This document shows positions 1 through 64,000 of a stretch of DNA of 64,000 nucleotides, piece by piece; positions within the stretch are counted from its first letter, which is position 1; each line of letters starts with the position of its first letter. The notes under the pieces are model-generated. The model saw only the letters and a program-made list of their open reading frames with translations, did no database searches and was not told the origin of the DNA. The position numbers were made by a program, and so were the translations under genes. The stretch is from Methanothermococcus sp. Ax23. GTDB taxonomy: Archaea > AGJL01 > Methanococci > Methanococcales > Methanococcaceae. The stretch is taken from the NCBI RefSeq assembly GCF_049075655.1, contig NZ_CP157522.1, forward strand, positions 1,598,949 through 1,662,948, in the 5' to 3' direction.

Positions 1-2
1 TT

Positions 3-197
3 GTAAAGGAATCCCTAAGAAACGCTGGAGCGGATGAATCCCTCGTAGATGATGTAATAAAAAGAATTGAAAATAGAATTCATGATGAGCTCACCACAGC
101 AGAATTAAAGATGATGATTATAATGGTATTAAGAAGAATAAATAGTCAGCTACCAACGGATAAATCCGTTGGCTTGCCCTTCCAACTCCCTCAATAA
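3..197 (+). pseudogene. 3' part of an ATP-cone domain protein (5' end outside window), interrupted at 144/145 by an IS200/IS605-type mini-element; now ends in an element-derived tail
   Basis: Frame from base 3 reads VKESLRNAGADESLVDDVIKRIENRIHDELTTAELKMMIIMVLRRINS, an ATP-cone pattern. Removing 145-425 restores the in-frame ending ...RRINSEVAQQYTTNHS* (426-463). Confidence 0.7.
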
Positions 198-425
198 TAA
201 GGGCGGAGGACATTAGGCTGGCTGACAGGTCAGCCCTGCATTATTTTAATAATAAACCCTTTCTAACCGTACCCACTCTATTGAGTTTCGTGCCTTAGGG
301 TATGATTAATACTATTACATCTATATTATATAAATTTTTTTGGCATTCCTCCCATCTCGTAAGAGATTTTACAAAACATTGTTTTGTATAACGATTGAAA
401 TCGTGGGCTTCCTGCCTAATAATTC
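145..425 (-). mobile_element. Non-autonomous IS200/IS605-family mini-element (PATE/MITE-like), 281 bp, no ORF
   Basis: On the minus strand the right end is CAAG-ccaacggatttatccgttgg-tagcTGAC and the left end has GAAG-cccacgatttcaatcg..tggg, next to target TCAC (426-429). No target duplication; removal restores the host ORF. Confidence 0.85.
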
Positions 426-471
426 GTGAAGTAGCTCAGCAATATACTACAAACCATTCATAAATCTTATT

Positions 472-1275
472 TTATTTTTTATGGGTCAATTTATAAATTA
501 AATTACTTAATTCCACTATTTTTTTAATATTTAATTTAAAAACCCTCTCGTTTAAATCAAATTCTGATAAGTTATTCAATATATCTTTCAGCTCATCACG
601 ATTTAAACCAATTTCATGAGATGAGTTGATAAGTGCTTTTTTAGCAGTTTTGTTTTTATGTTGGAATAGAGCTCTCACTACCTTCTCAAAAAATTCTTCA
701 TCTTCTAAATGGAAAAGTTCATTAGGCTCTTTTTTGGTAATTCTTACAATTGCAGAATCTACTTTTGGTTTTGGTGAAAATGCAGATGGTGGAACTTTAC
801 ATATAAATTCTACATTTGCGTTATATTGCACAGATACGCTTAATCTTCCATATTCTTTTGTTCCTTCCTTTGCCACCATTCTTTTAGCAAATTCATATTG
901 ATACATCAAAACTGCAACCTCAAAATCAGTTTTTAGAAATTTAAATGTAATCGGGGATGATATTTGGTAAGGTAGATTTGCTACTATTTTGTTAAAATTT
1001 AATTCATTTAGATTAACTTTTAAAGCATCATTCCAAATTACATCAACATTTGGATGCTCGGCAATTACCTCTTCTGCAAAAGGCTCCAATCGCTTATCTA
1101 ATTCGATAACATATACCTTTTTTGCATTTTTTGCCAATTCTTTTGTTAATATCCCTTTACCAAGACCGATTTCTAAGACTATATCGTTTTTATTTACATT
1201 GGCAGCATCTACTGCTTTTTTTACAATATTTTTATCTTTTAAAAAACACTGTCCTAATTTCTTATTTTGTTTCAT
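472..1275 (-). CDS. ksgA: 16S rRNA adenine dimethyltransferase KsgA/RsmA/Dim1
   Basis: [16 protein letters not shown] and VANLPYQIS motifs. True start taken as ATG 1275; the 19-aa extension in the ORF track comes from a repeat element. Confidence 0.93.
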
Positions 1276-1283
1276 AATCCCAC

Positions 1284-1353
1284 ATCTAGGTTCCAAAACG
1301 AGCGATAGCGAGTTTTGGACTTTGGATAGCAACCTTTTTTAAAGGTTGCTTAT
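1284..1353 (+). repeat. Double-hairpin interspersed element, copy A, flanked by a 42-bp direct duplication (1242-1283 / 1354-1395)
   Basis: taggtTCCAAAAC-gagcgatagcga-GTTTTGGA ctttggat AGCAACCTTT-ttt-AAAGGTTGCT; flanks identical at 41 of 42 positions. Confidence 0.9.
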
Positions 1354-1473
1354 AAAAACACTGTCCTAATTTCTTATTTTGTTTCATAATCTCACTAAAA
1401 AAATAAAAATTATAATATTAAAAATTAAAATTAAAAATTATTTTAAAAAGATAAAAATACAAGAGAGAGACAT

Positions 1474-3450
1474 CTATCTTAATAATTCAATAATCTTTTC
1501 TTCAATCATTTCCTTAGGTTTATTTGTTATATTGGCAAGTCCATCTGCGAATATAACGGCATATTTCAAAACATATTTCTTTTTCTGCTCTTCTTCCTTT
1601 TCTTTTCTTATTCTTGATATATGTTTTTCAAGCCCTCTTGCACATATCATCAATGCCTGCCTTATTTCATTAAATATCTCTTCATTTTCCTCGCTACTGC
1701 ATGCCACTGCCTGCTTTCCAGCTGATGTATATGGAATATGAGTAGATATTAAATTTACAAACACCGTTAATGGAACATCTTCTTCGCTCCTAAGTCCATA
1801 TCTTCTCCAATTTACGCTTTTAACGGCATTTGTTATGCCACATCCCGATGTATCAAACAGTAATGGAACATGGTTTGCAAATCTCATTATCTCCATTTTT
1901 CTTGTATTATCCGATATTCTTCCTGCCTCTCCACCGTATGCCAGCCCTACCTCAACTGCGAATGGAATTCCTCCCTTATAGGTTTTTGGTCTCCTTGTAA
2001 GTGTCATTACAAATTCAGGATTAAGTGTTTTTAAAGATTCCTTTATATTTTCCTCGCCAATAGGTCTTAAACCAGCTGTGGATGGTGCCATGAAGTCCAT
2101 ATCTTGAATTACCCTAACAATCAACTCTGCATCATTCCAATCCATGTTTTTCGGATTCTTTTTTAGAAGATTCTTTATTTCATTTTTGAATCTTTCGAGC
2201 TCCTCATTTGATACCATTCCCATATCCACTAATGAATTTACAAATTCTTTTGGACTTTTGGTAATGTTTCTAAGTTTTCTCCTAAACTCATCCATTAACG
2301 AAGCATTTAAATAATTTTTCTCTGCAAATTCAATGAAATTTTCAGGTTTCTTTTTAAAGTGCTTTTTAATCTCTTTCAGCGTTTCTTCATCTAATTTGTC
2401 AAGTAAATAATCCATTATTAAATATTTTAAATAATACATTTTTAACTCGGATAAACTATCAGGAAGGGTATTTATTATGTCCTTAACCTCTGAAATTTCC
2501 TTTTTATCCACATATTTAGAGAATTTTTCAATATAATCGTTAATTTTTACATTTAAATAACAATCCACTACAATATCCCAAAATGTGCTGTCCCTGTAAT
2601 TTTCAAGTAGTTTATCCCTTAAAATATACTCTTGGAGCTCCTTTATTCTCTTGGATGTCATCCTTGATAACTCACTTGTGAGCATGCTTGAAATTTTTAT
2701 AGACTCAGTCCTTCTTGATATGTATAGGAGCTCATCTGGGGTCAAACCATAAGGATGGGGTTTCATTTCCTCAGGTCTTTCAGGAATATCTTCAACTGTC
2801 CTATCAAAAACTACGGTTTCCTCTGGGTCGATAAGGGTTATTTTAGCATGGGGTGTGGATAAGCTTATTCTTCTCAAATATTCAAAAGGTCCCTGCTCTC
2901 TTCTGTTGTATGTAACTTCTTTAAATTCTCCTTCAACTTTTGTCCCTCTCCAAAATCCTTCTCTTATTTCATGAGAAACAACATCTCCTTCGTTTTTTTC
3001 AATGCTCATCTTTATTTCCATTGTATGAATTTCCCCATCTCCTGTTGATGTGATGATTTTCAAAGGTTTTCCTGTTGTCACTTGTGCAAATAAAAGGACT
3101 CCCGCAGCACCAATACCCTGCTGACCTCTGGATTGAACAAGTCTGTGCATCTTTGAACCTGCAAGCATCTTACCAAAAACCTTTGGAACAAACTCAGGGG
3201 GAATTCCTGGACCGTTATCCTCAACAACAACTTTATAATGGTCTGCCCCAAGTTTTTTAATTTCTATGTTAATATCTGGTAAAATTTCCGCTTCTTCACA
3301 GGCATCCAATGAGTTTGTTACGAGCTCGTGAATTATGGTAGTCATACTTCTTAACTTACCACTGTATCCAAGCATGTGTCTGTTTTTTCTAAAAAACTCG
3401 GAAATTGAATGCTCTTTAAATTCATCAAATATGACATCGCTTTCAGCCAT
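1474..3450 (-). CDS. top6B: DNA topoisomerase VI subunit B
   Basis: GHKL motifs [23 protein letters not shown]; RFANHVPLL transducer domain; start MAESD preceded by ggtga RBS. Confidence 0.95.
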
Positions 3451-4053
3451 TTTTTTCACCGATAATAATATGATTAAAATAATAAAAACGTATAATAATA
3501 AGAAATTTTTCAATATATATTAATATTCAACATATATTTATTCAACCTATATTTAAATGATACTATAAAAATAGCAATTCTAAATATTCAAAATACATCC
3601 AATATTCATGTTATATAGATGGAATTAGCTTTTATAATTATATTATAATATCGTCAAATAATAAGTTGTCTAAATATTTATATAGATATTACTATTTTTC
3701 CCAATACTATTTTCTCAACGATTATTATTGGAAAAATGTGTATATAATATCATTACCAAAAATGTTTATTTATTTTAAAATATATTAAAATTACTAATAC
3801 TAATATTAAAAATTTGATTATAATATATTAATGTAGATAATATCATTATTAAATTTATAATTGGGTTTATATACTATAACAGTAAATGTATTTGCGAATA
3901 TTTATGAAAATTATTGAATGAATAATAATATTGTATATTTGGATATATTATTTTGATTTATTTAGACATTGCATTGGCAACTATTGTATGTTTATGTTAA
4001 AATTCGGTAATAGGTATTATAACTAATCCATACATAACAAGAGGCGATGATAT

Positions 4054-5340
4054 ATGGGGATGGAAGTAAATTCAATAATTGATGCGCTAAACACCCTAAC
4101 TACTGCGGGGGATGTATTCTTCCTGTGTGTTATGGGGGCAATGGTATTTATTATGCAATTGGGTTTTGCAATGTTGGAATGCGGTCAAGTTAGAAAGAAA
4201 AATGTCGTTAATGTTGTAATGAAAAACATGATTGATTGGTGCGTTGGTTGTATTTCATGGCTATTTATTGGTGCTGTTTTATGCACTTCACTAAATCCAG
4301 GAGATTTCATAGATTGGTGGAGTGAGATATTCACAGCCACTCCATTTTTAGAAAATAACGGAATTGAGTTGGCAAATTGGTTTTATGGATTAGTTTTTGC
4401 TGCAACAGCAGCAACCATTGTCTCAGGAGGGGTTGCTGAAAGGATAAAATTTAAAGCATATATTCTAATTTCGATAATAATTACAGTGTTTCTATATCCA
4501 TTCTTTGTTTATTTGGGTCCTTGGGGTGCAGGAGTTATAAATTGGCATGACTACGCAGGAAGTTTAATTGTTCATGGTTTAGGTGGATTCTTAGCATTGG
4601 GGGCAATTTTAGCATTGGGGCCAAGAATTGGGAAATTTAAAGATGGAAAACCAGTTCCAATTCTAGGACATAATATCCCAACAGCAGTTTTTGGAGCGTT
4701 TATATTGGCATTTGGGTGGTATGGATTCAACGTAGGTAGTGCATTGGCATTAAAAGACATTTCAGGGTTAGTATGTGCAACAACAACATTAGCAATGGCC
4801 AGCGGAGGAATTGGAGCATTGATTACATCCAAAAAAGACCCACTATTTATGGCAAATGGTATGGTTGCGGGTTTAGTTGCAATTTGTTCGGGAACTGATA
4901 TAGTAAGCCCAATTGGCGGGTTGATTATTGGATTGGTAGCAGGAGCTCAGGTTCCAATTGTATTTAAGTTTCTTGAAAATAAGAGATTGGATGATGTTTG
5001 TGGCGTTGTTCCCGTGCATGGAGTTGCAGGTGTCATTGGAGCAATTTTAGCGGGAATCTTTGGAATGCCAATATTTGGAGGACTTGGAGTAAATCCAAGT
5101 GATATTGTGAGTATTGTTGGAAGTCCAAACATTGATTTCTTACTATGGCAAATTTTCGCATCCATATTTTGTATAATTTACGGAACAGTTCTTGGTTATG
5201 TGATTACAGTTGCAATTGGTTTAAAATGTGGTGGTCTAAGAGTTGGCAGAGATGCGGAGCTCATGGGGCTTGATTTAGTGGAACATAAAATATCTACATA
5301 TCCTGATGAAGATGAACATTTTGTGATAAAGGATAAATAA
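4054..5340 (+). CDS. amt: Ammonium transporter (Amt family)
   Basis: [56 protein letters not shown] and C-terminal ELMGLD motifs. Confidence 0.95.
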
Positions 5341-5350
5341 GGTGATTCTT

Positions 5351-6796
5351 GTGGAATATCTAAAAAAATATGGAATTGGCACAAAATCAATAATTGTGGT
5401 ATTGTTATTTGCATCGGTTCTTTTAATCATTTGGATTATGGGAGCAAGTGCTGGAAACATAGGGAGTCAAGTTATAGGCGTTGTTGTTGGATTACTAATT
5501 GGTTTAAGCGTTTCTGTAATGATTACGCGAAAATATATGATATTAATAAACGATTTGGTAAATGCCGTTGAAGAAGTATCAGCTGGGAATCTTAATGTTA
5601 GAGTGGAAGGCAGATATGATGGGGAACTCGGGGTCTTAGTTGATGGATTTAACAAAATGGTAGCGAATCTTAAAGAACAAAAAAATGAAATAAGCCATGG
5701 ACAAAAAATGACATGGGTTCTCATAAAGGATTTGAAGAGAGTGATGAGTAAAGTTGCAAATGGAGATTTAACTGTAAGAATGAATGAAAGTATGGTGCAG
5801 GATGGAGTTAAATTAAAAAGTGTAGATATTCAAAAACTTATCAACAGAACTTTGGACAATGTTTCACACATGATAAAAGAACTAAAAGAGGAAGTTATTA
5901 ATTTAAACGAAGATATTAGTATAATTAAAGAGGAATTAAACCGAGCTAAGGAAGCATCCAGCCAAGTTGCAGACGCTACACAACAAGTAGTAGTAGCAGC
6001 AAACGACCAATCTGCCAAACTTCACGATATTTCACAGGAACTTGAAGGAGTATCCTGCATTACTGAGGAGGTATTTAATGCGGCAATAGATGGTGTTGAG
6101 GCTACAAAGATTGTGGAAGAGAATTCAAAAGTTGGAGTTAAAAAAGTAGAAAATGCAATTGAAACTATGAGGAGAATTTCAAAAGTGATTGATGAGTTAG
6201 GTAATGCAATTCAGGACCTTGGGGTAGAAAGTAAAAAAATCAATGAAATTACAGCTCTTATCAAGGGTGTTGCAGAACAGACTGGACTCTTAGCATTAAA
6301 CGCATCCATAGAAGCGGCAAGAGCCGGTGAAACGGGAAAAGGATTTGCAGTTGTTGCAAGTGAGATAAAAGACCTTGCAGAAGAAATAGGAAGGTCAATT
6401 GAAGATATAGATGAAACCATAGTGGAAATCCTAAATAAAATTGATAAGACCACGAACTTGGGATTAATGGAAAAGGATGAAGTTGATAAAGGAGTTGTAG
6501 CAATAGATGAAGTTAATAACGCATTCTTAAAAATTAGAGATAGTGTGGATACCGCCATGCGAAAAATAAACAATATAAAAGGAAATGCCCAGAAAGCAAG
6601 TGATAGCATCCAAAAGGCACTAAATGATGTTCAGGATGTTGTTTCAATATCAAAAGAGTTTGCTACAACTGCTGAGGAATTAACAGCAAATGTTAAAGAA
6701 CAAGACGAAGTTATTGAAGAAATCAGTGGAGCCACAGAGAAAATGGTTAAAATATCAAATAAACTTGCAGAATCTGCAAGTGAATTCAAAGTATAA
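5351..6796 (+). CDS. Methyl-accepting chemotaxis transducer (2 TM with short loop, 2 HAMP domains, signalling domain)
   Basis: [29 protein letters not shown] hairpin tip; two HAMP motifs ([17 protein letters not shown]); GTG 5351 follows aggtga RBS. Confidence 0.92.
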
Positions 6797-6813
6797 TATA
6801 TAATTATTGTTTT

Positions 6814-7132
6814 CTGACCTACTCCCACGACTGAAGTCGTGGGGTTCTTTTAGTAGGGTTTAACCCTACACGGGTGGCCAAGCCCACTACCCCTACCCTT
6901 TAAAGGGTTCAGGGCTACCTTATGCACTTCCAACCACTACCAGCGGTAGAGTTTTTACTAACCCTACCCATAGATACTTGGACTGGTAGCATTATTCACT
7001 ATGAAACTTCAAATATTTATGTTTTACTACTGACTAATTATAATGTCCGCCTCTCATCCAATTTCGTAAGAGATTTTACAAAACATAGTTTTGTATAACG
7101 ACTGAAGTCGTTGGCTTTCCCGGCGGTTTATC
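6814..7132 (-). mobile_element. Non-autonomous IS200/IS605-family mini-element, 319 bp, no ORF
   Basis: On the minus strand the right end is GAAC-cccacgacttcagtcgtggg-agtaggTCAG and the left end has AAAG-ccaacgacttcagtcg..ttgg, next to target TTAC (7133-7136). Confidence 0.85.
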
Positions 7133-7313
7133 GTAAAATTAATATTTATTCATACTTTTTTAATACTTCAAACTTTGGCGCTGTCTGCATATATAATATA
7201 TATGATGTGGAGCTCCTAAAAAATTTTAACTTAAATTTTATCCATATAAAAAAAGAAATGTAATGTGAAACATGATATAATAAAAAAGGCAAAACAAAAA
7301 AGGAAAAATTATA

Positions 7314-7898
7314 TTATTTTCCTAATTTTTTATGAGCTCTTATACTTGGTCTTACTTTTTCAGCACCTTTACCTTTGTTTCTTAATCCTCTTCCTTTCTT
7401 ACCTGCTGATGTTAAGCCTCTAAATGCTCTACCTTTGTGTGTTCCTGAGCATAACCAGTTGTATTTAGGGTCGTTTTTAATTGATGGATGGTTAGGGTCA
7501 ACCAATATAACTTCATACCATTTTCTTTTTCCGTCTTCCCCTACCCAGTAGGAGTTTAAAACTTCCATGTTTGGGTATCTTTTTGAAGCTCTTTCTTCAG
7601 CTATTCTCTGAATTGATTTAGCCATTGTAATTTTTTTGATACCCATTGTAGCAGGTTTCTTGGAGTGTTTTGGTCTAGGTTTTCTTAAACCTCCTCTTCT
7701 TACTTTAACTCTAACTACGATGATTCCTTGTTTTGCCTTGTATCCTAAGTTTCTTGCTCTGTCTATTCTTGTTGGTTTTTCAATTCTTACAACAGCAGGT
7801 TCATTTCTCCATTCCTGCATTCTTGACCATAATAATTCTTTTACATATGTTTCCTTTGGAGTTTTCCAAGCATCTCTAACGTATTTATACATACTCAT
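7314..7898 (-). CDS. rpl15e: 50S ribosomal protein L15e
   Basis: [17 protein letters not shown] and [10 protein letters not shown] motifs. Confidence 0.97.
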
Positions 7899-7949
7899 AT
7901 TATCTCCTTCTTTCGCTTTTATTCTTAGCTTTTTAGTTTTTTATATTTA

Positions 7950-8035
7950 CACGAGTCGCTGACTATCGCTGTTTATGGGTTCGGCTTTTTAGCCACATGC
8001 CCTACGGGTTTAATAGCACCCGTTACTGACTATCA
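7950..8035 (-). promoter_or_regulatory. Structured 5' leader of rpl15e (candidate ribosomal-protein leader)
   Basis: GC-rich island with stems (acgggt..acccgt, tggct..agccg) between a TATA-like run near 8088-8097 and the rpl15e start; eL15 leaders are described in Euryarchaeota. Confidence 0.5.
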
Positions 8036-8179
8036 ATATTTGCCTTTTATGGTGTGTGATAAGTAGTATATTAATCTAACGGTAGGTATATATATAAGTC
8101 ATGGAATATATAACTAATAATTAAATTTATAGCATTAATAATATTAATAGTATCAATAGCATTATTTTGGTGAGAATAT

Positions 8180-8602
8180 ATGGATAATGAAAATTATTAT
8201 GATTATGACACACTTTTAAAGAGAGCAGTTAGTCAGCTTCCAGAAGAAGTATTTAAAGATGTGAGATTCGAAGTTCCACATGCAGAAAGTTTTGTTGAAG
8301 GAAACAGGACAATGGTTAAAAACTTTAGAGATATTGCAAAAGTAATAAACAGAGATGTGCAATTCTTTGCAAAGTATGTAATGAAAGAATTGGGGACAGC
8401 AGGAGATGTTGAAGGTCAGAGATTAATACTCCAAGGTAAATTCGGAAACTATATGATAAACTCAAAGATTAAAAACTTTGTGGAAGAATATGTTTTATGC
8501 CCAGAATGTGGAAAACCAGATACTAAAATCGTTAAAGAAGGTAGAATTCACTTCCTTAAATGCATGGCATGTGGTGCTATGAAACCTATTAAATTGATTT
8601 AA
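8180..8602 (+). CDS. eif2b: Translation initiation factor aIF-2 subunit beta
   Basis: ELGTAG motif and C-terminal zinc ribbon CPECGKPDT..CMACG. Confidence 0.95.
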   Translation: MDNENYYDYDTLLKRAVSQLPEEVFKDVRFEVPHAESFVEGNRTMVKNFRDIAKVINRDVQFFAKYVMKELGTAGDVEGQRLILQGKFGNYMINSKIKNFVEEYVLCPECGKPDTKIVKEGRIHFLKCMACGAMKPIKLI

Positions 8603-8791
8603 ATAACATAATAATAACATATATGCCTGTTTTTTTAATTTTAAATCTATTTTAATTTATTTTTGATTTTATCTTTGTTTATTTTATTATAATTATTAGG
8701 TAATTTACATCATATATTATTATATCGCCTAAAAGAAAAGAAAAAGAGAGAAGAAAGAGAAGAAGAGAATAAAATAAAAGAGAGTGGAAAT

Positions 8792-9883
8792 ATGAAAGGA
8801 TTTTGTTATAGATGCGGTCATGAAGGTGAATTACTGGATGGATTGTGTAAAATGTGCTATGCTCAGCTCCATCCATTATTCAATATTCCAGATGAAATAA
8901 AGGTTGAAGTATGCCACATGTGCGGCTCCTACAAAAGAAGAACTTGGCAAGACCCCAAAGGCAGGGGTTTGTATGAAATACTTGACGAAATAGCATATTA
9001 TGCTACAAAGGATAACTTAAAAACTGCTCACAAAAATATAGGTATTGAAATAATACCTCAGGAGCCAAGGCAGCTCCCAGGAGGTAAAAAATCTAGGGTG
9101 GAAATCCCTGTGAAAATAATAGGCACTGGAAAACTCTCAGGAGAAGATGAAGAAAGAACAGAGGAAAAAGACATAGTGGTATATTTAATAATGGTTCAGT
9201 GTCCAAGATGTTCAAGATATATGTCTAATTACTATGAAGCCATATTGCAGGTTAGAGCTATGAATAGGTTTTTGACAGAGGAGGAAAGAAAAGAGCTCGA
9301 CGACTTTGTAAGAAATGAAACTGACAAACGATTAAGAAAAGATAGAATGGCATTTATATCTAAATTTATACCTCAGAAAGAAGGGCTGGACTATCAGATA
9401 GGTTCCATGGGCGGTGCAAGAAATGTAGCTTCCGCAATAAAATCTAAATATGGTGGAAAAATAAATGAAACTGCAAAATTGGTTGGTGTTGAAAAAGATA
9501 CTGGAAAGAATCAATACAGAATAACCATTGTTGTTAGAATTCCAGAATATAAAGTAGGAGATATTGTAGAATACAACAATAAACCACATAAAGTAGTTTC
9601 AATGAATGAAAATAAGTTATATTTAGAAAAACTATCAGATAAGCGAGAAAAAATATCGTTGCAGTGGAGTGATGCTGAGAAAAATACAAAATTATTAAAA
9701 AAAGGCGATGAATGCCCTACTGCCACAGTAATTTCTGTATCACCAAATACAATAATTGCAATGGATAACGAAAACTATGAAGTATATGAATACGACAATA
9801 TATTTAAAGATATAAAAGAAGGAAATATATTAAAGATATTTAAGAATGAAAATATAAACTATATTGTGGAAACTATAAAATAA
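8792..9883 (+). CDS. nmd3: NMD3-family ribosome biogenesis protein
   Basis: Four CxxC pairs and [15 protein letters not shown] motif. Confidence 0.9.
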
Positions 9884-9957
9884 TCCTTGCATAATTTTAT
9901 CAATATATTTATAATATAACTTGATTATTACCACATAATCAATAATACGGTGAAAAT

Positions 9958-10782
9958 ATGGCAACTAAAAATATTGAAATAGAAGAGTTAAAACAAATAG
10001 CTAAGAAAGTAAGATACAATGTTGTAAAGATGATAGGATTGGCTGAATCGGGACATCCTGGCGGTTCATTATCTGCAACAGATATTATTGTGGCGTTGTA
10101 TTATAAATTAATGAATCACGACCCAAAAAATCCAAATAAAGAAGATAGAGATAGATTTGTTTTAAGTAAAGGGCATTGCTGTCCTGCATTATATGCAGTT
10201 CTTGCAGAGCTCGGATACTTTGATGAGGATGAGCTCTGGAAATTAAGAAAAACCGGAGCTCTATTACAGGGACATCCATCAATAAAAACCCCTGGGATAG
10301 AAGCAAATACTGGTTCATTAGGTCATGGTTTTTCAGTAGCTGTTGGAATGGCATTAGGTTGCAGATTGGATAAATTGGATAATCATGTTTATGTTCTTTT
10401 AGGAGATGGAGAATGTCAGGAAGGTCAGGTTTGGGAAGCTGCAATGGCGGCATCCCACTATAAATTGGATAATTTAATAGGATTTGTAGATAGAAACAGA
10501 CTTCAAATAGACGGTTGCACAGAAGATGTTATGTGTTTAGGAGATTTAAAGGAAAAATTCAAAGCATTTGGTTGGGATGTATTTGAAATAGATGGACATA
10601 ATTTTGAACAAATCATAGAGACTGTTGAAAAAGCAAAATCCATGAAAAACGGTAAGCCTAAAATGATTATAGCAAATACTGTTAAAGGTAAAGGAGTATC
10701 ATTTATGGAAAATAACGTTGGATTCCATGGCAAAGCTCCAAATAAAGAGGAGTTAGAGCAGGCATTGAAAGAACTTTCATAA
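9958..10782 (+). CDS. Transketolase, N-terminal (TPP-binding) subunit
   Basis: [25 protein letters not shown] and GDGECQEG motifs. Confidence 0.95.
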
Positions 10783-10955
10783 TTTATATTTATAAAGAGT
10801 TATCAATCCACTTAGTATATCCATTCTACCAACTGATGCACTATGTAAGTAATAAAGGGATTTATATGAGGTGAGCTCCGAAGGTTCTCCATATTATGAC
10901 TTCCTTTGTTATGACTGTTATTATACAAGTGATAAAGTTAGTAGATTGGCTATAA

Positions 10956-11156
10956 TTTACGAAATAAAAAAGCGCGTGAAAATATGCCTAAAATCAAAGA
11001 TTTTATATATTCACTATCTAAAATTCCCTATGGGAATTTTACGAAATAAAAAACTCGAAGAGTTTTTAATTTAAAAAAAGAAAAACCGTGAAAATATACC
11101 TAAAATCAAAGATTTTATATATTTTCACTATAAAAAAAGAAAATCGTGAAAATATG
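10956..11156. repeat. Nested duplications of the rpe RBS/start region interleaved with tri-loop hairpins
   Basis: cgtgaaaatat occurs at 10975, 11087 and 11145; 10975-11017 matches 11087-11131; hairpins aaaattccc-tat-gggaatttt, aaaaactc-gaa-gagttttt and aaaatc-aaa-gatttt (twice). Confidence 0.8.
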
Positions 11157-11813
11157 GTAAAAATAGGAGCATCCATTCTCTCAGCAAATTATGGATATTT
11201 AAAAGACGAAGTAAAAAAGGTAGAAAAAGCAGGTGTAGATTTCATCCACATAGACATGATGGATGGACATTTTGTTCCTAATCTAAGTATGGGAATTGGC
11301 ATTTCAAAATATATAAAAGACATAACCAATTTGCCAACAGACGTTCATTTAATGGTGGAAAATCCAGACCTATTTATCCCAATACTTGCAAATGATGCGG
11401 ATATGATTACCTTCCACATAGAGACCTGCAAATTTCCATTCAGGACTATAAATTTAATAAAAGAAAGCGGTTCTAAACCAATAGTAGCACTAAATCCATC
11501 AACACCAATTGACACTATTGAATATATTTTAGAAGATTTATATGGCGTTCTCGTAATGACTGTTGAACCAGGATTTGCTGGTCAAAAATTCATTACTCCA
11601 ATGTTAAAAAAGATAGATAGGCTAAAAAATATAATTCTTAAAGAAGGATATGATACAAAGATTTTTGTTGATGGAGGGGTAAATTCAGAAACTGCCCCAA
11701 AAGCCGTTGAAGCTGGTGCCGATGTGCTCATTGCAGCCTCTGCAATCTATAAAAAAGAGAACATTGAAGAGGCTGTTATGAGTTTAAAAGCTTCTGCGAA
11801 ATTTAAAAAATAA
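11154..11813 (+). CDS. rpe: Ribulose-phosphate 3-epimerase
   Basis: HIDMMDGHFVPNL, DVHLMV, MTVEPGFAGQ and VDGG motifs; start ATG 11154. Confidence 0.95.
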   Translation: MVKIGASILSANYGYLKDEVKKVEKAGVDFIHIDMMDGHFVPNLSMGIGISKYIKDITNLPTDVHLMVENPDLFIPILANDADMITFHIETCKFPFRTINLIKESGSKPIVALNPSTPIDTIEYILEDLYGVLVMTVEPGFAGQKFITPMLKKIDRLKNIILKEGYDTKIFVDGGVNSETAPKAVEAGADVLIAASAIYKKENIEEAVMSLKASAKFKK

Positions 11814-11857
11814 GTTATTTCTTTTTTATTTATAAAATTAAATTTTACGGTGAAACT

Positions 11858-12805
11858 ATGGAATACAAACTTGGAGAAAAGAAAGCGATGAGAAATGCCT
11901 ATGGAGAAACCTTGGTTGAATTGGGAAAAAAATATCCAAATTTAGTAGTTCTTGATGCAGATTTATCAGGTTCAACAAAAACAGGGATGTTTGCAAAAGA
12001 ATATCCTGACAGATTCTTTAACGCAGGTATTGCGGAGCAGAATATGGTAGGTATGGCAGCAGGACTTGCAAGAACTGGAAAAATAGTATTTGCATCAACA
12101 TTTGCCATGTTTGCAAGCGGAAGGGCATGGGAGCAGATAAGAAACTCTGTTGCTTATACAGATTTAAACGTAAAGATTGTTGCGACCCACAGTGGTATAA
12201 CCGTAGGGGAAGATGGAGCAACACACCAGATGACCGAAGATATTGCCATAATGAGGGCAATACCAAACATGAAAGTAATTGCCCCCAGTGATTACTATGA
12301 AACAAAACATGTAATAAGATGGTGTGCTGAATATGATGGTCCAGTTTATGTTAGGATGCCGAGGGGGAATACAGAAACAATATTTAAAGACGAAGAAGAT
12401 GCCAAATTTGAATTTAGGAAGGCAAGAATTTTAAAGGAAGGAAAAGATTTAACAATCATTGCTACTGGAGAGTTAGTTCCAGAGGCAATAAAGGCATCCG
12501 CCATATTGAAAGAAAATGGAATAGATGCAGAAGTAATATCCATGCCAACCATAAAGCCAATTGATGAAGAGGCTGTGATAAACTCCAACGATTTTATAGT
12601 TTCACTTGAAGACCACAATATTATAGGTGGATTGGGAGGAGCTCTATCAGAAGTTATAGCAACATACGGATTAAATAAAAAACTTTTAAAAATCGGTATA
12701 AACGATGAGTTTGGAATTTCTGGAAAAGCGGAAGAACTTTTAAAATACTACAAATTGGATGGCGAGAGTGTAGCTAAAAGGATAATGGAAGAATATAATA
12801 AATAA
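11858..12805 (+). CDS. Transketolase, C-terminal subunit
   Basis: LDADLSGST, GIAEQNM and GEDGATHQ motifs. Confidence 0.95.
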   Translation: MEYKLGEKKAMRNAYGETLVELGKKYPNLVVLDADLSGSTKTGMFAKEYPDRFFNAGIAEQNMVGMAAGLARTGKIVFASTFAMFASGRAWEQIRNSVAYTDLNVKIVATHSGITVGEDGATHQMTEDIAIMRAIPNMKVIAPSDYYETKHVIRWCAEYDGPVYVRMPRGNTETIFKDEEDAKFEFRKARILKEGKDLTIIATGELVPEAIKASAILKENGIDAEVISMPTIKPIDEEAVINSNDFIVSLEDHNIIGGLGGALSEVIATYGLNKKLLKIGINDEFGISGKAEELLKYYKLDGESVAKRIMEEYNK

Positions 12806-12856
12806 TATAGTATAGAATAATAAATAATATTTACTTTTAATCTTTTTAGTGATATT

Positions 12857-13651
12857 ATGAAAAAAATAGGAATTCTTGAAATTTTAGTTGTGCTCGCCAT
12901 ATTGATTACTTCGGGAGCTCTGGCATATAAATTTATAAATTCCAATAATAATAGCAGTGGCTACGAATTTGATGGAGACCAAATGTATAAATGTGCATGG
13001 GTTTCTGAAAAGATAATGAACAAAAATTTCCCGCTGTATGCCCATGTGAAAGGAAAATGGACTTCATCTAAGGAAGAGTTTAACGACACCCTGTTGATTA
13101 CCGGAGCTCGTGGGGGAACTCTTTATGCAATATACAAAAACCAATCCATTACAATTGGGGGAGAAATGGCATATGTCGAAGATATTGCCGCTAAAAAGAT
13201 AATTTTAAAACCTTTGGGAAATTCGATAGTTGAATACCAAATAAATCCAATTGATGGAAACTCATTTAAAGAAATCAAAAATAAAATAGAAAGCACAGAA
13301 TATAAATATAAAAATCTAAATTTAACGATACTTAAAACATATATCGCATGTTCGATTGCAGCAGATTCAAAAACTTTTGCACCATCAGAACAGCAACATA
13401 TTAAAAATAACCTATATTTGGATTTAAATAATAAAAATAACAAATTGTCCATTTATTTTGTTGAAAATGGTTTGTTTCTAACGGGAAAATTGGATTTGGA
13501 AACATTAAATACCTTGGACGATATGATAAACCCACATAAAATCACCACTTCACAAATAACAGTATATTTGGTTGTAAATGAAACAGCCGATAAAATACCT
13601 AAAAACATAACCACATATAACAACAATTCAATAGTTATAACACTACAATAA
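12857..13651 (+). CDS. Hypothetical protein with an N-terminal membrane anchor
   Basis: Long ORF with RBS; single N-terminal hydrophobic helix; first gene of an apparent membrane-protein operon. Confidence 0.75.
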   Translation: MKKIGILEILVVLAILITSGALAYKFINSNNNSSGYEFDGDQMYKCAWVSEKIMNKNFPLYAHVKGKWTSSKEEFNDTLLITGARGGTLYAIYKNQSITIGGEMAYVEDIAAKKIILKPLGNSIVEYQINPIDGNSFKEIKNKIESTEYKYKNLNLTILKTYIACSIAADSKTFAPSEQQHIKNNLYLDLNNKNNKLSIYFVENGLFLTGKLDLETLNTLDDMINPHKITTSQITVYLVVNETADKIPKNITTYNNNSIVITLQ

Positions 13652-13659
13652 TAAAAGGA

Positions 13660-14802
13660 ATGAATATGGAGCTCCTAAAAAACCATTTAAGGAATATTGA
13701 TGTAAATGAAAAAATTAAAGCACATCATTTATTTGTGCTACTAACTTCTTTTTATATCTTATTTTCCAGCATATCATCTTTTTCAGGATTTTTAGCACTA
13801 TTTAGTGCAATTTTCTTTTATATGTCCTACATTGTAGGGGAGAGACTATATTATATTTTAAACTTAGATGATATTTCCAACTGTGCCAGCATATTTAATT
13901 TAAAAAAACCATACAGGCCAAATTATCCAAAACATTATAAATTTGGATTGTTTTTAATGTTTATTGGTATATTGTTTATATTTTTTGATATTTTATGGGT
14001 AAAAGATATTCCGCTTTTTGACCCAACTTCAAGAAGATTTTTAAATGTGCCATTTACCGCTTTATCCCATCTTTTGCTTTTGGGTTGGGCAATAGCAGCT
14101 GCTTCAAATTTATCATTAAATAAAATAAAAGTTATAGTGTATTCCATTGTTTTTTCAGCATTGATTATGCTTTTAGGATATAGGACAAATGTTATGATAT
14201 TGTTTTTGTCTATACTTTTTGTAATGTATTATTCTAACAAAATAAAAACAAAAGAGTTAATTTATTCGACTTTTGGAATATTTTTAATACTGCTTTCCAT
14301 GTCAATATTAAGGCTTTATGTATTGGGAAGCGGTGGAAATCCAATATTTTCAAGAATAGATTTAACTATGAGTATTTTTGATATTATCGTTAAGAATTTT
14401 AACGGGGTGTTTAATGGACTTATACATTACTGTTCAATTTATTCCTATATTGGGACATTTCCAGGTCCAAGAACTGTTGTGGCAAATAGCATAGGTGTTT
14501 ATGGAGTTACAATAACCCCGACGATTTTTGGAGCGGTGATTGGAGATTATGGAACACTTGGAATTATCCCATACTTTGGTATTTTAGGTATATTTTTAGG
14601 TTTATTTTATAAAATCTCTGAAAGTTTAAAAGGTATTTATTTGGGAGTTTATGCCATTCTAATATCATATCTATTGGTGGGTATTGAAACAGGTATTTTA
14701 GATTTTGATGTAATTTTATTTTATATATTTGGATTTATATTATGCATATATATAATATTATTAAAAATTTTAAATAAATTAAAAAAACTAAAAAGGGAAT
14801 AA
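13660..14802 (+). CDS. Wzy-like oligosaccharide repeat unit polymerase family membrane protein
   Basis: Polytopic; IPLFD..R, LLGYR and ITPTIFGAVIGDYG motifs. Confidence 0.7.
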   Translation: MNMELLKNHLRNIDVNEKIKAHHLFVLLTSFYILFSSISSFSGFLALFSAIFFYMSYIVGERLYYILNLDDISNCASIFNLKKPYRPNYPKHYKFGLFLMFIGILFIFFDILWVKDIPLFDPTSRRFLNVPFTALSHLLLLGWAIAAASNLSLNKIKVIVYSIVFSALIMLLGYRTNVMILFLSILFVMYYSNKIKTKELIYSTFGIFLILLSMSILRLYVLGSGGNPIFSRIDLTMSIFDIIVKNFNGVFNGLIHYCSIYSYIGTFPGPRTVVANSIGVYGVTITPTIFGAVIGDYGTLGIIPYFGILGIFLGLFYKISESLKGIYLGVYAILISYLLVGIETGILDFDVILFYIFGFILCIYIILLKILNKLKKLKRE

Positions 14803-14812
14803 AGGGGTTTAA

Positions 14813-16078
14813 ATGAATTTAAGTGTTTTAAATAAATATAAATATAAATTAGACCATCCGGTAATAATAGTGTTAGCTGGACATTTGGTAATCTTTTTCC
14901 TAGCTATGCCTTATTTTTATAAATTTAATCCCTATTCATTATTAAAAATATTTTTAGTAATTTTTTTATATATTTTATTTTATTCGTTGCCTTTTTTAGT
15001 GGATAATCACATAAAGGGTAAAAATATCGCAAATATAATGAATAAATATATAAATAATTCCTATGTTTATTCGATACTGCTGTTTGTCATCATATATTAT
15101 GGAGTATTCACTATTACAAATTCTTTTTTACTATCAATCATATATCCTTTATTGGTAATTGGTGTTTTAAACCTGTTTGCTAAATGCACTTATTCATCAA
15201 ATAATAACACCAATAATAATTACGACAATAATAATGGCAATTTTGGTAATTTTCTTCAAAAATATTCTACTTCTGCTTTTAAATTTCTGTCCAAATATAT
15301 GAGTGAGATAATATTCGGGATAGGAATTATTTCATTTATACTGATTGTAATCAACTACAATGCAATTCCATTATTTAATTATGATGTAAGAATGAAAATC
15401 TCCGCTGACCCATTGCGGTTAATTTCCACAGGAGCTCTGGTTTATGGTGGGATTAATAATATATTTTATTTTATAATTTCCTTTATTCTTATTGCACTAT
15501 TGGGCTATAAAGCGGGGATTTTAATTTTATGCGTTTCATTTTTAATATATACATACAGAACTAAAAAAATTCCTATAAAATGGCTATTAATGTCCTGTGC
15601 TGGATTGATTATATTTCTGGCAATTATGGCAAAAGTTATTTTACTATCATCAGGTCAAAACTGGAAAATCGGAGTTTTAGGGATTTTATCATATAGGGCC
15701 TACTTTGACATGCTTGTGCTGGAAAAAATATTAAACTATCCTAACTTAATGCTTGGAAACATATTATTTAATCCCGTAGGTGAGAAACTCATCGGCGAGA
15801 TTTTATTTAATTACCCTCACAATATTACCTCAACAATGTTTGGACCAATTTATTTAGATTTTGGAATATCTGGATTGTTCTTTGCATTGTTATTGGGTAT
15901 GGCAAGTAAATTAATATATAATGGAGATAAAAAATTGTATGCAATATATGCATCCATCCTTTTATCAATGTGTGAAATCGGTATCAACTACGGGTTTTTG
16001 ATTGTATTGTTAGTGTTGTTGTATGTAAATTCGTTGATTAATAACCCGCATTGTGCTGCAATTAGCAAAATAACCTGA
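14813..16078 (+). CDS. Wzy-like oligosaccharide repeat unit polymerase family membrane protein (paralog)
   Basis: IPLFNYDVR, LLGYK and ITSTMFGPIYLDFG motifs parallel those of the upstream gene. Confidence 0.7.
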   Translation: MNLSVLNKYKYKLDHPVIIVLAGHLVIFFLAMPYFYKFNPYSLLKIFLVIFLYILFYSLPFLVDNHIKGKNIANIMNKYINNSYVYSILLFVIIYYGVFTITNSFLLSIIYPLLVIGVLNLFAKCTYSSNNNTNNNYDNNNGNFGNFLQKYSTSAFKFLSKYMSEIIFGIGIISFILIVINYNAIPLFNYDVRMKISADPLRLISTGALVYGGINNIFYFIISFILIALLGYKAGILILCVSFLIYTYRTKKIPIKWLLMSCAGLIIFLAIMAKVILLSSGQNWKIGVLGILSYRAYFDMLVLEKILNYPNLMLGNILFNPVGEKLIGEILFNYPHNITSTMFGPIYLDFGISGLFFALLLGMASKLIYNGDKKLYAIYASILLSMCEIGINYGFLIVLLVLLYVNSLINNPHCAAISKIT

Positions 16079-16093
16079 GTAAAAAAACTCTCT

Positions 16094-17245
16094 GTGGTAT
16101 TTATGATGTCATATGTAGATAATAATGTTGAAGATATTGATAATATTGAAGTTATGAAAAATATTAAACTTAAAGAAATGAAAAAAGATAACAAATATCT
16201 TGTTATTGTTGTTGATATGGATGATGATATTGGCAGAAAAGCAAATATTAAAACTCCAATTTTGGGGAGAGTTGATTGTATAAATACAGCCATAAAATTG
16301 GGATTATCAGACCCTGGGGATACTGATACAAACTCAATACTTGGGGGTATAAAACTTTACGATGAATTGAAAAAAGAAGGAAAAGATGTAGAGCTCGCCA
16401 TAATATCGGGGCATAAAAATGTCGAATCTGAGGAATGTGCGAAAAAGATAAAAGAACAGCTTGATTTTTTAATGTATCTATATGAACCTAATTTTATATA
16501 TCTCGTCTCAGACGGAAAAGAGGATGAAATGGTATTAAAATATTTGGAAAATAAAGATACATTTGTATGGAAAAAAAGAATTATTGTAAAACAAAATGAA
16601 TCTTTGGAATCCACATACTACCTAATTCAGGAATTTCTCAAAAAGACCATGTCTCAATATGTTCCATTCATATTTACATCCATTGGTTTTGCCATGGTTA
16701 TTTATGCCATATTTGCAGATTTGGGATGGAGGATAATTGCAGGTATGGTTGGTTTATATATTCTTTCAGAAGGTTCTGGATTAACTCATGCATTGAAGAA
16801 ATCATTTACAGAAGGTAAAAAAGGTCTTGAATTTGGGAAACTTACGCCCATAGGAAATATCATAAGTATATCGGTAATTCTTGTAGGCACACTATATGCC
16901 TACAATGCATCTTATCGTCTGGATTTTATTCAGTCCATTGGAAGCTTTATTTATAATTTTGCCAATCCATTGGCATTGGGTCTTTTAATATATATCACAG
17001 TTCATTTTATAGATGATATAATATATACAAATAAAGAAATGCTCAAATTGTTAAAGGGATTTTTCTTTAAAATAATTGTTATATTTATGTCAAGGGAAAT
17101 ATTATTTGAATTTTCAAAATTCCTGGGCGGAAAAGTTTCATTTACAACAGTTATCGTATATGTAATAGTATATATTGCTCTACTTATTATACTATCTTCG
17201 ATATTATTTTACAAACAAAATAAAGATAATCTTAAACCGAAATGA
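16094..17245 (+). CDS. DUF373-family membrane protein (start uncertain)
   Basis: VDMDDDIGRKA, DPGDTDTN and VSDGKED motifs followed by TM helices. Confidence 0.8.
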   Translation: MVFMMSYVDNNVEDIDNIEVMKNIKLKEMKKDNKYLVIVVDMDDDIGRKANIKTPILGRVDCINTAIKLGLSDPGDTDTNSILGGIKLYDELKKEGKDVELAIISGHKNVESEECAKKIKEQLDFLMYLYEPNFIYLVSDGKEDEMVLKYLENKDTFVWKKRIIVKQNESLESTYYLIQEFLKKTMSQYVPFIFTSIGFAMVIYAIFADLGWRIIAGMVGLYILSEGSGLTHALKKSFTEGKKGLEFGKLTPIGNIISISVILVGTLYAYNASYRLDFIQSIGSFIYNFANPLALGLLIYITVHFIDDIIYTNKEMLKLLKGFFFKIIVIFMSREILFEFSKFLGGKVSFTTVIVYVIVYIALLIILSSILFYKQNKDNLKPK

Positions 17246-17352
17246 GAACTAAGATTAAGAATTAATTAAAAATAATAATTTAAAAAATTAATATAGTTTA
17301 AGATAATACAAGTAATAACAAATATATTTAACAAATTGGTTGTTGGGAGAGT

Positions 17353-18303
17353 ATGTTAAAAATCTTAGGATATGACAACATTGACTTAAAAAAAATAACA
17401 ATGGATGAATTAAGTGAAGATTATACATTAATATGGATAGATTGTTACGCTCCATCCAACGAGGAACTTCTCGAAGTATCTAAAAAAATAGATATCGAAG
17501 TGGAAGAATTAAAAGTAGGATTGGATGAACAGGAAGTTCCTAGGGTTGAAGAAGAAGATGAATATTATTTAATAATTTATAAAGCACCACTATTTGAAGA
17601 GGATATCACAACAACCTCTTTTGGGATTTATATAAAAGATAATATTATATTAACAATCCATAGTGATAAGATAAAATCCATAGGAAAAATATACAACCTT
17701 TTAAAAACAAAAAAACCAAAAGTTCTATTGGATAGGGGAAAAGGGTTTTTTTTGTATATTTTATTGAATCAAATTACTTTAAGTTATTCAAGGATTATTC
17801 TTAATTTGGAAGATGAACTGGATAGATTGGAGAATGTTCTTCTACAAGACCAAAACAAGAACATAACTGGGGAAATCCTCCAACTTAGAAAAACTCTCGT
17901 ATATTTCCACAAGGCGTTAGTATCAAACAAAGATGTTCTATCAATTTTAAAACGAAAATACTTGCCAATTACAACACAGGACGATAGAGAACATATTGAA
18001 GACCTTTACTACGACACATTGCAGTTAATAGATATGGAAACCACATATAGAGAATTGCTCGTTTCAATGATGGATATGAGCTTATCTCTTGAAAACATAA
18101 GAATGAACCAGATTATGAAAATTTTAACCATGGTTACTACGCTATTTGCAGTTCCTGTCTGGATAACGGGAATTTATGGTATGAATTTTAAATTTATGCC
18201 TCTGTTGGATAATCCCTATGGATTTTGGATTGTTATGGGCGTATCATCCATTATAATTATAATTCTGTTGTATATATTTATAAGAGAAAAATGGATAAGA
18301 TGA
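17353..18303 (+). CDS. corA: Magnesium/cobalt transporter CorA
   Basis: YGMNF signature and two C-terminal TM helices. Confidence 0.95.
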   Translation: MLKILGYDNIDLKKITMDELSEDYTLIWIDCYAPSNEELLEVSKKIDIEVEELKVGLDEQEVPRVEEEDEYYLIIYKAPLFEEDITTTSFGIYIKDNIILTIHSDKIKSIGKIYNLLKTKKPKVLLDRGKGFFLYILLNQITLSYSRIILNLEDELDRLENVLLQDQNKNITGEILQLRKTLVYFHKALVSNKDVLSILKRKYLPITTQDDREHIEDLYYDTLQLIDMETTYRELLVSMMDMSLSLENIRMNQIMKILTMVTTLFAVPVWITGIYGMNFKFMPLLDNPYGFWIVMGVSSIIIIILLYIFIREKWIR

Positions 18304-18386
18304 AATTAAGGAATATGTTTTTTAAATCTGAGCTCAGGATGAATTGAATGATAAAGTTATAATGGTAAAATTAAATTGGTGATATT

Positions 18387-18656
18387 GTGAGGGAAATAAT
18401 TATTTGGCCGGTTTATTTAGATGGTGAAAAAAGCAGAAAAGAAGGACGAAAAGTACCAAAAGAATTAGGGGTTAAAAATCCAAAATTAAAAGACATATTC
18501 AATGCATTAAAGAAAATGGGGTATTCTGCTGAAATTGTAAAAAACAAATCCTATCCAAAAGAACATTGGGAAACATTAGGGTATATTAAGGTAAATATCG
18601 ATAATAATATTTCAAAAATGGATTTAATTAAAAAAGTTTGTAAGAATCTAAGTTAA
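18387..18656 (+). CDS. srp19: Signal recognition particle protein SRP19
   Basis: IWPVYLDGEKSRKEGRKVP motif. Confidence 0.93.
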   Translation: MREIIIWPVYLDGEKSRKEGRKVPKELGVKNPKLKDIFNALKKMGYSAEIVKNKSYPKEHWETLGYIKVNIDNNISKMDLIKKVCKNLS

Positions 18657-18678
18657 ATATAAGTTAAATATAGGACAA

Positions 18679-20157
<1,479 letters not shown>

Positions 20158-20193
20158 TTAAAATCTATTTCTAATGTTTATTAATTATTACTT

Positions 20194-21510
20194 TTACATT
20201 TCAATTACATACTTGCTATCAAATGATTTAAAACCAGTTAATTCTTCAAGAGACTTTCCCCTTAACAATTCACGAGTTATTCTTTTTCCATCTTCAACAG
20301 AAGGTTGGTTGAATGCGTTTATTTCAAGGAGTTCACCCATAAATGCAGTTTGCATCTCATACATGTATATTAGTTTTCCAAGAGTATATTCATTTAATTC
20401 ATCTATTATAATAGAAACATTTGGGATATTCTTTGAAGTTAATGAAGCCTCAGTTCCTTCCTGTTCTGAGTTTATGAGCTCCGATAATTTATGAGCGTTT
20501 AAATAATTTGAGCTTTTAATGGTTAAGTCATGTCTGAATTCATCTACCTTTAAGAATGTGATTACCTTATCCCTTGGTCCATCTAAATAAAGTTGGAGTT
20601 GAGAGTGCTGGTCTTTTGCTCCAACAGATACAATAGGAGTCTGCCCCTTTCCATCCTTTCCAAGGCTTTCTGCCCATAACTGCCTATACCACATACCAAA
20701 TTTATGCAGTCTTTCAATATATGGCATAAGAACAGAAATTGTCTTTCCTTTATTGTATAGTATATAATGAATTACGGCATTCATAAGGGCAGGATTTTTA
20801 AAAATATCCTCATTTTTGCATAATTCATCCATTTCTCTTGCCCCTTTTACTAGCATTTCAATGTTTATGCCCATACATGACAGGGGAGCCAGCCCAACAG
20901 CAGATAATACTGAAAACCTTCCACCTACATTTTCAGGAATATCAAAAAGCATGTACCCCTCCTTCTCAGCAATATCTCGTAGCATTCCCCCATTGGCAAC
21001 CACAATAATATTTTTATTACAATTTCCAACTTTATCTATTAAACGGTCCCTAACAATCAAAAAATTTGCAAGTGTTTCAGCAGTATTTCCTGATTTGCTT
21101 ATTGCAAATACAAGTGTTTTTTCTAAATCAACCAAATTAAGAATTTCAAATGTTTTTTCTGGGTCAGAATTGTCTAAAAAATAAACTTTTTTGCTGGTTT
21201 TACGTTCATTGTAATAAATTCCTTTGACACCTTCATATACCATCTGAGCTCCTAAAACAGAACCGCCCATTCCAATAATTATAATATACTCAAAATCTTT
21301 TGAATATTTTTTTAGCATAGTATACGGGCGTAAATCCTGATGAACTAAATCCATAAATCCCAATTCTTTATTTTTATATTTTTCCAGTAATCCATTATAT
21401 GATTTGTTTATTTTATCCATTATATTTTCAATGTCTGTTGATGATACCCCTTCGTTACCTACTGTTTCTTCTATGACATTTGTATATTTAAATAAACATT
21501 TACCTTTCAT
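20194..21510 (-). CDS. pgi: Glucose-6-phosphate isomerase
   Basis: GMGGSVLG, SKSGNTAET, GGRFSVLS, QLWAESLGK and DQHSQLQL motifs. Confidence 0.95.
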   Translation of the reverse strand: MKGKCLFKYTNVIEETVGNEGVSSTDIENIMDKINKSYNGLLEKYKNKELGFMDLVHQDLRPYTMLKKYSKDFEYIIIIGMGGSVLGAQMVYEGVKGIYYNERKTSKKVYFLDNSDPEKTFEILNLVDLEKTLVFAISKSGNTAETLANFLIVRDRLIDKVGNCNKNIIVVANGGMLRDIAEKEGYMLFDIPENVGGRFSVLSAVGLAPLSCMGINIEMLVKGAREMDELCKNEDIFKNPALMNAVIHYILYNKGKTISVLMPYIERLHKFGMWYRQLWAESLGKDGKGQTPIVSVGAKDQHSQLQLYLDGPRDKVITFLKVDEFRHDLTIKSSNYLNAHKLSELINSEQEGTEASLTSKNIPNVSIIIDELNEYTLGKLIYMYEMQTAFMGELLEINAFNQPSVEDGKRITRELLRGKSLEELTGFKSFDSKYVIEM

Positions 21511-21706
21511 TATTCCCCTCTAATCTTTGCATCTAGATTATTTTTAATATACATATTTAATAGCAATTCCAAAACTAAAATATCATATTATTTAACAATA
21601 TGTTTTGAGAATCTCAATTTTAAGCGCTTTTACTTGTATTATTATATAAGATATAATATAAATATTTTAATACCACATGTTAAATTTGATTGATATCATA
21701 TAGGGA

Positions 21707-23278
21707 TTAGAAATAATGTTTATATATGGCTCCACCATAGAGTGCTTTATATTTATCTGCACTATCGTTATTTTGCCAGCTTAGATTTTTGTAGACGTGG
21801 TTATGGCAGTTTTTCATTAATGCTGTTAGAGGACCATCTTTCTCATAAGGACCTTCTGGGCAGTTAATATGCCTATAAGTTATAAACAAACATATTTCTT
21901 TTAATCTATAAAACGTCCAGTTCAAAGCATGCTCAATTCCCCATTTTAAACCATATTTGTCATAATTTTTAAATAAAATGCCGGTTGCTTTATCAAAGTT
22001 GGGATTAGTTAAGGGGTCGGGGTTTAATGGTATAATCGTATCCACCAACCCTCCAACTTCCCTCGCTATTACAGGTGTGCAATATGCCATAGATTCCATC
22101 TGGGTTAATCCACAGGGTTCCCAAACTGATGGTACAATTGTCCAATCACTTCCTGCATAAATAAGGGAGGTTAATGGAGGACAATGGCCCACTAATGAAA
22201 TAACCTTCCCATTGTATCTTTCAGCCAAATCCTTCATACCGTCTTCTATGTGTTTTTCACCTTTTGAAAGCATGATTAATCTTATATCATGTTCTTCAAA
22301 TAACTCGGGAAATGCTTCAAATATTATGTCAAATCCTTTTTGATATGTTGCACGTCCAACAAATCCTATTAATGGAGTAGTTACATCACCGCCTTTTATA
22401 TTGCCATAAATTTCAACATCTGTTCCTGAAATTCCACTTTTATCCATACTATTCCAGTCATCAACATATTTTTTTAAATTTTCAGAATTGTAAAACCATG
22501 CATATTTTATCTTTGGTTTTACAATATTGGCATCGTCTATGCCATAATCACATATAAAGGCATATTTTCTCGGGTCTAATTTGTTATCTGATAAAGACAT
22601 CATCTGTTTTATCATATTGCCTGAATTAAATATTTCAATGTCTATACCATTTAATATTCCATGAAATGGTTTTATATTACTTTGTTCCTTTATAAATTCA
22701 ATTGATTTTATTTCTTCTGCATGAGTTGGGCTTACAGTGTTAAAAGCATCACTAAAATATATTCCCAAATCTAAAAAAGACATTGTTAAGCCCTTATATT
22801 CCTTAATGGGACCTTTAAATGCTTCATTGTGTATTGTGATGGTGGTTGGTAAATCGAGTTTTTCATGACATTTTGCTATTGCAAGGCCACAAGGCCAGTC
22901 ATGACCCGAAACACAATCTACATTGTCAAATTTATCCAAATATGCTACTACTAAATCCGCAAATAAATCATACTTTAATGGGTCCCACGTATCCAATTCA
23001 TTGAAGTTTTTGTTGCTAAATGCGATTATATCCACACCAGTATTTGGATGCCTTGTTTTTATAACTTCGAATTTAAAGCTCGTCCCCTGGTATTTTATAT
23101 CCAATGTAGTTATTTTTTCATGAGGGAGATTCGAAATTTTGTTATTATGGTCGTAGGTTATAATTACTACTTCATTACCTCTATGTTTTAAAAATTTTGG
23201 CAAGTCCTGCATTACATCCCCCAAGCCCCCAATAGACGTCAAAGGTGCTATGGTCGGCGTCAATATTGCCACTTTCAA
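21707..23278 (-). CDS. glgA: Glycogen synthase (GT5)
   Basis: IGGLGDV, HDW, TIHN, GILNGID and PSVWEPCGLTQM motifs; TTG start 23278 after ggtga RBS. Confidence 0.88.
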   Translation of the reverse strand: MKVAILTPTIAPLTSIGGLGDVMQDLPKFLKHRGNEVVIITYDHNNKISNLPHEKITTLDIKYQGTSFKFEVIKTRHPNTGVDIIAFSNKNFNELDTWDPLKYDLFADLVVAYLDKFDNVDCVSGHDWPCGLAIAKCHEKLDLPTTITIHNEAFKGPIKEYKGLTMSFLDLGIYFSDAFNTVSPTHAEEIKSIEFIKEQSNIKPFHGILNGIDIEIFNSGNMIKQMMSLSDNKLDPRKYAFICDYGIDDANIVKPKIKYAWFYNSENLKKYVDDWNSMDKSGISGTDVEIYGNIKGGDVTTPLIGFVGRATYQKGFDIIFEAFPELFEEHDIRLIMLSKGEKHIEDGMKDLAERYNGKVISLVGHCPPLTSLIYAGSDWTIVPSVWEPCGLTQMESMAYCTPVIAREVGGLVDTIIPLNPDPLTNPNFDKATGILFKNYDKYGLKWGIEHALNWTFYRLKEICLFITYRHINCPEGPYEKDGPLTALMKNCHNHVYKNLSWQNNDSADKYKALYGGAIYKHYF

Positions 23279-23452
23279 AAATATCACCTTTATAATTACA
23301 TTAATATTTACATTAATAACAAAATTATATATGTTATTAGCATTATAAAAATTATGTGTCAATAACACATATCAAATATATACATGAATCAAATATACAT
23401 TAGAGAAATAAAAATAAATAAAAATAAGTAGTGTTAATAATTAAGTGATAAT

Positions 23453-24625
23453 ATGAAAATAGCCATGATAACTTGGGAATATCCGCCAATTATGGTGGGA
23501 GGATTATCGGTTCATTGTAAGGGTCTTGCTGAGGCACTTGTTAGGGCGGGGCATAGTGTCGATGTAATTACAATGGGTTATGATTTACCTGAATATGAGA
23601 ATATAAACGGAGTGAATATACACCGTGTAAAACCAATAGGGCATAGTCATTTTCTAACATGGATTAATTTCATGGCACATTTCATGGAAAAAAAATTAGG
23701 TTCATTAGGAATACATAACTATGATGTAATACACTGTCATGACTGGATGACTCATTTTGTAGGTAGCAATATAAAACATCTTTTTAACAAACCATATATT
23801 CAATCCATTCATAGCACAGAACAGGGAAGATGCGGTGGAATTCATTCTGAAGATTCAAGGGCAATAAACGACATAGAATGGTGGAGCACCTATGAATCCC
23901 ATGCAGTGATTACAGTTAGCAATTCAATAAAAGAAGAAATATGTTCAACATTTAATACTCCTTGGGATAAAGTAAATGTAATATATAATGGAATAAACCC
24001 TTGGGAATTTGACATACCAATGAGTGATAATGAAAAAAATGATTTTAGGATACATATTGGAGTTCAACCTCATGAAAAAATGATATTGTTTGTTGGAAGG
24101 CTGGTTTATCAGAAAGGCGTGGAATATCTAATAAGAGCATTTCCCAAGATTCTTGAACAGCATCCCGATTCAAAAATGGTAATAGCAGGTTCGGGGGATA
24201 TGCGAGGATATTTGGAAGATTTGGCATTTCAGCTTGGATGTAGGGATAATATAATATTTTTAGGATTTGTTGGAGGGGATATGCTGAAAAAGCTTTTTAA
24301 ATCTGCGGATGTAACCGTCATTCCATCAGTTTATGAACCCTTTGGGATTGTGGCACTTGAATCTATGGCAGCCGGAGCTCCTGTGGTTGCAAGTGGTGTT
24401 GGAGGTTTAAGAGAGATTATCCAGCATGAATATAATGGAGTTACTGTATATCCTGAAAATCCAGATTCTATTGCATGGGGTGTTAATAGGGTTCTTTCAG
24501 ATTGGGGATTTAAAGAATGGATTGTAAATAATGCAAAGCATGATGCATATACAAAATACAGTTGGGACGCCATAGCAAACAGCACAGTTGAAGTTTATAA
24601 CAAGGTGATAGACTCTATAAAATAA
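23453..24625 (+). CDS. GT4-family glycosyltransferase of the glycogen cluster
   Basis: WEYPPIMVGGL, HCHDW and PSVYEPFGIVALE motifs. Confidence 0.88.
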   Translation: MKIAMITWEYPPIMVGGLSVHCKGLAEALVRAGHSVDVITMGYDLPEYENINGVNIHRVKPIGHSHFLTWINFMAHFMEKKLGSLGIHNYDVIHCHDWMTHFVGSNIKHLFNKPYIQSIHSTEQGRCGGIHSEDSRAINDIEWWSTYESHAVITVSNSIKEEICSTFNTPWDKVNVIYNGINPWEFDIPMSDNEKNDFRIHIGVQPHEKMILFVGRLVYQKGVEYLIRAFPKILEQHPDSKMVIAGSGDMRGYLEDLAFQLGCRDNIIFLGFVGGDMLKKLFKSADVTVIPSVYEPFGIVALESMAAGAPVVASGVGGLREIIQHEYNGVTVYPENPDSIAWGVNRVLSDWGFKEWIVNNAKHDAYTKYSWDAIANSTVEVYNKVIDSIK

Positions 24626-24698
24626 ATAAAAAAATATTAAATAATATATATGATAAATTAATATGTTTATATATTGTGTTAAATTATGAGGTGGGAAT

Positions 24699-24917
24699 AT
24701 GGAAGATATGTGGTTAAAAATAGGCGAGGCTGCTGGTAAGATTTATCACCTATTAGAAGACGGTGAAAAAAATATTACAAAATTAAAAGAATCTCTTAGG
24801 AGCGAGGGGTATAATGAAACTATTATTGTTATGGCAATAGGATGGCTTGCAAGGGAGGATAATATAATTATTATAAGGGATGGGAGAAAATGGATAATAA
24901 GATTAAAAAATGGATAA
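24699..24917 (+). CDS. Small winged-helix protein (DUF2582-like)
   Basis: IGEAAGKIYHLL..MAIGWLARED motif; gaggtgg RBS. Confidence 0.8.
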   Translation: MEDMWLKIGEAAGKIYHLLEDGEKNITKLKESLRSEGYNETIIVMAIGWLAREDNIIIIRDGRKWIIRLKNG

Positions 24918-24973
24918 ATTCTATTTCATTTACTTTCGGTATCTAATTATTTATATATGTATAAAGTGGTAAT

Positions 24974-27031
24974 ATGGTAGGAATTATAGGAAATGGAAAA
25001 TCTCTTGCAAAATTGGATGATGTGGGGTCTATTGAATATATATTCTTTCCACATTTGGGTTTTGAAAAACATATCTTTGACTCTGCATTTGCAATATATT
25101 GTGATGGCGAATTAAAATGGCACTGGGATTACTCATGGAAAATCAGTCAAGGATATTTAAAAGATACAAATATTTTAAAAACCACATATGAAGATGAGAA
25201 CTTTTTAGTAAGTTCTATGGATTATATTTCAATATCTCACAATATCCTAGTTAAACAGATATCCATTCTCAACAGAACAGAAGAAAAAAAGCATTTAAAA
25301 TTATTTTTCTATGAAAATTTAAGGATGGGAGAATATCCAAAAGAGAATACTGTTAAATTTTTAAAGAATAATAATTGTTTAATTAAATACGATGGAAAAT
25401 ATATTTGTTGTATGGGAAGTGGTAAAAACATATCATCATATCAATGTGGTTTGAGGTCGTCTGAAAGTAGTGCCTATAATGATATTGAAAATGGTGTTTT
25501 AAAAGAACAGGATACTGCCAAAGGATTAATTACCGATAGTGCATTATGTTGGGAGATTGAATTAAATCCCTTCCAAGAAGTAGTTATTCCCATATATATA
25601 CTAATGGCGGAATATAACGACAACTACTATGATATTATGAACTTAATAGACACATTAAAAGTAGTTGCTAAAAATAATGAAGATATGTATAATCTCTCCC
25701 TAACTTATTGGAAAACCCTCGTTCAAGATACTGTCAATAATTTATCTACAACGAAATGTGCAAATCTAAATGTCGAGAGACGGAAAAAATACATCGATAC
25801 ATGTAAAAGGTCTTTACTAACAATATTTATGTTGTGTAATCACGATGGGGGCATAATAGCTTCACCATCATTATATCCCGATTACAGATATGTATGGAAT
25901 AGAGATGCAAGCTATATGTCTGTTGCATTGGATTTATGCGGCTTATCCCCTATGAGCGAAAAATATTTCGACTGGTGCAAAAAAACCCAAAATAGCGATG
26001 GGTCATGGATTCAAAATTATTATATTGATGGAAAACCTCGATTAACTGCAATGCAAAATGACCAAGTTGGCACTACAATTTGGGCAGCTCTGGTTCATTA
26101 TAGGATTACACATAACAAATTATTTTTAAAAAGACATTGGAATATGATTAAAAAAGCTGCAAATTATTTAGCTAAAACTGTGGAACCTCCATCTCCATGC
26201 TATGATTTATGGGAAGAAAAATATGGGGTGTTTTCATACACAATTGGGGCAACATATGGTGGTTTAAAATCTGCCTGCAATATTATGAATATATTAGAAA
26301 AAGAATGCGAATATAAAATGACCAATGACGATAAAAAATGTTTTAAACAGTGGAGCTCAGCTATCGAATCATTAAAAAATAATGTTAATAAATTTTATTT
26401 AAAGGAAGAAAATAGGTTTGCAAAATCAATAACTCCACTGGATAAAACAATTGACACCAGCATATTGGGATTAAGCTTCCCCTATGATTTAGTTCCAGCA
26501 GACGACCCAAGAATGATAGCGACAGCATTGCAGATTGAAAATGCATTTAACTATAAAATCGGGGGAATTGGAAGATATCCAGAAGATGTATATTTTGGAG
26601 GCAATCCATGGATAATAACTACCTTGTGGTTATATATGTATTATAAAAGGCTAATTAAATTATTGTCAAAAGATATAAATCAGAGATTTTCCAGACCTGG
26701 ATTTGTAGAATATATAGGGGACTGCGAAAAACTACAATCATCTCGAAAAGATGAGCGAAATGATGATGTGAATGTGAATGTGGATGATGTTGTTCAATCT
26801 TTAAATAATATCCAAAGCGTGAATATGACAAAAAAGGACCTTATTAAACACTGTCATAAAAAATGCGACGAGCTATTTAACTGGGCATTGAAGCATCAAT
26901 ATAATGGACTATCTCCTGAGCAAATTCACAAAGACCTCGGAGCTCCCATATCGGCAATTCCCCTTGGTTGGTCACATGCTGCCATAATAATGGCAATTCA
27001 CAGCAATGATTATGATATTTTAATTCCATAA
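24974..27031 (+). CDS. Glucoamylase (GH15)
   Basis: YVWNRD, DLWEE, RYPED, PEQ and PLGWSHA motifs. Confidence 0.92.
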   Translation: MVGIIGNGKSLAKLDDVGSIEYIFFPHLGFEKHIFDSAFAIYCDGELKWHWDYSWKISQGYLKDTNILKTTYEDENFLVSSMDYISISHNILVKQISILNRTEEKKHLKLFFYENLRMGEYPKENTVKFLKNNNCLIKYDGKYICCMGSGKNISSYQCGLRSSESSAYNDIENGVLKEQDTAKGLITDSALCWEIELNPFQEVVIPIYILMAEYNDNYYDIMNLIDTLKVVAKNNEDMYNLSLTYWKTLVQDTVNNLSTTKCANLNVERRKKYIDTCKRSLLTIFMLCNHDGGIIASPSLYPDYRYVWNRDASYMSVALDLCGLSPMSEKYFDWCKKTQNSDGSWIQNYYIDGKPRLTAMQNDQVGTTIWAALVHYRITHNKLFLKRHWNMIKKAANYLAKTVEPPSPCYDLWEEKYGVFSYTIGATYGGLKSACNIMNILEKECEYKMTNDDKKCFKQWSSAIESLKNNVNKFYLKEENRFAKSITPLDKTIDTSILGLSFPYDLVPADDPRMIATALQIENAFNYKIGGIGRYPEDVYFGGNPWIITTLWLYMYYKRLIKLLSKDINQRFSRPGFVEYIGDCEKLQSSRKDERNDDVNVNVDDVVQSLNNIQSVNMTKKDLIKHCHKKCDELFNWALKHQYNGLSPEQIHKDLGAPISAIPLGWSHAAIIMAIHSNDYDILIP

Positions 27032-27170
27032 TAAAATAAATATTTTCATCAATGAAGCGAATATATAAAATCATTTAAATTTATATTTTCTCACTTTTTG
27101 GAAATCTGCAAAATCAATAGTATATATTACTTCGCAACATAAATAAAAAAATAAAAAATAAGGGGATAAA

Positions 27171-28751
27171 ATGTTAATTTCATTTAATTTTGAGGTGCAT
27201 CAGCCCCATAGATTAAAAAAAACGGTTGATGGACACAGTAAAAATATATGGGATAGGTATGTTGATGTTGAATTAAACAAAGAGATATTCAATAGAGTAG
27301 CAAATAAATGTTATATTCCTGCAAATAGGACAATTTTGGATTTAATAGATGAGTATGACATTAAAGTGGCATACAGCATTACAGGCGTATTTCTTGAACA
27401 GGCCATGGAATTTAATAATGAGGTTTTAGATTTATTTAAAGAGCTCGTAAAAACAGGGAATGTTGAACTTATTGGGGAAACCTACTATCATTCACTTTCA
27501 AGTCTCTTTGAAAATCATGATGAATTTAAAGAGGATATTGAAAAACATAAGAAGATTATCAAAGAACTATTTGGATACAAAACTGAGGTTTTTAGAAATA
27601 CTGAATTAATGTATAATAATAATATAGCTGAAACCGTTAAGGAATTGGGATTTAAAGGGATATTTACAGAAGGTGCCGATAGAATACTTGATTGGAGGTC
27701 TCCAAATTATGTATATAACGCTCCATGTGGATTGAATGTCCTTTTAAGAAACTATAAATTAAGCGATGATATTGGATTCAGATTCTCATGTCCAGATTGG
27801 AATGAATATCCTTTAACTGCTGATAAATATGCATCATGGTTGGCGAGCTCCCCTGGTGATTGTATAAATATATATATCGATTATGAAACCTTTGGAGAAC
27901 ACCAATGGAAAGAAACTGGGATTTTTGAGTTTTTAAAATATCTTCCTGCGGAAATTGAAAAATATCATAATCTTGAATATGCAAAACCTTCTGAAATAAT
28001 TGACAGATGCACACCGAGGGGGGAAATAGATGTCTTTGAATTCTCAACATTATCGTGGGCAGACTCTGAAAGAGATGTGAGTGCATGGTTAGGCAACAGG
28101 ATGCAGAAGCTTTCATTTGAGAGATTAAAAGATATTAGGCAATACCTTGGAAGATACATATCATCGAAATATGCTAAACATGGGGGCAATGTTCAAGATG
28201 ATGAAATAATGGAATATAAATTATATAAAAACCTTCAAACAAGTGATAATTTTTACTATCAATGCACAAAGGGATTTAACGATATGGATGTGCATTCTTA
28301 TTTTAGCCATTTTGAAACTCCTTATGATGCTTATGCCACTTATATGGATATTCTTTATGATTTTAAAAATCATTTAATAGTCAGTCAAATTTTGGACAAA
28401 TATGTTAAAAAAATTGAAAGTTTGAACTTGGAGATAAAAACATTAAAAGAAAATGACCGGTATAAAAATGAGAATATGGCATTGACTAATGAAATAGAGA
28501 ATTTAAGAAGTAAATTAAAATTATTGGAAAAGGACATAAATAATAAAAACAAAGATATTCAAAAACTAAAAAATGAAAATAGTAAATTAATTAATGAAAT
28601 CATAATGTTAAACTCAAAAGCTCCCAATAACTCGAAGAGTAAAAAAATAAAAAAAAATAATATAGAGGAGCCAAACTTAAAAGATATAGAAGATAAACCT
28701 AATGAAAAAGAAAAAAAACATAATCTTGACGAATTTATAATTGGCTCATAA
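27171..28751 (+). CDS. GH57 alpha-amylase with a C-terminal coiled-coil/low-complexity tail
   Basis: FEVHQP, ETYYHSL, FRNTEL and DYETFGEH motifs. Confidence 0.92.
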   Translation: MLISFNFEVHQPHRLKKTVDGHSKNIWDRYVDVELNKEIFNRVANKCYIPANRTILDLIDEYDIKVAYSITGVFLEQAMEFNNEVLDLFKELVKTGNVELIGETYYHSLSSLFENHDEFKEDIEKHKKIIKELFGYKTEVFRNTELMYNNNIAETVKELGFKGIFTEGADRILDWRSPNYVYNAPCGLNVLLRNYKLSDDIGFRFSCPDWNEYPLTADKYASWLASSPGDCINIYIDYETFGEHQWKETGIFEFLKYLPAEIEKYHNLEYAKPSEIIDRCTPRGEIDVFEFSTLSWADSERDVSAWLGNRMQKLSFERLKDIRQYLGRYISSKYAKHGGNVQDDEIMEYKLYKNLQTSDNFYYQCTKGFNDMDVHSYFSHFETPYDAYATYMDILYDFKNHLIVSQILDKYVKKIESLNLEIKTLKENDRYKNENMALTNEIENLRSKLKLLEKDINNKNKDIQKLKNENSKLINEIIMLNSKAPNNSKSKKIKKNNIEEPNLKDIEDKPNEKEKKHNLDEFIIGS

Positions 28752-28826
28752 TAGTGTATTAATATCTATAATACCTAATTTATAACACCCAATTTATAGA
28801 ACATACTAAATTTTAAGAGGATAACT

Positions 28827-29483
28827 ATGGATGATGAATTTAAAAAAAATCTTGAAAAATTTAAAAAGATGGCAAAATCTAAGAATAGCACCAGCAGCGA
28901 AAAACCACAAGTTATTGTTGTAGGACGCTCTAATGTTGGAAAATCCACACTTGTGAGGTTAATTACTAAAAAAAATGTTAGAGTCGGGAAAAAACCTGGT
29001 GTAACCTTAAAAATAAATAAATACGACATGGGAAATTATATTTTAGTTGATTTACCGGGATTTGGATTTATGACGGGTCTTGATGAAAATGTTCAAGATA
29101 AAATAAAAGATGAAATTGTAAAATACATTGAAGACAATAAGGAAAAAATCGCCTGCTCCATAATATTAATAGATGCAAAGGCATTCCCGGAAATAGTTGA
29201 TAGATGGGATAAACGGGATGAGATACCCATAGATATTGAAATGTTTGATTTTTTAAACGAACTGGAATTAAATCCCATAATTTTAATAAACAAAATGGAC
29301 AAGATAAAAAAGAATCAGTGGGATGAACATCTGGATAATGTAGTTGAATTATTTGGTTATCCCGCACCTTGGAGACAGTGGCTCGATGTTGTAGTTATTG
29401 GCATTCTAAAAGATGGAGAGGGATTAAAAGATATCCTTCATAAAATAAATCATCATGTGGAATCATATCGACGAAAAAAATAA
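28827..29483 (+). CDS. engB: GTP-binding protein EngB/YihA
   Basis: GRSNVGKS, DLPGFG and NKMD motifs. Confidence 0.93.
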   Translation: MDDEFKKNLEKFKKMAKSKNSTSSEKPQVIVVGRSNVGKSTLVRLITKKNVRVGKKPGVTLKINKYDMGNYILVDLPGFGFMTGLDENVQDKIKDEIVKYIEDNKEKIACSIILIDAKAFPEIVDRWDKRDEIPIDIEMFDFLNELELNPIILINKMDKIKKNQWDEHLDNVVELFGYPAPWRQWLDVVVIGILKDGEGLKDILHKINHHVESYRRKK

Positions 29484-29642
29484 AAAAAGATTAACCAAAT
29501 ATAATTAGTCCAGAAGTTGCAAAAACTTTATATATTATATTAACATAATGAGGTTTAACTAATTTTTATATTCAAAATGCGAAAAATAAAATCCTATTTT
29601 ATAATTAAAAATGAAATTAAACACGATTATGGAGGAATAATT

Positions 29643-30164
29643 ATGGCACTAAGACCTGGTAGATGTTATAGAGGAGTAGATAAACCAGCATACACAAGAA
29701 AGGAATATGTAAGAGGAGTTCCACAACCAAAAGTTGTTCATTATGTAATGGGTAATACAAGTGTGGAATTCCCAGTGGAAGTGCATTTAATAGTTAAAGA
29801 TGATGTTCAGATAAGACACAACGCATTGGAATCCGCAAGGATTGTAGGAAACAAATACACACAAAACAAATGTGGTAAATTAGGTTACAAATTCCAGATA
29901 AGAGTATATCCACACCAAATATTAAGAGAAAACAAAATGGCAGCAGGAGCAGGAGCGGACAGGATTTCCGATGGGATGAGATTGGCATTTGGAAAACCTA
30001 TTGGAACAGCTGCAAGAGTAAGAAAAGGTCAAAAAATCATTACAATTTCAACAACTCCTGAAAAAGTAAATGATGCTAAGGAAGCTCTAAGAAGATGTGC
30101 TATGAAAATGCCTGTAAAATGTAAAATAGAAATAGGAAAAGGAGCAGAATTAGTTAAGAACTAA
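29643..30164 (+). CDS. rpl10e: 50S ribosomal protein L10e (uL16)
   Basis: MALRPGRCYR and ADRISDGMRLAFGKP motifs; ggagga RBS. Confidence 0.97.
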   Translation: MALRPGRCYRGVDKPAYTRKEYVRGVPQPKVVHYVMGNTSVEFPVEVHLIVKDDVQIRHNALESARIVGNKYTQNKCGKLGYKFQIRVYPHQILRENKMAAGAGADRISDGMRLAFGKPIGTAARVRKGQKIITISTTPEKVNDAKEALRRCAMKMPVKCKIEIGKGAELVKN

Positions 30165-30238
30165 ATAAACTTATTAAATTTTTTTTCTTTTTTTAAAAAA
30201 TTTAATTGATTTTAATAATTTAAGATAATATTTGTAAT

Positions 30239-31519
30239 TTATTCATCATCGGGGATTTCAGCCCTAATGAATTCATCTTTATTTTTCTTTAAACTTATCG
30301 TGGCATCTATTCCCATTTTTGCCGTCAATTTATTTTTATGGTCTCCTGATGGGTCCAGTGAGGAACCTTTTGCGTCGCTTATAATAAGTATATCTTTATC
30401 AGCTTGAACTCTTGTGGCAATGGCAAACTCCACATCCTTTGGGTCATAGATGTTTATGTCATCATCTACAATCACCACATGTTTTAAACTTGGATGGGAA
30501 GCAAGTGCCGCAAGTATGGCATTTTTTCCATCTCCTTCTGTTTTCTTCTCAATTGACACTACGGCGTGAAGCCAGCAACATCCCCCTTCTGTTAATACCA
30601 CATTCTTTACCGATGGAACGGTGTTTCTAATGCCCTTATACATTCTCGGCTCCTGAGGTAATCCCATTAAAATTTTATGCTCCACTCCGCCGGGGAGTAG
30701 GGCGTGGAATATGGCATCTTTTTTTCTTTTCAATGCCGTTATTTTTATTACAGGCTGTTTTCTAATTGTATCGTAGGTTCCAGTAATATCTACAAAAGGA
30801 CCTTCATCGTCCATTTCTGCGGTTATTTTTCCTTCAATAATAAATTCGCCCGCAGGGACTTCTAAATCTACGGTATCGCATTTAATCAGTTTTAGTGGCT
30901 CATTCATTAATGCAGAGGCATATTTCAATTCATTAAAAGTTATATCTCCTGATGTAGATGCTGCCAAAAGCACAGCTGGATGAGCTCCGATAACTATTGC
31001 CACATCCACATCCCCATCCTTAATGTTTTTGTTGTAGATGTAATGTAAATGTCTCTGTTCTACCATTCTAATTACTAAATGATTGTCCTTAATTAAAATT
31101 CTATGGATGGATGCGTTTATCCCATAATCCTTATCTTTAACTATTACAACTCCTGATGTAAGGTAAGGTCCTGCATCTTTTTCGTAGTAGGTTGGTATAG
31201 GGTATTCATTTATTTTGTCCAAATCATCATTTACATACTGTTCCTTTAAGCTATTATCTACTATTAGCTCCCCATTTTTCTCATTATCCATGGCATTTAA
31301 CATGTGTTTCATTAAATCATTTACTTCTATTCCCAAGCTTTTTGCTATCACTTCCCTATTACACAGATTTCCTATAACTTCATATCCATTTACATTTTTT
31401 ATATATACGGGCTTTCCATCATATTTCTTTAAAATCTTTGTTATCCCATATTTTTTATTTGCTGACTCTATCTCAATTTTATCTATTGAATCAACCAAGT
31501 CCCTTATCATAACATTCAC
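30239..31519 (-). CDS. UbiD-family decarboxylase (likely anhydromevalonate phosphate decarboxylase of the archaeal mevalonate pathway)
   Basis: EGPFVDITGTY, VVIVDDDI and GSSLDPS motifs; the pathway assignment is inferred from known archaeal UbiD orthologs. Confidence 0.8.
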   Translation of the reverse strand: MNVMIRDLVDSIDKIEIESANKKYGITKILKKYDGKPVYIKNVNGYEVIGNLCNREVIAKSLGIEVNDLMKHMLNAMDNEKNGELIVDNSLKEQYVNDDLDKINEYPIPTYYEKDAGPYLTSGVVIVKDKDYGINASIHRILIKDNHLVIRMVEQRHLHYIYNKNIKDGDVDVAIVIGAHPAVLLAASTSGDITFNELKYASALMNEPLKLIKCDTVDLEVPAGEFIIEGKITAEMDDEGPFVDITGTYDTIRKQPVIKITALKRKKDAIFHALLPGGVEHKILMGLPQEPRMYKGIRNTVPSVKNVVLTEGGCCWLHAVVSIEKKTEGDGKNAILAALASHPSLKHVVIVDDDINIYDPKDVEFAIATRVQADKDILIISDAKGSSLDPSGDHKNKLTAKMGIDATISLKKNKDEFIRAEIPDDE

Positions 31520-31538
31520 CTTCTTATTTTATCTTTCT

Positions 31539-31832
31539 TTATCTTTTCTTTCTAGCAATTTCTTTTTCTATCTTTTCACCGGTATCTTTTAATCTACTTG
31601 ATACACTTCTCGGCACATTGCCATATTCCGATAGTATTTTTGCAATACCGCTTGATAACAAAAATATGGCGTATGTATGTTCAGATTTTGTTCTATGTAT
31701 ATGATGGGGGTATATCTTCAATGCATCGTAATTTACAAAATATTCATCAATTGAATTACCAAATTTTTTTGTTAAATTCTTTCTCATATATACTAAAAGT
31801 TGATGTAATTGGATGAGCTCATCCTTATGCAT
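31539..31832 (-). CDS. UPF0058-family protein
   Basis: MHKDELIQLH and PHHIHRTKSEH motifs. Confidence 0.85.
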   Translation of the reverse strand: MHKDELIQLHQLLVYMRKNLTKKFGNSIDEYFVNYDALKIYPHHIHRTKSEHTYAIFLLSSGIAKILSEYGNVPRSVSSRLKDTGEKIEKEIARKKR

Positions 31833-31931
31833 GCAATCACCTAAGGTATGAAATATATTTCATGATAAATAAATTAAATAAACTAAATAAATTAAAATTT
31901 TGCAAATAAGTATGTAAAATTAGAAAGAGAG

Positions 31932-33314
31932 TTATGTCTGGTTAAAATTATCGTATGAAAAAATCCTTAAATTTGCAGGTTTTTTTGCAATATTTATTTC
32001 CTTCCCAATCATTACAGAAGTGTTTTCATAAAATAAATCAACTATTTTTTGAGTGATAGGGACATCAGATATAAAAAAATTAATATTTTGATTAGCATAT
32101 TCATTCTCATTTAATTCGTTAATAGATTTAATCTCTTCAAATCCGTCTCCTATTATTTTTACTTTATTAGTCCCTAAAATTTCCTCCATTGACGATTTAA
32201 TATAATTCAACTGTCCAACATAGTCATCAGTTTTGAATATTTCATACGACATCCGATTATCTGAATCACCGTCTTTTTTGTCGTCATTATGGGTTTCTTT
32301 TATCTCTTCTTCGTTTTTTAGCTCAGATAATACCTCTGATTCGTTTAGCTGAGATACATCGCTTATGCACTCCGATATTCCTGTCATTTTTTCCTTATTA
32401 TATATGCCACTTGCCAAATCATCCATTGTCTGCGTATCATTTATTGCCTTATTTATTACAGTGCTATAATTGTTTATGACATGACCTTTGTTGGCATTTA
32501 ATTGAATATACTGTTCAATTGGAATCTTTGACCGTAAATATTTTACAACCTCTTTTTTAGACAAATCTTCCACTTCCTTTCCGTGGGGAGCTCTTGCAAT
32601 ATAATCTATATCACATGTTTGAAGAGCCTCTTTTAATATAAGCTCCCCTCCCCTATCTCCATCAGTAAATATCGTCGTGGTTTTTTTCCTTGAAAGTTCC
32701 ATTATGGTTTTTGGAATTGATGTCCCTTCAACAGCTATAACATTTTTTATACCACATCTTAAAAGATTGATAACATCTGCCCTACCTTCCACTACAATTA
32801 TAGCATCTGAATTATCAATATTTGGTCCAGCTGGAAGTTTCTCCTCCCCATATTCAATTATTTCTTCAGTTCTGATATACTCCTTTATCTCTTCCGTAAT
32901 TTCATATGTATCAACCATATTATCTATGAGTGTTTTTAGGAGCTCCTTTGCCCTATTTGTAATATACTGTCTCTTTTTAATACGAATATCCTCGACATTC
33001 ACCACCCTAACAGTAGCTAAACAAGGCCCCACCCTATCGATTGTTTCCAATGTTGCCGCAAGTATTGCAGTTTCAACCTTATCCAAACTGGATGGTAGTA
33101 TTATTTTTGCATATGATTTCCCATTTGTATTATCTAACTCCACATCTATTCTCCCAATTCTCCCACTTTTTTGAAGGTCCCTTAAATCAAGGTCGCTACT
33201 TAGGAGACCTTCCGTTTGTCCAAATATTGCTCCAATAATATCGTGCTTTTCAACATATCCATTTGCCATGAGTTCTGCATAAATAATATATTTTGTTGTG
33301 CCTAATTCCATCAT
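31932..33314 (-). CDS. dnaG: Archaeal DnaG (TOPRIM; exosome-associated)
   Basis: GAIFGQTEGLL, VVEGRADV and DGDRGG motifs. Confidence 0.93.
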   Translation of the reverse strand: MMELGTTKYIIYAELMANGYVEKHDIIGAIFGQTEGLLSSDLDLRDLQKSGRIGRIDVELDNTNGKSYAKIILPSSLDKVETAILAATLETIDRVGPCLATVRVVNVEDIRIKKRQYITNRAKELLKTLIDNMVDTYEITEEIKEYIRTEEIIEYGEEKLPAGPNIDNSDAIIVVEGRADVINLLRCGIKNVIAVEGTSIPKTIMELSRKKTTTIFTDGDRGGELILKEALQTCDIDYIARAPHGKEVEDLSKKEVVKYLRSKIPIEQYIQLNANKGHVINNYSTVINKAINDTQTMDDLASGIYNKEKMTGISECISDVSQLNESEVLSELKNEEEIKETHNDDKKDGDSDNRMSYEIFKTDDYVGQLNYIKSSMEEILGTNKVKIIGDGFEEIKSINELNENEYANQNINFFISDVPITQKIVDLFYENTSVMIGKEINIAKKPANLRIFSYDNFNQT

Positions 33315-33640
33315 AATAAACCCTCCAAAATTTAATCCCTACCTGTCTCACAATATTATAAAATTAATAATGATATTAAATAATTAATAAATGATATAAA
33401 TTTTATAAATATAATTTGTTATTTTACATATAAATATAGTATGGTTTAGGTATGTTCTTCTTCTTTTAACCTCTCATAATGTGCAATATATGCAATATTA
33501 CACAAAAATATTTAAAAAGAAAAGTTGGAGTATAATTTAAAAATAATTATATATTAGTCTCGCCTTCTCCAAGAATATGGTCTAACCTCTGCCAAAATCT
33601 TCACGAAATTGAAAGTTCCACCAACCTAAAATTAATATCT

Positions 33641-35599
33641 CTACTGCAAACCACCCCTTACACTAACTGCAACACCATAGTTAAACTCCATGAGCTCCCT
33701 ACCATTTAATATAGTTGTTCCATATGCAAGGAGCTCATCATCTTCATTTACAACAAGCACCTCTTCATAAGGTCGGAGCTCCCTATCGCAGTCTATTACA
33801 AACTTTGCATATACGGATTTTCCATCCCTTGCAAACTCCTGAACTGACTTATCCACAACAACCCTGTAATTTGGGAATGGTATTTTTTTATGGAGAAGTT
33901 TTGCCCCTTCTTTTGCAGGTATAAGAAGGTTGTCATTCGCTCTCAGAGTGAATAAAACTTCCTTTTTACCGTCCATATTAATTAATACATTTCTTATTCT
34001 TCCCGTCTTTTTACTTCTCTTTACAATAATGTTTTTTAGGAGCTCATCATCAAGTATCTTAAAACCGTATTGATATTGAAGCATCCTATCTATTCTTAAA
34101 GAATCCTTACTTATTTTATCTTTATTTTGGTTGGAGTTATAATAACAGGTATAGTAGTTGTATGAATGTATATCCATTATTTTATCATCATACTGTCTTA
34201 CAAACTCTTCAACAAATTTTTTGTTATGTATTTTTTCATAGTCGTAGAGCTCAGGGATTTCATTTTGAGATAGTGGATATACAGTGTCGATATTCAACGG
34301 CACCAATCCGAATACATCATCTTTTATAAGAACATCCACATCGCTGTGCATATTATTTATATTTTCGCTGTATGGTCTGTTTATATCCTTTGATATTGAT
34401 GCTATGAATATTTTATCAAATTTTATCCTATTCAACCTTTTTTTATGCCTCAACACCTCAGGTCTGAACATGCTTTCGTATCCATTGTAGAAAAATGCGG
34501 ATTTTTTTGTGATTGGGTCAAATTTCTCAATAAAATCATTGTATTTTAATGCCGTTCTGTATGCTTCCAATAGTTTTGGATGGCATCTGCATCTTTCCTC
34601 TACGAGCTCCCATAGATTGCCATCTTTAATAGCGTTTTTAATCCGATTAATCTCTTCAAAAGTAATGTATAAGTTATGCTCTGCCAATAACCTTGTTCTA
34701 TCTTTTTTATTCATTATATAAAGTTCCTTTGGAGTGTATTCATTACAAACAGGGCATGAACATGGGAATTTATCCAAATCCTTTAAGTCCTCCAAATGAA
34801 GTGTTCCATCTTCTGTTAAATATCTGCCATCCTTTGCATATAGTGCATAAGCCGCACTATCGAACAAATCACATCCTAATACAACAGAAAGGGCAAACAT
34901 CATAGGATGACCGCATCCAAAGAGATGAACAGGTTTATTTGTTGGAAGGAACATTTTTGAATTTATTATTATATCTACAACAGTTTTGTAGTCGTAGTTT
35001 TCCATAAGTGGCACAACAGCACCGATTGGGTATATGTCAAAGTTCAATTTTCCCATATTTTCTGCACTTTTTCTTCTTAAATCCATATATGTGGAGCCCT
35101 GAACTGTGCCGTTTAAAAGTAATTTATAGTTGTTTTTTTCCTTCAATTCTATTGAGTCCTTTGCTCTTTTTATGGTTTCTTCCAATTCTTTTTCCGCCTG
35201 CTCTCTGCTCACATAAGGTGCCGTTGGAATATCCAATATTGTTCCAACATCCACACCTATTTTTTCCTGAAAGTCGATTATTTCCAATGGTTCAACATTT
35301 ACATCACCATAAACGCTAAGTTGGAATGAACCGCTGTCAGTAACTATAACTTTGTCAAATCCCACTAAATTATGAATACCTTTTTCTTCGGCAATTGTTT
35401 TTAACTCAGGATTTGAGTATGTAATATAGGAGTTTGTGATTATTACATCTGCGAGCTCTCTAATTTTATCTATTGAAACTGTTTGTTTCTTCGGGTTTGG
35501 ATGGACAACAGGCATTATTGTTGGTGTTTCAATTGTTTTTCCATTTATTTTCAATTTTCCTATCCTGCCCATGCCGTCTCTGTGTTTTATCTCAAACAT
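33641..35599 (-). CDS. tgtA: Archaeosine tRNA-guanine(15) transglycosylase
   Basis: TDSGSFQ, HLFGCG, FDSAAY, CSCPVC and C-terminal PUA domain. Confidence 0.95.
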   Translation of the reverse strand: MFEIKHRDGMGRIGKLKINGKTIETPTIMPVVHPNPKKQTVSIDKIRELADVIITNSYITYSNPELKTIAEEKGIHNLVGFDKVIVTDSGSFQLSVYGDVNVEPLEIIDFQEKIGVDVGTILDIPTAPYVSREQAEKELEETIKRAKDSIELKEKNNYKLLLNGTVQGSTYMDLRRKSAENMGKLNFDIYPIGAVVPLMENYDYKTVVDIIINSKMFLPTNKPVHLFGCGHPMMFALSVVLGCDLFDSAAYALYAKDGRYLTEDGTLHLEDLKDLDKFPCSCPVCNEYTPKELYIMNKKDRTRLLAEHNLYITFEEINRIKNAIKDGNLWELVEERCRCHPKLLEAYRTALKYNDFIEKFDPITKKSAFFYNGYESMFRPEVLRHKKRLNRIKFDKIFIASISKDINRPYSENINNMHSDVDVLIKDDVFGLVPLNIDTVYPLSQNEIPELYDYEKIHNKKFVEEFVRQYDDKIMDIHSYNYYTCYYNSNQNKDKISKDSLRIDRMLQYQYGFKILDDELLKNIIVKRSKKTGRIRNVLINMDGKKEVLFTLRANDNLLIPAKEGAKLLHKKIPFPNYRVVVDKSVQEFARDGKSVYAKFVIDCDRELRPYEEVLVVNEDDELLAYGTTILNGRELMEFNYGVAVSVRGGLQ

Positions 35600-35834
35600 A
35601 AATTCACCTTTTAGTTTTAACTTAACTTTAAATTAATTGAATTCAATATACTATAAAATAATAAGAGATATAAGCCATATTAAAATTTTTGTATAAAAAA
35701 GAAAAACTAAAAATATATTATAATATATAAAAACTAATAATTATTTTAAAATTAGTTCAAACTCCTCTAACTCTAATAATTACATTAAATACATATTATA
35801 TGCTACAATATAGAGCGAATTGTAAAAAACATTA

Positions 35835-36245
35835 TTATTCATAAAGGTGCTTTGTTCCCTCAGTGTTTGCTCCTCGTTCTATAAGCATTTTAACAATATC
35901 GGGTTGAGTATAATCCTCTGCCACCATGAGAACCGATAATCCAAAATCATCCTTTGCATTTACATCTGCACCATGTTCTATTAGTAATTTTGCTATTTTT
36001 GTATAGCTGAGCTCTATAACTGACATCAGTGGCGTCCTTCCTATCCGATTTCTTACATCCACATCTGCACCATTTTCTATTAACAGTTTAACAACATCAT
36101 AGTGATTTTGTAGTGCAGCCGCCATGAGTGGAGTTCCTCCAAACTTATTTTTGGCATTTACATCAGCTCCTTTTTTTAACAATTCCTTTACTCTCTCAAT
36201 GTCTCCACTTTCTGACGCCTCTATTAACTCCATGTCTAAACCCAT
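35835..36245 (-). CDS. Ankyrin repeat protein (about 4 repeats)
   Basis: Repeated GxTPLM..A and LLIENGADV(N/D) units; aggtga RBS. Confidence 0.92.
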   Translation of the reverse strand: MGLDMELIEASESGDIERVKELLKKGADVNAKNKFGGTPLMAAALQNHYDVVKLLIENGADVDVRNRIGRTPLMSVIELSYTKIAKLLIEHGADVNAKDDFGLSVLMVAEDYTQPDIVKMLIERGANTEGTKHLYE

Positions 36246-36268
36246 GATTTCACCTTAAATTTAGATTA

Positions 36269-36315
36269 GGAAATATAATTCCTATTTATATACTAATATA
36301 AGGAAATATATTTCC
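36269..36315. promoter_or_regulatory. Tandem NrpR operators (GGAA-N6-TTCC) at 36269-36282 and 36302-36315
   Basis: GGAA-ATATAA-TTCC and GGAA-ATATAT-TTCC, centres 33 bp apart, between a minus-strand BRE/TATA (tttatatg, 36346-36353) and the ankyrin gene RBS. Confidence 0.78.
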
Positions 36316-36497
36316 TGCATGATATTTACATATTTTTGATTATCACATATAAATGTTTTTATTTCTATAATCCGAATTAATAAATATATATAGTAAAATA
36401 CAGTATTTCACTAATGGCTTACTTCGTGAGCCATATCATAAAATAATAAATAGCTCCTAAAATACTACTACAATATTATAAAATGTGAGTTGATTTA

Positions 36498-36848
36498 ATG
36501 TATAAACAGGTAATAGTTATAAGGAATGATTTAAAAATGGGAAAAGGAAAAATGGCAGCTCAGGCATGTCATGCTTCAATCGAGGCATTCATCAGAGCTC
36601 AGAAAATATGTCCAAATGTTGTTAAGGAATGGTTAAAGGAAGGACAGAAGAAGGCGGTTGTGAAGGTAAATTCAGAAAGAGAGCTCCTTGAAGTGTTTAA
36701 GGATGCAAATATTGAAGGACTTCCATGCAGTTTGATAAGAGATGCTGGAAGAACACAGCTCGTCCCTGGGACCCATACCGCAGTTGCAGTAGGTCCAGAA
36801 AAAGAGGAAAAAGTTGAAAGAATAACAGGTAAATTAAAACTACTGTAA
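36498..36848 (+). CDS. pth2: Peptidyl-tRNA hydrolase Pth2
   Basis: [16 protein letters not shown] and DAGRTQ motifs. Confidence 0.95.
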
Positions 36849-36875
36849 ATAACTGGCAAATTAAAACTATTGTAA
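36822..36875 (+). repeat. 27-bp tandem duplication of the pth2 3' end
   Basis: ATA ACA GGT AAA TTA AAA CTA CTG TAA followed directly by ATA ACT GGC AAA TTA AAA CTA TTG TAA. Confidence 0.9.
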
Positions 36876-36878
36876 TAA

Positions 36879-38405
36879 TTATATAATTTTTTCCAAATCA
36901 ATACTTCCCTCGATAATTTTTGCCAATTTATCCATGTTTTTTTCAAATGTATCGTTGTAATTATCGGTGGTTATTAAATTAAGACCTTTTTTCATCCTTG
37001 CTAAATTTACCAAATAGTTTCTGAATTCGTAATTATCGAGAATCCCGTGGAAATAAGTTCCCAATATGTAAGATTTACTATTTTGATTATTATCACTGTT
37101 TTTGTTATTATTTTTATTTTTTTTATTTTCTATCACTTTTATGGCTCCATCAAATCCATTTCCATCATTTCCAAATCCTTTTTTTAATTTTATAAGTGGT
37201 TTTTCAGATGATTTAGTGATACCTTCGTGGAGCTCATACCCGGAAACTTCAAATCTCACATCCTCAATTTCCAAAATACCTTCGGAGTTTTTTATGGATT
37301 TTTCATTTCCAAAGTGCGTTTCCATATCAAAAAGTCCAAGACCATCTATTGTTCCAACATCTCCCTCAGTATTATTCTCATCAATTAATTTTTTACCCAT
37401 TACCTGATATCCTCCGCAAATTCCAAGGACAATTCCCCCATTTTCTGCAAATTCTAGAATCTTCTTATCCATCCCATATTTATTTATTAAGTCCATTTCA
37501 ACAGTGGAACATCGTGTCCCTGGAAGAATAAGTATGTCTCCTGTAATATCATCCTTAAAATCTATAAATTTTACCAATGCATCTTTTGAAAGGGCATCAA
37601 CATCGGTAAAATTTGAAATTTTTGAAAACTTCAAAACATTTACTTCCACAGGACTTTTTATATCTCCAAAAACTCTTTTATTTTGAAGTGCTTGGCTATC
37701 TTCCTCAGGCAATACTAAACTTTCATCATAGGGAATAACTCCTAAAACAGGTATGTTTGTTAATTCCTCGATTTTTTCAAATCCGCTTTTTAAAACATCG
37801 GCGTTTCCCCTAAATTTGTTTATTACAAATCCCTTTATTAGTTTTCTCCATTTTTCAGGGAGTAACTCAACCGTTCCATATATGGATGCAAACACCCCTC
37901 CTCTATCTATATCAGAAACCAAAATAGCATTAGCATTGGATATTTCTGCAATTCTTAGATTTGCAATATCATCATCCAAAAGGTTTATTTCACAGCAACT
38001 TCCTGCCCCTTCCATTACGACATAATCATAATTTTTATCTAAATAATCAAGACTTTCCTTTATTTTATCTAAAAAATATTCTTTATTTTTTCGATATTCG
38101 TTATAATCCATATCTTTATAAGGTTCCCCATGAACGATTACCTGCGATATAAAGTTTCCCTTAGGCTTTAATAATATTGGATTAAAATGAATTGATGGTT
38201 CTGTTTTTGCCGCTAAACTCTGAGTATATTGTGCCACGGCGATTTCCCCGTCCTCTTTGGCAACTCTTGAATTTAAACTCATGTTTTGGGACTTAAAAGG
38301 TGCAACTTTGTATCCTTTATTTGCAAGAGCTCGACATATTCCAGAAACTAAAACCGTTTTTCCGCTGTTTGAAGAGGTTCCCACAACCATGATAAATTTT
38401 GCCAT
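36879..38405 (-). CDS. cobQ: Cobyric acid synthase
   Basis: [29 protein letters not shown] and GTYFHG motifs. Confidence 0.95.
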
Positions 38406-38674
38406 TATTTCACCAAATAAAATCAATTTTAAATTTTCTAAATTTTCTATGATATTATACTTATTCTATGACTATTACATATTAAAATATTTCTTATTAT
38501 TAATTTTTTTAATATATTGTTTATATATTAAAAATTCTAATAAAAACGTTTATATGTATGAAGATTCTATTTTGAAGCATAAATTTTTAAATATTCTACA
38601 AATATGGGCTGAATTGAAAAAGTGTAATTAGAAAATCTAATAACAAAATACATATTAAAAATTTTGGTGATATA

Positions 38675-39796
38675 ATGGCAGATATCAAAGCTATGGATAA
38701 ATTAATGGAAAAATTTGCAGGTAGAAAGGAGGAGCTCTACAAACAGAAGGAAGAAGGAAAAAAAGTATTTGGATTATTCTGTTCCTTTGTGCCGATTGAG
38801 TTAGTTTTAGCATCAAACAGCATTCCTGTTGGATTATGTGGAGGTAAAGATTCAACAATTCCTGCTGCTGAGGAAGATTTGCCCAGAAATATATGCCCAT
38901 TGATAAAATCATCCTACGGATTCAAAAAAACAAAATCCTGCCCATACTTTGAAGCAGCAGATATTGTAATTGGTGAAACAACCTGCGATGCAAAGAAAAA
39001 AATGTTTGAATTACTTGAACAATTCGTTCCAATGCATGTAATGCAGCTCCCACACTTTAAAGATGAAAAATCATTTAAATTGTGGTTAAGTGAAGTGGAA
39101 GAATTCAAAGATCTTGTGGAAAAAACCACAGGAAATGAAATAACCGATGAGAAACTTAAAGAAGCCGTAGATAAAGTAAATAAGATGAGAGAGTTATTTT
39201 ATAAATTATATGAATTAAGAGCAAATGACCCTTCACCAATTAAAGGTTCTGATGCTTTAAAGTTATTCCAATTTGCTTATTTATTAGATATAAACGATAC
39301 GATAGAAGTATTGGAAGAATTAGTGGAAGAATTAAAAGAAAAAGTAAATGCCAATGAAGGATATGAAGGAAAAAGAATTTTGGTTTCAGGATGCCCTATG
39401 GTGGCAGGAAATACAAAAATTATAGATTTAATTGAAGAATGCGGAGGGATTGTTGTAGGGGAAGAGAGCTGCACAGGAACAAGACAGTTTGAAAATCTCG
39501 TTGAAGGATACACAGTAGAAGATTTAGCAAAGAGATATTTCAAAATACCTTGTGCGTTAGCATTTAAAAACGATGATAGAATTAAGAGAATTAAGGAATT
39601 AGTTAAAGAATTAAATATCGATGGTGTGGTTTATTATAGCCTTCAATACTGCCATACTTTTAATGTAGAGGGAGTTAGGGTTGAAGAAGAATTGAAAAAA
39701 GAAGGAATCCCAATTATTAGAATTGAAACAGATTATTCCGAAAGTGACAAAGAACAGTTAAAAACAAGATTGGAAGCATTTATTGAAATGATTTAA
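38675..39796 (+). CDS. 2-hydroxyacyl-CoA dehydratase subunit / double-cubane cluster protein family
   Basis: [38 protein letters not shown] and IETDYS motifs. Confidence 0.85.
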
Positions 39797-39848
39797 TTAC
39801 TCTCTATTTTATTTTTTACCATAATCTTTATTTTTATAAGGTGATATC

Positions 39849-40688
39849 TTGAAAAAAACCATGGGCATATTTATGGGAATGTTAATCGTATGTTTCATAC
39901 TATTTTTAAGTGGTTGTGTGGGAACATCCGCTGACCAGAATACTGATAATACTAAAATAACAATAAGCATGGCTGGAGGAACTGCCCTAGTTCCAATTGC
40001 AAAGGAAACTGCCAAACAATTTATGGAAAATCACCCCAATGTTCAGATTGAAGTCTCAGGAGGGGGTTCAGGATTTGGAATTAAAGAATGCGGTGAAGGT
40101 AGGATAACAATTGGAATGGCTGGAAGAAATTTAAAATCCGAAGAGAAAGAAAAATATCCTGATTTAATTGTTTATAAAATTGGCGTTGACGGCGTAGCAA
40201 TTGTGGTTAATCCTTCAAATCCTATAAATGATTTATCAAAAGACCAGGTAAAAAAAATATTTTCAGGGGAAATTACTAACTGGAAGAATGTGGGTGGAAA
40301 TGACGCTCCAATAAACATATATACGAGAGATGAAATGAGTGGAACAAGAGATACATTTTGGAAACAGGCTCTTGATAAGGGAAATATTACTGATAAATCT
40401 GTTGTAGTTGCATCAAATGGGGAAATGAAAGCAAAAATTTCCGCAGATGAAAATGGAATCGGCTATATATCCATTGGGTATGTGGATGAATCTGTTAAAG
40501 CCATTAAATTGGATGGAATAGAACCTAACCAAGAAAATGTTAAAAAAGGCATCTATACAGTATATAGACCTTTGAATTTAATGACTAAGGGGGAACCAGA
40601 TGGACTTGTTAAAGAATATATTGATTATGTATTAAGCCCTAATGGTCAAAAAATCGTTAAAGACAAAGGATTTTTGCCAGTAAAATAA
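39849..40688 (+). CDS. pstS: Phosphate ABC transporter substrate-binding lipoprotein (PstS family)
   Basis: LSGC lipobox, SGGGSGFG and RDEMSGT motifs. Confidence 0.85.
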   Translation: MKKTMGIFMGMLIVCFILFLSGCVGTSADQNTDNTKITISMAGGTALVPIAKETAKQFMENHPNVQIEVSGGGSGFGIKECGEGRITIGMAGRNLKSEEKEKYPDLIVYKIGVDGVAIVVNPSNPINDLSKDQVKKIFSGEITNWKNVGGNDAPINIYTRDEMSGTRDTFWKQALDKGNITDKSVVVASNGEMKAKISADENGIGYISIGYVDESVKAIKLDGIEPNQENVKKGIYTVYRPLNLMTKGEPDGLVKEYIDYVLSPNGQKIVKDKGFLPVK

Positions 40689-40839
40689 ATTTTCTTTTTT
40701 ATATTTTATTTTATATATAATGTCCCAATTATATTATTTTATATATCGTAGCCATCTATTTTAAAATATATTATAACAAAAATTTATCATATTACGTATG
40801 AATTTTTTATTATTTTATTATATTATATAAGGTGAAACT

Positions 40840-41508
40840 GTGAAAATAGCTTCATTATATTCAGGTGGAAAAGACTCTGCCTATGCACTTTGGTGGGCGT
40901 TAAATCAAGGTTGGGATGTTAAATATATGGTTAATGTAGTTTCTAAAAATAAAGAGAGTTATATGTTTCATATTCCAAATGTGGAATTAACGGATTTAGT
41001 TTCTGAAAGTGTCGGAATTCCACTAATAAAGGTAATTACAAAAGGTGAAAAGGAAAAGGAAATATTGGATTTAAAAAAAGCATTGGAAAAGTTAGATATA
41101 GATGGTGTTGTTAGCGGAGCTCTGGCAAGTGAATATCAAAGAACTAGGATAGACCACATCTGTGAGGAGCTCGGGATAAAATCCTTTGCTCCACTATGGC
41201 ATAAAAATCAGGAGTTAATATTGAGGGATACTTCAAAATTCTTCGATTTCAGAATTGTCAGTGTGGCAGCTTATGGACTTGGTAAAGAATGGCTTGGAAA
41301 AAGAATAACTGATGAAAATATTGAAAAGCTACTTAAAATCATGGAAAAATACCGAATAAACAAAGCATTTGAAGGCGGGGAGGCTGAAACGTTTGTTTTT
41401 GATGCCCCATTTTTTAATAAAAAAATAAAAGTAGTAGATTATGAAATATTGTGGGATGGCGTAAGTGGATTTTATACTGTTAAAGATGCAAAATTAGTTG
41501 ATAAATAA
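40840..41508 (+). CDS. Diphthine-ammonia ligase family PP-loop ATPase
   Basis: YSGGKDS, SYMFH and EGGEAETFV motifs. Confidence 0.85.
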
Positions 41509-41588
41509 TGACGAAATTTACAGAAATAAATAAATTTAGATTAAAAATATTATGCCCTAAAAAATAATGTGTTTGGAGAGCTCAAATA

Positions 41589-41643
41589 CATCCTTTAAAA
41601 AGGATGCTACCCAAAGTCCAAGTTCCACGAACTTGGAATCCAA
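41589..41643 (-). repeat. Double-hairpin element, degenerate copy D
   Basis: Minus strand: ttggatTCCAAGTTC-gtg-GAACTTGGA ctttgggtag CATCCTTT-tt-AAAGGATG; same layout and linker as copy A. Confidence 0.75.
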
Positions 41644-41706
41644 TACATGCAAATTAATGAATATTACTTTCTAAAATAAAAATGGTGGGCTCAGGGAGTT
41701 CCAAAC

Positions 41707-41767
41707 GCAACTTTTAAGAAAAGTTGCATCAAAAATCCAAAACTCGCTTTGCTCGTTTTGGAGCCTA
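41707..41767 (-). repeat. Double-hairpin element, copy C, flanked by a duplication of the tRNA-Val 3' end
   Basis: Minus strand: taggcTCCAAAAC-gagcaaagcga-GTTTTGGA tttttgat GCAACTTTTCTTAAAAGTTGC; 41671-41706 matches 41795-41830 at 32 of 36 positions, with weaker similarity extending to about 64 bp. Confidence 0.9.
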
Positions 41768-41806
41768 TATATGTAAATATATAAATATTATCTCCTAAAA
41801 TAAAAA

Positions 41807-41883
41807 TGGTGGGCTCGGGGAGATTCGAACTCCCGACCACCGCCGTGTCAGGGCGGCATCATAGCCAACTAGACTACGAGCCC
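41807..41883 (-). tRNA. tRNA-Val (GAC), CCA encoded, no intron
   Basis: GGGCTCG acceptor stem, CCGCC-CTGACAC-GGCGG anticodon arm, GTTCGAATC T-loop, ACCA end. Confidence 0.97.
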
Positions 41884-41915
41884 AATACAATCTATAACCA
41901 AATAACATAAATTAG

Positions 41916-41930
41916 TATATAAATTTTTCG
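41916..41930 (-). promoter_or_regulatory. BRE/TATA promoter of tRNA-Val
   Basis: Minus strand cgaaaaa-tttatata about 33 nt upstream of the tRNA 5' end. Confidence 0.7.
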
Positions 41931-41964
41931 GTTCATACTTGTAAAAATTTAAACATGTGATATT

Positions 41965-42474
41965 ATGAAGCACTTTAAAAGAATGACCTTGATATTATAC
42001 AACTCATACGATAAAAACAAATGGCACGAAGCACATAAAAGAGCAATAGCAAGAGCTGCACCAATATGTTATGCCTTTAATTGCAATTTGGCGATAATGA
42101 ACTTCCCATGTAAGAAGGAGGATATCCTATCAATAGAAACCACCATTGGAAACTCTGGCGGATATTTGAGAGAATTAATTGATAATAACCGATTTATTAT
42201 TACCGACAAATATCAGGCACAGTTTGGGACACCCATCATCACAACATCAAAACCTGATGAAAAAAAATTAATAACTCCAAAGGAAGTTGCCAACCACTTA
42301 CTTAAAAAACCTTGCGGAATTTTTGTTGGTCTTGGGAGACATGGGCTTCCAAAAAACATAATTAAACTTGGTGAATATCATTTGGATATAACTGAAAAAA
42401 GGATTTCATTAGAAACCTGCACTGCGATAGCCACAATACCTTCCGTAATAGCCACATATTTGAAATTTTTATAA
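41965..42474 (+). CDS. DUF531-family (SPOUT-like) protein
   Basis: LYNSYD, HKRAIARAAP, GLGRHGLP and SLETCTA motifs. Confidence 0.8.
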   Translation: MKHFKRMTLILYNSYDKNKWHEAHKRAIARAAPICYAFNCNLAIMNFPCKKEDILSIETTIGNSGGYLRELIDNNRFIITDKYQAQFGTPIITTSKPDEKKLITPKEVANHLLKKPCGIFVGLGRHGLPKNIIKLGEYHLDITEKRISLETCTAIATIPSVIATYLKFL

Positions 42475-42663
42475 TTGTTATGATTTTTATAACTTTTATA
42501 ACTTTTTTAGTTTTTAATAAGTGTATTAATTATTTTAGTTGATATTTATTTTTTTAAATTTGTAAATTTGTAATGATTGTTCATTATAATTAAATTTAAA
42601 AAGAAAATTATATATATAGGATAGTTTAAAGAATGGATTAAGCATTTTTAAGGAGGTAATCCT

Positions 42664-42972
42664 GTGGTTGCAATAGACGCTATTAGGAAAATAAAGCATG
42701 CAGAAAATGAAGCTGTTGAGCTAATAGAAAACGCCAAGAAAGAAGCAGAAAAGATAAAATTGAATGCCATAGAAGATGGTAAAAAAATAATATCCGAAGC
42801 TGAATCTGAAGCAGAAATGAAGGTTAAAGAATTAATATCAAAAAATGAAGAAGAAGCTAAAAAAGAAGCAGAAGAAATCGCTGCAATAGAAGAAAATAAA
42901 ATTTATGAAACTGTATCCGTTGCAAAGGTAAAAATATTATCCTTAAAATTAGAGGATGTAATAGAATTCTAA
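42664..42972 (+). CDS. atpH: A1AO ATP synthase subunit H
   Basis: Charged coiled-coil protein at the head of the ATP synthase operon. Confidence 0.85.
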   Translation: MVAIDAIRKIKHAENEAVELIENAKKEAEKIKLNAIEDGKKIISEAESEAEMKVKELISKNEEEAKKEAEEIAAIEENKIYETVSVAKVKILSLKLEDVIEF

Positions 42973-43037
42973 TGTAAATAAGAAAAATAGTGAATGGTAT
43001 GATTGCATTAGAAATATAACATTTGAAGGTGGTTTTG

Positions 43038-45095
43038 GTGAAACCCGCAAGAATGAATAAAGTTAGAGCGGTGATATTAGATGAAAAGATGGATTCTATT
43101 ATAAGGAATCTCCATGAGAGCGGGTTAGTAGAGTTATATGATTTAACTCCAAAGCTCGAAAATCCTGAATGGGCTGCATTTCTATCGCAGTCATCACCTG
43201 CAAGATATAGTAGGGATGTTTCATCATTAATAATAAAAGTAGGCAGGTTTCTTGATTTATTCGACAGCGTGAAAGTTGAAGAGAAAAAAGGGTTATCAGC
43301 AATTTTAAATCCTGTAATCCCTGAAAAAAAGAAGGTTTCATTTTCATCAGCAGAGGAAGCAATATCCTATGCAGAAGGTATTCTAAACGATGTGGAAAAT
43401 GAAGTGCAAGGACCTTCTAACAGATTAACTGAATTAGAAAATAAAAAAAATAATTTGCAATTGTTAAAAAAGCAGTTAAAATGTTTGGTTGATTTTGATT
43501 TAGATTTGAAATATCTTGGGGAAGGCCCCTACACATACATAGTTTCAGGTTTGATTCCAAAAGAAAATCTACCTGAGCTCGAAAATAATCTATCAAATAT
43601 AACCAATGATTATGTTGAAATTGTTAAAGGTAAGTCTTTTAGCGGTGGAGATGAGGAAGAGAAAGTTCCTGTAATTATAGCTACACTAAAAGAATATATG
43701 GATACTGTTGGAGCAGAGTTAAGAAAATCTGGCTTTGAAAGATTCGACATATCCAATGTTGAAGGAACTCCAAAAGAGAACCTCGATAGAATTGAAAAAG
43801 AATTATCAGAATCTGAGAAGGAAATAAACTCTATTTTAGACAAATTAAATGCTATATCAAAAAAATGGTATGATGAATTACTTGTATTACATGAAATACT
43901 TGAAATCGAAAAAGAAAGAGCAGAAGCATACTCATACTGTGGTAAAACTGAAAGAACATATTTGTTAGAAGCATGGGTTCCTAAGAAATATGCAAACAAA
44001 ATAAAAGAAATTATTGAGAATGCATCAGAAGGTTATGCTGTTGTTGAGATAGCAGAACCTGATGAACCAGAGGAAAAAATCCCTGTGATGCTCGATAATC
44101 CAAAAGCTGTAAAGCCATTTGAAATGCTAACTGAGATGTTTGCACCACCAAAGTATAACGAAGTAGACCCAACAATGATGATTGTCCCAGGATTTTTAAT
44201 GTTCTATGGAATTATGCTCACAGATGCAGTTTATGGTTTTTTATTGGCACTTACAGGACTTGTTCTTTGGAAGAGGCTTGGTAAGGCAAGTGAAGGAGCA
44301 TACAATTTGGGGTATATATTAACATTAGCAGGAATTGCAACAGTTATTGCAGGTATATTTACTGGTGGATATTTAGGAGACTTTGCAAAGCAGTTCCTTG
44401 GGTTTGACATATACAGCACAGCATTTGCACTGGTGAATCCACTTGGGGACAGCCTGTATGTTGGGAGCTCTAATCCATTATTCAGCCTTGGGAACATATC
44501 AGTAAATAACGGTCCAATAGCAATATTGTTGTTCTCCATAGTTGTGGGAATCATCCACTTATTTATCGGATTGGCAGTTGGATTTAAAGAAAATCTTAAA
44601 AATGGATTTAAAAACGCATTCTTAGACCAAGGTATTTGGTTGTTCTTAATATTGGCATTAGTAATTGGTTTAGCAGTTGGAATGCCGTATATAATAGTAG
44701 GGGCAGTGCTTCTTGTAGTGCTTCTGTGTATGATTAAAGGGTACATGAATGGAGGAATACTTGACGCAGGTCTTGGTATGATGGATATTACAGGATTCTT
44801 AGGTAATGTTTTATCATATGCAAGGCTTTTGGCGTTATGTTTGGCTACTGGTGGTCTTGCAATGGCTGTAAATATCATGGCTAAATTACTTGGGGATAGT
44901 GTCCCAGTAGTTGGGATAATATTGGCTATTATAATGCTTTTATTAGGGCACACATTTAACTTTGTAATGAATGGACTTGGTGCCTTTATACACTCTCTTA
45001 GATTGCACTATGTAGAATTCTTTGGTCAGTTCTACGAAGGAGGAGGTAAAAAATTCAGTCCATTCAAAGCTAAAAGGGAATATACAATGCAATAA
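43038..45095 (+). CDS. atpI: A1AO ATP synthase subunit I (a)
   Basis: PKYNEVDPT, SYARLLAL and RLHYVEFF motifs; GTG start at 43038 inferred. Confidence 0.95.
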   Translation: MKPARMNKVRAVILDEKMDSIIRNLHESGLVELYDLTPKLENPEWAAFLSQSSPARYSRDVSSLIIKVGRFLDLFDSVKVEEKKGLSAILNPVIPEKKKVSFSSAEEAISYAEGILNDVENEVQGPSNRLTELENKKNNLQLLKKQLKCLVDFDLDLKYLGEGPYTYIVSGLIPKENLPELENNLSNITNDYVEIVKGKSFSGGDEEEKVPVIIATLKEYMDTVGAELRKSGFERFDISNVEGTPKENLDRIEKELSESEKEINSILDKLNAISKKWYDELLVLHEILEIEKERAEAYSYCGKTERTYLLEAWVPKKYANKIKEIIENASEGYAVVEIAEPDEPEEKIPVMLDNPKAVKPFEMLTEMFAPPKYNEVDPTMMIVPGFLMFYGIMLTDAVYGFLLALTGLVLWKRLGKASEGAYNLGYILTLAGIATVIAGIFTGGYLGDFAKQFLGFDIYSTAFALVNPLGDSLYVGSSNPLFSLGNISVNNGPIAILLFSIVVGIIHLFIGLAVGFKENLKNGFKNAFLDQGIWLFLILALVIGLAVGMPYIIVGAVLLVVLLCMIKGYMNGGILDAGLGMMDITGFLGNVLSYARLLALCLATGGLAMAVNIMAKLLGDSVPVVGIILAIIMLLLGHTFNFVMNGLGAFIHSLRLHYVEFFGQFYEGGGKKFSPFKAKREYTMQ

Positions 45096-45170
45096 TAAGC
45101 ATTTACTAAATAACTAATTAAAACTAATCATTACTAAAAGAAAAAAAGAAAAAAAGAAAAGGTGATAAGA

Positions 45171-45842
45171 ATGGTAGTATTTGAAAACCCATTATTACTT
45201 GGAGCCATTGGAGCAGGTTTAGCAGTAGGTATAGCAGGTTTAGGTTCTGGTATTGGTGCAGGTATTACAGGAGCAAGTGGTGCAGGAGTTGTTGCAGAAG
45301 ATGCATCAAAATTCGGTACTGCAATTGTATTCCAGGCATTGCCACAGACACAGGGTCTTTACGGATTCCTTGTAGCAATCCTTATATTGTTCGTGTTCAA
45401 AACAGCACCAGAATGGGCTATGCTTGGTGCAGGAGTTGCAACAGGTTTAGCAGGTTTATCAGCAATTGGTCAGGGTATAGCATCATCAGCAGGTCTTGGA
45501 GCTGTCGCAGAGGACGACGGAATATTTGGTAAAGCTATGGTTTTCTCAGTTCTTCCAGAAACACAGGCTATCTATGGTTTGTTAGTATCTATCCTTTTAT
45601 TAGTTGGTGTATTTAGTGGAGATGGTGTTGCTACAATAGCTGCTCTTGGTGCAGGTCTTGCAGTTGGTTTCGCTGGTCTTTCAGGTATCGGACAGGGTAT
45701 CACAGCAGCAGGTGCTATTGGAGCTACTGCAAGAGACCCAGATGCTATGGGTAAAGGTCTTGTTTTAGCAGTTATGCCAGAAACATTCGCTATATTCGGT
45801 TTATTGATAGCAATCTTAATTATGCTCGGAATTATGTTCTAA
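45171..45842 (+). CDS. atpK: A1AO ATP synthase subunit K (c), triplicated proteolipid
   Basis: Three hairpin repeats containing LPQTQ, LPETQ and MPETF. Confidence 0.95.
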   Translation: MVVFENPLLLGAIGAGLAVGIAGLGSGIGAGITGASGAGVVAEDASKFGTAIVFQALPQTQGLYGFLVAILILFVFKTAPEWAMLGAGVATGLAGLSAIGQGIASSAGLGAVAEDDGIFGKAMVFSVLPETQAIYGLLVSILLLVGVFSGDGVATIAALGAGLAVGFAGLSGIGQGITAAGAIGATARDPDAMGKGLVLAVMPETFAIFGLLIAILIMLGIMF

Positions 45843-45905
45843 TTCTATTAATTAAAAATTTTTAATTTTTTAAATATTATCTATTATTTATTAAGGTGGA
45901 AAAAC

Positions 45906-46517
45906 ATGGGAGCAGATAAAATAACTTCCAAAATATTAGATGATGCAAAAAAAACAGCAGATGAAATCAAATCAGAAGCCCAGAGGGAAGCTAATTCCAT
46001 TTTGGAGAAGGCAAAGAGCGAAGCAGAAATAAAGAAACAAAATATTCTCAAAAAGGGAGAAAAAGAAGCTGAAATGATAAAAAATAGGATAATTGCAGAA
46101 GCAAGACTAGGTGCTAAGAAAAAGATGCTCGAAGAAAGAGAAAATCTAATTAATATGGCTATTGAGAAATTAGAAGAAGATTTGATAAAATTACCTCAAA
46201 AAGATAATTATAAGGATGTGTTATTAAAGCTCATAATAGAAGGAGTAATCTCAGTTGGTGGAGGAGAATTGATTTTAGAATTAAATGAAAAAGACCTTAA
46301 ATTAATTGACGATTCAACATTATGGGCTATTGAAAAAGAAATGGAAGATAGATTAAAAAAATCCACAATATTGAAAAAAGGAACTCCTGCAAATATAATA
46401 GGTGGATGTATAGTAAAAACAGCCGACAGTTTGAAGGTTTGTGATAACAGTTTAGAGTCAGTATTTGAAAGAAACTTAGAATCCATAAGAGCAAAGGTTG
46501 CAGAATTGTTATTCTAA
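45906..46517 (+). CDS. atpE: A1AO ATP synthase subunit E
   Basis: [11 protein letters not shown] start and IGG..DNS motif; operon position. Confidence 0.93.
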
Positions 46518-46561
46518 GGAGGTGATTGAATAATTTATTTATAACTTAAAGGTGATTCTAA

Positions 46562-47716
46562 ATGGATATAAGTCAAATAATTGCTGGATTACCTTCCAAT
46601 ATATTTATAATATTGATGGTATTGGCAGGTATTGCAATATTTTTGGTAATAATTATATTTTTAATAAAGTATTTAATGGAAAATGCCCCATTTGCTTATG
46701 TTAATGCAAGAGTAAGAAGCATGGAATCTAGATTATTGGATGAACATAAGTTAAATGAATTAATAGAATCAGCTGGAATGACTGAGTTCATAGGATTGTT
46801 GGAAGATACTGAATATGGTCCATATATTTCAGATGCATCCAATGATGCCATGGGTATTGAAAAGGCATTGAACACACACTTAGCACATGTTTATCAAACA
46901 CTATCAGAGATTTCCCCGAGCAAATCAAGAAAAATATTAAAATTATTCGAAAAGAGATTTGATGTTCAAAATATCAAAACACTTCTAAGAGCAAAATATG
47001 TTGGATTGGATGCAGAAGAAACTTTTAAATTAATTATTCCACTAGGCACAATACCAGAAAACAAATTAAGAGAATTGTGCGAAACAAAAGCTATTGAAGA
47101 AGTTGTAAATGGTTTGGAAGGCACAGAATATTCAAAAATATTATCAAATGAACTTGCAACCTATGAACAAACTGGTAAATTAATCTCATTTGAACTGGCA
47201 TTAGATAAATACATCCTTGAAAATCTCTGGAAATCGGTGGGCATAGAAGGTACCAATGAAGACATATTTAAGGAATTTGTCGGAGCAATAATTGATATCG
47301 AAAACTTAAAAGTGATTTTGAGAGGAAAAGCAGATGGATTATCCTCAGAGAATATTTTAAATTACATACTAAATGTAGGATATGAGCTCGCACCATGGAA
47401 GTTGAAGGAGCTCGCTGAATCTGAATCCATCGAAGGAGTAATAAGTTCGTTGGAAGGCACTAAATACGGCACTATAATCTCAGAAAACCTTGAAGAATAT
47501 GATAAAACCAAAAGTGTATATGTGTTTGAAAAGGCTCTTGATAAATACCTTGCAAAGATTGGAAAGAATTTATCACTTAGACAGCCATTTGGTGTTGGAC
47601 CAGTAATTGGATTAATTACTTCAAAAGAACAAGAAATAAAGAATTTAAAGATAATTATAAAAGGAAAGATAGAAGGATTGCCATCAAACCAAATAAGAGA
47701 ATTGCTTACGGCGTAA
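46562..47716 (+). CDS. atpC: A1AO ATP synthase subunit C
   Basis: AYVNARVRSMESRLL and EIKNLKII motifs. Confidence 0.93.
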   Translation: MDISQIIAGLPSNIFIILMVLAGIAIFLVIIIFLIKYLMENAPFAYVNARVRSMESRLLDEHKLNELIESAGMTEFIGLLEDTEYGPYISDASNDAMGIEKALNTHLAHVYQTLSEISPSKSRKILKLFEKRFDVQNIKTLLRAKYVGLDAEETFKLIIPLGTIPENKLRELCETKAIEEVVNGLEGTEYSKILSNELATYEQTGKLISFELALDKYILENLWKSVGIEGTNEDIFKEFVGAIIDIENLKVILRGKADGLSSENILNYILNVGYELAPWKLKELAESESIEGVISSLEGTKYGTIISENLEEYDKTKSVYVFEKALDKYLAKIGKNLSLRQPFGVGPVIGLITSKEQEIKNLKIIIKGKIEGLPSNQIRELLTA

Positions 47717-47749
47717 TTCTATAATTTATAAAAAGATTAAAGGGATATT

Positions 47750-48049
47750 ATGAAAATAGGTGTGGTTGGAGACCTCGATATGACTATGGGATTTAGGCTT
47801 GCTGGTCTCGTAGATGTATATGAGGTTAAAAATACAGATGAGGCATTAAATGCCATTGAGGAACTTGACAGCAGAGAGGATATTGGATTAATTATAATTC
47901 CTGAGAAACTTGGTGAATCTATAAGAGATAAACTCTCTAAATTAAATAAGTTTGTTGTAGAAATTCCAGACAAAAATGGACCAATAGTTAGGGAGCATGA
48001 CCCAGTTAAAGTCCTCGTAAGAAAAGCTGTGGGTATTGAACTTAAATAA
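47750..48049 (+). CDS. atpF: A1AO ATP synthase subunit F
   Basis: [17 protein letters not shown] and RKAVG motifs. Confidence 0.95.
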
Positions 48050-48101
48050 CATTAAAATTAGATACTTAAAAAATATATATATGGATATTGAGGTGAAAAG
48101 T

Positions 48102-49862
48102 ATGGTATCAGGCAAAATTGTGAAAATAGCAGGTCCTGTTGTTGTAGCCGACGGTATGAAAGGCGCCCAAATGTATGAAGTTGTTAAAGTAGGTGAAGAA
48201 GGATTAACAGGAGAGATTATTCAGTTACAAAATGATAAGGCAGTTATCCAGGTTTATGAAGAAACCGCAGGTATAAAACCAGGGGAACCAGTTGAAGGTA
48301 CAGGAGCTCCGTTGTCAGCTGAGCTCGGACCTGGTATGTTAAAGGCTATGTACGATGGTATCCAAAGACCATTGACGGCAATCGAATCCGAAACAGGCGA
48401 CATATTTATACCAAGAGGGGTTAGTGTTCCTTCATTACCAAGGGATATAAAATGGGATTTCACACCAACTGTAAATGTTGGAGATTATGTTGAAGAAGGA
48501 GATATTATAGGGACAGTTCCAGAAACAAAATCCATTGTTCATAGAATATTAGTTCCTGTTGGAGTAAAGGGAAAAATCAAAGAAATAAAATCAGGAAGTT
48601 TCACCGTTGAAGAAACTGTTGCAGTTGTTGAAACAGAAAATGGGGAAGAAAAAGAAATTATGATGATGCAAAAATGGCCTGTAAGAAAGCCAAGACCATA
48701 CAAAGAAAAATTACCGCCAGTAATTCCATTAATCACAGGTCAGAGAGTTGAAGATACATTCTTCGGTCTTGCAAAAGGTGGTGCATCAGCAATTCCAGGT
48801 CCATTCGGAAGTGGTAAAACAGTTACACAGCACCAGTTGGCAAAATGGGCAGATGCCGATGTTGTGGTATATATCGGATGTGGGGAAAGAGGAAACGAGA
48901 TGACCGAGGTAATTGAAGAATTCCCACACTTAGATGACATTAAAACAGGAAACAAATTGATGGACAGAACAGTTTTAATTGCAAACACATCAAACATGCC
49001 GGTTGCAGCAAGGGAAGCATCAGTTTATACTGGAATTACGATTGCAGAATATTTCAGAGATATGGGATACGGTGTTCTCTTAACAGCTGACTCCACATCA
49101 AGATGGGCAGAGGCAATGAGGGAGATTTCAGGAAGATTGGAAGAAATGCCTGGGGAAGAAGGTTATCCAGCATACCTTGCTTCAAGATTGGCACAGTTCT
49201 ACGAAAGAGCAGGAAGAGTCGAATGTTTAGGTAAGGAAGAAAAACAAGGATTTATATGTATCGTTGGTGCTGTTTCACCGCCAGGTGGGGACTTCTCAGA
49301 ACCTGTTACATCAAACACATTGAGGATTGTTAAGGTATTCTGGGCATTGGATGCAAACCTTGCAAGAAGAAGACACTTCCCTGCTATTAACTGGTTGCAG
49401 AGTTACTCACTCTACTTGGATGACATTGCAGACTGGTGGAAACAAAACACAGGAGCTGACTGGAGAGAATTAAGAGACGAAGCTATGAACTTATTGCAGA
49501 AGGAAGCAGAATTGCAAGAAATCGTTCAGTTAGTTGGTCCTGATGCACTCCCAGATAGAGAAAGAGTTATCTTAGAAGTTGCAAGAATGCTTAGGGAGGA
49601 TTTCTTACAACAGGATGCATTCAGTGAAATAGACAGTTACTGTTCTCCAATGAAACAATACACCATGTTGAAAGTAATCATGACATTCTATAAGAAAGCA
49701 TTAGATGCAGTTGCAAAAGGAGCAGACCCAGCAGAAATTTCAAAAGTTTCTGTTAAAGGAGATATAGCTAAAATGAAATATGTTCCAGAAAATGAATTCT
49801 TAAATAAGAATGCTCCAGAGATTATAAATAAAATAGATAAAGAATTAAACGCATTATTGTAA
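48102..49862 (+). CDS. atpA: A1AO ATP synthase subunit A (no intein)
   Basis: [16 protein letters not shown] and DSTSRWAEA motifs; ATG 48102 after gaggtga RBS. Confidence 0.97.
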
Positions 49863-49966
49863 ATACCCCCAATAAATTATAATTTATATTAATTTATCTT
49901 TAATTTATTTAATTTTAATATTTTTAATACCTATACCTATATGACAAAAATAAAGGAGGGTTATAT

Positions 49967-51355
49967 ATGGATGCTTTGGAAAAAAACATAGAATATACAT
50001 CAGTATCAAGTGTTGCCGGTCCATTGATAGTAGTAGAAGGAATTAAAGGAGTAGCTTACGGAGAAATCGTAAATATCACATGTCCAGATGGAGAAAAAAG
50101 AACAGGACAGGTTTTAGAAGCAAGGGAAGATGTTGCAGTTGTTCAGGTTTTCGAAGGGACAACAGCATTGAACACAAATGAAACAAAAGTAAGATTTACA
50201 GGAGAAACTGCAAAAATCGGAGTATCTCCTGAAATGCTTGGTAGAATATTCAACGGTGCTGGAAAACCACTTGACGGCGGTCCTGAAATTATACCTGAGA
50301 AAAAACTCGATATTAACGGATACCCATTAAACCCAGTTTCAAGAAAAAGCCCAAATGACTTCGTTCAGACAGGTATCTCCACAATAGACGGAACAAACAC
50401 ACTTGTTAGAGGTCAGAAATTACCTATATTCTCAGGTTCAGGTCTTCCACACAACCTCTTAGCAGCACAGATTGCAAGACAGGCTAAGGTTAAAGGAGAA
50501 GGGGAACAGTTTGCGGTAGTATTCGCAGCTATGGGTATTACAGCAGAGGAAGCAAACTACTTCATGGAAGAATTCAAAAGAACCGGAGCTCTTGAAAAAG
50601 CAGTAGTTTATATTAACCTTGCAGATGACCCAGCTATCGAAAGAATCCTTACACCAAGAATTGCATTAACAACAGCAGAATACCTTGCTTATGAAAAGGG
50701 AATGCACGTTTTAGTTATCTTAACAGATATTACAAACTACTGTGAAGCTTTAAGGGAAATTGCAGCAGCAAGAAACGAGGTTCCAGGAAGAAGAGGTTAC
50801 CCTGGTTACATGTATACTGACCTTGCTACACTCTACGAAAGAGCAGGAAGGGTTAAAGGTAGAGAAGGAACAGTTACACAGATACCTATCTTAACAATGC
50901 CACACGACGACATTACCCACCCAATCCCTGACTTGACAGGATATATTACAGAAGGTCAGATAGTTCTTTCAAGAGAGCTCAACAGAAAAGGTATATACCC
51001 ACCAGTTGATGTTCTTCCATCACTTTCAAGATTGGCAGGAAACGGACAGGGAGAAGGTAAAACAAGAGATGACCATTCAAAAGTTATAAGCCAGGTATAT
51101 GCAGCTTATGCAGAAGGTAGAGGTTTAAGAGACCTTGTTGCTGTTGTTGGGGAAGAAGCTCTTACAGAAAGAGATAGGGCATACTTAAAACTTGCAGATG
51201 AATTTGAAAAGAGATTCGTTCAGCAAGGAAAAGATGAAGACAGAAGTATTGAAGAAACATTAGACATAGTCTGGGAATTATTAACAATACTCCCAAGAGA
51301 AGAATTGAAGAGAGTTCCAGAAGATTTAATTGAAAAATACCTTCCAAAAAAATAA
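49967..51355 (+). CDS. atpB: A1AO ATP synthase subunit B
   Basis: [15 protein letters not shown] and [13 protein letters not shown] motifs. Confidence 0.97.
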
Positions 51356-51438
51356 TAACATAATATAAAAACATAAACTATTGTCCTAACTTTTTAATTT
51401 TTTTATTTTTAACTATAATTTCACTTTTGAGGGATAAA

Positions 51439-52080
51439 ATGGCAGATGTTAATCCTACAAGGATGGAACTGTTAAAGCTTAAAACCAAAATTAAACTTGC
51501 TCAAAAAGGGCATAAGCTATTAAAACAGAAAAGAGACGCTCTTATAATGGAGTTTTTTGAGATATTAGACCAGGCATCAGGTATTAGGGACAAGGTAAAT
51601 AATGCCCTTGAAAAAGCATACAAGAACTTAATAATGGCACAGGCAGTAATGGGGACTCTGGCAGTTAAAGAGGCTTCCTTTGCATCAAAAAATGAGAACA
51701 TTAAATTAGATGCAGATACAAGAAACATTATGGGTGTTACAGTTCCTGTTCTCGAAATCGAAAATGTTAAAAGAAGTATGGCAGATAGAGGATATGGTCC
51801 TTATGGAATATCTTCAAAACTTGATGAAGCTGCAAAAGAATTTGAAGAAGCATTGGAACTTATTGTAGAGCTCGCAGAGATAGAAACTTCCATAAAATTA
51901 CTTGCAGAAGAAATAATTACAACAAAAAGAAGAGTAAATGCTCTTGAATATGTTGTAATACCAAGAATGGAAGAAACACGAAAATATATTGCCATGAGAT
52001 TGGATGAAATGGAAAGGGAGAACTTCTTCAGATTGAAGTTAATTAAGGCTAGAATTGATGCTAGGGAAGAAGAAGCCTAA
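51439..52080 (+). CDS. atpD: A1AO ATP synthase subunit D
   Basis: [18 protein letters not shown] and TKRRVNALE motifs. Confidence 0.96.
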
Positions 52081-52150
52081 TAGGTTCCAATCGACACGAG
52101 CGATAGCGAGTGGAGATTGGACTTTTGATACAACTTTTTCTAAAAGTTGC
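52081..52150 (+). repeat. Double-hairpin element, copy B, flanked by a 57-66 bp duplication of the atpD 3' end
   Basis: taggtTCCAATC-ga-CAC-gagcgatagcga-GTG-ga-GATTGGA cttttgata CAACTTTT-tct-AAAAGTTG; 52024-52080 matches 52160-52216 at 55 of 57 positions. Confidence 0.92.
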
Positions 52151-52283
52151 AGGGGGAGTTTCTTCAGATTGAAGTTAATTAAGGCTAGAATTGATGCTAG
52201 GGAAGAAGAGGCTTAATTAAAATTTAAGTTCTAAAAGAACTAATATTTATATTATAACTTTTTATAAACCTTTTGGTGGTTTT

Positions 52284-52655
52284 ATGTTCAAAATTATAGG
52301 AAGAATTGGCGATATTGAAGAAGCATTAAGGGAAAAGAAATACCCTGGAAAAATTAAATTGGAAGTTCAAGGTAAAAGAGAACCTATCATCGCAGACGAG
52401 GATGTAGAATTTAAGGCAGGGGAAATCAAAACTATAAAAATAAAAAAGATAGAGCTTCATCCATATACAATTTCATTTATTGACGCCTATGCAAAACATA
52501 GTGTGGGAACGACTTTATCTATTGGAGAAGATATCCCAATGCCATTTGATTCAGAAAGAGTTGCAGAATATGCAATATTCGCAGCTATAAAAGATGGAAT
52601 CGTTAAAAAAGGAGATATTATAGGTAGCATAATGATGTTACATGGGGAACAGTAA
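52284..52655 (+). CDS. DUF22-family protein
   Basis: PIIADED, YAKHSVG and GIVKKGDIIG motifs typical of this methanogen family. Confidence 0.7.
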   Translation: MFKIIGRIGDIEEALREKKYPGKIKLEVQGKREPIIADEDVEFKAGEIKTIKIKKIELHPYTISFIDAYAKHSVGTTLSIGEDIPMPFDSERVAEYAIFAAIKDGIVKKGDIIGSIMMLHGEQ

Positions 52656-52820
52656 ATAAGCATTTTGTATTACATTATTATTTTTATATATTAAGTTAGA
52701 TATTATTTAATATTATATTATATTTAAATATTTTATATTATAACTATAATTTTTTTAGAACATTTTTTATAAACCTGTTTTATATATTAAAATTTACAAT
52801 AATAAATTAATTGTGATAAT

Positions 52821-53216
52821 ATGAACGATAAAACCATTTACAAATTTTTACATGGTCTAAACACAAATTTTAAGAGAAAAACATTAAAAGAATTGCTAAA
52901 TGAAGAAAAGCCCCACGTGATTATAAATGGAAAACGACACAGGATAAAAAAAAGAGAACTAGATTTATTAAAAGAATTAAATGTTGATGAGAATTTAAAA
53001 ATACCGATAGTTTTGGAAATTGATGCTTCTCTGGAATGTGGAACTGTAAAAATAGAAGGGAATGAAGAGGTAAAAGTAGTTTCCAAGATATTAGGTAAAG
53101 AAATAAACATCTTTAACGAAGAGAGAATAATTTACATATATAAACCAGAGCTCCGAATTTTAAGAAGGGAGCTCCCCACAACTACAACATATTTATTTAG
53201 AATGAGCTCCTGCTGA
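52821..53216 (+). CDS. DUF61 (UPF0216) family protein
   Basis: RKTLKELL and LRRELPTTT motifs. Confidence 0.8.
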   Translation: MNDKTIYKFLHGLNTNFKRKTLKELLNEEKPHVIINGKRHRIKKRELDLLKELNVDENLKIPIVLEIDASLECGTVKIEGNEEVKVVSKILGKEINIFNEERIIYIYKPELRILRRELPTTTTYLFRMSSC

Positions 53217-53414
53217 GTGGATATGATGAACAGAATACGAAAGAAAAAATACCGCGGTATTGACCCGTTTAAAAAAATGATGAATGACCAAAAAAATGTG
53301 GAAAAATTATATAAAATATATTACATAATAAATATATGGGTTTGGTTTGCCATGTTGTTAGGTTCCATAATTTTTATAATATGGGCAGTTAAATATTTAG
53401 GTTCAATTAATTAA
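53217..53414 (+). CDS. Small membrane protein, function unknown
   Basis: 65-aa ORF abutting the upstream gene, with one C-terminal TM helix. Confidence 0.55.
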   Translation: MDMMNRIRKKKYRGIDPFKKMMNDQKNVEKLYKIYYIINIWVWFAMLLGSIIFIIWAVKYLGSIN

Positions 53415-53449
53415 ATACCATGAATAAATAGAATATTGTAATTGCAAAA

Positions 53450-53734
53450 ATGAGGGATTCTATGAATGAATATGTTTTATATTTCACAATGTTCGCCCTA
53501 TTGGTGGGTGCATTATCGTCATTAAAATTATGCTTCCACAAAAATACGTCAAATGTGTTAATAGGGGAAGGATTGATGGCCATCATAGTGGCTACTTTCT
53601 TGGTAGTTCTTTCAACAGGGTTTGGTGTATCCTTTGGAGAAACTGTGGCACTATTTATACTTGTAGCGGGACCTGTGGGGACAATAGCATTTTCAAAAGT
53701 CATGAAAAGGAACAAAGTTGAAAATATGGAGTAA
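53450..53734 (+). CDS. MrpF-like 3-TM subunit, probably energy-converting hydrogenase B subunit EhbB
   Basis: Three TM helices ending GPVGTIAFSK; ehb genes are dispersed in Methanococcales. Confidence 0.6.
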   Translation: MRDSMNEYVLYFTMFALLVGALSSLKLCFHKNTSNVLIGEGLMAIIVATFLVVLSTGFGVSFGETVALFILVAGPVGTIAFSKVMKRNKVENME

Positions 53735-53757
53735 ATGTAAATAACTATGAAATTAAA

Positions 53758-54447
53758 TTATTTTCCCTTAAAAACACACATTAATGTATTTGCCTCCTTT
53801 CCACTAATAAATGCTCTGCTTATTATTCTTTTAAATATTGTTTTGCACAATTCTTTTCTATACTCTGGAATATATTTATTTTTATCCACAAATTCATTGA
53901 AAATATTTAATAAAACATCCTTTTCAAGCTTAGACGCTTCTCTCATATTTACATTGTAAGGAGTTTCCAGAGATGAAACATACAATTCATAAAGTATAAC
54001 AGAAACTGCATGAGATAGATTCATTATCGGATATTCTTTTGATGTGGGTATGGATACAAACAAATCACACAATTCAAGCTCTTTATTGCTTAATCCATCA
54101 TCTTCCCTTCCAAAGACAATACCCATTGTTCCATTTAGTGTTTTATGTTTCTCCGCGAGCTCCCGTGGTGTGATAGGAACTCTTTTTATATTTCTATCAC
54201 CGGAAATTGCACCAGAAGTCCCAACTACAAAGTCAATGTCTTTTATAGCATCTTCTAAATTGTTATAAAATTTTGCATTATTCAGAACTTCCTTTGCATG
54301 GACTGCCCTTATATATGCTTCATCATTTAATATACTCCTATCTCCAACAATCCTCAATTCATTTACTCCAAAATTCATCATATTTCTCGCAATTGCTCCA
54401 ACATTTCCACTGTATTTTGGATTTACTAAAATAACTACTGCCTTCAT
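53758..54447 (-). CDS. trmJ: tRNA methyltransferase TrmJ (SPOUT)
   Basis: GNVGAIARNMMNFG, FGREDDGL and YPIMNLSHAV motifs. Confidence 0.92.
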   Translation of the reverse strand: MKAVVILVNPKYSGNVGAIARNMMNFGVNELRIVGDRSILNDEAYIRAVHAKEVLNNAKFYNNLEDAIKDIDFVVGTSGAISGDRNIKRVPITPRELAEKHKTLNGTMGIVFGREDDGLSNKELELCDLFVSIPTSKEYPIMNLSHAVSVILYELYVSSLETPYNVNMREASKLEKDVLLNIFNEFVDKNKYIPEYRKELCKTIFKRIISRAFISGKEANTLMCVFKGK

Positions 54448-54478
54448 CTCATCATCACTTTTTACTTCTTTTATTTTA

Positions 54479-55204
54479 TTAAATTACAGCCAAATATAAC
54501 GCTATTGCACATAAACTGCCCACAAGAGTGCATGTGAAATTGACATGTTCGTTGTTGAATATTCCTCTTCTTTCAAGCAGAGCTCCGAAAAGGCTATCGG
54601 ATAAATTTCCAAGTATTCCCGAGATTGTTCCTATCCATATTAAATTATAGTTATTAAATAATATACTCGATAATATTCCTATTAAAAATGCTCCAACAAT
54701 TCCCGCAAATGTTCCATATAATGATACTCCACCGTCTGTCCCTTTTTCAACCTTTTCCAATGTTGTTATTAATCTTGGTGTTTCATTTGAGAGAACCCCT
54801 AATTCTGATGAAAATGTATCTGATGTAGCTGCTGAGATTGAGCCAATATATCCAAATAATGCAATGCTATAATCTATAATTCCAAATATATAAAGCAATA
54901 CAATTATAACTGCCAGAGCTCCGTTTGCAAGCACATTTTTTATTGTTCTTTTGCATTCACTTATGCCCATGCGATTTTTTTTAGAATAACCCACTTTACT
55001 CACTAGACTTCCAAAAACTAAAAAACATACCATTATAATTAACCAATTTAGGTTTGTTCCCATGAGTATTATAAAAGCCATTGCAGAGGAACACAATATC
55101 CCACAATTATCTAAAAATCCCTTTTTCTTTATAGCATATGCCAATACCAATACTATGATTAAGGAAGAAACAAATTTTACATAAATGTCCATTTTTTCCA
55201 CCAA
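54479..55204 (-). CDS. DUF92/TMEM19-family membrane protein
   Basis: NVLANG, DTFSSELG, GTDGGVS and DSLFGA motifs. Confidence 0.88.
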   Translation of the reverse strand: MVEKMDIYVKFVSSLIIVLVLAYAIKKKGFLDNCGILCSSAMAFIILMGTNLNWLIIMVCFLVFGSLVSKVGYSKKNRMGISECKRTIKNVLANGALAVIIVLLYIFGIIDYSIALFGYIGSISAATSDTFSSELGVLSNETPRLITTLEKVEKGTDGGVSLYGTFAGIVGAFLIGILSSILFNNYNLIWIGTISGILGNLSDSLFGALLERRGIFNNEHVNFTCTLVGSLCAIALYLAVI

Positions 55205-55559
55205 GATTAACAGATATTAATACATCCCTATAAACAGTATTTGAATTATTTACGGCGATATTTAAAAGAGCCGGACTGTCCAAGAATACTATGTTGGTTT
55301 TAAAGATGGGAATACGATATATTTAACATGCTTTTTAAATTGACCGTAATAAAAATATTTATAATATTTCGTTAAATGAACATATATATAGTTTTTGAAT
55401 TATGGTTGTTCCCAATCAAAAACAGTATTTTAAAATTATTTTTTGATGTATTTTGATGCAATAATAAATATAATGACAAATATACTATAAAAATAACTAT
55501 TAAATATAATAATATTTTTAAATGTTTATTAAATTAATATAATTACATCTTATGGTGAT

Positions 55560-56228
55560 ATGATGGTAAAATTAATGCTTGCTCTTGATGTAATGGACAA
55601 AAAAGAAGCTTTGAAGATAGCTGATGAAACTTCGGATTATGTTGATGCAATCAAAATAGGATATCCCTTAGTTTTAGCTGTTGGATTGGATATTGTTAAA
55701 GAAATAAAGGATAAAACAAAAAAAGAAGTTATATGTGATTTTAAAGTGGCAGATATTCCATCAACAAATGAAAAAATTGCAAATTTAACATTAAAATATG
55801 CGGATGGGATTATTTGTCATGGATTTGTGGGAAGGGATAGTGTAAAAGCCATACAAAAGATAGCAAAACAGTATGAACTGGAAACAGGTAACAAAAAAAA
55901 GGTAATAATGGTTACCGAAATGTCCCATCCTGGTGCAGTGGAATTTATGCAACCTATTGCAGATGAGCTCGCAGAAGTTGCCAAAGAGTTAAATGTAAGT
56001 GGTATTGTTGCCCCATCAACAAGACCTGAGAGGTTAAATGAAATAAAAAACATTGTTGGAGATATTCCCATAATTTCTCCCGGCATTGGTGCCCAAGGGG
56101 GAGATTTAGACAGTGTATTAAATATATTGGGGAAAAATGATTATGTTATTGTTGGGAGGGCCATATATGAAAATGAAAACCCAAAAGAAAGTGCCCATAA
56201 ATATAGTATATTATTAAATAAGAGCTAA
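55560..56228 (+). CDS. pyrF: Orotidine 5'-phosphate decarboxylase
   Basis: LALD, DFKVADIPST, SPGIGAQGG and VGRAI motifs. Confidence 0.96.
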   Translation: MMVKLMLALDVMDKKEALKIADETSDYVDAIKIGYPLVLAVGLDIVKEIKDKTKKEVICDFKVADIPSTNEKIANLTLKYADGIICHGFVGRDSVKAIQKIAKQYELETGNKKKVIMVTEMSHPGAVEFMQPIADELAEVAKELNVSGIVAPSTRPERLNEIKNIVGDIPIISPGIGAQGGDLDSVLNILGKNDYVIVGRAIYENENPKESAHKYSILLNKS

Positions 56229-56270
56229 TATATAATTAATAGAATATATTTTTATTTTTTATGGGATAAC

Positions 56271-56534
56271 ATGAAATTGGATAAGATAATGCATGTTGAT
56301 GACAAAGTGATAGCAAACTCCATGAAAAAAGTGTTTAAGGAAGAAATTGGTGAAATAGAACGGGAATTGAGGGAACTATATACCAAATACAATATCAAAA
56401 GTAGCAAAGAGGCGGAATTAATATCACCTCAGGATGAAGAAACCAAGAATGATTTGGAAAGAATTAAAGAACTTGAAGATGAATTGGAGAAGTTAAATTC
56501 TTATTTAAGGGAAGTTAATATGAAAACCATATAA
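56271..56534 (+). CDS. Hypothetical coiled-coil protein
   Basis: 87-aa ORF with RBS inside a co-directional gene run. Confidence 0.7.
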   Translation: MKLDKIMHVDDKVIANSMKKVFKEEIGEIERELRELYTKYNIKSSKEAELISPQDEETKNDLERIKELEDELEKLNSYLREVNMKTI

Positions 56535-56544
56535 AGGGGAGATT

Positions 56545-57285
56545 ATGAAAGTAGTAATTACAAGACCAACAGAACAGGGGATTAAATTTGCCAATCTATT
56601 AAAAAAAGAAGATGATGATTTTGAACCAATATTAATTCCAACCTTGGAATTGGTATTTAAAGATGTATGTGTAGATTTGGACAAATACGATTGGGTGGTA
56701 TTTACAAGTCCCAGGGGGGTCATGGGACTGTTTAAGAATTTGGATGAATCAGGGATTAAAAAAATAAATGATAAAAAAATAGGAGTAATTGGGATAGAAA
56801 CTGCAAAAGAATTTAAAAAGATATTTAAAAAAGATGTGAATGTAATCCCTAATGAATATACCGCAGACAATCTTTTAGAAGCTTTAAAAGAGCATGTAAA
56901 AGATGATGAAAAGGTTTTAATACCTACAACACCATCGGCAAGAGATATTTTACATAAAAATCTAAATGCAGATTTGGTGTTTGTCTATTCCTCAGAAGAG
57001 CCAAATAAGATAAAAAATAAACTCAGAGAATTGAAAAATACAATAATTAAAGAAGAAAATAATAATAAAAAAATAATATTGACTTTCACAAGTGGTTTGA
57101 CTGCAAAGAATTTTTTTAAAAATTCGGACACCGAGTTATTAAATCTATTAAAAAATCATTACATTGTTTCAATAGGTCCTATCACAAACCGCGTTATTGA
57201 GGACTATGGTTTTAATGGATATATCCCGAAAGAATATACAGTCAATGGCATGATTGAAGTTATTAAATCTTTAAAAAATAAATAA
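56545..57285 (+). CDS. hemD: Uroporphyrinogen-III synthase
   Basis: ITRP, FTSPRGV, FTSG and SIGPIT motifs. Confidence 0.9.
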   Translation: MKVVITRPTEQGIKFANLLKKEDDDFEPILIPTLELVFKDVCVDLDKYDWVVFTSPRGVMGLFKNLDESGIKKINDKKIGVIGIETAKEFKKIFKKDVNVIPNEYTADNLLEALKEHVKDDEKVLIPTTPSARDILHKNLNADLVFVYSSEEPNKIKNKLRELKNTIIKEENNNKKIILTFTSGLTAKNFFKNSDTELLNLLKNHYIVSIGPITNRVIEDYGFNGYIPKEYTVNGMIEVIKSLKNK

Positions 57286-57299
57286 ATATAGGTGGTTTT

Positions 57300-57797
57300 A
57301 TGAAGATAGGTATAATATCGGATACCCACGATTATCTGCCAAATATAAAAAAGGCGGTGGATATTTTTAATAATGAAAATGTTGATATAGTCGTTCATTG
57401 TGGTGATTTTGTTTCTCTCTTTGTTATAAAAGAATTTGAAAGATTAAATGCACGGGTTGTAGCAACGTATGGGAATAATGATGGTGAAAGAACAAAGTTA
57501 AAAGAATGGTTAAAAGAGTTAAATGAAGAAAATGAAATAGATGAGTATTTAAGTTTTGAAGCTGATTCACTAAAATTTTTTGTTCTGCATGGAACCAATA
57601 ACGAGCTCCTAGATGCCATAATCAAATCCAAAAATTATGATGTTGTGATATATGGGCATACTCATGAAAGGGTGTTTGAAGAAATTGATAATGTTTTGGT
57701 CATAAATCCAGGGGAGTGTTGCGGATACCTAAGTGGAATCGCCACAATCGGTATATTAGACACTGTATCAAAAAAATATGAAGAATTTGAACTATAA
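57300..57797 (+). CDS. Metallophosphoesterase (YfcE/Vps29-like)
   Basis: SDTHD, HCGD, GNND, GHTH and NPG motifs. Confidence 0.9.
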   Translation: MKIGIISDTHDYLPNIKKAVDIFNNENVDIVVHCGDFVSLFVIKEFERLNARVVATYGNNDGERTKLKEWLKELNEENEIDEYLSFEADSLKFFVLHGTNNELLDAIIKSKNYDVVIYGHTHERVFEEIDNVLVINPGECCGYLSGIATIGILDTVSKKYEEFEL

Positions 57798-57821
57798 TTT
57801 TAAAATTTATGAGGGGATGAT

Positions 57822-58529
57822 ATGGAATATATTATTAAAAAAGAAATAGATTTCAAAGAGCCAGTAGTAATCACGGGCTTTCCAAGTATTGGGCTTATTG
57901 GAAATATAGCAACCCATCAAATTGTCAAAGAACTCAATTTAGATTTTATAGGTTATTTCGATTCTCCGCATATTCCGCCCATCATGTCGGTGGAAAATGG
58001 AATTATATATCCTCCAATAAGAGTATATGGGAATGAAAATCTGGTGGTGGTATTTTCTGAGGTTTTGATTCCTCCAAATATTGTTTATAGTTTAACGGAT
58101 AAACTATTGGAATATGTTGCAAATATAAATCCAAAAATTATCGTTAATTTAGATGGCATCACTGCCTTAAATCCAAAAAATACATATGCTGTTTCCACAT
58201 CCGATGAGATATTAAAATCTATAAAGGAGCAAAATATACCAATTTTAGAATTTGGAATGGTTGGAGGAATGTCTGGAATCATATCTTTAAAAAGTGCCGA
58301 TAAAAACATCCCTTCGTTATGTCTAATGGCAGAAACCCCAGGTTTAAGACCTGACCCTATGGGGGCTTCCAATATTATTGGAGTGTTAAATAAGCTATAC
58401 AATCTAAATGTAAATACTGAGGAATTAATAAAAGAAGATGAAGAAATAAAAGAAAAACTTAGAAAACTTGCAGAGGAACACCTTAAACTCATGTCTAAAC
58501 AGAAAGTCGAAAATCCCATGTATTTATAA
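57822..58529 (+). CDS. PAC2-family proteasome assembly chaperone/activator
   Basis: GFPSIGLIG and PDPMGAS motifs; C-terminal MYL (HbYX). Confidence 0.85.
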   Translation: MEYIIKKEIDFKEPVVITGFPSIGLIGNIATHQIVKELNLDFIGYFDSPHIPPIMSVENGIIYPPIRVYGNENLVVVFSEVLIPPNIVYSLTDKLLEYVANINPKIIVNLDGITALNPKNTYAVSTSDEILKSIKEQNIPILEFGMVGGMSGIISLKSADKNIPSLCLMAETPGLRPDPMGASNIIGVLNKLYNLNVNTEELIKEDEEIKEKLRKLAEEHLKLMSKQKVENPMYL

Positions 58530-58571
58530 GAAATTAAATTAATATTTAATAATATTTAAAAAAGTGATATT

Positions 58572-58946
58572 ATGAAAATTACTGCCCTAACAGGAATATC
58601 TCCAACTAATATTTCCGGGTTGGTTAAGAACCATATAAAAACATTTAATTTAAAAAATTTCTCCAATGTTCTTGCTTTAACTTCGCTAAATGTCGGTGAT
58701 TTTGTATTTATAACTGATGTAGCAAAAGAGGATATTATTTCAGGCACAGAGGGGATTGTGGCACAGATTAAAAAATTAACAATATATTCCCAAAAAGAAA
58801 ATCCTGCATATTTTGAAGAAATCGACTCCATTGTTGCAAAAGTTCAGCTTGAAGTTGTTGGATATGGTGTTTGCGTTAATGCTGTGAATACAGATATATT
58901 AAATCCTTCAATAGTGATGGTGAAGATAAAATCCATATATGGATAA
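58572..58946 (+). CDS. DUF473-family protein
   Basis: ALTGIS start, GDFVFIT and GTEGIVA motifs. Confidence 0.7.
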   Translation: MKITALTGISPTNISGLVKNHIKTFNLKNFSNVLALTSLNVGDFVFITDVAKEDIISGTEGIVAQIKKLTIYSQKENPAYFEEIDSIVAKVQLEVVGYGVCVNAVNTDILNPSIVMVKIKSIYG

Positions 58947-59016
58947 GTAGCAATAAATAATATATAAAAAATAGAACCTATATAATGAAAATTAGAATAT
59001 AAATAATGGTGATATT

Positions 59017-59598
59017 ATGAAAATTATAGGAATATGTGGTTCCCCAAGAAACGGAAATACATCATTTTTAATAAAAGAAGCATTGAAATCTGCCGAAGAA
59101 GAAGGTGCAGAAACAGAATTCATATCACTATCCGATAAAGAATTGAATCCATGTATTGCCTGTGAAGTATGTAAGCAAGAAGGCGAATGTGTAATCATGG
59201 ATGATATAAACGAAATTTTAGAGAAGATGAAAGAAGCTGATGGTATTATAATTGGTTCACCCGTTTATTTTGGAGGAGTTAGTGCCCAAACAAAGATGTT
59301 GTTTGACAGGTCCAGACCTTGTAGAATTGGATTCAAATTAAAAAACAAAATTGGTGGGGCAATATCTGTTGGAGCTTCAAGAAATGGAGGTCAAGAAACT
59401 ACAATAAGGCAAATCCATGACTTCATGTTAATACACTCCATGATTGTTGTTGGAGATAAAGAACCAACTGCGCACTATGGTGGAACCGGTGTTGGTGGTG
59501 CTGTGGATGCCTGCGAAAATGACGAAGCTGGTATAAATACGGCGAGAAACTTAGGTAAAAAAGTCGCAGAAGTTGTTAAATTGATTAAAAAAGAATAA
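59017..59598 (+). CDS. Iron-sulfur flavoprotein (flavodoxin fold)
   Basis: [22 protein letters not shown] and RNGGQE motifs. Confidence 0.9.
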
Positions 59599-59702
59599 AG
59601 TTAGGTAAGAACTTAATCATTTTATTTCTCTTTTTTATTATATTTACTTTAAAAATTATTTAATTTAAAAAATTTACTTGATTAAAAGAATAAATAAAAT
59701 AA

Positions 59703-60950
59703 TTAGGTTCCTTCTCTCCAATCACTTAAATACTTTCTTTGCTCAGGGGTGAGCTCATCTATTTCAACACCCATGGACTTTAATTTTAATGAAGCTATTC
59801 TCAAATCCTGTTCATAAGGAATTTCATATACTTTATTTTCGAGCTCTCCATGGCTTTCTTTTACGAATTTTGCACTAAGTGCCTGGTTTGCAAAGCTCAT
59901 ATCCATAACTTCACATGGATGACCGTCTCCACATGCCAGATTTACAAGTCTTCCTTCTCCAAGGAGATATAATTTTTTATTTCCTAAATCGTATTCTTCA
60001 ATATTCATTCTAACGGTTCTAACTGATTTTGAGAGGTTTATTAAATCATTTTTATTTATTTCATTGTCAAAATGACCTGCATTTGCAAGGACCGCTCCAT
60101 CCTTCATTACCAATAGGTGTTCAGCCCTTATTATATCTTTACATCCTGTTGTGGTTATGAATATATCCCCTATCCTTGCAGCATCATCCATTTTCATAAC
60201 CCTAAATCCATCCATCTTAGCTTCCAATGCTCTAATGGAATCTACCTCTGTAATTATAACATTTGCGCCCATTCCTGATGCCCTCATTGCTACTCCTCTA
60301 CCGCACCAACCATATCCTGCAACTACAACATTTTTTCCAGCAATTAAAAGATTTGTAGTTCTTATGATACCATCTATTGCGCTCTGTCCAGTTCCATATC
60401 TGTTGTCAAACAGGTGTTTTGTGTATGCATCATTTACATTAACCACAGGGAATTTTAGAGCTCCTTCCTCAGCCATTGCCTTTAATCTTATAACGCCTGT
60501 TGTAGTTTCTTCACATCCACCCATGATATTATCTAGGAGCTCTGTTCTTTGAGAGTGCAATAGGAATATCAAATCTGCACCGTCATCTATAATTATGTCA
60601 GGATTATGGTCTAAAACTTTGTTTAAATTTTCATAATATTCTTCGTTTGTTTCTCCTCTCCATGCATAAACATTCATGCCTTTTTTTGCACAGGCGGCGG
60701 CAACGTCATCCTGAGTGGATAATGGATTACATCCAGTAATGGCAATTTCTGCTCCACCGTTCATTAAGGTTTCCGCCAATACCGCAGTTTTAGCCTCCAG
60801 ATGAAGTGCCATACCAATAGTAAGACCTTCAAATGGTTTTTCCTTTATGAATTCTTCTCTTATTAATTTTAAAACAGGCATATGTTTTTTTGCCCATTCT
60901 ATTTTTAATTCTCCATTAGGAGCGAGATTTAAATCTTTAACTTTACTCAC
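59703..60950 (-). CDS. ahcY: S-adenosyl/inosyl-homocysteine hydrolase
   Basis: [27 protein letters not shown] and GRLVNL motifs. Confidence 0.96.
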
Positions 60951-61109
60951 GATTTCACCAAGTATTTTTTTATTTTCGCTTGCATAGCAAGCAGGTAATA
61001 AAATGCAAAATATTTTGTCTAATTATTTAATAATTTTAATATACTCTTAATTAATCATTTATTTAATTTTATTTAAATTATACCTCAATATTATTTTTTT
61101 ATATTATTT

Positions 61110-62042
61110 TTATAATTTTTCATTTTTTTCATTGAATAAATCTCCAAAGTATTTTTCAATAATATACCACGCCCCTTGCGGTGGAATTATTCCTATTTCC
61201 GTGATAATCCCATCGATATACTGTGCTGGCGTGATATCAAAAGCAGGATTTCTTAATTTTATTTTATCTGCATATTCTTCTTCAAATACATGTATTTCAT
61301 CAGGATTCCTTTCTTCTATATCTATTAATTCTCCAACTATGGTTTTTGGATGAAACTTGTAAGTCTCCGCAGCTGTTAAAAATGGAACCCTTCTTTCATG
61401 TGCAATGAGTGCTATCTGGGATGTTCCTATCTTATTTACCAAACATCCATTTGAAGTAATGGCATCTGCCCCAACAACAACTAAATCCACTTCTTTTATA
61501 AAATATCTAACTGCACTATCTACTATCAATGTAGTATCTATCCCTTCATCAGCAAGGTCTTTTGCCGTTAAATATCCTTGATTCCTTGGGCGCGTTTCTG
61601 TGCAGATGACCTTTATATTTTTTCCATTCCTATGTGCTGTTTTTATAACATTTAATGCAACTTCTGAATTGCAATGGGTTAATATAGTATATCCATCCTT
61701 TATTCTATTTGAACCGATTTCCCCTATTTTTTTCGTTGCCTCTGACGAAGATTTGATAAATTCATCCGCTTTATTTATTACTGCTTCTTTTGGATTCTTC
61801 TCATTTAATCCATTTAAAACATACTTTACAGCATTTGGAAGAGATACCGCCGTTGGTCTTGCAGATTTTAAAATATTGCCTGCATCAATCATCTTATTTT
61901 TGAACTCATCATCATTTAAATCAGCAATGGATTTTGCGTAATTCTTTAAAGCTTTTGCCGCAGCTCTCCCTATTCTCCCGGCCCCTCTTATTTCCATGCT
62001 TTTTATTTTTTCATATGTTTCATAAATAACATCCATGCCCAT
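61110..62042 (-). CDS. Ribose-1,5-bisphosphate isomerase (eIF2B family)
   Basis: MEIRGAG, RPTAVSL, THCNS, ETRP and NKIGT motifs. Confidence 0.9.
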   Translation of the reverse strand: MGMDVIYETYEKIKSMEIRGAGRIGRAAAKALKNYAKSIADLNDDEFKNKMIDAGNILKSARPTAVSLPNAVKYVLNGLNEKNPKEAVINKADEFIKSSSEATKKIGEIGSNRIKDGYTILTHCNSEVALNVIKTAHRNGKNIKVICTETRPRNQGYLTAKDLADEGIDTTLIVDSAVRYFIKEVDLVVVGADAITSNGCLVNKIGTSQIALIAHERRVPFLTAAETYKFHPKTIVGELIDIEERNPDEIHVFEEEYADKIKLRNPAFDITPAQYIDGIITEIGIIPPQGAWYIIEKYFGDLFNEKNEKL

Positions 62043-62190
62043 AGTTTCATCTCAAAAAATTTAAAAAATTTAATTATATAAAAACTTAAATAGTTACGGC
62101 ATATATTTCATCGTCGTACTATTCATACGGACGGTCTTCTTATATTGATAAAAATAACTATTAGAAATAATTAATAAGAGCTCGACATTT

Positions 62191-62592
62191 TTATTGTGAG
62201 CTCAGTAGTTTTGATATTAATTTTACAATATCTTTTGAACTTAAAACCCCTATAATCTTGTCCTCCCTGAGCTCAGAAACAACATATAAATGATGTATAT
62301 TATTCTCAGCCATAACCGCAGCTGCTTTTTCAAGGGGTGCGGTGGGACTTATTGTAATTAACTTAGATACCATTATATCTTCTGCTTTTAATTCATCCAA
62401 GTTCTCATTATAATGCTTCAATACATCTATATCAGTTATAATTCCCCAATATACATTGTTATCATCAGAAACCACCACTGATGAGATATTATTTTTACCC
62501 ATTACTTTAATTACATCTGATATGCTATCTTTTAATGATACTTCATATATGCCCCTGGTCATTAAATCTCTAACAAAATATTTTGAAAGCAT
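62191..62592 (-). CDS. CBS-domain pair protein
   Basis: VRDLMT..GIITDID and AEDIM..GVLSSKD repeats; ATG after ggtga RBS. Confidence 0.88.
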
Positions 62593-62752
62593 TGTTTCAC
62601 CAAACATGTTTTTACAGTATTTTATATACTTCGCATATTTTATATAATTTATTAAATAGATTAGTCAAAATCTAAATTTTGATTTATTATTACTTTATTT
62701 TATTTATCAATACATACTATAAATATTATTCAACACTAAGATTCGTGAAATT

Positions 62753-63109
62753 ATGAGACACAAAAAAAATATTAAAAAAATAAAAAACATTGCACTTGAA
62801 AGAATCGATATACTAATGAGTCTTGCAGAAGAAGAAGCTAAAAAAAACCGACTAGATAGGGTAAAACGATATGTGGAATTAAGTAGAAAAATTGCAATGA
62901 AAATGAGAATGCCCTTCCCAAAAAAATGGAAAAGAAGAATATGTAAAAAGTGTGGGGCATTTCTAATTTTTGGAAAAAATGCGAGAGTTAGAATAAAAAG
63001 CAACAAATGCCATCCTCATGTCATAATCACATGTTTAGATTGTGGTAATGCCATTAAAATTCCAATGATTAGGGAAAAGAAATTAAAAAGGAAAGTCACC
63101 AATAAATAA
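62753..63109 (+). CDS. rnp4: RNase P protein Rpp21 (component 4)
   Basis: IALERI, KRRICKKC and TCLDCG motifs. Confidence 0.93.
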   Translation: MRHKKNIKKIKNIALERIDILMSLAEEEAKKNRLDRVKRYVELSRKIAMKMRMPFPKKWKRRICKKCGAFLIFGKNARVRIKSNKCHPHVIITCLDCGNAIKIPMIREKKLKRKVTNK

Positions 63110-63334
63110 GGACAAATAGTATAGACAATATCCATATCTAATTGCACTTTGGAAGATTATATAAAATATAAAATAGTAAAAGTATAATATATTAAAAACA
63201 CGTTTATAAAATTAAGAAATAACATATATGACATATATTATCAAGAAATACGCCCCAATACGCATAATTATCTACACAAAAAATATTAATATATTAATTA
63301 GAAACATGTTAATAACCACATTTGGGGGCATGCT

Positions 63335-63973
63335 ATGGAACCTTCACACGATATAGAACAGGATAAGAAATTAGAATCCGAGATAGAGCAGGAGTGTTTA
63401 GAGTCCGATTTAGAGATGGAATTTAATAAAAAATCTGAAAATCTGAAAAAAATAATGGATAGATTACAGAATAGAATAAAACATGCTGTTATCAGTAATG
63501 ATGCTGATGACAATAATCCAGAGAAATCCAATATCGATGAACAAGTTAATTATTTAAAAGAAATCAATGAGAAATTGGATAAATTACCTAAAATAGTGTC
63601 TGATGCAGATAATTCAAAGATTGAAGATACATTAAATCAGATACTTGAAAAAATAAATGTCCTTATTGATAAAAACAACGAGTATTCTTCAAAATTGGAC
63701 AATATCATCCTTGAAATTGATAAAGTATTAACTAAAATAGAAGATATGTCTGAAAAAGCTTTAAAATTATATGAAAGTGGAAATATAACCATATTGGATA
63801 TTATAAATCTTATAAAAGAAATAAATTTGGGAATTAATGATATAAAAGACATTTTAAATAATTATAAAGATGAAAACATTGATAAAGCCATAGAAATAGC
63901 AGATAATTTAAATAATAAAATGGATACCTATATAGAAGAATTTGAAAAAATAAAAGCAAGTATAGGTAGCTAA
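63335..63973 (+). CDS. Hypothetical acidic coiled-coil protein
   Basis: 212-aa ORF with heptad pattern; no recognisable family. Confidence 0.7.
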   Translation: MEPSHDIEQDKKLESEIEQECLESDLEMEFNKKSENLKKIMDRLQNRIKHAVISNDADDNNPEKSNIDEQVNYLKEINEKLDKLPKIVSDADNSKIEDTLNQILEKINVLIDKNNEYSSKLDNIILEIDKVLTKIEDMSEKALKLYESGNITILDIINLIKEINLGINDIKDILNNYKDENIDKAIEIADNLNNKMDTYIEEFEKIKASIGS

Positions 63974-64000
63974 AAAACTATATATAGAGAAGGTGATTGC

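Follow-up and report, generated by a model that had tools for sequence, protein, structure and literature searches.

The locus next to ksgA at the start of the window raises the question of what a compact, ORF-less stretch of DNA is doing in the 3' part of a small ATP-cone gene, and whether it encodes anything. The window is the whole 64,000-nucleotide stretch analysed, C1:1598949-1662948 of the genome under study (G000); coordinates without a contig name refer to it. The original prediction held that deleting positions 145-425 rebuilds the host C-terminus, with a frame ending 8 bp from ksgA. Removal in silico joins ...AATAAATA to GTGAAGTAGC and gives ...AGAAGAATAAATAGT|GAAGTAGCT..., translated RRINSEVAQQYTTNHS*. 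The rebuilt stop occupies 461-463. Counted with its stop, the ksgA ORF begins at 472, so that the ORF coordinates agree with the 8-bp gap. A genome of the same genus (G003, contig C65) carries the uninterrupted site. There, the sequences corresponding to 1-145 (96%) and 428-900 (91%) abut, and the alignment ...AGAAGAATAAACAGCGAAGTAGCTCAG... encodes RRINSEVAQKYTANHS*, the C-terminus that had been predicted. A native origin of the present C-terminus in relatives, which would have spoken against an insertion, is thus not seen in G003, which has the restored form. No target bases are duplicated in this comparison. The empty site makes the insertion, its exact ends and the missing target duplication matters of observation rather than of deduction.

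3..197, plus strand: present frame of the interrupted ATP-cone gene, which stops inside the element as ...RRINSQLPTDKSVGLPFQLPQ*
145..425, minus strand: whole mini-element, a PATE of subtype A (basis: empty site in G003, second copy at 92%, tnpB parent)
428..463, plus strand: displaced native 3' end of the ATP-cone gene, EVAQQYTTNHS*, in frame in G003

The 281-bp element is inserted 3' of TTCAC, within the part of the ATP-cone gene that encodes the last helix, and explains the truncated annotation of this gene. The frame at 3-197 matches the ATP-cone profile weakly (17 bits, below the cut-off of 25.8). All ORFs overlapping 145-425 are shorter than 65 aa; a 64-aa host frame enters the element and one 31-aa ORF lies wholly inside. 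TnpB similarity was not found inside the element. The host gene carries a second, unrelated insertion of 314 bp at its 5' end.

A blastn search of the 281 bp against its own genome yielded 41 matches. They comprise the element itself, a second full-length copy (C1:77941-78219, identical at 92.2% of 282 aligned columns) and five shorter relatives that align with either 1-208 or 1-156 of the element, two of which are split into separate pieces. The others are the two ends of a parent element and 30 matches confined to a 67-nt piece. The parent ends were recognized as two matches 1.2 kb apart, covering positions 1-93 at 95.7% and 198-276 at 100%. They belong to a 1315-bp element (C1:372239-373553) with an intact tnpB of 360 aa on the opposite strand (C1:372403-373482), and the search of the ends for a parent, recommended with the original prediction, has found a tnpB element in the same genome. 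This parent shares about 96% identity with 145-237 at its right end and 100% with 342-420 at its left end. With multiple copies and a tnpB parent sharing their ends, the family is well beyond a chance look-alike. The parent TnpB matches the Pfam models OrfB_IS605 (44.2 bits) and Cas12f1-like_TNB (91.9 bits), both above the cut-offs. Its GVDLG, IALEDL and NADVNAA motifs and two CxxC pairs are kept in alignments with Cas12f/TnpB structures, and Cas12f and TnpB chains are its best solved relatives. It is the single family-1 TnpB of the genome: 21 tblastn segments represent the gene itself and others of 26-46% identity.

The direction of the parent tnpB shows that the top strand of the mini-element is the minus strand of the window, and that its GC-rich side (from 145 on) is the right end. 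This orientation excludes the alternative offered earlier, in which the plus strand carries the 5' end of an IscB omegaRNA, an idea that drew on nothing beyond a resemblance. IscB omegaRNAs lie upstream of iscB on the same strand; here, the nuclease of the parent is TnpB, the GC-rich end lies downstream of its gene as a 3' right end, the minus strand carries both promoter and target motif, and Rfam gives no match on either strand. An IscB origin can be given practically no credence.

Seven ORF-less copies of two subtypes and the one tnpB parent make eight insertions in the genome. Subtype A consists of the window copy and the copy at C1:77941, whose left palindrome is, like that of the parent, a compound of three hairpins. 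The five copies of subtype B (239-473 bp) have a simple left hairpin. The same internal junction occurs in 7/7 ORF-less copies, and hence they have spread as mini-elements and not by repeated deletion. Copies other than that of the window lie mostly between ORFs, in unrelated places. In two subtype-B copies, small nested hairpins interrupt the left palindrome and stem 2 of the scaffold, and so the copies do decay. Among 40 genomes of the order, element DNA was found in G000 only; the other two matches are of 52 nt (E 2.8e-5) and 32 nt (E 8e-4).

The ends were compared with the transposition signals of IS608. In the account given for that element, cleavage on the left occurs 19 nt ahead of the palindrome foot, and on the right a few nucleotides behind it. 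Each cleavage site is read by four bases 5' of the foot, site base 2 pairing with guide base 1 and site base 1 with guide base 2, with base 3 unpaired (PMC3201880). The corresponding parts of the element are:

426..430, minus strand: host target and predicted TAM, TTCAC, with C_L TCAC directly 5' of the left end (basis: flanks of the family copies)
408..425, minus strand: G_L GAAG (408-411), separated from the cleavage point by a 14-nt linker (412-425); TCAC and GAAG pair as the rule demands
351..407, minus strand: IP_L, the compound left palindrome of three hairpins, within the 67-nt module 347-413
173..176, minus strand: G_R CAAG, adjoining the IP_R foot on its 5' side; TGAC and CAAG pair as in IS608
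153..172, minus strand: IP_R ccaacggatttatccgttgg with a UUUA loop (covariation; compensatory changes between subtypes A and B)
145..150, minus strand: right terminus GCUGAC, including C_R TGAC (145-148) and forming the 3' strand of a pseudoknot with GUCAGC at 221-226

The IS608 rule is satisfied at both ends, TCAC/GAAG on the left and TGAC/CAAG on the right, in agreement with the guides, target and terminus originally assigned. It also holds in the second TnpB family of the genome (TTAC/AAAG, TCAG/GAAC) and in four Methanolobus/Methanosarcinaceae loci (TCAC/GATG, TGAC/CAAG), which among named loci are nearest to the parent TnpB (60-62% identity). From the cleavage point to the foot of the left palindrome are 18 nt, versus 19 in IS608. 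The right end reads CAAG, palindrome, TAGC and TGAC on the minus strand. All eight insertions are located 3' of TCAC (TTCAC in 7/8, ATCAC in 1/8), and TCAC is present at the left flank of the Methanolobus relatives, too. The 67-nt module around IP_L occurs in 33 copies, 30 of them in the second TnpB family, while a simple hairpin takes the place of IP_L in subtype B and in the Methanolobus relatives. In IP_R, 6/8 scored pairs are changed on both sides among 16 sequences; the two subtypes differ by two compensatory pairs. Both ends bear subterminal imperfect palindromes, as in IS200/IS605 PATEs, and are not inverted repeats of each other. This architecture is the signature of Y1-TnpA transposition, and 145-425 is an ORF-less, non-autonomous IS200/IS605 (IS1341-type) element, a PATE.

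A Y1 TnpA (PF01797) was not found in the genome, which is 98.9% complete (three candidates scored, 0 matches). The second contig of 7.7 kb encodes a helicase-like protein and has neither an HUH protein nor a Y1 TnpA. Across the order, 6/40 genomes match, three of them with intact frames. The transposase that placed the element has consequently been lost or came from outside. The earlier proposal that TnpA and TnpB are both borrowed in trans can hold for TnpB, with its intact parent gene, and fails for TnpA within this genome; movement would now depend on an outside or lost transposase. Two serine-recombinase (IS607-type) tnpA genes are present and were set aside as mobilisers, because IS607 elements are not known to use hairpin ends.

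The missing Y1 TnpA suits a reading of the locus as an inert relic, a once-mobile PATE now in decay, with an RNA that would be promoter leakage, not loaded by TnpB and without a role. The two sister copies with nested scaffold inserts point the same way, as do the 8% difference between the two subtype-A copies and the 314-bp insertion in the host gene, by which the locus resembles a dumping ground. The internal sequence of the element bears on this reading. It is divided into a promoter, a spacer and the parts of a predicted RNA:

327..341, minus strand: archaeal promoter with TATA TTTATATA (327-334) and BRE-like A-run AAAAAAA (335-341) (basis: conservation among the copies)
302..326, minus strand: spacer, changing fast in sequence and kept in length, with the predicted transcription start at about 301-305 (basis: comparison of subtypes A and B)
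237..301, minus strand: AU-rich hairpin (237-255) and 46-nt GC-rich 5' domain (256-301), present only in ORF-less copies
215..236, minus strand: hairpin 1, GGGCUG..CAGCCU, whose loop GUCAGC (221-226) is the 5' strand of the pseudoknot (basis: consensus fold)
176..211, minus strand: stem 2, outer helix GUCCU/AGGGC around the hairpin CCCU..AGGG (basis: covariation, consensus fold)

A minus-strand BRE/TATA had been expected at about 326-338 and was located at 327-341. It is 80-93% conserved among the copies (80-86% between subtypes A and B) and homologous to the tnpB promoter of a full-length metagenomic relative (L063): the A-run and TTTATATA follow directly after the left-end GGAATGCC, in the same arrangement as before that tnpB. 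The parent element has 30 extra nt at this place. From the TATA box to CCCUAAGG, which opens the 46-nt GC-rich domain, the distance is 26 nt in both subtypes, while the identity of the 25-nt spacer is 36-68% (36-40% between A and B). The scaffold is 90-96% conserved between A and B, the 5' domain 83-91% between subtypes, and the AU-rich hairpin 53-79%. Such a pattern is expected of a promoter, an untranscribed spacer and then a transcript under constraint. Archaeal transcription starts at a usual distance from the TATA box, and by this spacing the start would fall near 301-305. Conservation of the scaffold and the 5' domain (83-96%) beside a drifting spacer does not suit an inert relic.

Approximately 92 nt at the right end (145-236) are common to the mini-element and its parent, with the tnpB stop codon inside. 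The original prediction had described a GC-rich, structured, omegaRNA-like region reaching to the right end. Indeed, as in an omegaRNA, 145-237 matches the right end of a tnpB element at 96% identity and derives from the 3' end of tnpB, and its structure covaries. Right ends of relatives were gathered from six loci in genomes and 37 in metagenomes. Of these, 13 loci were aligned with the window copy, the parent and a single copy of subtype B (A3, n=16). Left outside were L051 (right end identical to that of L050), L059 (cut by the contig end), L077 (extra insert), L061, L075 and L076 (right end identical to that of the parent), loci of at most 41% identity, and fragments without a right end. 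In A3, the counted structure of stem 2, IP_R and the pseudoknot, which was drawn from those same sequences, has 97.0% of its cells paired versus 74.0% in shuffles. The covariation score of this structure is 0.583 versus 0.170; 0/500 shuffles reach it, and slid controls give at most 0.151. In the outer helix of stem 2, 4/5 pairs are changed on both sides and every cell is paired. The pseudoknot between the loop of hairpin 1 and the terminal hexamer has six pairs, 100% paired and two of them changed on both sides, in four compensating forms (GUCAGC/GCUGAC, GUCAAC/GUUGAC, GUCAAU/AUUGAC, GUCAUA/UAUGAC). Hairpin 1, within whose coordinates the ggctgac-ct-gtcagcc of the original prediction (217-233) falls, was kept out of the A3 count because MAFFT placed its 5' arm one column off between groups; in the consensus fold with six informative rows, 3/6 pairs are changed on both sides.

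The RNA of the window (145-304, minus strand) folds with z = -3.22, and 0/200 shuffles fold as well. The window copy has every pair of the pseudoknot and stems intact, and the parent tnpB is intact as well; both observations speak against a mere relic. TnpB omegaRNAs typically contain a pseudoknot. The parts that the IS608 rule assigns to TnpA (palindromes, guide and cleavage tetranucleotides) do not include hairpin 1, stem 2 or the pseudoknot, whose place is that of a TnpB guide-RNA scaffold. In the covariance-model search, recommended for omegaRNA-, sotRNA- or HEARO-like families, no Rfam family matches the element. At the gathering threshold, Rfam finds only a tRNA in the whole window; at E <=10 on 60-520, both strands, it gives nine chance-level matches, the best with an E of at least 0.1 and none to omegaRNA, HgcC or IS605 families. 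The 5' domain (256-301) has no match of E < ~0.1 besides the shared ends, neither by blastx against the TnpB of four relatives nor by blastn-short against the parent. The closing pair of the 237-301 part varies between A:U, G:U and G:C. The 5' domain is without a counterpart in any tnpB, a point against use by TnpB, for which the shared scaffold of ~92 nt may or may not be enough.

A transcript running over the right end would continue into host DNA:

125..144, minus strand: predicted 20-nt guide UAUUUAUUCUUCUUAAUACC, formed by host DNA on the 3' side of the right end and running antisense to the ATP-cone ORF

The position of this guide would follow from the established layout of TnpB omegaRNAs. 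It had been proposed for 144-125, antisense to the host mRNA; the antisense position relative to the ATP-cone ORF is confirmed, and the guide role is predicted. The first 16 nt of the guide have one exact match in the genome, the flank itself. With up to two mismatches, the eight guides of the family hit many AT-rich near-matches, which are uninformative; each guide has one exact site.

The antisense position also fits a TnpB-independent small regulatory RNA, directed here against the 3' end of the ATP-cone mRNA in the manner of VNG_R0052 from Halobacterium. The conserved private 5' domain, absent from tnpB, is compatible with such a function, and the PATE RNA and sotRNAs of Halobacterium are described as expressed, with altered growth upon overexpression (PMC4615843). 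Nevertheless, the conserved features of the element are those of tnpB right ends (relatives of 55-62% protein identity), including the pseudoknot beside the guide. Seven copies in unrelated, mostly intergenic places have no common antisense target. A role independent of TnpB is therefore considered highly improbable.

Contigs from two runs of one sample (X1, X2), labelled metatranscriptomic and flagged as probably DNA, cover the element; being contigs only, they give no strand, ends or expression level. Depth is 1925-3931 over 145-191, 165-221, 200-331 and 145-331, 29-44 over 310-420, 42-277 over the 33-copy left-end module (350-409), and 0 over the host flanks. The deep contig differs from the window by five substitutions and two indels. 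A 79-nt contig of depth 872 crosses the right end and continues for 48 nt in a different flank. DNA from a genome like this one would invert the depth ratio, given 33 copies of the module and seven of the RNA part, and so the depth reads as RNA of a related mini-element in the environment, although the runs carry the flag of probable DNA. The deep contig extends to 331, into the TATA box and ~25 nt upstream of the predicted start, which does not fit this start unless low-level reads lengthen the contig. Contigs of the RNA-seq runs X6 and X7 contain the left-end module and a scaffold junction with a parent-type tnpB 3' end at a depth of 6.3. Over 238-331 they show none, which in contig data is uninformative on absence. 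The very deep coverage of the RNA part in RNA-labelled libraries, flagged as probably DNA, counts further against an inert relic, which is judged unlikely.

The probable explanation is a PATE with its own promoter and an omegaRNA scaffold, producing a guide RNA that the parent TnpB uses in trans. On the minus strand, the element would be built from the left end (linker, GAAG, compound palindrome), the former tnpB promoter, the private 5' domain and the ~92-nt omegaRNA scaffold with hairpin 1, stem 2, the right palindrome and the pseudoknot onto the terminal GCUGAC. The internal promoter would drive an RNA of ~160 nt that continues into the flank and thereby acquires a guide specific to the locus. 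Its loading in trans would fall to the single family-1 TnpB (C1:372403-373482). The complex would cut an allele in which TTCAC is rejoined to the flank (TTCAC + TATTTATTCTTCTTAATACC), i.e. an excised or never-occupied site, and repair from an occupied copy would restore the element. Where transcription starts, that TnpB is loaded and cuts, and that a Y1 TnpA mobilises the element are the deduced parts of this explanation. With no Y1 TnpA, retention by cutting donor joints currently has no excision to answer.

Accordingly, nothing is left to excise, and the mini-elements may not be retention devices any more. That the seven are now free-standing guide genes, with one TnpB serving eight loci, is a speculative and rather improbable extension. 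If true, they would act on incoming DNA of relatives without the insertion, as allele drive or exclusion during DNA exchange, and would represent a natural intermediate between transposon omegaRNAs and CRISPR-type trans-acting guide arrays. If the depth is RNA, each mini-element would in that case far out-express the parent.

The preferred reading, a trans-used guide RNA, implies a TnpB system split into three separable parts: a guide unit with its own promoter, a single-copy nuclease elsewhere, and an absent transposase. For those studying or engineering TnpB, it may be of interest that the locus offers a defined predicted TAM (TTCAC), a ~92-nt scaffold with a covariation-supported pseudoknot, eight natural guides and one TnpB of 360 aa. 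A genome of 32% G+C from a methanogen order, with relatives in vent samples, suggests a thermophilic host. Together with a second family of ~21 copies, the mini-element accounts for a class of GC-rich islands amid the AT-rich sequence of its genome.

Literature searches returned no description of elements like this one from Methanocaldococcus, nor of archaeal TnpB guide elements that stand alone. The HgcC RNAs (Rfam RF00062), first described in Methanococcus jannaschii, are likewise GC-rich small RNAs of AT-rich methanogens with a tetraloop like that of the right end, and the right-end tetraloop has been linked to this family in the sotRNA study (Gomes-Filho et al., 2015, PMC4615843). By the Rfam model, the element is not a member: HgcC gives no match on 60-520 at E <=10, with a gathering score of 50 bits. 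The HgcC matches of the genome all lie in second-family mini-elements; they are full-length and, at 24.5-29.6 bits, below this score.

IS608 of Helicobacter pylori has in common with the element the subterminal palindromes, cleavage sites read by four bases 5' of the foot, right cleavage few nucleotides after the foot, and insertion 3' of a tetranucleotide without duplication, as reported for its transposition (PMC3201880). In contrast to IS608, the target is TCAC instead of TTAC and the right terminus TGAC instead of TCAA (PMC3201880), tnpA and tnpB are missing, and the left palindrome is a three-hairpin compound. In Halobacterium salinarum, the PATE-derived RNA VNG_R0052 is expressed, and sotRNAs of IS1341-type tnpB genes have been reported (Gomes-Filho et al., 2015, PMC4615843). 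Like the present element, VNG_R0052 is archaeal and fuses a left and a right end without a transposase gene, and the right-end hairpins have tetraloops of the UUCA/UUUA type. The H. salinarum sotRNAs are described there as having no classical BRE-TATA upstream, whereas a BRE/TATA is conserved here. VNG_R0052 was described before the guide function of TnpB was known, and its sequence is unrelated. A close parallel is provided by Geobacillus stearothermophilus, for which PATE-like, ORF-less IS200/IS605 elements have been described; it is stated that the omegaRNAs often encoded by PATEs depend on a TnpB supplied in trans (Meers et al., 2023, PMC10055086). Shared features are the IS200/IS605 left and right ends without an ORF and a TAM equal to the TnpA target motif (PMC10055086). 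Unlike those PATEs, the element here is archaeal, resides in an AT-rich genome of hyperthermophile type, has a BRE/TATA promoter and carries a private 5' RNA domain absent from its parent; G. stearothermophilus is reported to possess a Y1 TnpA (PMC10055086), which the genome here does not. RNA-expressing PATEs and PATEs with trans-used omegaRNAs have thus already been published, and the element is a clean further example rather than a new principle.

Parent-type TnpB genes occur in environmental assemblies. Eight loci on metagenome contigs (L059-L063, L070, L075 and L076) carry TnpB genes 92-100% identical to that of the intact parent element of Methanothermococcus sp. Ax23 (G000). Three of them (L061, L075 and L076) share the parent's insertion site, and L060, L062 and L063 differ in insertion site or have a subtype-B left end. 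It follows that full-length members of the parent family have moved about in the natural population.

The ATP-cone gene that carries the mini-element at 145-425 is also broken after codon five, by an element unrelated to that mini-element:

G000:C1:1598580-1598893, immediately upstream of the window: element of about 314 bp in the ATP-cone gene

The gene starts with ATGGATGAAGTTTTGG in the same-genus genome G003; in G000, ATGGATGAAGTTTTGG is followed by the element and then by GGCAAATGTG. Ten copies of the element, 88-99.7% identical, are present in G000. As an additional insertion, it means that the ATP-cone gene has been hit twice. The gene is probably inactive, or else restarts from an internal GTG.

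The start of ksgA contains a 74-nt insert of two hairpins (window 1280-1353). On each side of it stands one copy of a 38-bp sequence, duplicated perfectly in direct orientation (1242-1279 and 1354-1391; whole region 1242-1391). The duplication takes in the start codon, and the first 11 ksgA codons are therefore present twice. About 20 pieces related to this insert were found in G000; seven of them form a tandem array at C1:869122-869845 that repeats every 112 bp.

Hairpins are nested within mini-elements as well. Two subtype-B copies (C1:1457766-1458145 and 1587476-1587948) both contain inserts of about 45-130 nt, which are built of short GC-clamped hairpins. The two insert positions are identical in both copies: one is in the left palindrome, within its loop, and the other in the RNA scaffold, between GGAGUUGGA and AGGGCAAG. 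Similar hairpin modules lie within a tnpB gene of the second TnpB family (about C1:1075450-1075510). Elsewhere in G000, two IS607-like pairs (C1:46898-48422 and 1510814-1512338) each combine a serine recombinase (PF00239, 88-90 bits) with a TnpB-like segment; one recombinase copy has an in-frame TAG.

A 67-nt module of three hairpins is found at window 347-413 and at 32 further places in G000. Throughout the second TnpB family, as well as in the parent and subtype A, it stands in place of the simple left palindrome. A plain hairpin occupies that position in subtype B, in the Methanolobus relatives and in the metagenomic variants L062 and L063. The TnpB proteins of the two families are only 26-46% identical over aligned segments, and their targets differ too. 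The distribution of the module suggests an exchange between the two families.

Among 30 second-family left-end modules in G000, 21 have a mini-type junction, eight lie next to a tnpB 5' end and one is of another kind; the right-end motif of this family has 40 matches across the genome (at most three mismatches). The window itself holds another ORF-less IS200/IS605 mini-element, which belongs to the second family (6814-7131, minus strand; target TTAC, guide AAAG, right terminus TCAG). Its RNA part (6801-6953) matches HgcC (RF00062) over the full length, yet at 26.5 bits, below the gathering threshold of 50.

Follow-up and report, generated by a model that had tools for sequence, protein, structure and literature searches.

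A 37-bp double-hairpin insert at one position in the left-end hairpins of two tnpB element families in Methanothermococcus sp. Ax23

The window, the 64,000-nt stretch of DNA analysed here, contains two mini-elements whose left-end hairpins are each split by a 37-bp double-hairpin insert. In this genome, the hosts of the insert are IS200/IS605-type elements with tnpB only, together with mini-derivatives (palindrome-associated transposable elements, PATEs) of about 280–410 bp, and they belong to two families, A with target TTAC and B with target TCAC. The features are as follows, in window positions.

145..425, minus strand: family-B mini-element (PATE of an IS200/IS605-type tnpB element), right end at 145 and left end at 425, its top strand being the window's minus strand; full-length alignment with five other family-B minis
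153..172, minus strand: family-B right-end hairpin, uninterrupted, CCAACGGATAAATCCGTTGG; read directly and aligned with other family-B right ends
351..354, minus strand: foot-side quarter, CCCA, of the split family-B left-end hairpin, pairing with TGGG at 404–407; sequence and fold
355..391, minus strand: 37-bp double-hairpin insert, copy 1; sequence, pattern count, census, fold and comparison
392..407, minus strand: remainder of the split family-B left-end hairpin, CGATTGAAATCGTGGG; sequence and fold
426..429, minus strand: flanking tetranucleotide, GTGA on the plus strand and TCAC on the top strand, the presumed family-B target and left cleavage site
6801..6953, minus strand: region near the right end that weakly matches the HgcC RNA family (Rfam RF00062)
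6814..7132, minus strand: family-A mini-element (PATE), element I_1606084f, right end at 6814 and left end at 7132; alignment with 26 other family-A minis
6824..6843, minus strand: family-A right-end hairpin, uninterrupted, CCCACGACTGAAGTCGTGGG; 10 nt from foot to element boundary, the same as in IS608
7058..7061, minus strand: foot-side quarter, CCAA, of the split family-A left-end hairpin; sequence and fold
7062..7098, minus strand: 37-bp double-hairpin insert, copy 2; sequence, pattern count, census, fold and comparison
7099..7114, minus strand: remainder of the split family-A left-end hairpin, CGACTGAAGTCGTTGG; sequence and fold
7115..7132, minus strand: 18-nt spacer from hairpin foot to element boundary, family A; sequence and fold
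7133..7136, minus strand: flanking GTAA (TTAC on the top strand), conserved beside catalogued family-A ends

The boundaries of the family-B mini are the points where copies cease to align, and its left end is almost the same as in the family-B copy that carries tnpB (C1, 372.2–373.6 kb). A 404-aa ORF on the opposite strand matches OrfB_IS605 (E 1.8e-21) and a Cas12f1-like TNB domain (E 3.3e-24). Because the tnpB gene of tnpB-bearing copies lies on the opposite strand, the split module is 5′ of tnpB, and the original label of left end is correct. The region at 6801..6953, which scores 26.5 bits (E 0.0049) against HgcC, under the Rfam gathering score of 50, is presumed from its sequence to be an omega-RNA-like transcript region.

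On the tnpB-sense strand, family A presents TTAC, 18 nt ending in AAAG and the left-end hairpin, and closes with a right-end hairpin followed by 10 nt. The available part of PMC3201880 gives, for the single-strand 'peel and paste' element IS608 of the IS200/IS605 group, TTAC 19 nt 5′ of the hairpin, an AAAG guide and right cleavage 10 nt 3′ of the hairpin. To judge by sequence, the family-A layout therefore matches the IS608 rules: TTAC lies outside the left end, AAAG stands directly 5′ of the hairpin foot at the IS608 guide position (top strand of 7115..7132), the spacing is 18 nt against 19, the two ends have similar hairpins and tnpB lies inside. The spacer also carries CCGCC, one half of an outer stem that covaries in other taxa. 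By analogy with IS608, family A is presumed to have its target and left cleavage site at 7133..7136. The TCAC of family B, presumed under the same rules to serve in cleavage, is invariant across all family-B ends while the next base varies, and TCAC with GAAG guide pairing is also seen in haloarchaeal ends. Unlike in IS608, the left-end hairpin here is split by 37 nt that form two more hairpins, so the left end would fold as a multi-helix junction. A second difference is that no gene for a Y1 transposase (TnpA, PF01797) was found in this 98.9%-complete genome. The original prediction had called these TnpA-binding hairpins; their likeness to the IS608 hairpins stands, but no TnpA partner gene was found in the genome, and the term therefore rests on the IS608 paradigm.

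The two 37-mers, at 355–391 and 7062–7098 on the plus strand, match at 35 of 37 bases, as had been claimed; compared copy to copy, they differ at position 2 (C/T) and at a single loop base of the second hairpin. A degenerate 37-mer with up to three mismatches matched twice in the window, against 0.00 times across 100 shuffles. Folding confirmed the proposed double hairpin, with a 5-bp stem and GTAA loop followed by an 8-bp stem and 3-nt loop. In copy 2, the small hairpin contains a T-G wobble (plus strand), and the second hairpin has the loop ATA, reverse complement of the usual TAT. Excising the insert restores the 20-nt hairpins CCCACGATTGAAATCGTGGG and CCAACGACTGAAGTCGTTGG, and the same genome has genuine left ends of both families without the insert. 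The point of insertion can be placed only to within 2 nt in family A and 1 nt in family B, because the final bases of the insert are the same as the bases preceding it. On the tnpB-sense strand, the fold leaves a hairpin of 5–6 bp unbroken, and the insert parts just the 2–3 base pairs at the foot.

As the original prediction had it, the insert is less diverged than its surroundings: set against its 35/37 identity, the split hairpin agrees at 16/20 positions, the outer left end from hairpin foot to boundary at 11/18, the 40 nt on the interior side at 24/40, and the remaining element sequence at 109/204. The TnpB proteins of families A and B are 33–34% identical over about 238 aa. Since the outer ends and TnpB have diverged so much further than the insert, the insert has been passed laterally between the two families. 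At all 34 non-loop positions of the insert, the B copies agree with the commonest form in family A.

A genome-wide search with the 37-mer returned 33 copies, every one in a left-end hairpin at the identical position, and none outside a left end. In family A, 30 of 39 left ends carry the insert and nine lack it. Family B has three left ends with the insert, three that are uninterrupted and two further ones that hold a different, large insertion in the hairpin loop. A strict-pattern count for the same genome gave 29 split and 10 unsplit ends. Among tnpB-bearing parents, the insert is present in 8 of 10 full-length-type A ends and in the only B copy with tnpB. The search found neither a donor sequence nor a free or master copy of the 37-bp module.

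Uninterrupted ends of both sub-types (TTAC, AAAG guide and ATGA 3′ of the hairpin; TCAC, GAAG guide and AGGA 3′ of the hairpin) are widespread in archaea and bacteria, among them Halobacteria, Thermoplasmata, Micrarchaeota and Lachnospiraceae; the survey found more than 119 loci, of which 81 matches were read. The closest TnpB relatives, at 64–68% identity, also have plain left-end hairpins. This distribution shows the insert to be a derived, later addition. The original prediction had set against itself the case of an ancestral insert, carried by all related left ends with matching divergence; the plain ends (9 of 39 in family A, three in family B and more than 100 in other phyla) instead indicate a derived feature that was shared laterally. 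It is very improbable that the insert is ancestral to these left ends and every uninterrupted end a secondary precise deletion. Recurrent precise loss in family A would indeed leave insert-free copies as a scattered minority beside insert-bearing near-twins, as is seen, and the structure, by juxtaposing the stem halves, could favour clean deletion; but uninterrupted ends are the rule at the loci from many phyla, and 35/37 identity beside TnpB proteins 33% identical rules out retention since the A/B split. Moreover, a split-end scan of the genome collection produced 23 candidates, of which one was judged a true insertion at this position, with unrelated sequence.

How the insert moved between families can be approached through the foot pairs, which are family-specific, CCAA/TTGG in A and CCCA/TGGG in B. 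CCCA/TGGG occurs in no family-A left end, and straightforward conversion from any of the known A ends therefore does not yield the B foot pairs. If recombination carried the insert from A into B, the homology available to it was also short, 3–4 nt on one side and about 20 nt on the other. Such foot pairs are expected if only 37 bp moved, as they would under the first of the two original readings, a hyperparasite, which we take to mean a non-autonomous module of 35–37 nt, inserted by an enzyme acting in trans into the 3′ arm of left-end hairpins, which entered A and B separately and re-enters insert-free copies. The identical sequence and position in families with such distant TnpB proteins point the same way. 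We nevertheless consider this rather unlikely. None of the 33 copies lies outside a left end, and no free or master copy turned up. Target duplication does not go beyond the 1–2 ambiguous bases, the module lacks terminal inverted repeats, and the genome offers no enzyme as a candidate, with no Y1 or RAYT gene found in it. Thirty independent insertions are also unneeded, because the proliferation of insert-bearing elements accounts for the numbers.

The minis are mosaic, combining indels of 50, 30 and 3 bp, two inner-hairpin variants and the insert in many ways. On a mini-element tree built without the insert, its state changes at least four times, with the direction of each switch inferred; label shuffles gave a mean of 5.6 changes, and 30 of 500 were as low as observed. 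Three pairs of minis with and without the insert lie at a distance of 0–0.004, and insert state and inner-hairpin variant are found together in each of the four possible ways, the differences being 3–12 bp from the insert. Paired changes in these variants keep the stem complementary (CGAT/ATCG, CGAC/GTCG and CGGT/ACCG). Flips between otherwise identical minis, and four combinations so close together, are also what a re-entering hyperparasite would give. The second of the original readings, in which gene conversion spreads a modified left-end module, is the better supported of the two: the mosaic minis and repeated state changes speak for it, but the four combinations are explained just as well if the 37 bp were precisely gained or lost time and again.

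Identical insert-bearing minis occur at two loci (1135540 and 1146840), and so do identical insert-free minis (363232 and 993419). The suggestion that the insert disables its hosts thus finds no support, and riding on them is favoured, because both forms have identical copies at two loci; insert-bearing copies are also in the majority, close metagenomic relatives carry them at extra sites, and the inner-hairpin variants beside the insert keep their pairing. In metagenomes, 14 loci carry insert-bearing ends within flanking sequence that is 97.7% or more identical to this genome, and 12 of them map to eight sites where this genome has no element. Since the scan demanded the exact module, the module had to be invariant at these loci. 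We obtained no clean empty site: the flanks of two loci (L100 and L111) each map to separate places in this genome, and the eight 'empty' sites could for that reason be products of rearrangement or of chimeric assembly.

We think it quite unlikely that the insert is an accessory under selection, one that adds a function to the left end and has spread through its benefit to the element. Possible functions include an operator-like 19-bp palindrome for a DNA-binding protein, an outward or inward promoter or terminator element, a loop-displayed TTAC that modulates cleavage or target capture, and fold stability at high temperature. Insert-bearing ends do exceed plain ones by 30 to 9 in family A, and in family B the sole copy with tnpB has the insert; in the larger hairpin, a perfect 8-bp palindrome, the loop varies while stems and linkers are constant in all 33 copies; and the predicted fold is stabler with the insert (−16.5 versus −12.8 kcal/mol at 37 °C). 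The small-hairpin loop reads TTAC, the family-A target, on the top strand of 22 of 33 copies, but TTAT replaces it in the other 11. Within family A, diversity (pi) is 0.037 in the insert and 0.048 in the remaining end sequence; conservation there is no higher in the insert than around it, which fits a passenger. Insert-free elements have likewise been duplicated identically at two loci, one insert-free element keeps an intact 420-aa TnpB frame, and no stem covariation separates selection on structure from recent common descent.

Other double-hairpin insertions, of about 47–51 nt, show presence/absence in this genome inside tnpB, beside a right-end hairpin and, in a third family, at three different places around the left-end hairpin. 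Their polymorphism in and beside IS ends could be read in favour of a hyperparasite, but these modules differ in sequence from site to site, and so diverse a pool is unlikely to have supplied an identical 37-mer twice. Hairpins with a C-TTC-G loop, whose stems vary, also number more than 100 in the genome, some of them inserted in tnpB. The 37-mer differs from these in sequence and resembles them in architecture only (a 3-nt-loop hairpin, a short linker and a second hairpin).

A parallel is found in a tnpB element of Halorubrum californiense (L311/L314), with a TCAC-type left end, the same hairpin class and a double hairpin between the same stem positions (11-bp and 10-bp stems, 3-nt loops), and a TnpB-like ORF downstream of the left end. 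Its insert is 55 nt long, unrelated in sequence to the 37-mer and single-copy in that genome. The insertion position thus recurs with an unrelated insert, a recurrence that a hyperparasite could also explain; the Halorubrum insert starts with TCAC-GAGA, its host family's tetranucleotide, a point on the side of an accessory role.

Short hairpin-forming repeats of tens of bases, often clustered and some within genes, are a likeness to the REP/BIME (RAYT) repeats and those of Methanocaldococcus jannaschii, the latter reportedly described by Suyama, Lathe and Bork in 2005 as palindromic repetitive elements. The 37-mer differs in having no copies outside left ends and no associated Y1/RAYT gene. 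REPs resemble IS200/IS605 hairpins, according to the part of PMC3333891 available. Rickettsia palindromic elements, in the available portions of PMC2996958 and PMC2229807, are small self-complementary insertions tolerated in protein or RNA genes and so resemble the insert in being tolerated within functional sequence; here, the host is a DNA hairpin, presumably recognised by a transposase, and a mobile element carries the insert along. The accessible part of PMC4615843 ties HgcC to tnpB 3′ ends and PATEs of archaea. The minis resemble PATEs in size, in joining a left end to a right end with a UUCA/TGAA-type tetraloop hairpin, and in the weak HgcC match on the right-end side, which is sub-threshold; that part of the paper treats the right-end-like hairpin in RNA, not insertions in left-end hairpins. 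In the portions of the literature consulted, we found no description of a left-end hairpin split in this manner.

On balance, we lean towards the insert being a self-folding passenger that multiplied with its hosts, was reshuffled by recombination or lost precisely, and crossed between families laterally. It would be a secondary insertion, 2–3 base pairs above the foot, in what on the tnpB-sense strand is the 3′ arm of the left end's subterminal hairpin, and would fold out as two hairpins of its own. The hairpin's foot pairs, upper stem and loop stay where they are, as do the target tetranucleotide and, 5′ of the foot, the 4-nt guide position. We infer that the split end still functions and is tolerated by a Y1 transposase, which would make the insert a passenger; as no such transposase was found, this tolerance is not tied to a partner in this genome. 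The insert would have arisen or landed once, and may be a compact relative of the genome's other double-hairpin insertions of 47–51 nt. It would have multiplied because its host elements multiplied, while ectopic recombination or gene conversion among the dozens of dispersed copies, or precise deletion assisted by the hairpins, reshuffled it. It would also have crossed between two anciently separated element families with only the conserved 20-nt hairpin common to both.

To our knowledge, the transposase of IS200/IS605 elements reads no feature of its DNA other than the subterminal hairpins. In the window, two such hairpins are split by a 37-bp double-hairpin insert, at the left ends of mini-elements (PATEs) that belong to two families of tnpB-only elements, family A with the presumed target TTAC and family B with the presumed target TCAC:

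145-425: mini-element of family B, right end and left end; flank TCAC, foot guide GAAG
355-391: 37-bp insert in the left-end hairpin of the family-B mini
6814-7132: mini-element of family A, right end and left end
7062-7098: 37-bp insert in the left-end hairpin of the family-A mini

Longer host elements in this archaeal genome (1.67 Mb, 32% G+C) measure about 1.4-1.6 kb and carry an open reading frame for TnpB, with OrfB_IS605 and Cas12f1-like TNB domains, on the strand opposite to the one on which the original prediction was read, which places the insert at the left end of the element. The family-A frame matched PF01385 (OrfB_IS605, RuvC-like) at 77 bits and PF07282 (zinc-ribbon/TNB) at 85.2 bits. 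TNB matches numbered 22 in the genome and included the family-B tnpB adjoining an insert-bearing end at C1 372.2 kb, C1 being the genome contig. Elements of both families have a CCMACG...CGTKGG hairpin at each end and lack terminal inverted repeats. On the tnpB-sense strand, the left end of family A has TTAC just outside the element boundary and, inside it, 18 nt with AAAG as their last bases; then come the hairpin, the sequence ATGAGAGG, which completes a 5-bp outer stem, a TATA-like box and tnpB. The opposite end has a similar hairpin with 10 nt after it. In IS608, TTAC lies 19 nt 5′ of the left hairpin, whose foot has the guide AAAG, and cleavage on the right takes place 10 nt 3′ of the right-end hairpin (PMC3201880). 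The family-A ends agree with these rules, with TTAC outside, AAAG at the hairpin foot and 10 nt after the right hairpin. TTAC in family A and TCAC in family B are conserved, abutting the left end, with AAAG and GAAG at the respective foot, and this pairing is also found in other taxa. On its right-end side, the family-A mini resembles HgcC (RF00062) weakly (26.5 bits, E = 0.0049, short of the gathering score of 50), which makes this side a candidate source of a guide (omega) RNA; HgcC and PATE RNAs are linked to tnpB 3′ ends (PMC4615843).

The Y1 (HUH) transposase TnpA was not found, as PF01797 gave no match in the genome (98.92% complete); the same profile, run as a control, was positive in 6 of 14 named genomes. 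The profile is absent even though the genome has about 50 ends of the IS200/IS605 type and shows signs that they spread recently. A Methanocaldococcus sp. 28A relative of family A has a tnpA-like reading frame upstream of tnpB, judged from translated sequence, and compared with that copy, the sequence upstream of the tnpB at C1 ~946 kb resembles a C-terminal tnpA remnant. Separately, at C1 1542609-1544038, family-A right and left ends, the latter with the 37-bp insert, surround some 1.4 kb with no alignment to tnpB, and the whole may be a rearranged or cargo-carrying element.

The two copies of the insert are identical at 35 of 37 bases, as had been predicted, and with up to 3 mismatches allowed they were the only matches in the window (0.00 in shuffled sequence). 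The 20-nt host hairpin is split as CCCA + insert + CGATTGAAATCGTGGG in the family-B mini and as CCAA + insert + CGACTGAAGTCGTTGG in the family-A mini. Single-strand folding recovered both hairpins that the original prediction had drawn within the insert, adjoining the leftover upper part of the host hairpin. Because the insert finishes with the same bases as those just before it, the host stem remains continuous over 5-6 bp, and the 2-3 pairs at the foot alone are kept apart. The junctions are ambiguous by 1-2 bases only (top strand: TT in family A, T in family B), and comparison of junctions and folds revealed no inverted repeats between the ends of the 37-mer. Within family A, variation in the insert is limited to both loops and one stem base; with a pi of 0.037 against 0.048 in the adjoining end, the insert is not more conserved than the end. 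That the insert has a selected, putative function seems rather improbable to us. Reverse-complement loops on unchanged stems were also observed: the insert shows TAT/ATA (window 7062-7098), metagenome copies show TGAA/TTCA in their host hairpin (loci L097 and L114), and the hairpin census of C1 has such loops as well; going by these sequences, this suggests inversion or strand switching at the palindromes.

Across the genome we counted 33 copies of the module, all 33 at one position of the left-end hairpin, and neither a module nor a half-module occurred outside a left-end hairpin. Among 39 left ends of family A, 30 carry the insert and 9 do not; for the 10 with a full-length-type interior, the insert is present in 8 and absent in 2. 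A TnpB frame is kept in one of these 2 insert-free copies (420 aa) and in one insert-bearing copy (408 aa). Family B has three insert-bearing ends, including that of its sole tnpB-bearing copy (360 aa), three uninterrupted ends with a somewhat different hairpin, and two ends with another hairpin-rich insertion in the hairpin loop, of about 90 and 140 nt as estimated from the alignment. A strict pattern for the left-end type returned 29 split and 10 unsplit ends in the genome.

We compared the module with known classes of small repeats. REP and REPIN sequences are high-copy extragenic palindromes, free-standing or in BIME clusters, whereas none of the 33 copies of the 37-mer stands outside a left-end hairpin; they also have an associated RAYT (Y1) gene, unlike the genome here with no PF01797 match. 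A MITE of a DDE transposon was rejected on the lack of terminal inverted repeats and of a fixed target-site duplication, and an archaeal bulge-helix-bulge intron on the lack of the motif, in which a 4-bp helix between two 3-nt bulges bridges both junctions, and of pairing between the junctions, by inspection of both strands and of predicted folds. A minimal IS200/IS605 element with its own ends does not fit either, the two hairpins being dissimilar and the junctions not beside TTAC; spacer-like integration would leave a repeat-length duplication, which is absent, and a right-end guide-RNA scaffold is ruled out by the position of tnpB on the other strand. Neither window 355-391 nor 7062-7098 matched Rfam 15 at gathering scores or at E up to 5. 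The search of openly accessible literature turned up no description of a split left-end hairpin.

Uninterrupted left ends of the same architecture occur in Halobacteria, Thermoplasmata, Micrarchaeota, Methanosarcinaceae, Lachnospiraceae and others, in a scan that returned at least 119 loci, 81 matches of which were read. Both sub-types are represented among these taxa (TTAC + AAAG + ATGA and TCAC + GAAG + AGGA), and the outer stem covaries in them. The closest TnpB relatives of family A, 64-68% identical, comprise one copy in the same genome and others in Methanocaldococcus sp. 28A and 16A, and all have a plain left-end hairpin. Between families A and B, the TnpB proteins are 33-34% identical over about 238 residues. 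The two window elements agree at 35/37 positions in the insert, 16/20 in the split hairpin, 11/18 in the 18 nt outside the hairpin and 53-60% in the interior; with the 3-nt loop excluded, the family-B inserts equal the commonest family-A form at 34/34 positions. On these sequence comparisons, the insert cannot credibly have been kept since families A and B separated, so it passed between them; an insert already present in their common ancestor is excluded.

Closer relatives do not bear on this point. None of 22 further species in the family has the module, six matches at one mismatch comparing with three for a reversed control, and 39 other genomes of the phylum set held neither split nor unsplit left ends by the strict pattern. 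As neither the module nor the family-A end was present in either set (22 and 39 genomes), and the left-end type was likewise absent, these relatives are uninformative on the ancestral state. The module had no match in the genome collection, which may lack records close to this genome, and viral contigs gave none to the module or to the family-A end.

Metagenomes did contain the module. A scan for the exact sequence yielded 31 type-A and 9 type-B loci, 40 in all, each in a left-end hairpin at the same position; since the search demanded the exact module, its constancy there is no evidence. The host hairpins of these copies add inner-hairpin variants, with paired changes that retain stem complementarity. 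At 14 loci, the flanks are at least 97.7% identical to the genome: 2 lie on sites with an insert-bearing end here and 12 on 8 element-free sites. The remaining loci have flanks of 69-94% identity, indicating that the module is also present in other organisms. A clean empty site showing duplication-free insertion was not recovered when the flanks of L100 and L111 were compared with the genome, as their opposite flanks map to other places in it. A donor search with the 33 copies masked returned only short A+T-rich matches to the 37-mer. The top two, neither of them in an IS end, were a 15/15 match (E = 0.03) and a 25-nt hairpin at C1 387889 (E = 0.5) with differences in both arms of its stem. 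Outside the module, TTAC-loop hairpins formed no large class.

Copies of family A differ in more than the insert. With the insert removed, the alignment of 27 family-A minis shows mosaics: the insert is combined in many ways with a 50-bp double hairpin that adjoins the right-end hairpin, a block of 30 bp, an indel of 3 bp and two variants of the inner hairpin. In a likelihood tree of these minis, the 6 insert-free ones require at least 4 changes of state, and well-supported branches make 2 of these unavoidable; when labels were shuffled, the mean was 5.6 changes, and a value as low arose in 30 of 500 shuffles. Three pairs of minis with and without the insert lie at distances of 0-0.004. Identical insert-bearing minis occupy two loci, as do identical insert-free minis, and all four combinations of insert state and a variant 3-12 bp away were found.

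The reading that we favour, with somewhat better than even confidence, is that the insert is a passenger. It would fold out of the hairpin and leave in place the parts that IS608-type transposases use; it would have multiplied along with the host elements; its state among copies would have been switched through ectopic recombination or precise deletion; and it would have passed from one family to the other. Against this we count that the transposase was not found, that the A-to-B homology is very short, that the foot pairs are family-specific, that all four combinations with the variant 3-12 bp away occur and that no source sequence was found. These points keep alive the idea of the original prediction that the insert is a hyperparasite of IS ends, which is unlikely in our judgement.

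Split ends were also sought elsewhere. In the genome collection, a scan for the left-end type with 25-55 nt between inner stem and foot gave 23 loci, most of which, on our reading, were chance matches or an unsplit hairpin followed by a second match. One locus, in Halorubrum californiense, is a TCAC-type left end before a TnpB-like reading frame, and its stem is interrupted at the same position by 55 nt that form two perfect hairpins of 11 and 10 bp with 3-nt loops and are present in one copy in that genome. Locus L298, in the euryarchaeal MAG UBA287, has a double hairpin within the loop of a right-end hairpin of this class. The stem position thus either tolerates a self-folding insert or is a preferred site of an unexplained process. 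We give little credence to a further reading, in which a gene-less DNA of 35-37 nt is a site-specific parasite of transposon ends that would enter the 3′ arm of an IS200/IS605-type recognition hairpin strand-specifically and with no target duplication, invade different families, leave precisely and spread with its host, the haloarchaeal double hairpin being a second product of the same hairpin-directed process.

Further hairpin modules are found in and around these elements. Family-A elements vary by three more small double-hairpin modules, of 47, 48 and 51 nt, all in the same direction on the tnpB-sense strand. The 51-nt module adjoins the right-end hairpin and the 48-nt module lies in frame within tnpB in two copies. 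The 47-nt module, not a multiple of three, lies within tnpB in 6 of 8 aligned family-A copies, whose frames are split. A third TnpB family has double-hairpin modules at three places, within the 3′ arm of the left-end hairpin, 7 nt past it on the 3′ side and immediately before it on the 5′ side, and a fourth has about 100 nt of hairpins within its hairpin. Their locations on C1 are:

130.5-131.9, 893.0-894.5, 1074.4-1075.9, 1125.0-1126.5, 1498.2-1499.7 and 1504.3-1505.8 kb: family-A tnpB copies with the 47-nt module
199.6, 336.4, 1308.4 and 1425.1 kb: left ends of two other TnpB families with unrelated double-hairpin modules, whose position differs from copy to copy

Hairpins with a C-TTC-G loop and variable stems number more than 100 across the genome. 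The 37-mer agrees with the TTC-loop modules of 47, 48 and 51 nt in architecture and in hairpin order on the tnpB-sense strand but differs from them in loop, leader and second hairpin (theirs being an ATTAGAC-type leader and a TCGCTT...-type second hairpin). TTC-loop hairpins also lie at many unrelated sites, whereas the 37-mer has no copies at such sites. M. jannaschii reportedly has palindromic elements inserted in its genes, a record credited to Suyama et al. 2005, and the TTC-loop modules are possibly of that kind.

A different type of insertion is flanked by direct repeats. Window 1242-1279 and 1354-1391 form a 38-bp direct repeat around a 74-bp cluster of two hairpins (1280-1353); an rRNA adenine dimethylase gene (PF00398, E = 1.5e-61), encoded on the minus strand, has its start codon and the codons next to it within the repeat, so the start of that gene is duplicated. 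Further direct repeats of 22-50 bp surround insertions of 62-159 bp at window 10987-11011/11099-11123, 41671-41692/41795-41816 and 52024-52073/52160-52209 and at C1 1259579 and 1472111, and most of these insertions contain hairpin clusters of one recognisable type (GGTTCCAA...TTGGA + GCAAC...GTTGC). Such long and variable target duplications are unusual for a small repeat, and the 37-mer has none. The genome also holds two large CRISPR arrays, at C1 ~147.8-151.1 and ~1163.6-1166.3 kb, with a 30-nt repeat and spacers of 33-40 nt.

TnpB, the guide-RNA nuclease of IS200/IS605 elements, is a much-used ancestor of Cas12. That a left-end hairpin split by a 37-nt two-hairpin junction nonetheless occurs in about 30 copies suggests where the end tolerates extra DNA, and this tolerance bears on how TnpA grips its hairpin and on the engineering of IS200/IS605 elements. 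Pairs of elements with and without the insert that are otherwise identical provide natural controls for binding, cleavage and excision. An insert common to two families with 33% identical TnpB shows that modules at the ends of IS elements pass from family to family separately from the genes that they border. The insert and the other small hairpin insertions in or beside IS ends and within tnpB point to an unexplained process that adds hairpin modules to hairpin-rich DNA in hyperthermophilic methanogens.

Follow-up and report, generated by a model that had tools for sequence, protein, structure and literature searches.

The amt gene and the MCP gene directly behind it may form a two-gene ammonium receptor/transducer pair, a reading with a probability of roughly 0.45. 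A transporter would then act as the ammonium sensor of the cell for swimming, which the gene order suggests but does not establish. The genes lie in a 64 kb window, which is the whole stretch of DNA that was analysed, and their features are collected in Table 1. Amt-fold ammonium receptors are a young field with two characterised members, Ks-Amt5 (2018) and Sd-Amt1 (2024), whose outputs are a kinase and a cyclase, respectively. If true, an output in chemotaxis would tie this fold to motility and provide a molecular receptor for prokaryotic ammonium taxis. Full-text searches found no description of an Amt-based ammonium-taxis receptor, and the main texts of the Ks-Amt5 and Sd-Amt1 papers, together with the 2024 supplements, mention no Amt chemotaxis output. 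The pair would then be the first in chemotaxis to be built on a transporter, and a non-rhodopsin case would join the archaeal receptor/transducer pairs.

Table 1. Features of the amt and MCP genes and their flanks (positions in the 64 kb window; residues numbered within each protein)
Feature	Position	Strand	Details
Upstream region of amt	3514..4053	+	540 nt, AT-rich, GC 0.16-0.18; divergent from topoisomerase VI subunit B
amt (P0001)	4054..5340	+	Complete Amt-family gene, 428 aa
Amt-specific insertion	5086..5136	+	Residues 345-361, net 14 residues; between the last two membrane helices
Amt cytoplasmic C-terminal tail, diverged and extended	5236..5337	+	Clade consensus there SEEEEKxGLDLAEHKLPAYPEEE
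Shine-Dalgarno-like AGGTGAT	5340..5346	+	Overlaps the amt TAA stop, 4 nt before GTG 5351
MCP/transducer gene (P0002)	5351..6796	+	481 aa from GTG 5351; alternative GTG 5342 gives 484 aa
Membrane hairpin of MCP	5387..5527	+	TM1 ~16-35, loop SAGNIGSQ (36-43), TM2 ~44-62; hydropathy
HAMP domain 1 of MCP	5546..5677	+	PF00672, E 6.7e-14, residues 69-112
Second HAMP-like unit of MCP	5684..5905	+	ANGDLTVR motif common to relatives; below Pfam threshold
MCP signalling domain	6113..6640	+	MCPsignal PF00015, E 8.5e-36, residues 258-433
Hairpin, 9 pairs, then TTCTTTT	6823..6852	+	27 nt past the MCP stop

The product of amt is matched by the Pfam family PF00909 (Ammonium_transp) over residues 23-416 with an E-value of 1.2e-104, which comprises profile positions 2-399 of 399, and by the NCBIfam model TIGR00836 'amt' at 366.7 bits (cut-off 343.3). 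Of the twin histidines, H174 is aligned with His-169 of Sd-Amt1 and H322 with His-323. The Phe gate consists of F115 and F225 (Phe-98 and Phe-221 of Sd-Amt1), and S229 of the outer Trp/Ser recruitment site is aligned with Ser-225. The GWYGFN motif is also kept, and the alignment thus agrees with the initial annotation, which had named the twin-His pair and the GWYGFN gate. The extra loop that it placed before the last helix is likewise present and is unique to this protein, being absent from 14 of 14 aligned relatives. Its placement in a loop is taken from the alignment to Sd-Amt1, and it is assigned to the outer face because Amt proteins have the N-terminus out and the C-terminus in, as stated in a review passage. 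In the tail, E399R and A415T hit positions that are at least 90% conserved in the clade. The reading frames of both amt and the MCP gene are intact. Their base composition equals that of the neighbouring genes, and with no anomaly in it there is no compositional sign of horizontal transfer.

The junction of the two genes is tight. ORF reading and direct inspection of the sequence confirm the annotated amt stop at 5340, the transducer start at 5351, and the ribosome-binding string over the stop. The distance from the amt stop to the MCP start is 1-10 nt, depending on whether GTG 5342 or GTG 5351 is used; the database form of the MCP has 481 aa and therefore corresponds to 5351. No long T-run occurs between the two genes. 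Co-transcription of amt and the MCP gene is likely, because the gap is only 1-10 nt and the ribosome-binding string lies over the amt stop. TATA-like boxes of the TTTATATA type are found upstream of amt at 3677 and 3866, and the hairpin behind the MCP gene, with its TTCTTTT string, may mark where a transcript of both genes ends. The same hairpin overlaps an HgcC-like RNA on the opposite strand.

The window locus differs from the canonical amtB-glnK arrangement in lacking glnK, in lacking a GGAA-N6-TTCC operator, and in having an MCP gene in the downstream slot. According to the pertinent part of PMC2723118, glnK-amtB of M. maripaludis has an NrpR operator, whose consensus is GGAA-N6-TTCC, and is a usual operon under nitrogen regulation. 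In the relevant part of PMC9765008, Methanothermococcus thermolithotrophicus has two amtB genes with a glnK at each. A PII gene lies directly downstream of amt in 73 of 80 other amt loci and within 5 kb in 78 of them, a mostly haloarchaeal set with a best identity of 57% that does not include the 72-77% identical Methanococcales relatives or the genome of the window. These loci and the two papers agree with the earlier premise that amt is normally paired with glnK under NrpR control. The reported absence of an adjoining glnK/PII gene holds for the entire 64 kb window, in which neither tblastn of a PII protein (best E 1.6) nor Pfam analysis of 57 ORFs found one. The reported absence of the NrpR box from the upstream region likewise holds over its 540 nt, even with 1 mismatch allowed. 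Exact GGAA-N6-TTCC matches occur three times in the window, namely at 4645 (inside amt), 36269, and 36302. The latter two flank a TATA-like box at 36269-36315, and judging from these copies the motif is used by the host genome. The window Amt itself is similar to the canonical proteins, as it falls within the Methanococcales clade of the M. maripaludis Amts (63-66% identity).

The published N1/N2 signature of ammonium receptors (AmR) is Q-X6-E-X15-N-X2-D-[F/T]-X54-60-T-X2-[S/T]. The window Amt has 6 of the 7 specified positions, Q35, E42, N58, D61, T121, and S124, with spacings of 6, 15, 2, 58, and 2. All six cited ligand residues are kept. It differs from the signature in having Trp (W62) at the F/T position, which is not a ligand in Sd-Amt1. 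At the exit narrowing, N268 is aligned with Asn-269 of Sd-Amt1 and with Ser-251 of Af-Amt1. The Tyr wall is absent, with E42 aligned with Tyr-27 of Af-Amt1. The best solved-structure matches are Sd-Amt1 (E 3.5e-47) and Ks-Amt5 (4.2e-46), and the transporters rank lower (Af-Amt1 4.3e-40, E. coli AmtB ~1e-29). In its pore, N1/N2 ligands, and exit Asn, the window Amt is therefore similar to Sd-Amt1, an Amt-HAMP-diguanylate cyclase, and to Ks-Amt5, an Amt-histidine kinase. In contrast to both, the output at this locus is an MCP signalling domain, neither cyclase nor kinase. A HAMP unit between membrane and output is shared with the AmR proteins, whereas the output of the window pair is a separate polypeptide with two membrane helices of its own. 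Of the 53 Methanococcales Amt clade rows, 49 share the receptor signature and the exit Asn, proteins of M. maripaludis and M. vannielii among them. These features therefore place the clade and do not single out the window Amt.

The window Amt is nevertheless diverged. In the finished tree its terminal branch measures 0.40 (median 0.07). Its identity to each of its close relatives is 72-77%, compared with 81-82% between the two neighbouring groups. At positions with at least 90% conservation it carries 16 private substitutions (median 3), including G43C, N52V, M55V, T266M, and T324V next to pocket or pore residues. Four clade members have more, namely P0050 (26), P0040 (24), P0045 (22), and P0041 (20). 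A quick tree had placed the window Amt beside the P0003/P0005 group (SH-aLRT 86). The finished tree does not uphold this placement, and no sister-group claim is made. A conventional Amt paralog, P0026, appears to be in the same genome.

The long branch, the second-copy status beside P0026 in apparently the same genome, and the occurrence of the amt-MCP pair as a singleton in the databases searched would all fit a lineage-specific accident. The locus would then consist of an MCP paralog minus its sensor behind an amt paralog minus its glnK, one or both drifting and with no joint function. This is quite improbable, given that both reading frames are intact, that the Amt retains every catalytic and signature residue and the MCP ~130 invariant columns including the signalling tip, and that the composition of both genes matches the host.

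The MCP consists of a membrane hairpin, HAMP units, and a signalling domain. The two membrane helices and the ~8-residue linker seen by hydropathy, together with a profile search that gave no sensor-domain family in residues 1-60, support the initial description of a transducer with no extracellular ligand domain. A single-sequence structure model agrees with the hairpin in its helices; its mean pLDDT of 52.8 is of low confidence, and it was used for helix boundaries alone. The annotated signalling domain is clearly present as PF00015. Its hairpin-tip residues are invariant among 10 aligned Methanococcales MCPs, and the window MCP retains every invariant column of this domain in that alignment. 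The description as a protein with two HAMP domains is half shown: the first is significant, and the second match is below threshold, with an E-value of 0.0044 and 17.7 bits (cut-off 25), and covers the first helix only. The resemblance to HtrII that had been proposed is not a specific one. The protein is closest to MCPs of Methanococcales that have a PilJ or Cache sensor domain, and it is no close relative of HtrI or HtrII. The nearest of these in the database search has a PilJ sensor domain and a different architecture, with 58% identity over 91% of the length. No ortholog of the window MCP was found in the database, and its 90% cluster comprises 1 sequence. From TM2 onward it aligns with the PilJ-type relatives, whereas its TM1 does not match theirs. 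The idea that the MCP arose when a PilJ-type protein simply lost its sensor domain is thus not upheld, as far as the failure of TM1 to align can tell.

Sensor-less hairpin MCPs are not confined to this locus. The Methanococcales alignment contains P0149 as well as P0164 and P0165 of M. voltae, the latter two on longest contigs that differ from that of the clade Amt P0050 of M. voltae. Such MCPs occur with no sign of Amt linkage and therefore need not depend on an Amt. They are in line with an autonomous MCP that senses a non-Amt cue, such as membrane potential, proton-motive force, or temperature, through its hairpin or HAMP region, with amt co-regulated or a neighbour by accident. A precedent is MpcT (Htr14) of Halobacterium, a 2-TM membrane-potential transducer that is given without a listed partner in the pertinent passage of PMC7289035. 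It resembles the window MCP as a two-helix protein without a listed partner domain, a likeness taken from its description, and differs from it in having no operon partner listed in that passage. The amt-MCP pair was also found nowhere else, neither in the 80 loci nor in the MCP database search. Autonomous sensing has a fair probability, though a lower one than the receptor/transducer pair in view of the tight spacing, the position of the MCP in the usual glnK slot, the many natural Amt::MCP fusions, and the divergence of the window Amt itself.

For the receptor/transducer pair, the proposed mechanism is as follows. The two genes would form one transcription unit, and the Amt trimer would select NH4+ with a normal pore. 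As in Sd-Amt1 and Ks-Amt5, NH4+ would bind in the N1/N2 pocket, which lies below the twin histidines, and the resulting conformational change of the Amt would be passed to the sensor-less MCP. The MCP would relay it via its HAMP unit or units to a CheA/CheW array, and this would lead to swimming along ammonium gradients. The two proteins could touch between their membrane helices, or the altered Amt tail could meet the membrane-proximal HAMP. In this scheme co-transcription, physical contact of the Amt with the MCP, the role of ammonium as the cue, the direction in which the signal runs, and a Che pathway encoded outside the window are all inferred. Contact within the membrane, as the initial annotation had it, is conceivable as a conjecture. 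Pfam found no Che families among the 57 window ORFs, so a working Che pathway in the genome is an assumption. A complex prediction for the Amt (15-row alignment) and MCP residues 1-125 gave a score of 0.00 twice (mark 0.32) and speaks neither for nor against a complex; it had no controls, and its single Amt chain with one transducer chain is an unnatural stoichiometry. The two-gene form would open to experiment the question of how a sensor with three-fold symmetry signals to a transducer with two-fold symmetry.

Ammonium might also reach the MCP with no specific contact. In this indirect coupling, the MCP would read a local effect of ammonium flux, for example on charge movement, on pH, or on ammonium inside the cell close to the membrane. 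The transport pore residues of the window Amt are all intact, the MCP has no recognisable ligand domain, and the part of PMC11152129 on cluster-2 Amts counts proven transporters among them. A surface for a new partner would account more readily for the private outer loop and the altered Amt tail. To our knowledge, no MCP works via transporter flux, and this further counts against indirect coupling, which has a low probability.

The receptor/transducer pair has analogues in archaeal chemotaxis. Transducers of the sensory rhodopsin type have two membrane helices and little or no outer domain. In the corresponding passage of PMC7289035, it is established that archaeal transducers are encoded beside their receptor or binding protein, as in SRI-HtrI, SRII-HtrII, BasT/BasB, and CosT/CosB, and the window MCP gene adjoins amt in the same manner. 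Unlike in these systems, a transporter with 11 helices that forms trimers would serve as the receptor, and not a 7-helix rhodopsin or a binding protein.

Natural fusions of the two modules are abundant. Of the Amt-containing proteins of at least 750 aa, 7 of 23 have an MCP signalling domain, and Pfam gives the order as a full Amt, then HAMP or PAS, then MCPsignal. Among the best 150 50%-identity representatives matched by one fusion, 82 have both domains, with Amt first in 82 of 82. The protein atlas contains two fused Amt::MCP clusters, with 90 and 99 members, every one of them bacterial. Overall the fusions are mostly bacterial (Pseudomonadota), with one named Halobacteriales protein. The Amt modules of the fused proteins, for example P0245, P0252, P0254, P0242, and P0244, carry the same ligand set as the window Amt (7 of 7) and are 32-41% identical to it.

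The survey of amt-MCP linkage across archaea that had been proposed has a divided outcome. Fusions are plentiful, whereas a co-directional MCP gene downstream of amt was found in 0 of the 80 other, mainly haloarchaeal, loci and the MCP has no database ortholog. As far as was checked, no second gene pair was found, and the adjacency appears unique to this strain, an outcome that the initial annotation had named as counter-evidence. A comparison of 52 clade Amt clusters with 49 Methanococcales MCP clusters, a weak and indirect test, gave shared longest contigs of chromosome size only. The view of the initial annotation, in which the Amt is an ammonium transceptor for the transducer, is supported in part. 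The fusions, the receptor residues, and the missing glnK and NrpR box speak for this, and the clade-wide signature and the singleton pair speak against it.

The uncharacterised Amt::HAMP/PAS::MCP fusions resemble the window pair in linking the same Amt ligand set to an MCP signalling domain. They differ from it in that HAMP or PAS follows directly after the last Amt helix, whereas the window Amt keeps its full tail. Since the window MCP also has two helices of its own, the fusions show a general functional link and not the mechanism at the window locus. They independently support the general idea that an Amt module is able to feed a chemotaxis transducer. A wider and somewhat doubtful generalisation is that a widespread class of ammonium chemoreceptors, mostly single-chain, takes its input from Amt modules. 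Here the function would be split, with a trimeric Amt signalling sideways to a sensor-less MCP as a sensory rhodopsin does. The fused bacterial Amt::MCP proteins are tractable test systems for this idea.

The best-supported reading of amt and the MCP gene that follows it is a two-gene ammonium receptor/transducer, held at a probability of about 0.45. The Amt is a full-length match to the ammonium transporter family (Pfam PF00909, E 1.2e-104) and scores above the TIGR00836 family cut-off. The second protein, whose 481-aa database form corresponds to the later GTG, carries an MCP signalling domain (Pfam, E 8.5e-36), and its N-terminus consists of two hydrophobic helices joined by SAGNIGSQ, with no match to any of the sensor families compared. 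The positions of the ORFs, the domain matches and the hydropathy confirm the initial annotation of an amt gene with a sensor-less transducer directly downstream, with the caveat that of the two HAMP domains it described one is firm (E 6.7e-14) and the other is a sub-threshold unit (E 0.0044). This second unit has a helix-connector-helix form with an ANGDLTVR motif common to relatives. An AGGTGAT string overlaps the amt stop codon, a T-run and hairpin lie 3′ of the MCP gene, and the base composition of both genes is that of the adjoining genes. A 540-nt region of 16–18% GC, with two TTTATATA-type strings, separates amt from the divergent gene for topoisomerase VI subunit B.

Positions of the gene pair and of other features
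Feature	Sequence	Position	Strand
amt (428 aa)	window	4054-5340	+
MCP gene, start at GTG 5342 or GTG 5351	window	to 6796	+
Exact GGAA-N6-TTCC in amt coding region	window	4645-4658	
GC-rich stretch between MCP gene and rpl15e	window	6801-6953	-
Sugar/glycogen cluster	window	18679-28751	
Ankyrin-repeat gene (136 aa)	window	35835-36245	-
Two exact GGAA-N6-TTCC operators of NrpR type, 33 nt apart, TATA-like string between	window	36269-36315	
Haloarcula amt-glnK among taxis genes	amt locus L064	1546-7942	

The proposed likeness of the transducer to HtrII is not borne out. Its nearest relatives are Methanococcales MCPs with PilJ or Cache sensor domains, to which it aligns from TM2 onward at 45–58% identity. 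About 130 columns invariant among ten aligned MCPs are kept, signalling tip included, and its 90% cluster is a single sequence. By sequence the protein is thus a working-looking transducer with neither an input domain nor a known ortholog. Sensor-less hairpin MCPs occur elsewhere in Methanococcales (P0149, and P0164 and P0165 of M. voltae), and the MCP could be an autonomous transducer, similar to the membrane-potential transducer MpcT of Halobacterium, merely sharing a transcript with amt; this is unlikely, though the strongest of the alternatives. The GC-rich stretch behind the MCP gene covers the whole model of the HgcC RNA family below threshold (26.5 bits vs 50, E 4.5e-4), folds better than 200 of 200 shuffles (z −3.12), and probably encodes a small structured RNA.

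The pair is not a canonical amtB-glnK unit. As reported earlier, no glnK/PII gene adjoins amt, and none is present anywhere in the 64-kb window. In other genomes a PII gene lies directly downstream of amt at 73 of 80 loci and within 5 kb at 78, and PMC9765008 describes a pair of amtB genes in Methanothermococcus thermolithotrophicus, both accompanied by glnK. PMC2723118 describes GGAA-N6-TTCC as the NrpR operator, preceding glnK-amtB in M. maripaludis. Its absence upstream of amt also holds, even with one mismatch allowed across the 540-nt region. The three copies in the window are no excess over chance (15 of 100 shuffles reach three), and the one inside amt is probably a chance match. Judging from the paired copies, the motif does appear to be in use in this organism; the ankyrin-repeat gene directly downstream of them has no obvious nitrogen function and may be nitrogen-regulated. 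The sugar/glycogen cluster, which comprises an ADP-dependent kinase, glucose-6-phosphate isomerase, two glycogen-synthase-like glycosyltransferases, GH15 and GH57, looks ordinary for the group.

The window comes from a Methanococcales archaeon. The nearest named relatives of the Amt are from Methanofervidicoccus, Methanothermococcus and Methanocaldococcus, and a paralog cluster bearing the name of a Methanothermococcus strain is 70% identical. The twin-His pair is kept as initially noted, together with the Phe gate and outer Ser. Among solved structures it is matched best by the two characterised ammonium receptors, Sd-Amt1 (E 3.5e-47) and Ks-Amt5 (4.2e-46); Af-Amt1 (4.3e-40) and E. coli AmtB (about 1e-29), both transporters, rank lower. 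PMC11152129 gives a sequence signature of the N1/N2 pocket, the two-ion sensing site of Sd-Amt1, and describes a cytoplasmic exit narrowed by Asn where transporters have Ser. All six cited ligand residues align with correct spacings (Q35, E42, N58, D61, T121 and S124), the exit residue is Asn268, and the F/T position of the signature, not a ligand in Sd-Amt1, is Trp. The same six residues are found in 49 of 53 Methanococcales clade rows and the exit Asn in all 53, and the ‘cluster 2’ Amts include proven transporters and may include bifunctional proteins (PMC11152129); receptor-type residues therefore do not single out this copy.

Other traits are private to it. The extra loop before the last helix is a net 14-residue outer-loop insertion missing in 14 of 14 aligned relatives, the N-terminus is shorter, and the cytoplasmic tail is extended and diverged. 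At sites with 90% or more conservation this Amt carries 16 private substitutions, several of them adjoining pocket or pore residues; the median for the proteins compared is 3, and four other clade proteins have 20–26. Identity to every relative is 72–77%, with adjoining groups at 81–90% among themselves. In the tree, the terminal branch is 0.40 against a median of 0.07, and the protein lies outside the group containing P0026, the conventional Amt paralog apparently of the same genome.

In the receptor/transducer reading, the Amt would select and bind NH4+ and then change conformation, and the sensor-less MCP would pick up this change, either via membrane helices or by the altered cytoplasmic tail meeting HAMP, and signal to a Che array. 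The two genes would be co-transcribed, the proteins in contact, ammonium the signal and a Che pathway present; no Che genes were found within the 64-kb window. An indirect coupling, with the MCP sensing a consequence of ammonium flux, is improbable. The proposed pair would work like the ammonium receptors, but lacks the fused transducer that defines them, and like the sensory rhodopsin-transducer pairs, except that the receptor here is a transporter.

Natural fusions join the same two domains. The MCP signalling domain is found in 7 of 23 Amt proteins of at least 750 aa, the order by Pfam being a full Amt, a HAMP or PAS domain and MCPsignal, and the N1/N2 ligand set is present in each of the seven fusions checked. 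Both domains occur in 82 of the best 150 50%-identity representatives matched by one fusion, always with Amt first. In a protein atlas, fused proteins form two clusters, with 90 and 99 members; every member is bacterial, most commonly from Pseudomonadota. One fusion carries a Halobacteriales archaeon name. The fusions share the Amt-HAMP-output plan of Sd-Amt1, but their output differs. Single-chain Amt::HAMP/PAS::MCP proteins are numerous (e.g., P0242, P0244, P0245, P0248, P0252–P0254, and P0265 onward). No description of an Amt-MCP fusion or pair was found in the full-text literature searched, which most subscription journals lie outside, and no mention in the main text of PMC5764959, the main text and two supplementary files of PMC11152129, or passages of the Amt review PMC10433425.

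The survey of amt-MCP linkage suggested at first yielded abundant fusions, but no co-directional MCP gene downstream of amt among 80 fetched loci, which are mostly haloarchaeal and do not include close relatives of this Amt. That the arrangement is a lineage-specific accident without function is improbable. Nine of the 80 loci, all Haloarcula, have an ordinary amt-glnK pair with a gene for a soluble MCP-domain protein some 460 nt upstream on the opposite strand; MCP matches occur at 9 and CheC-like matches at 12 of the 80. The Haloarcula amt-glnK pairs lie among taxis genes (L064, and likewise L044, L052, L055, L061, L066, L075, L076 and L077), with a soluble MCP-domain protein and a PAS histidine kinase divergently upstream, and an Lrp/AsnC regulator and a CheC-like gene downstream.
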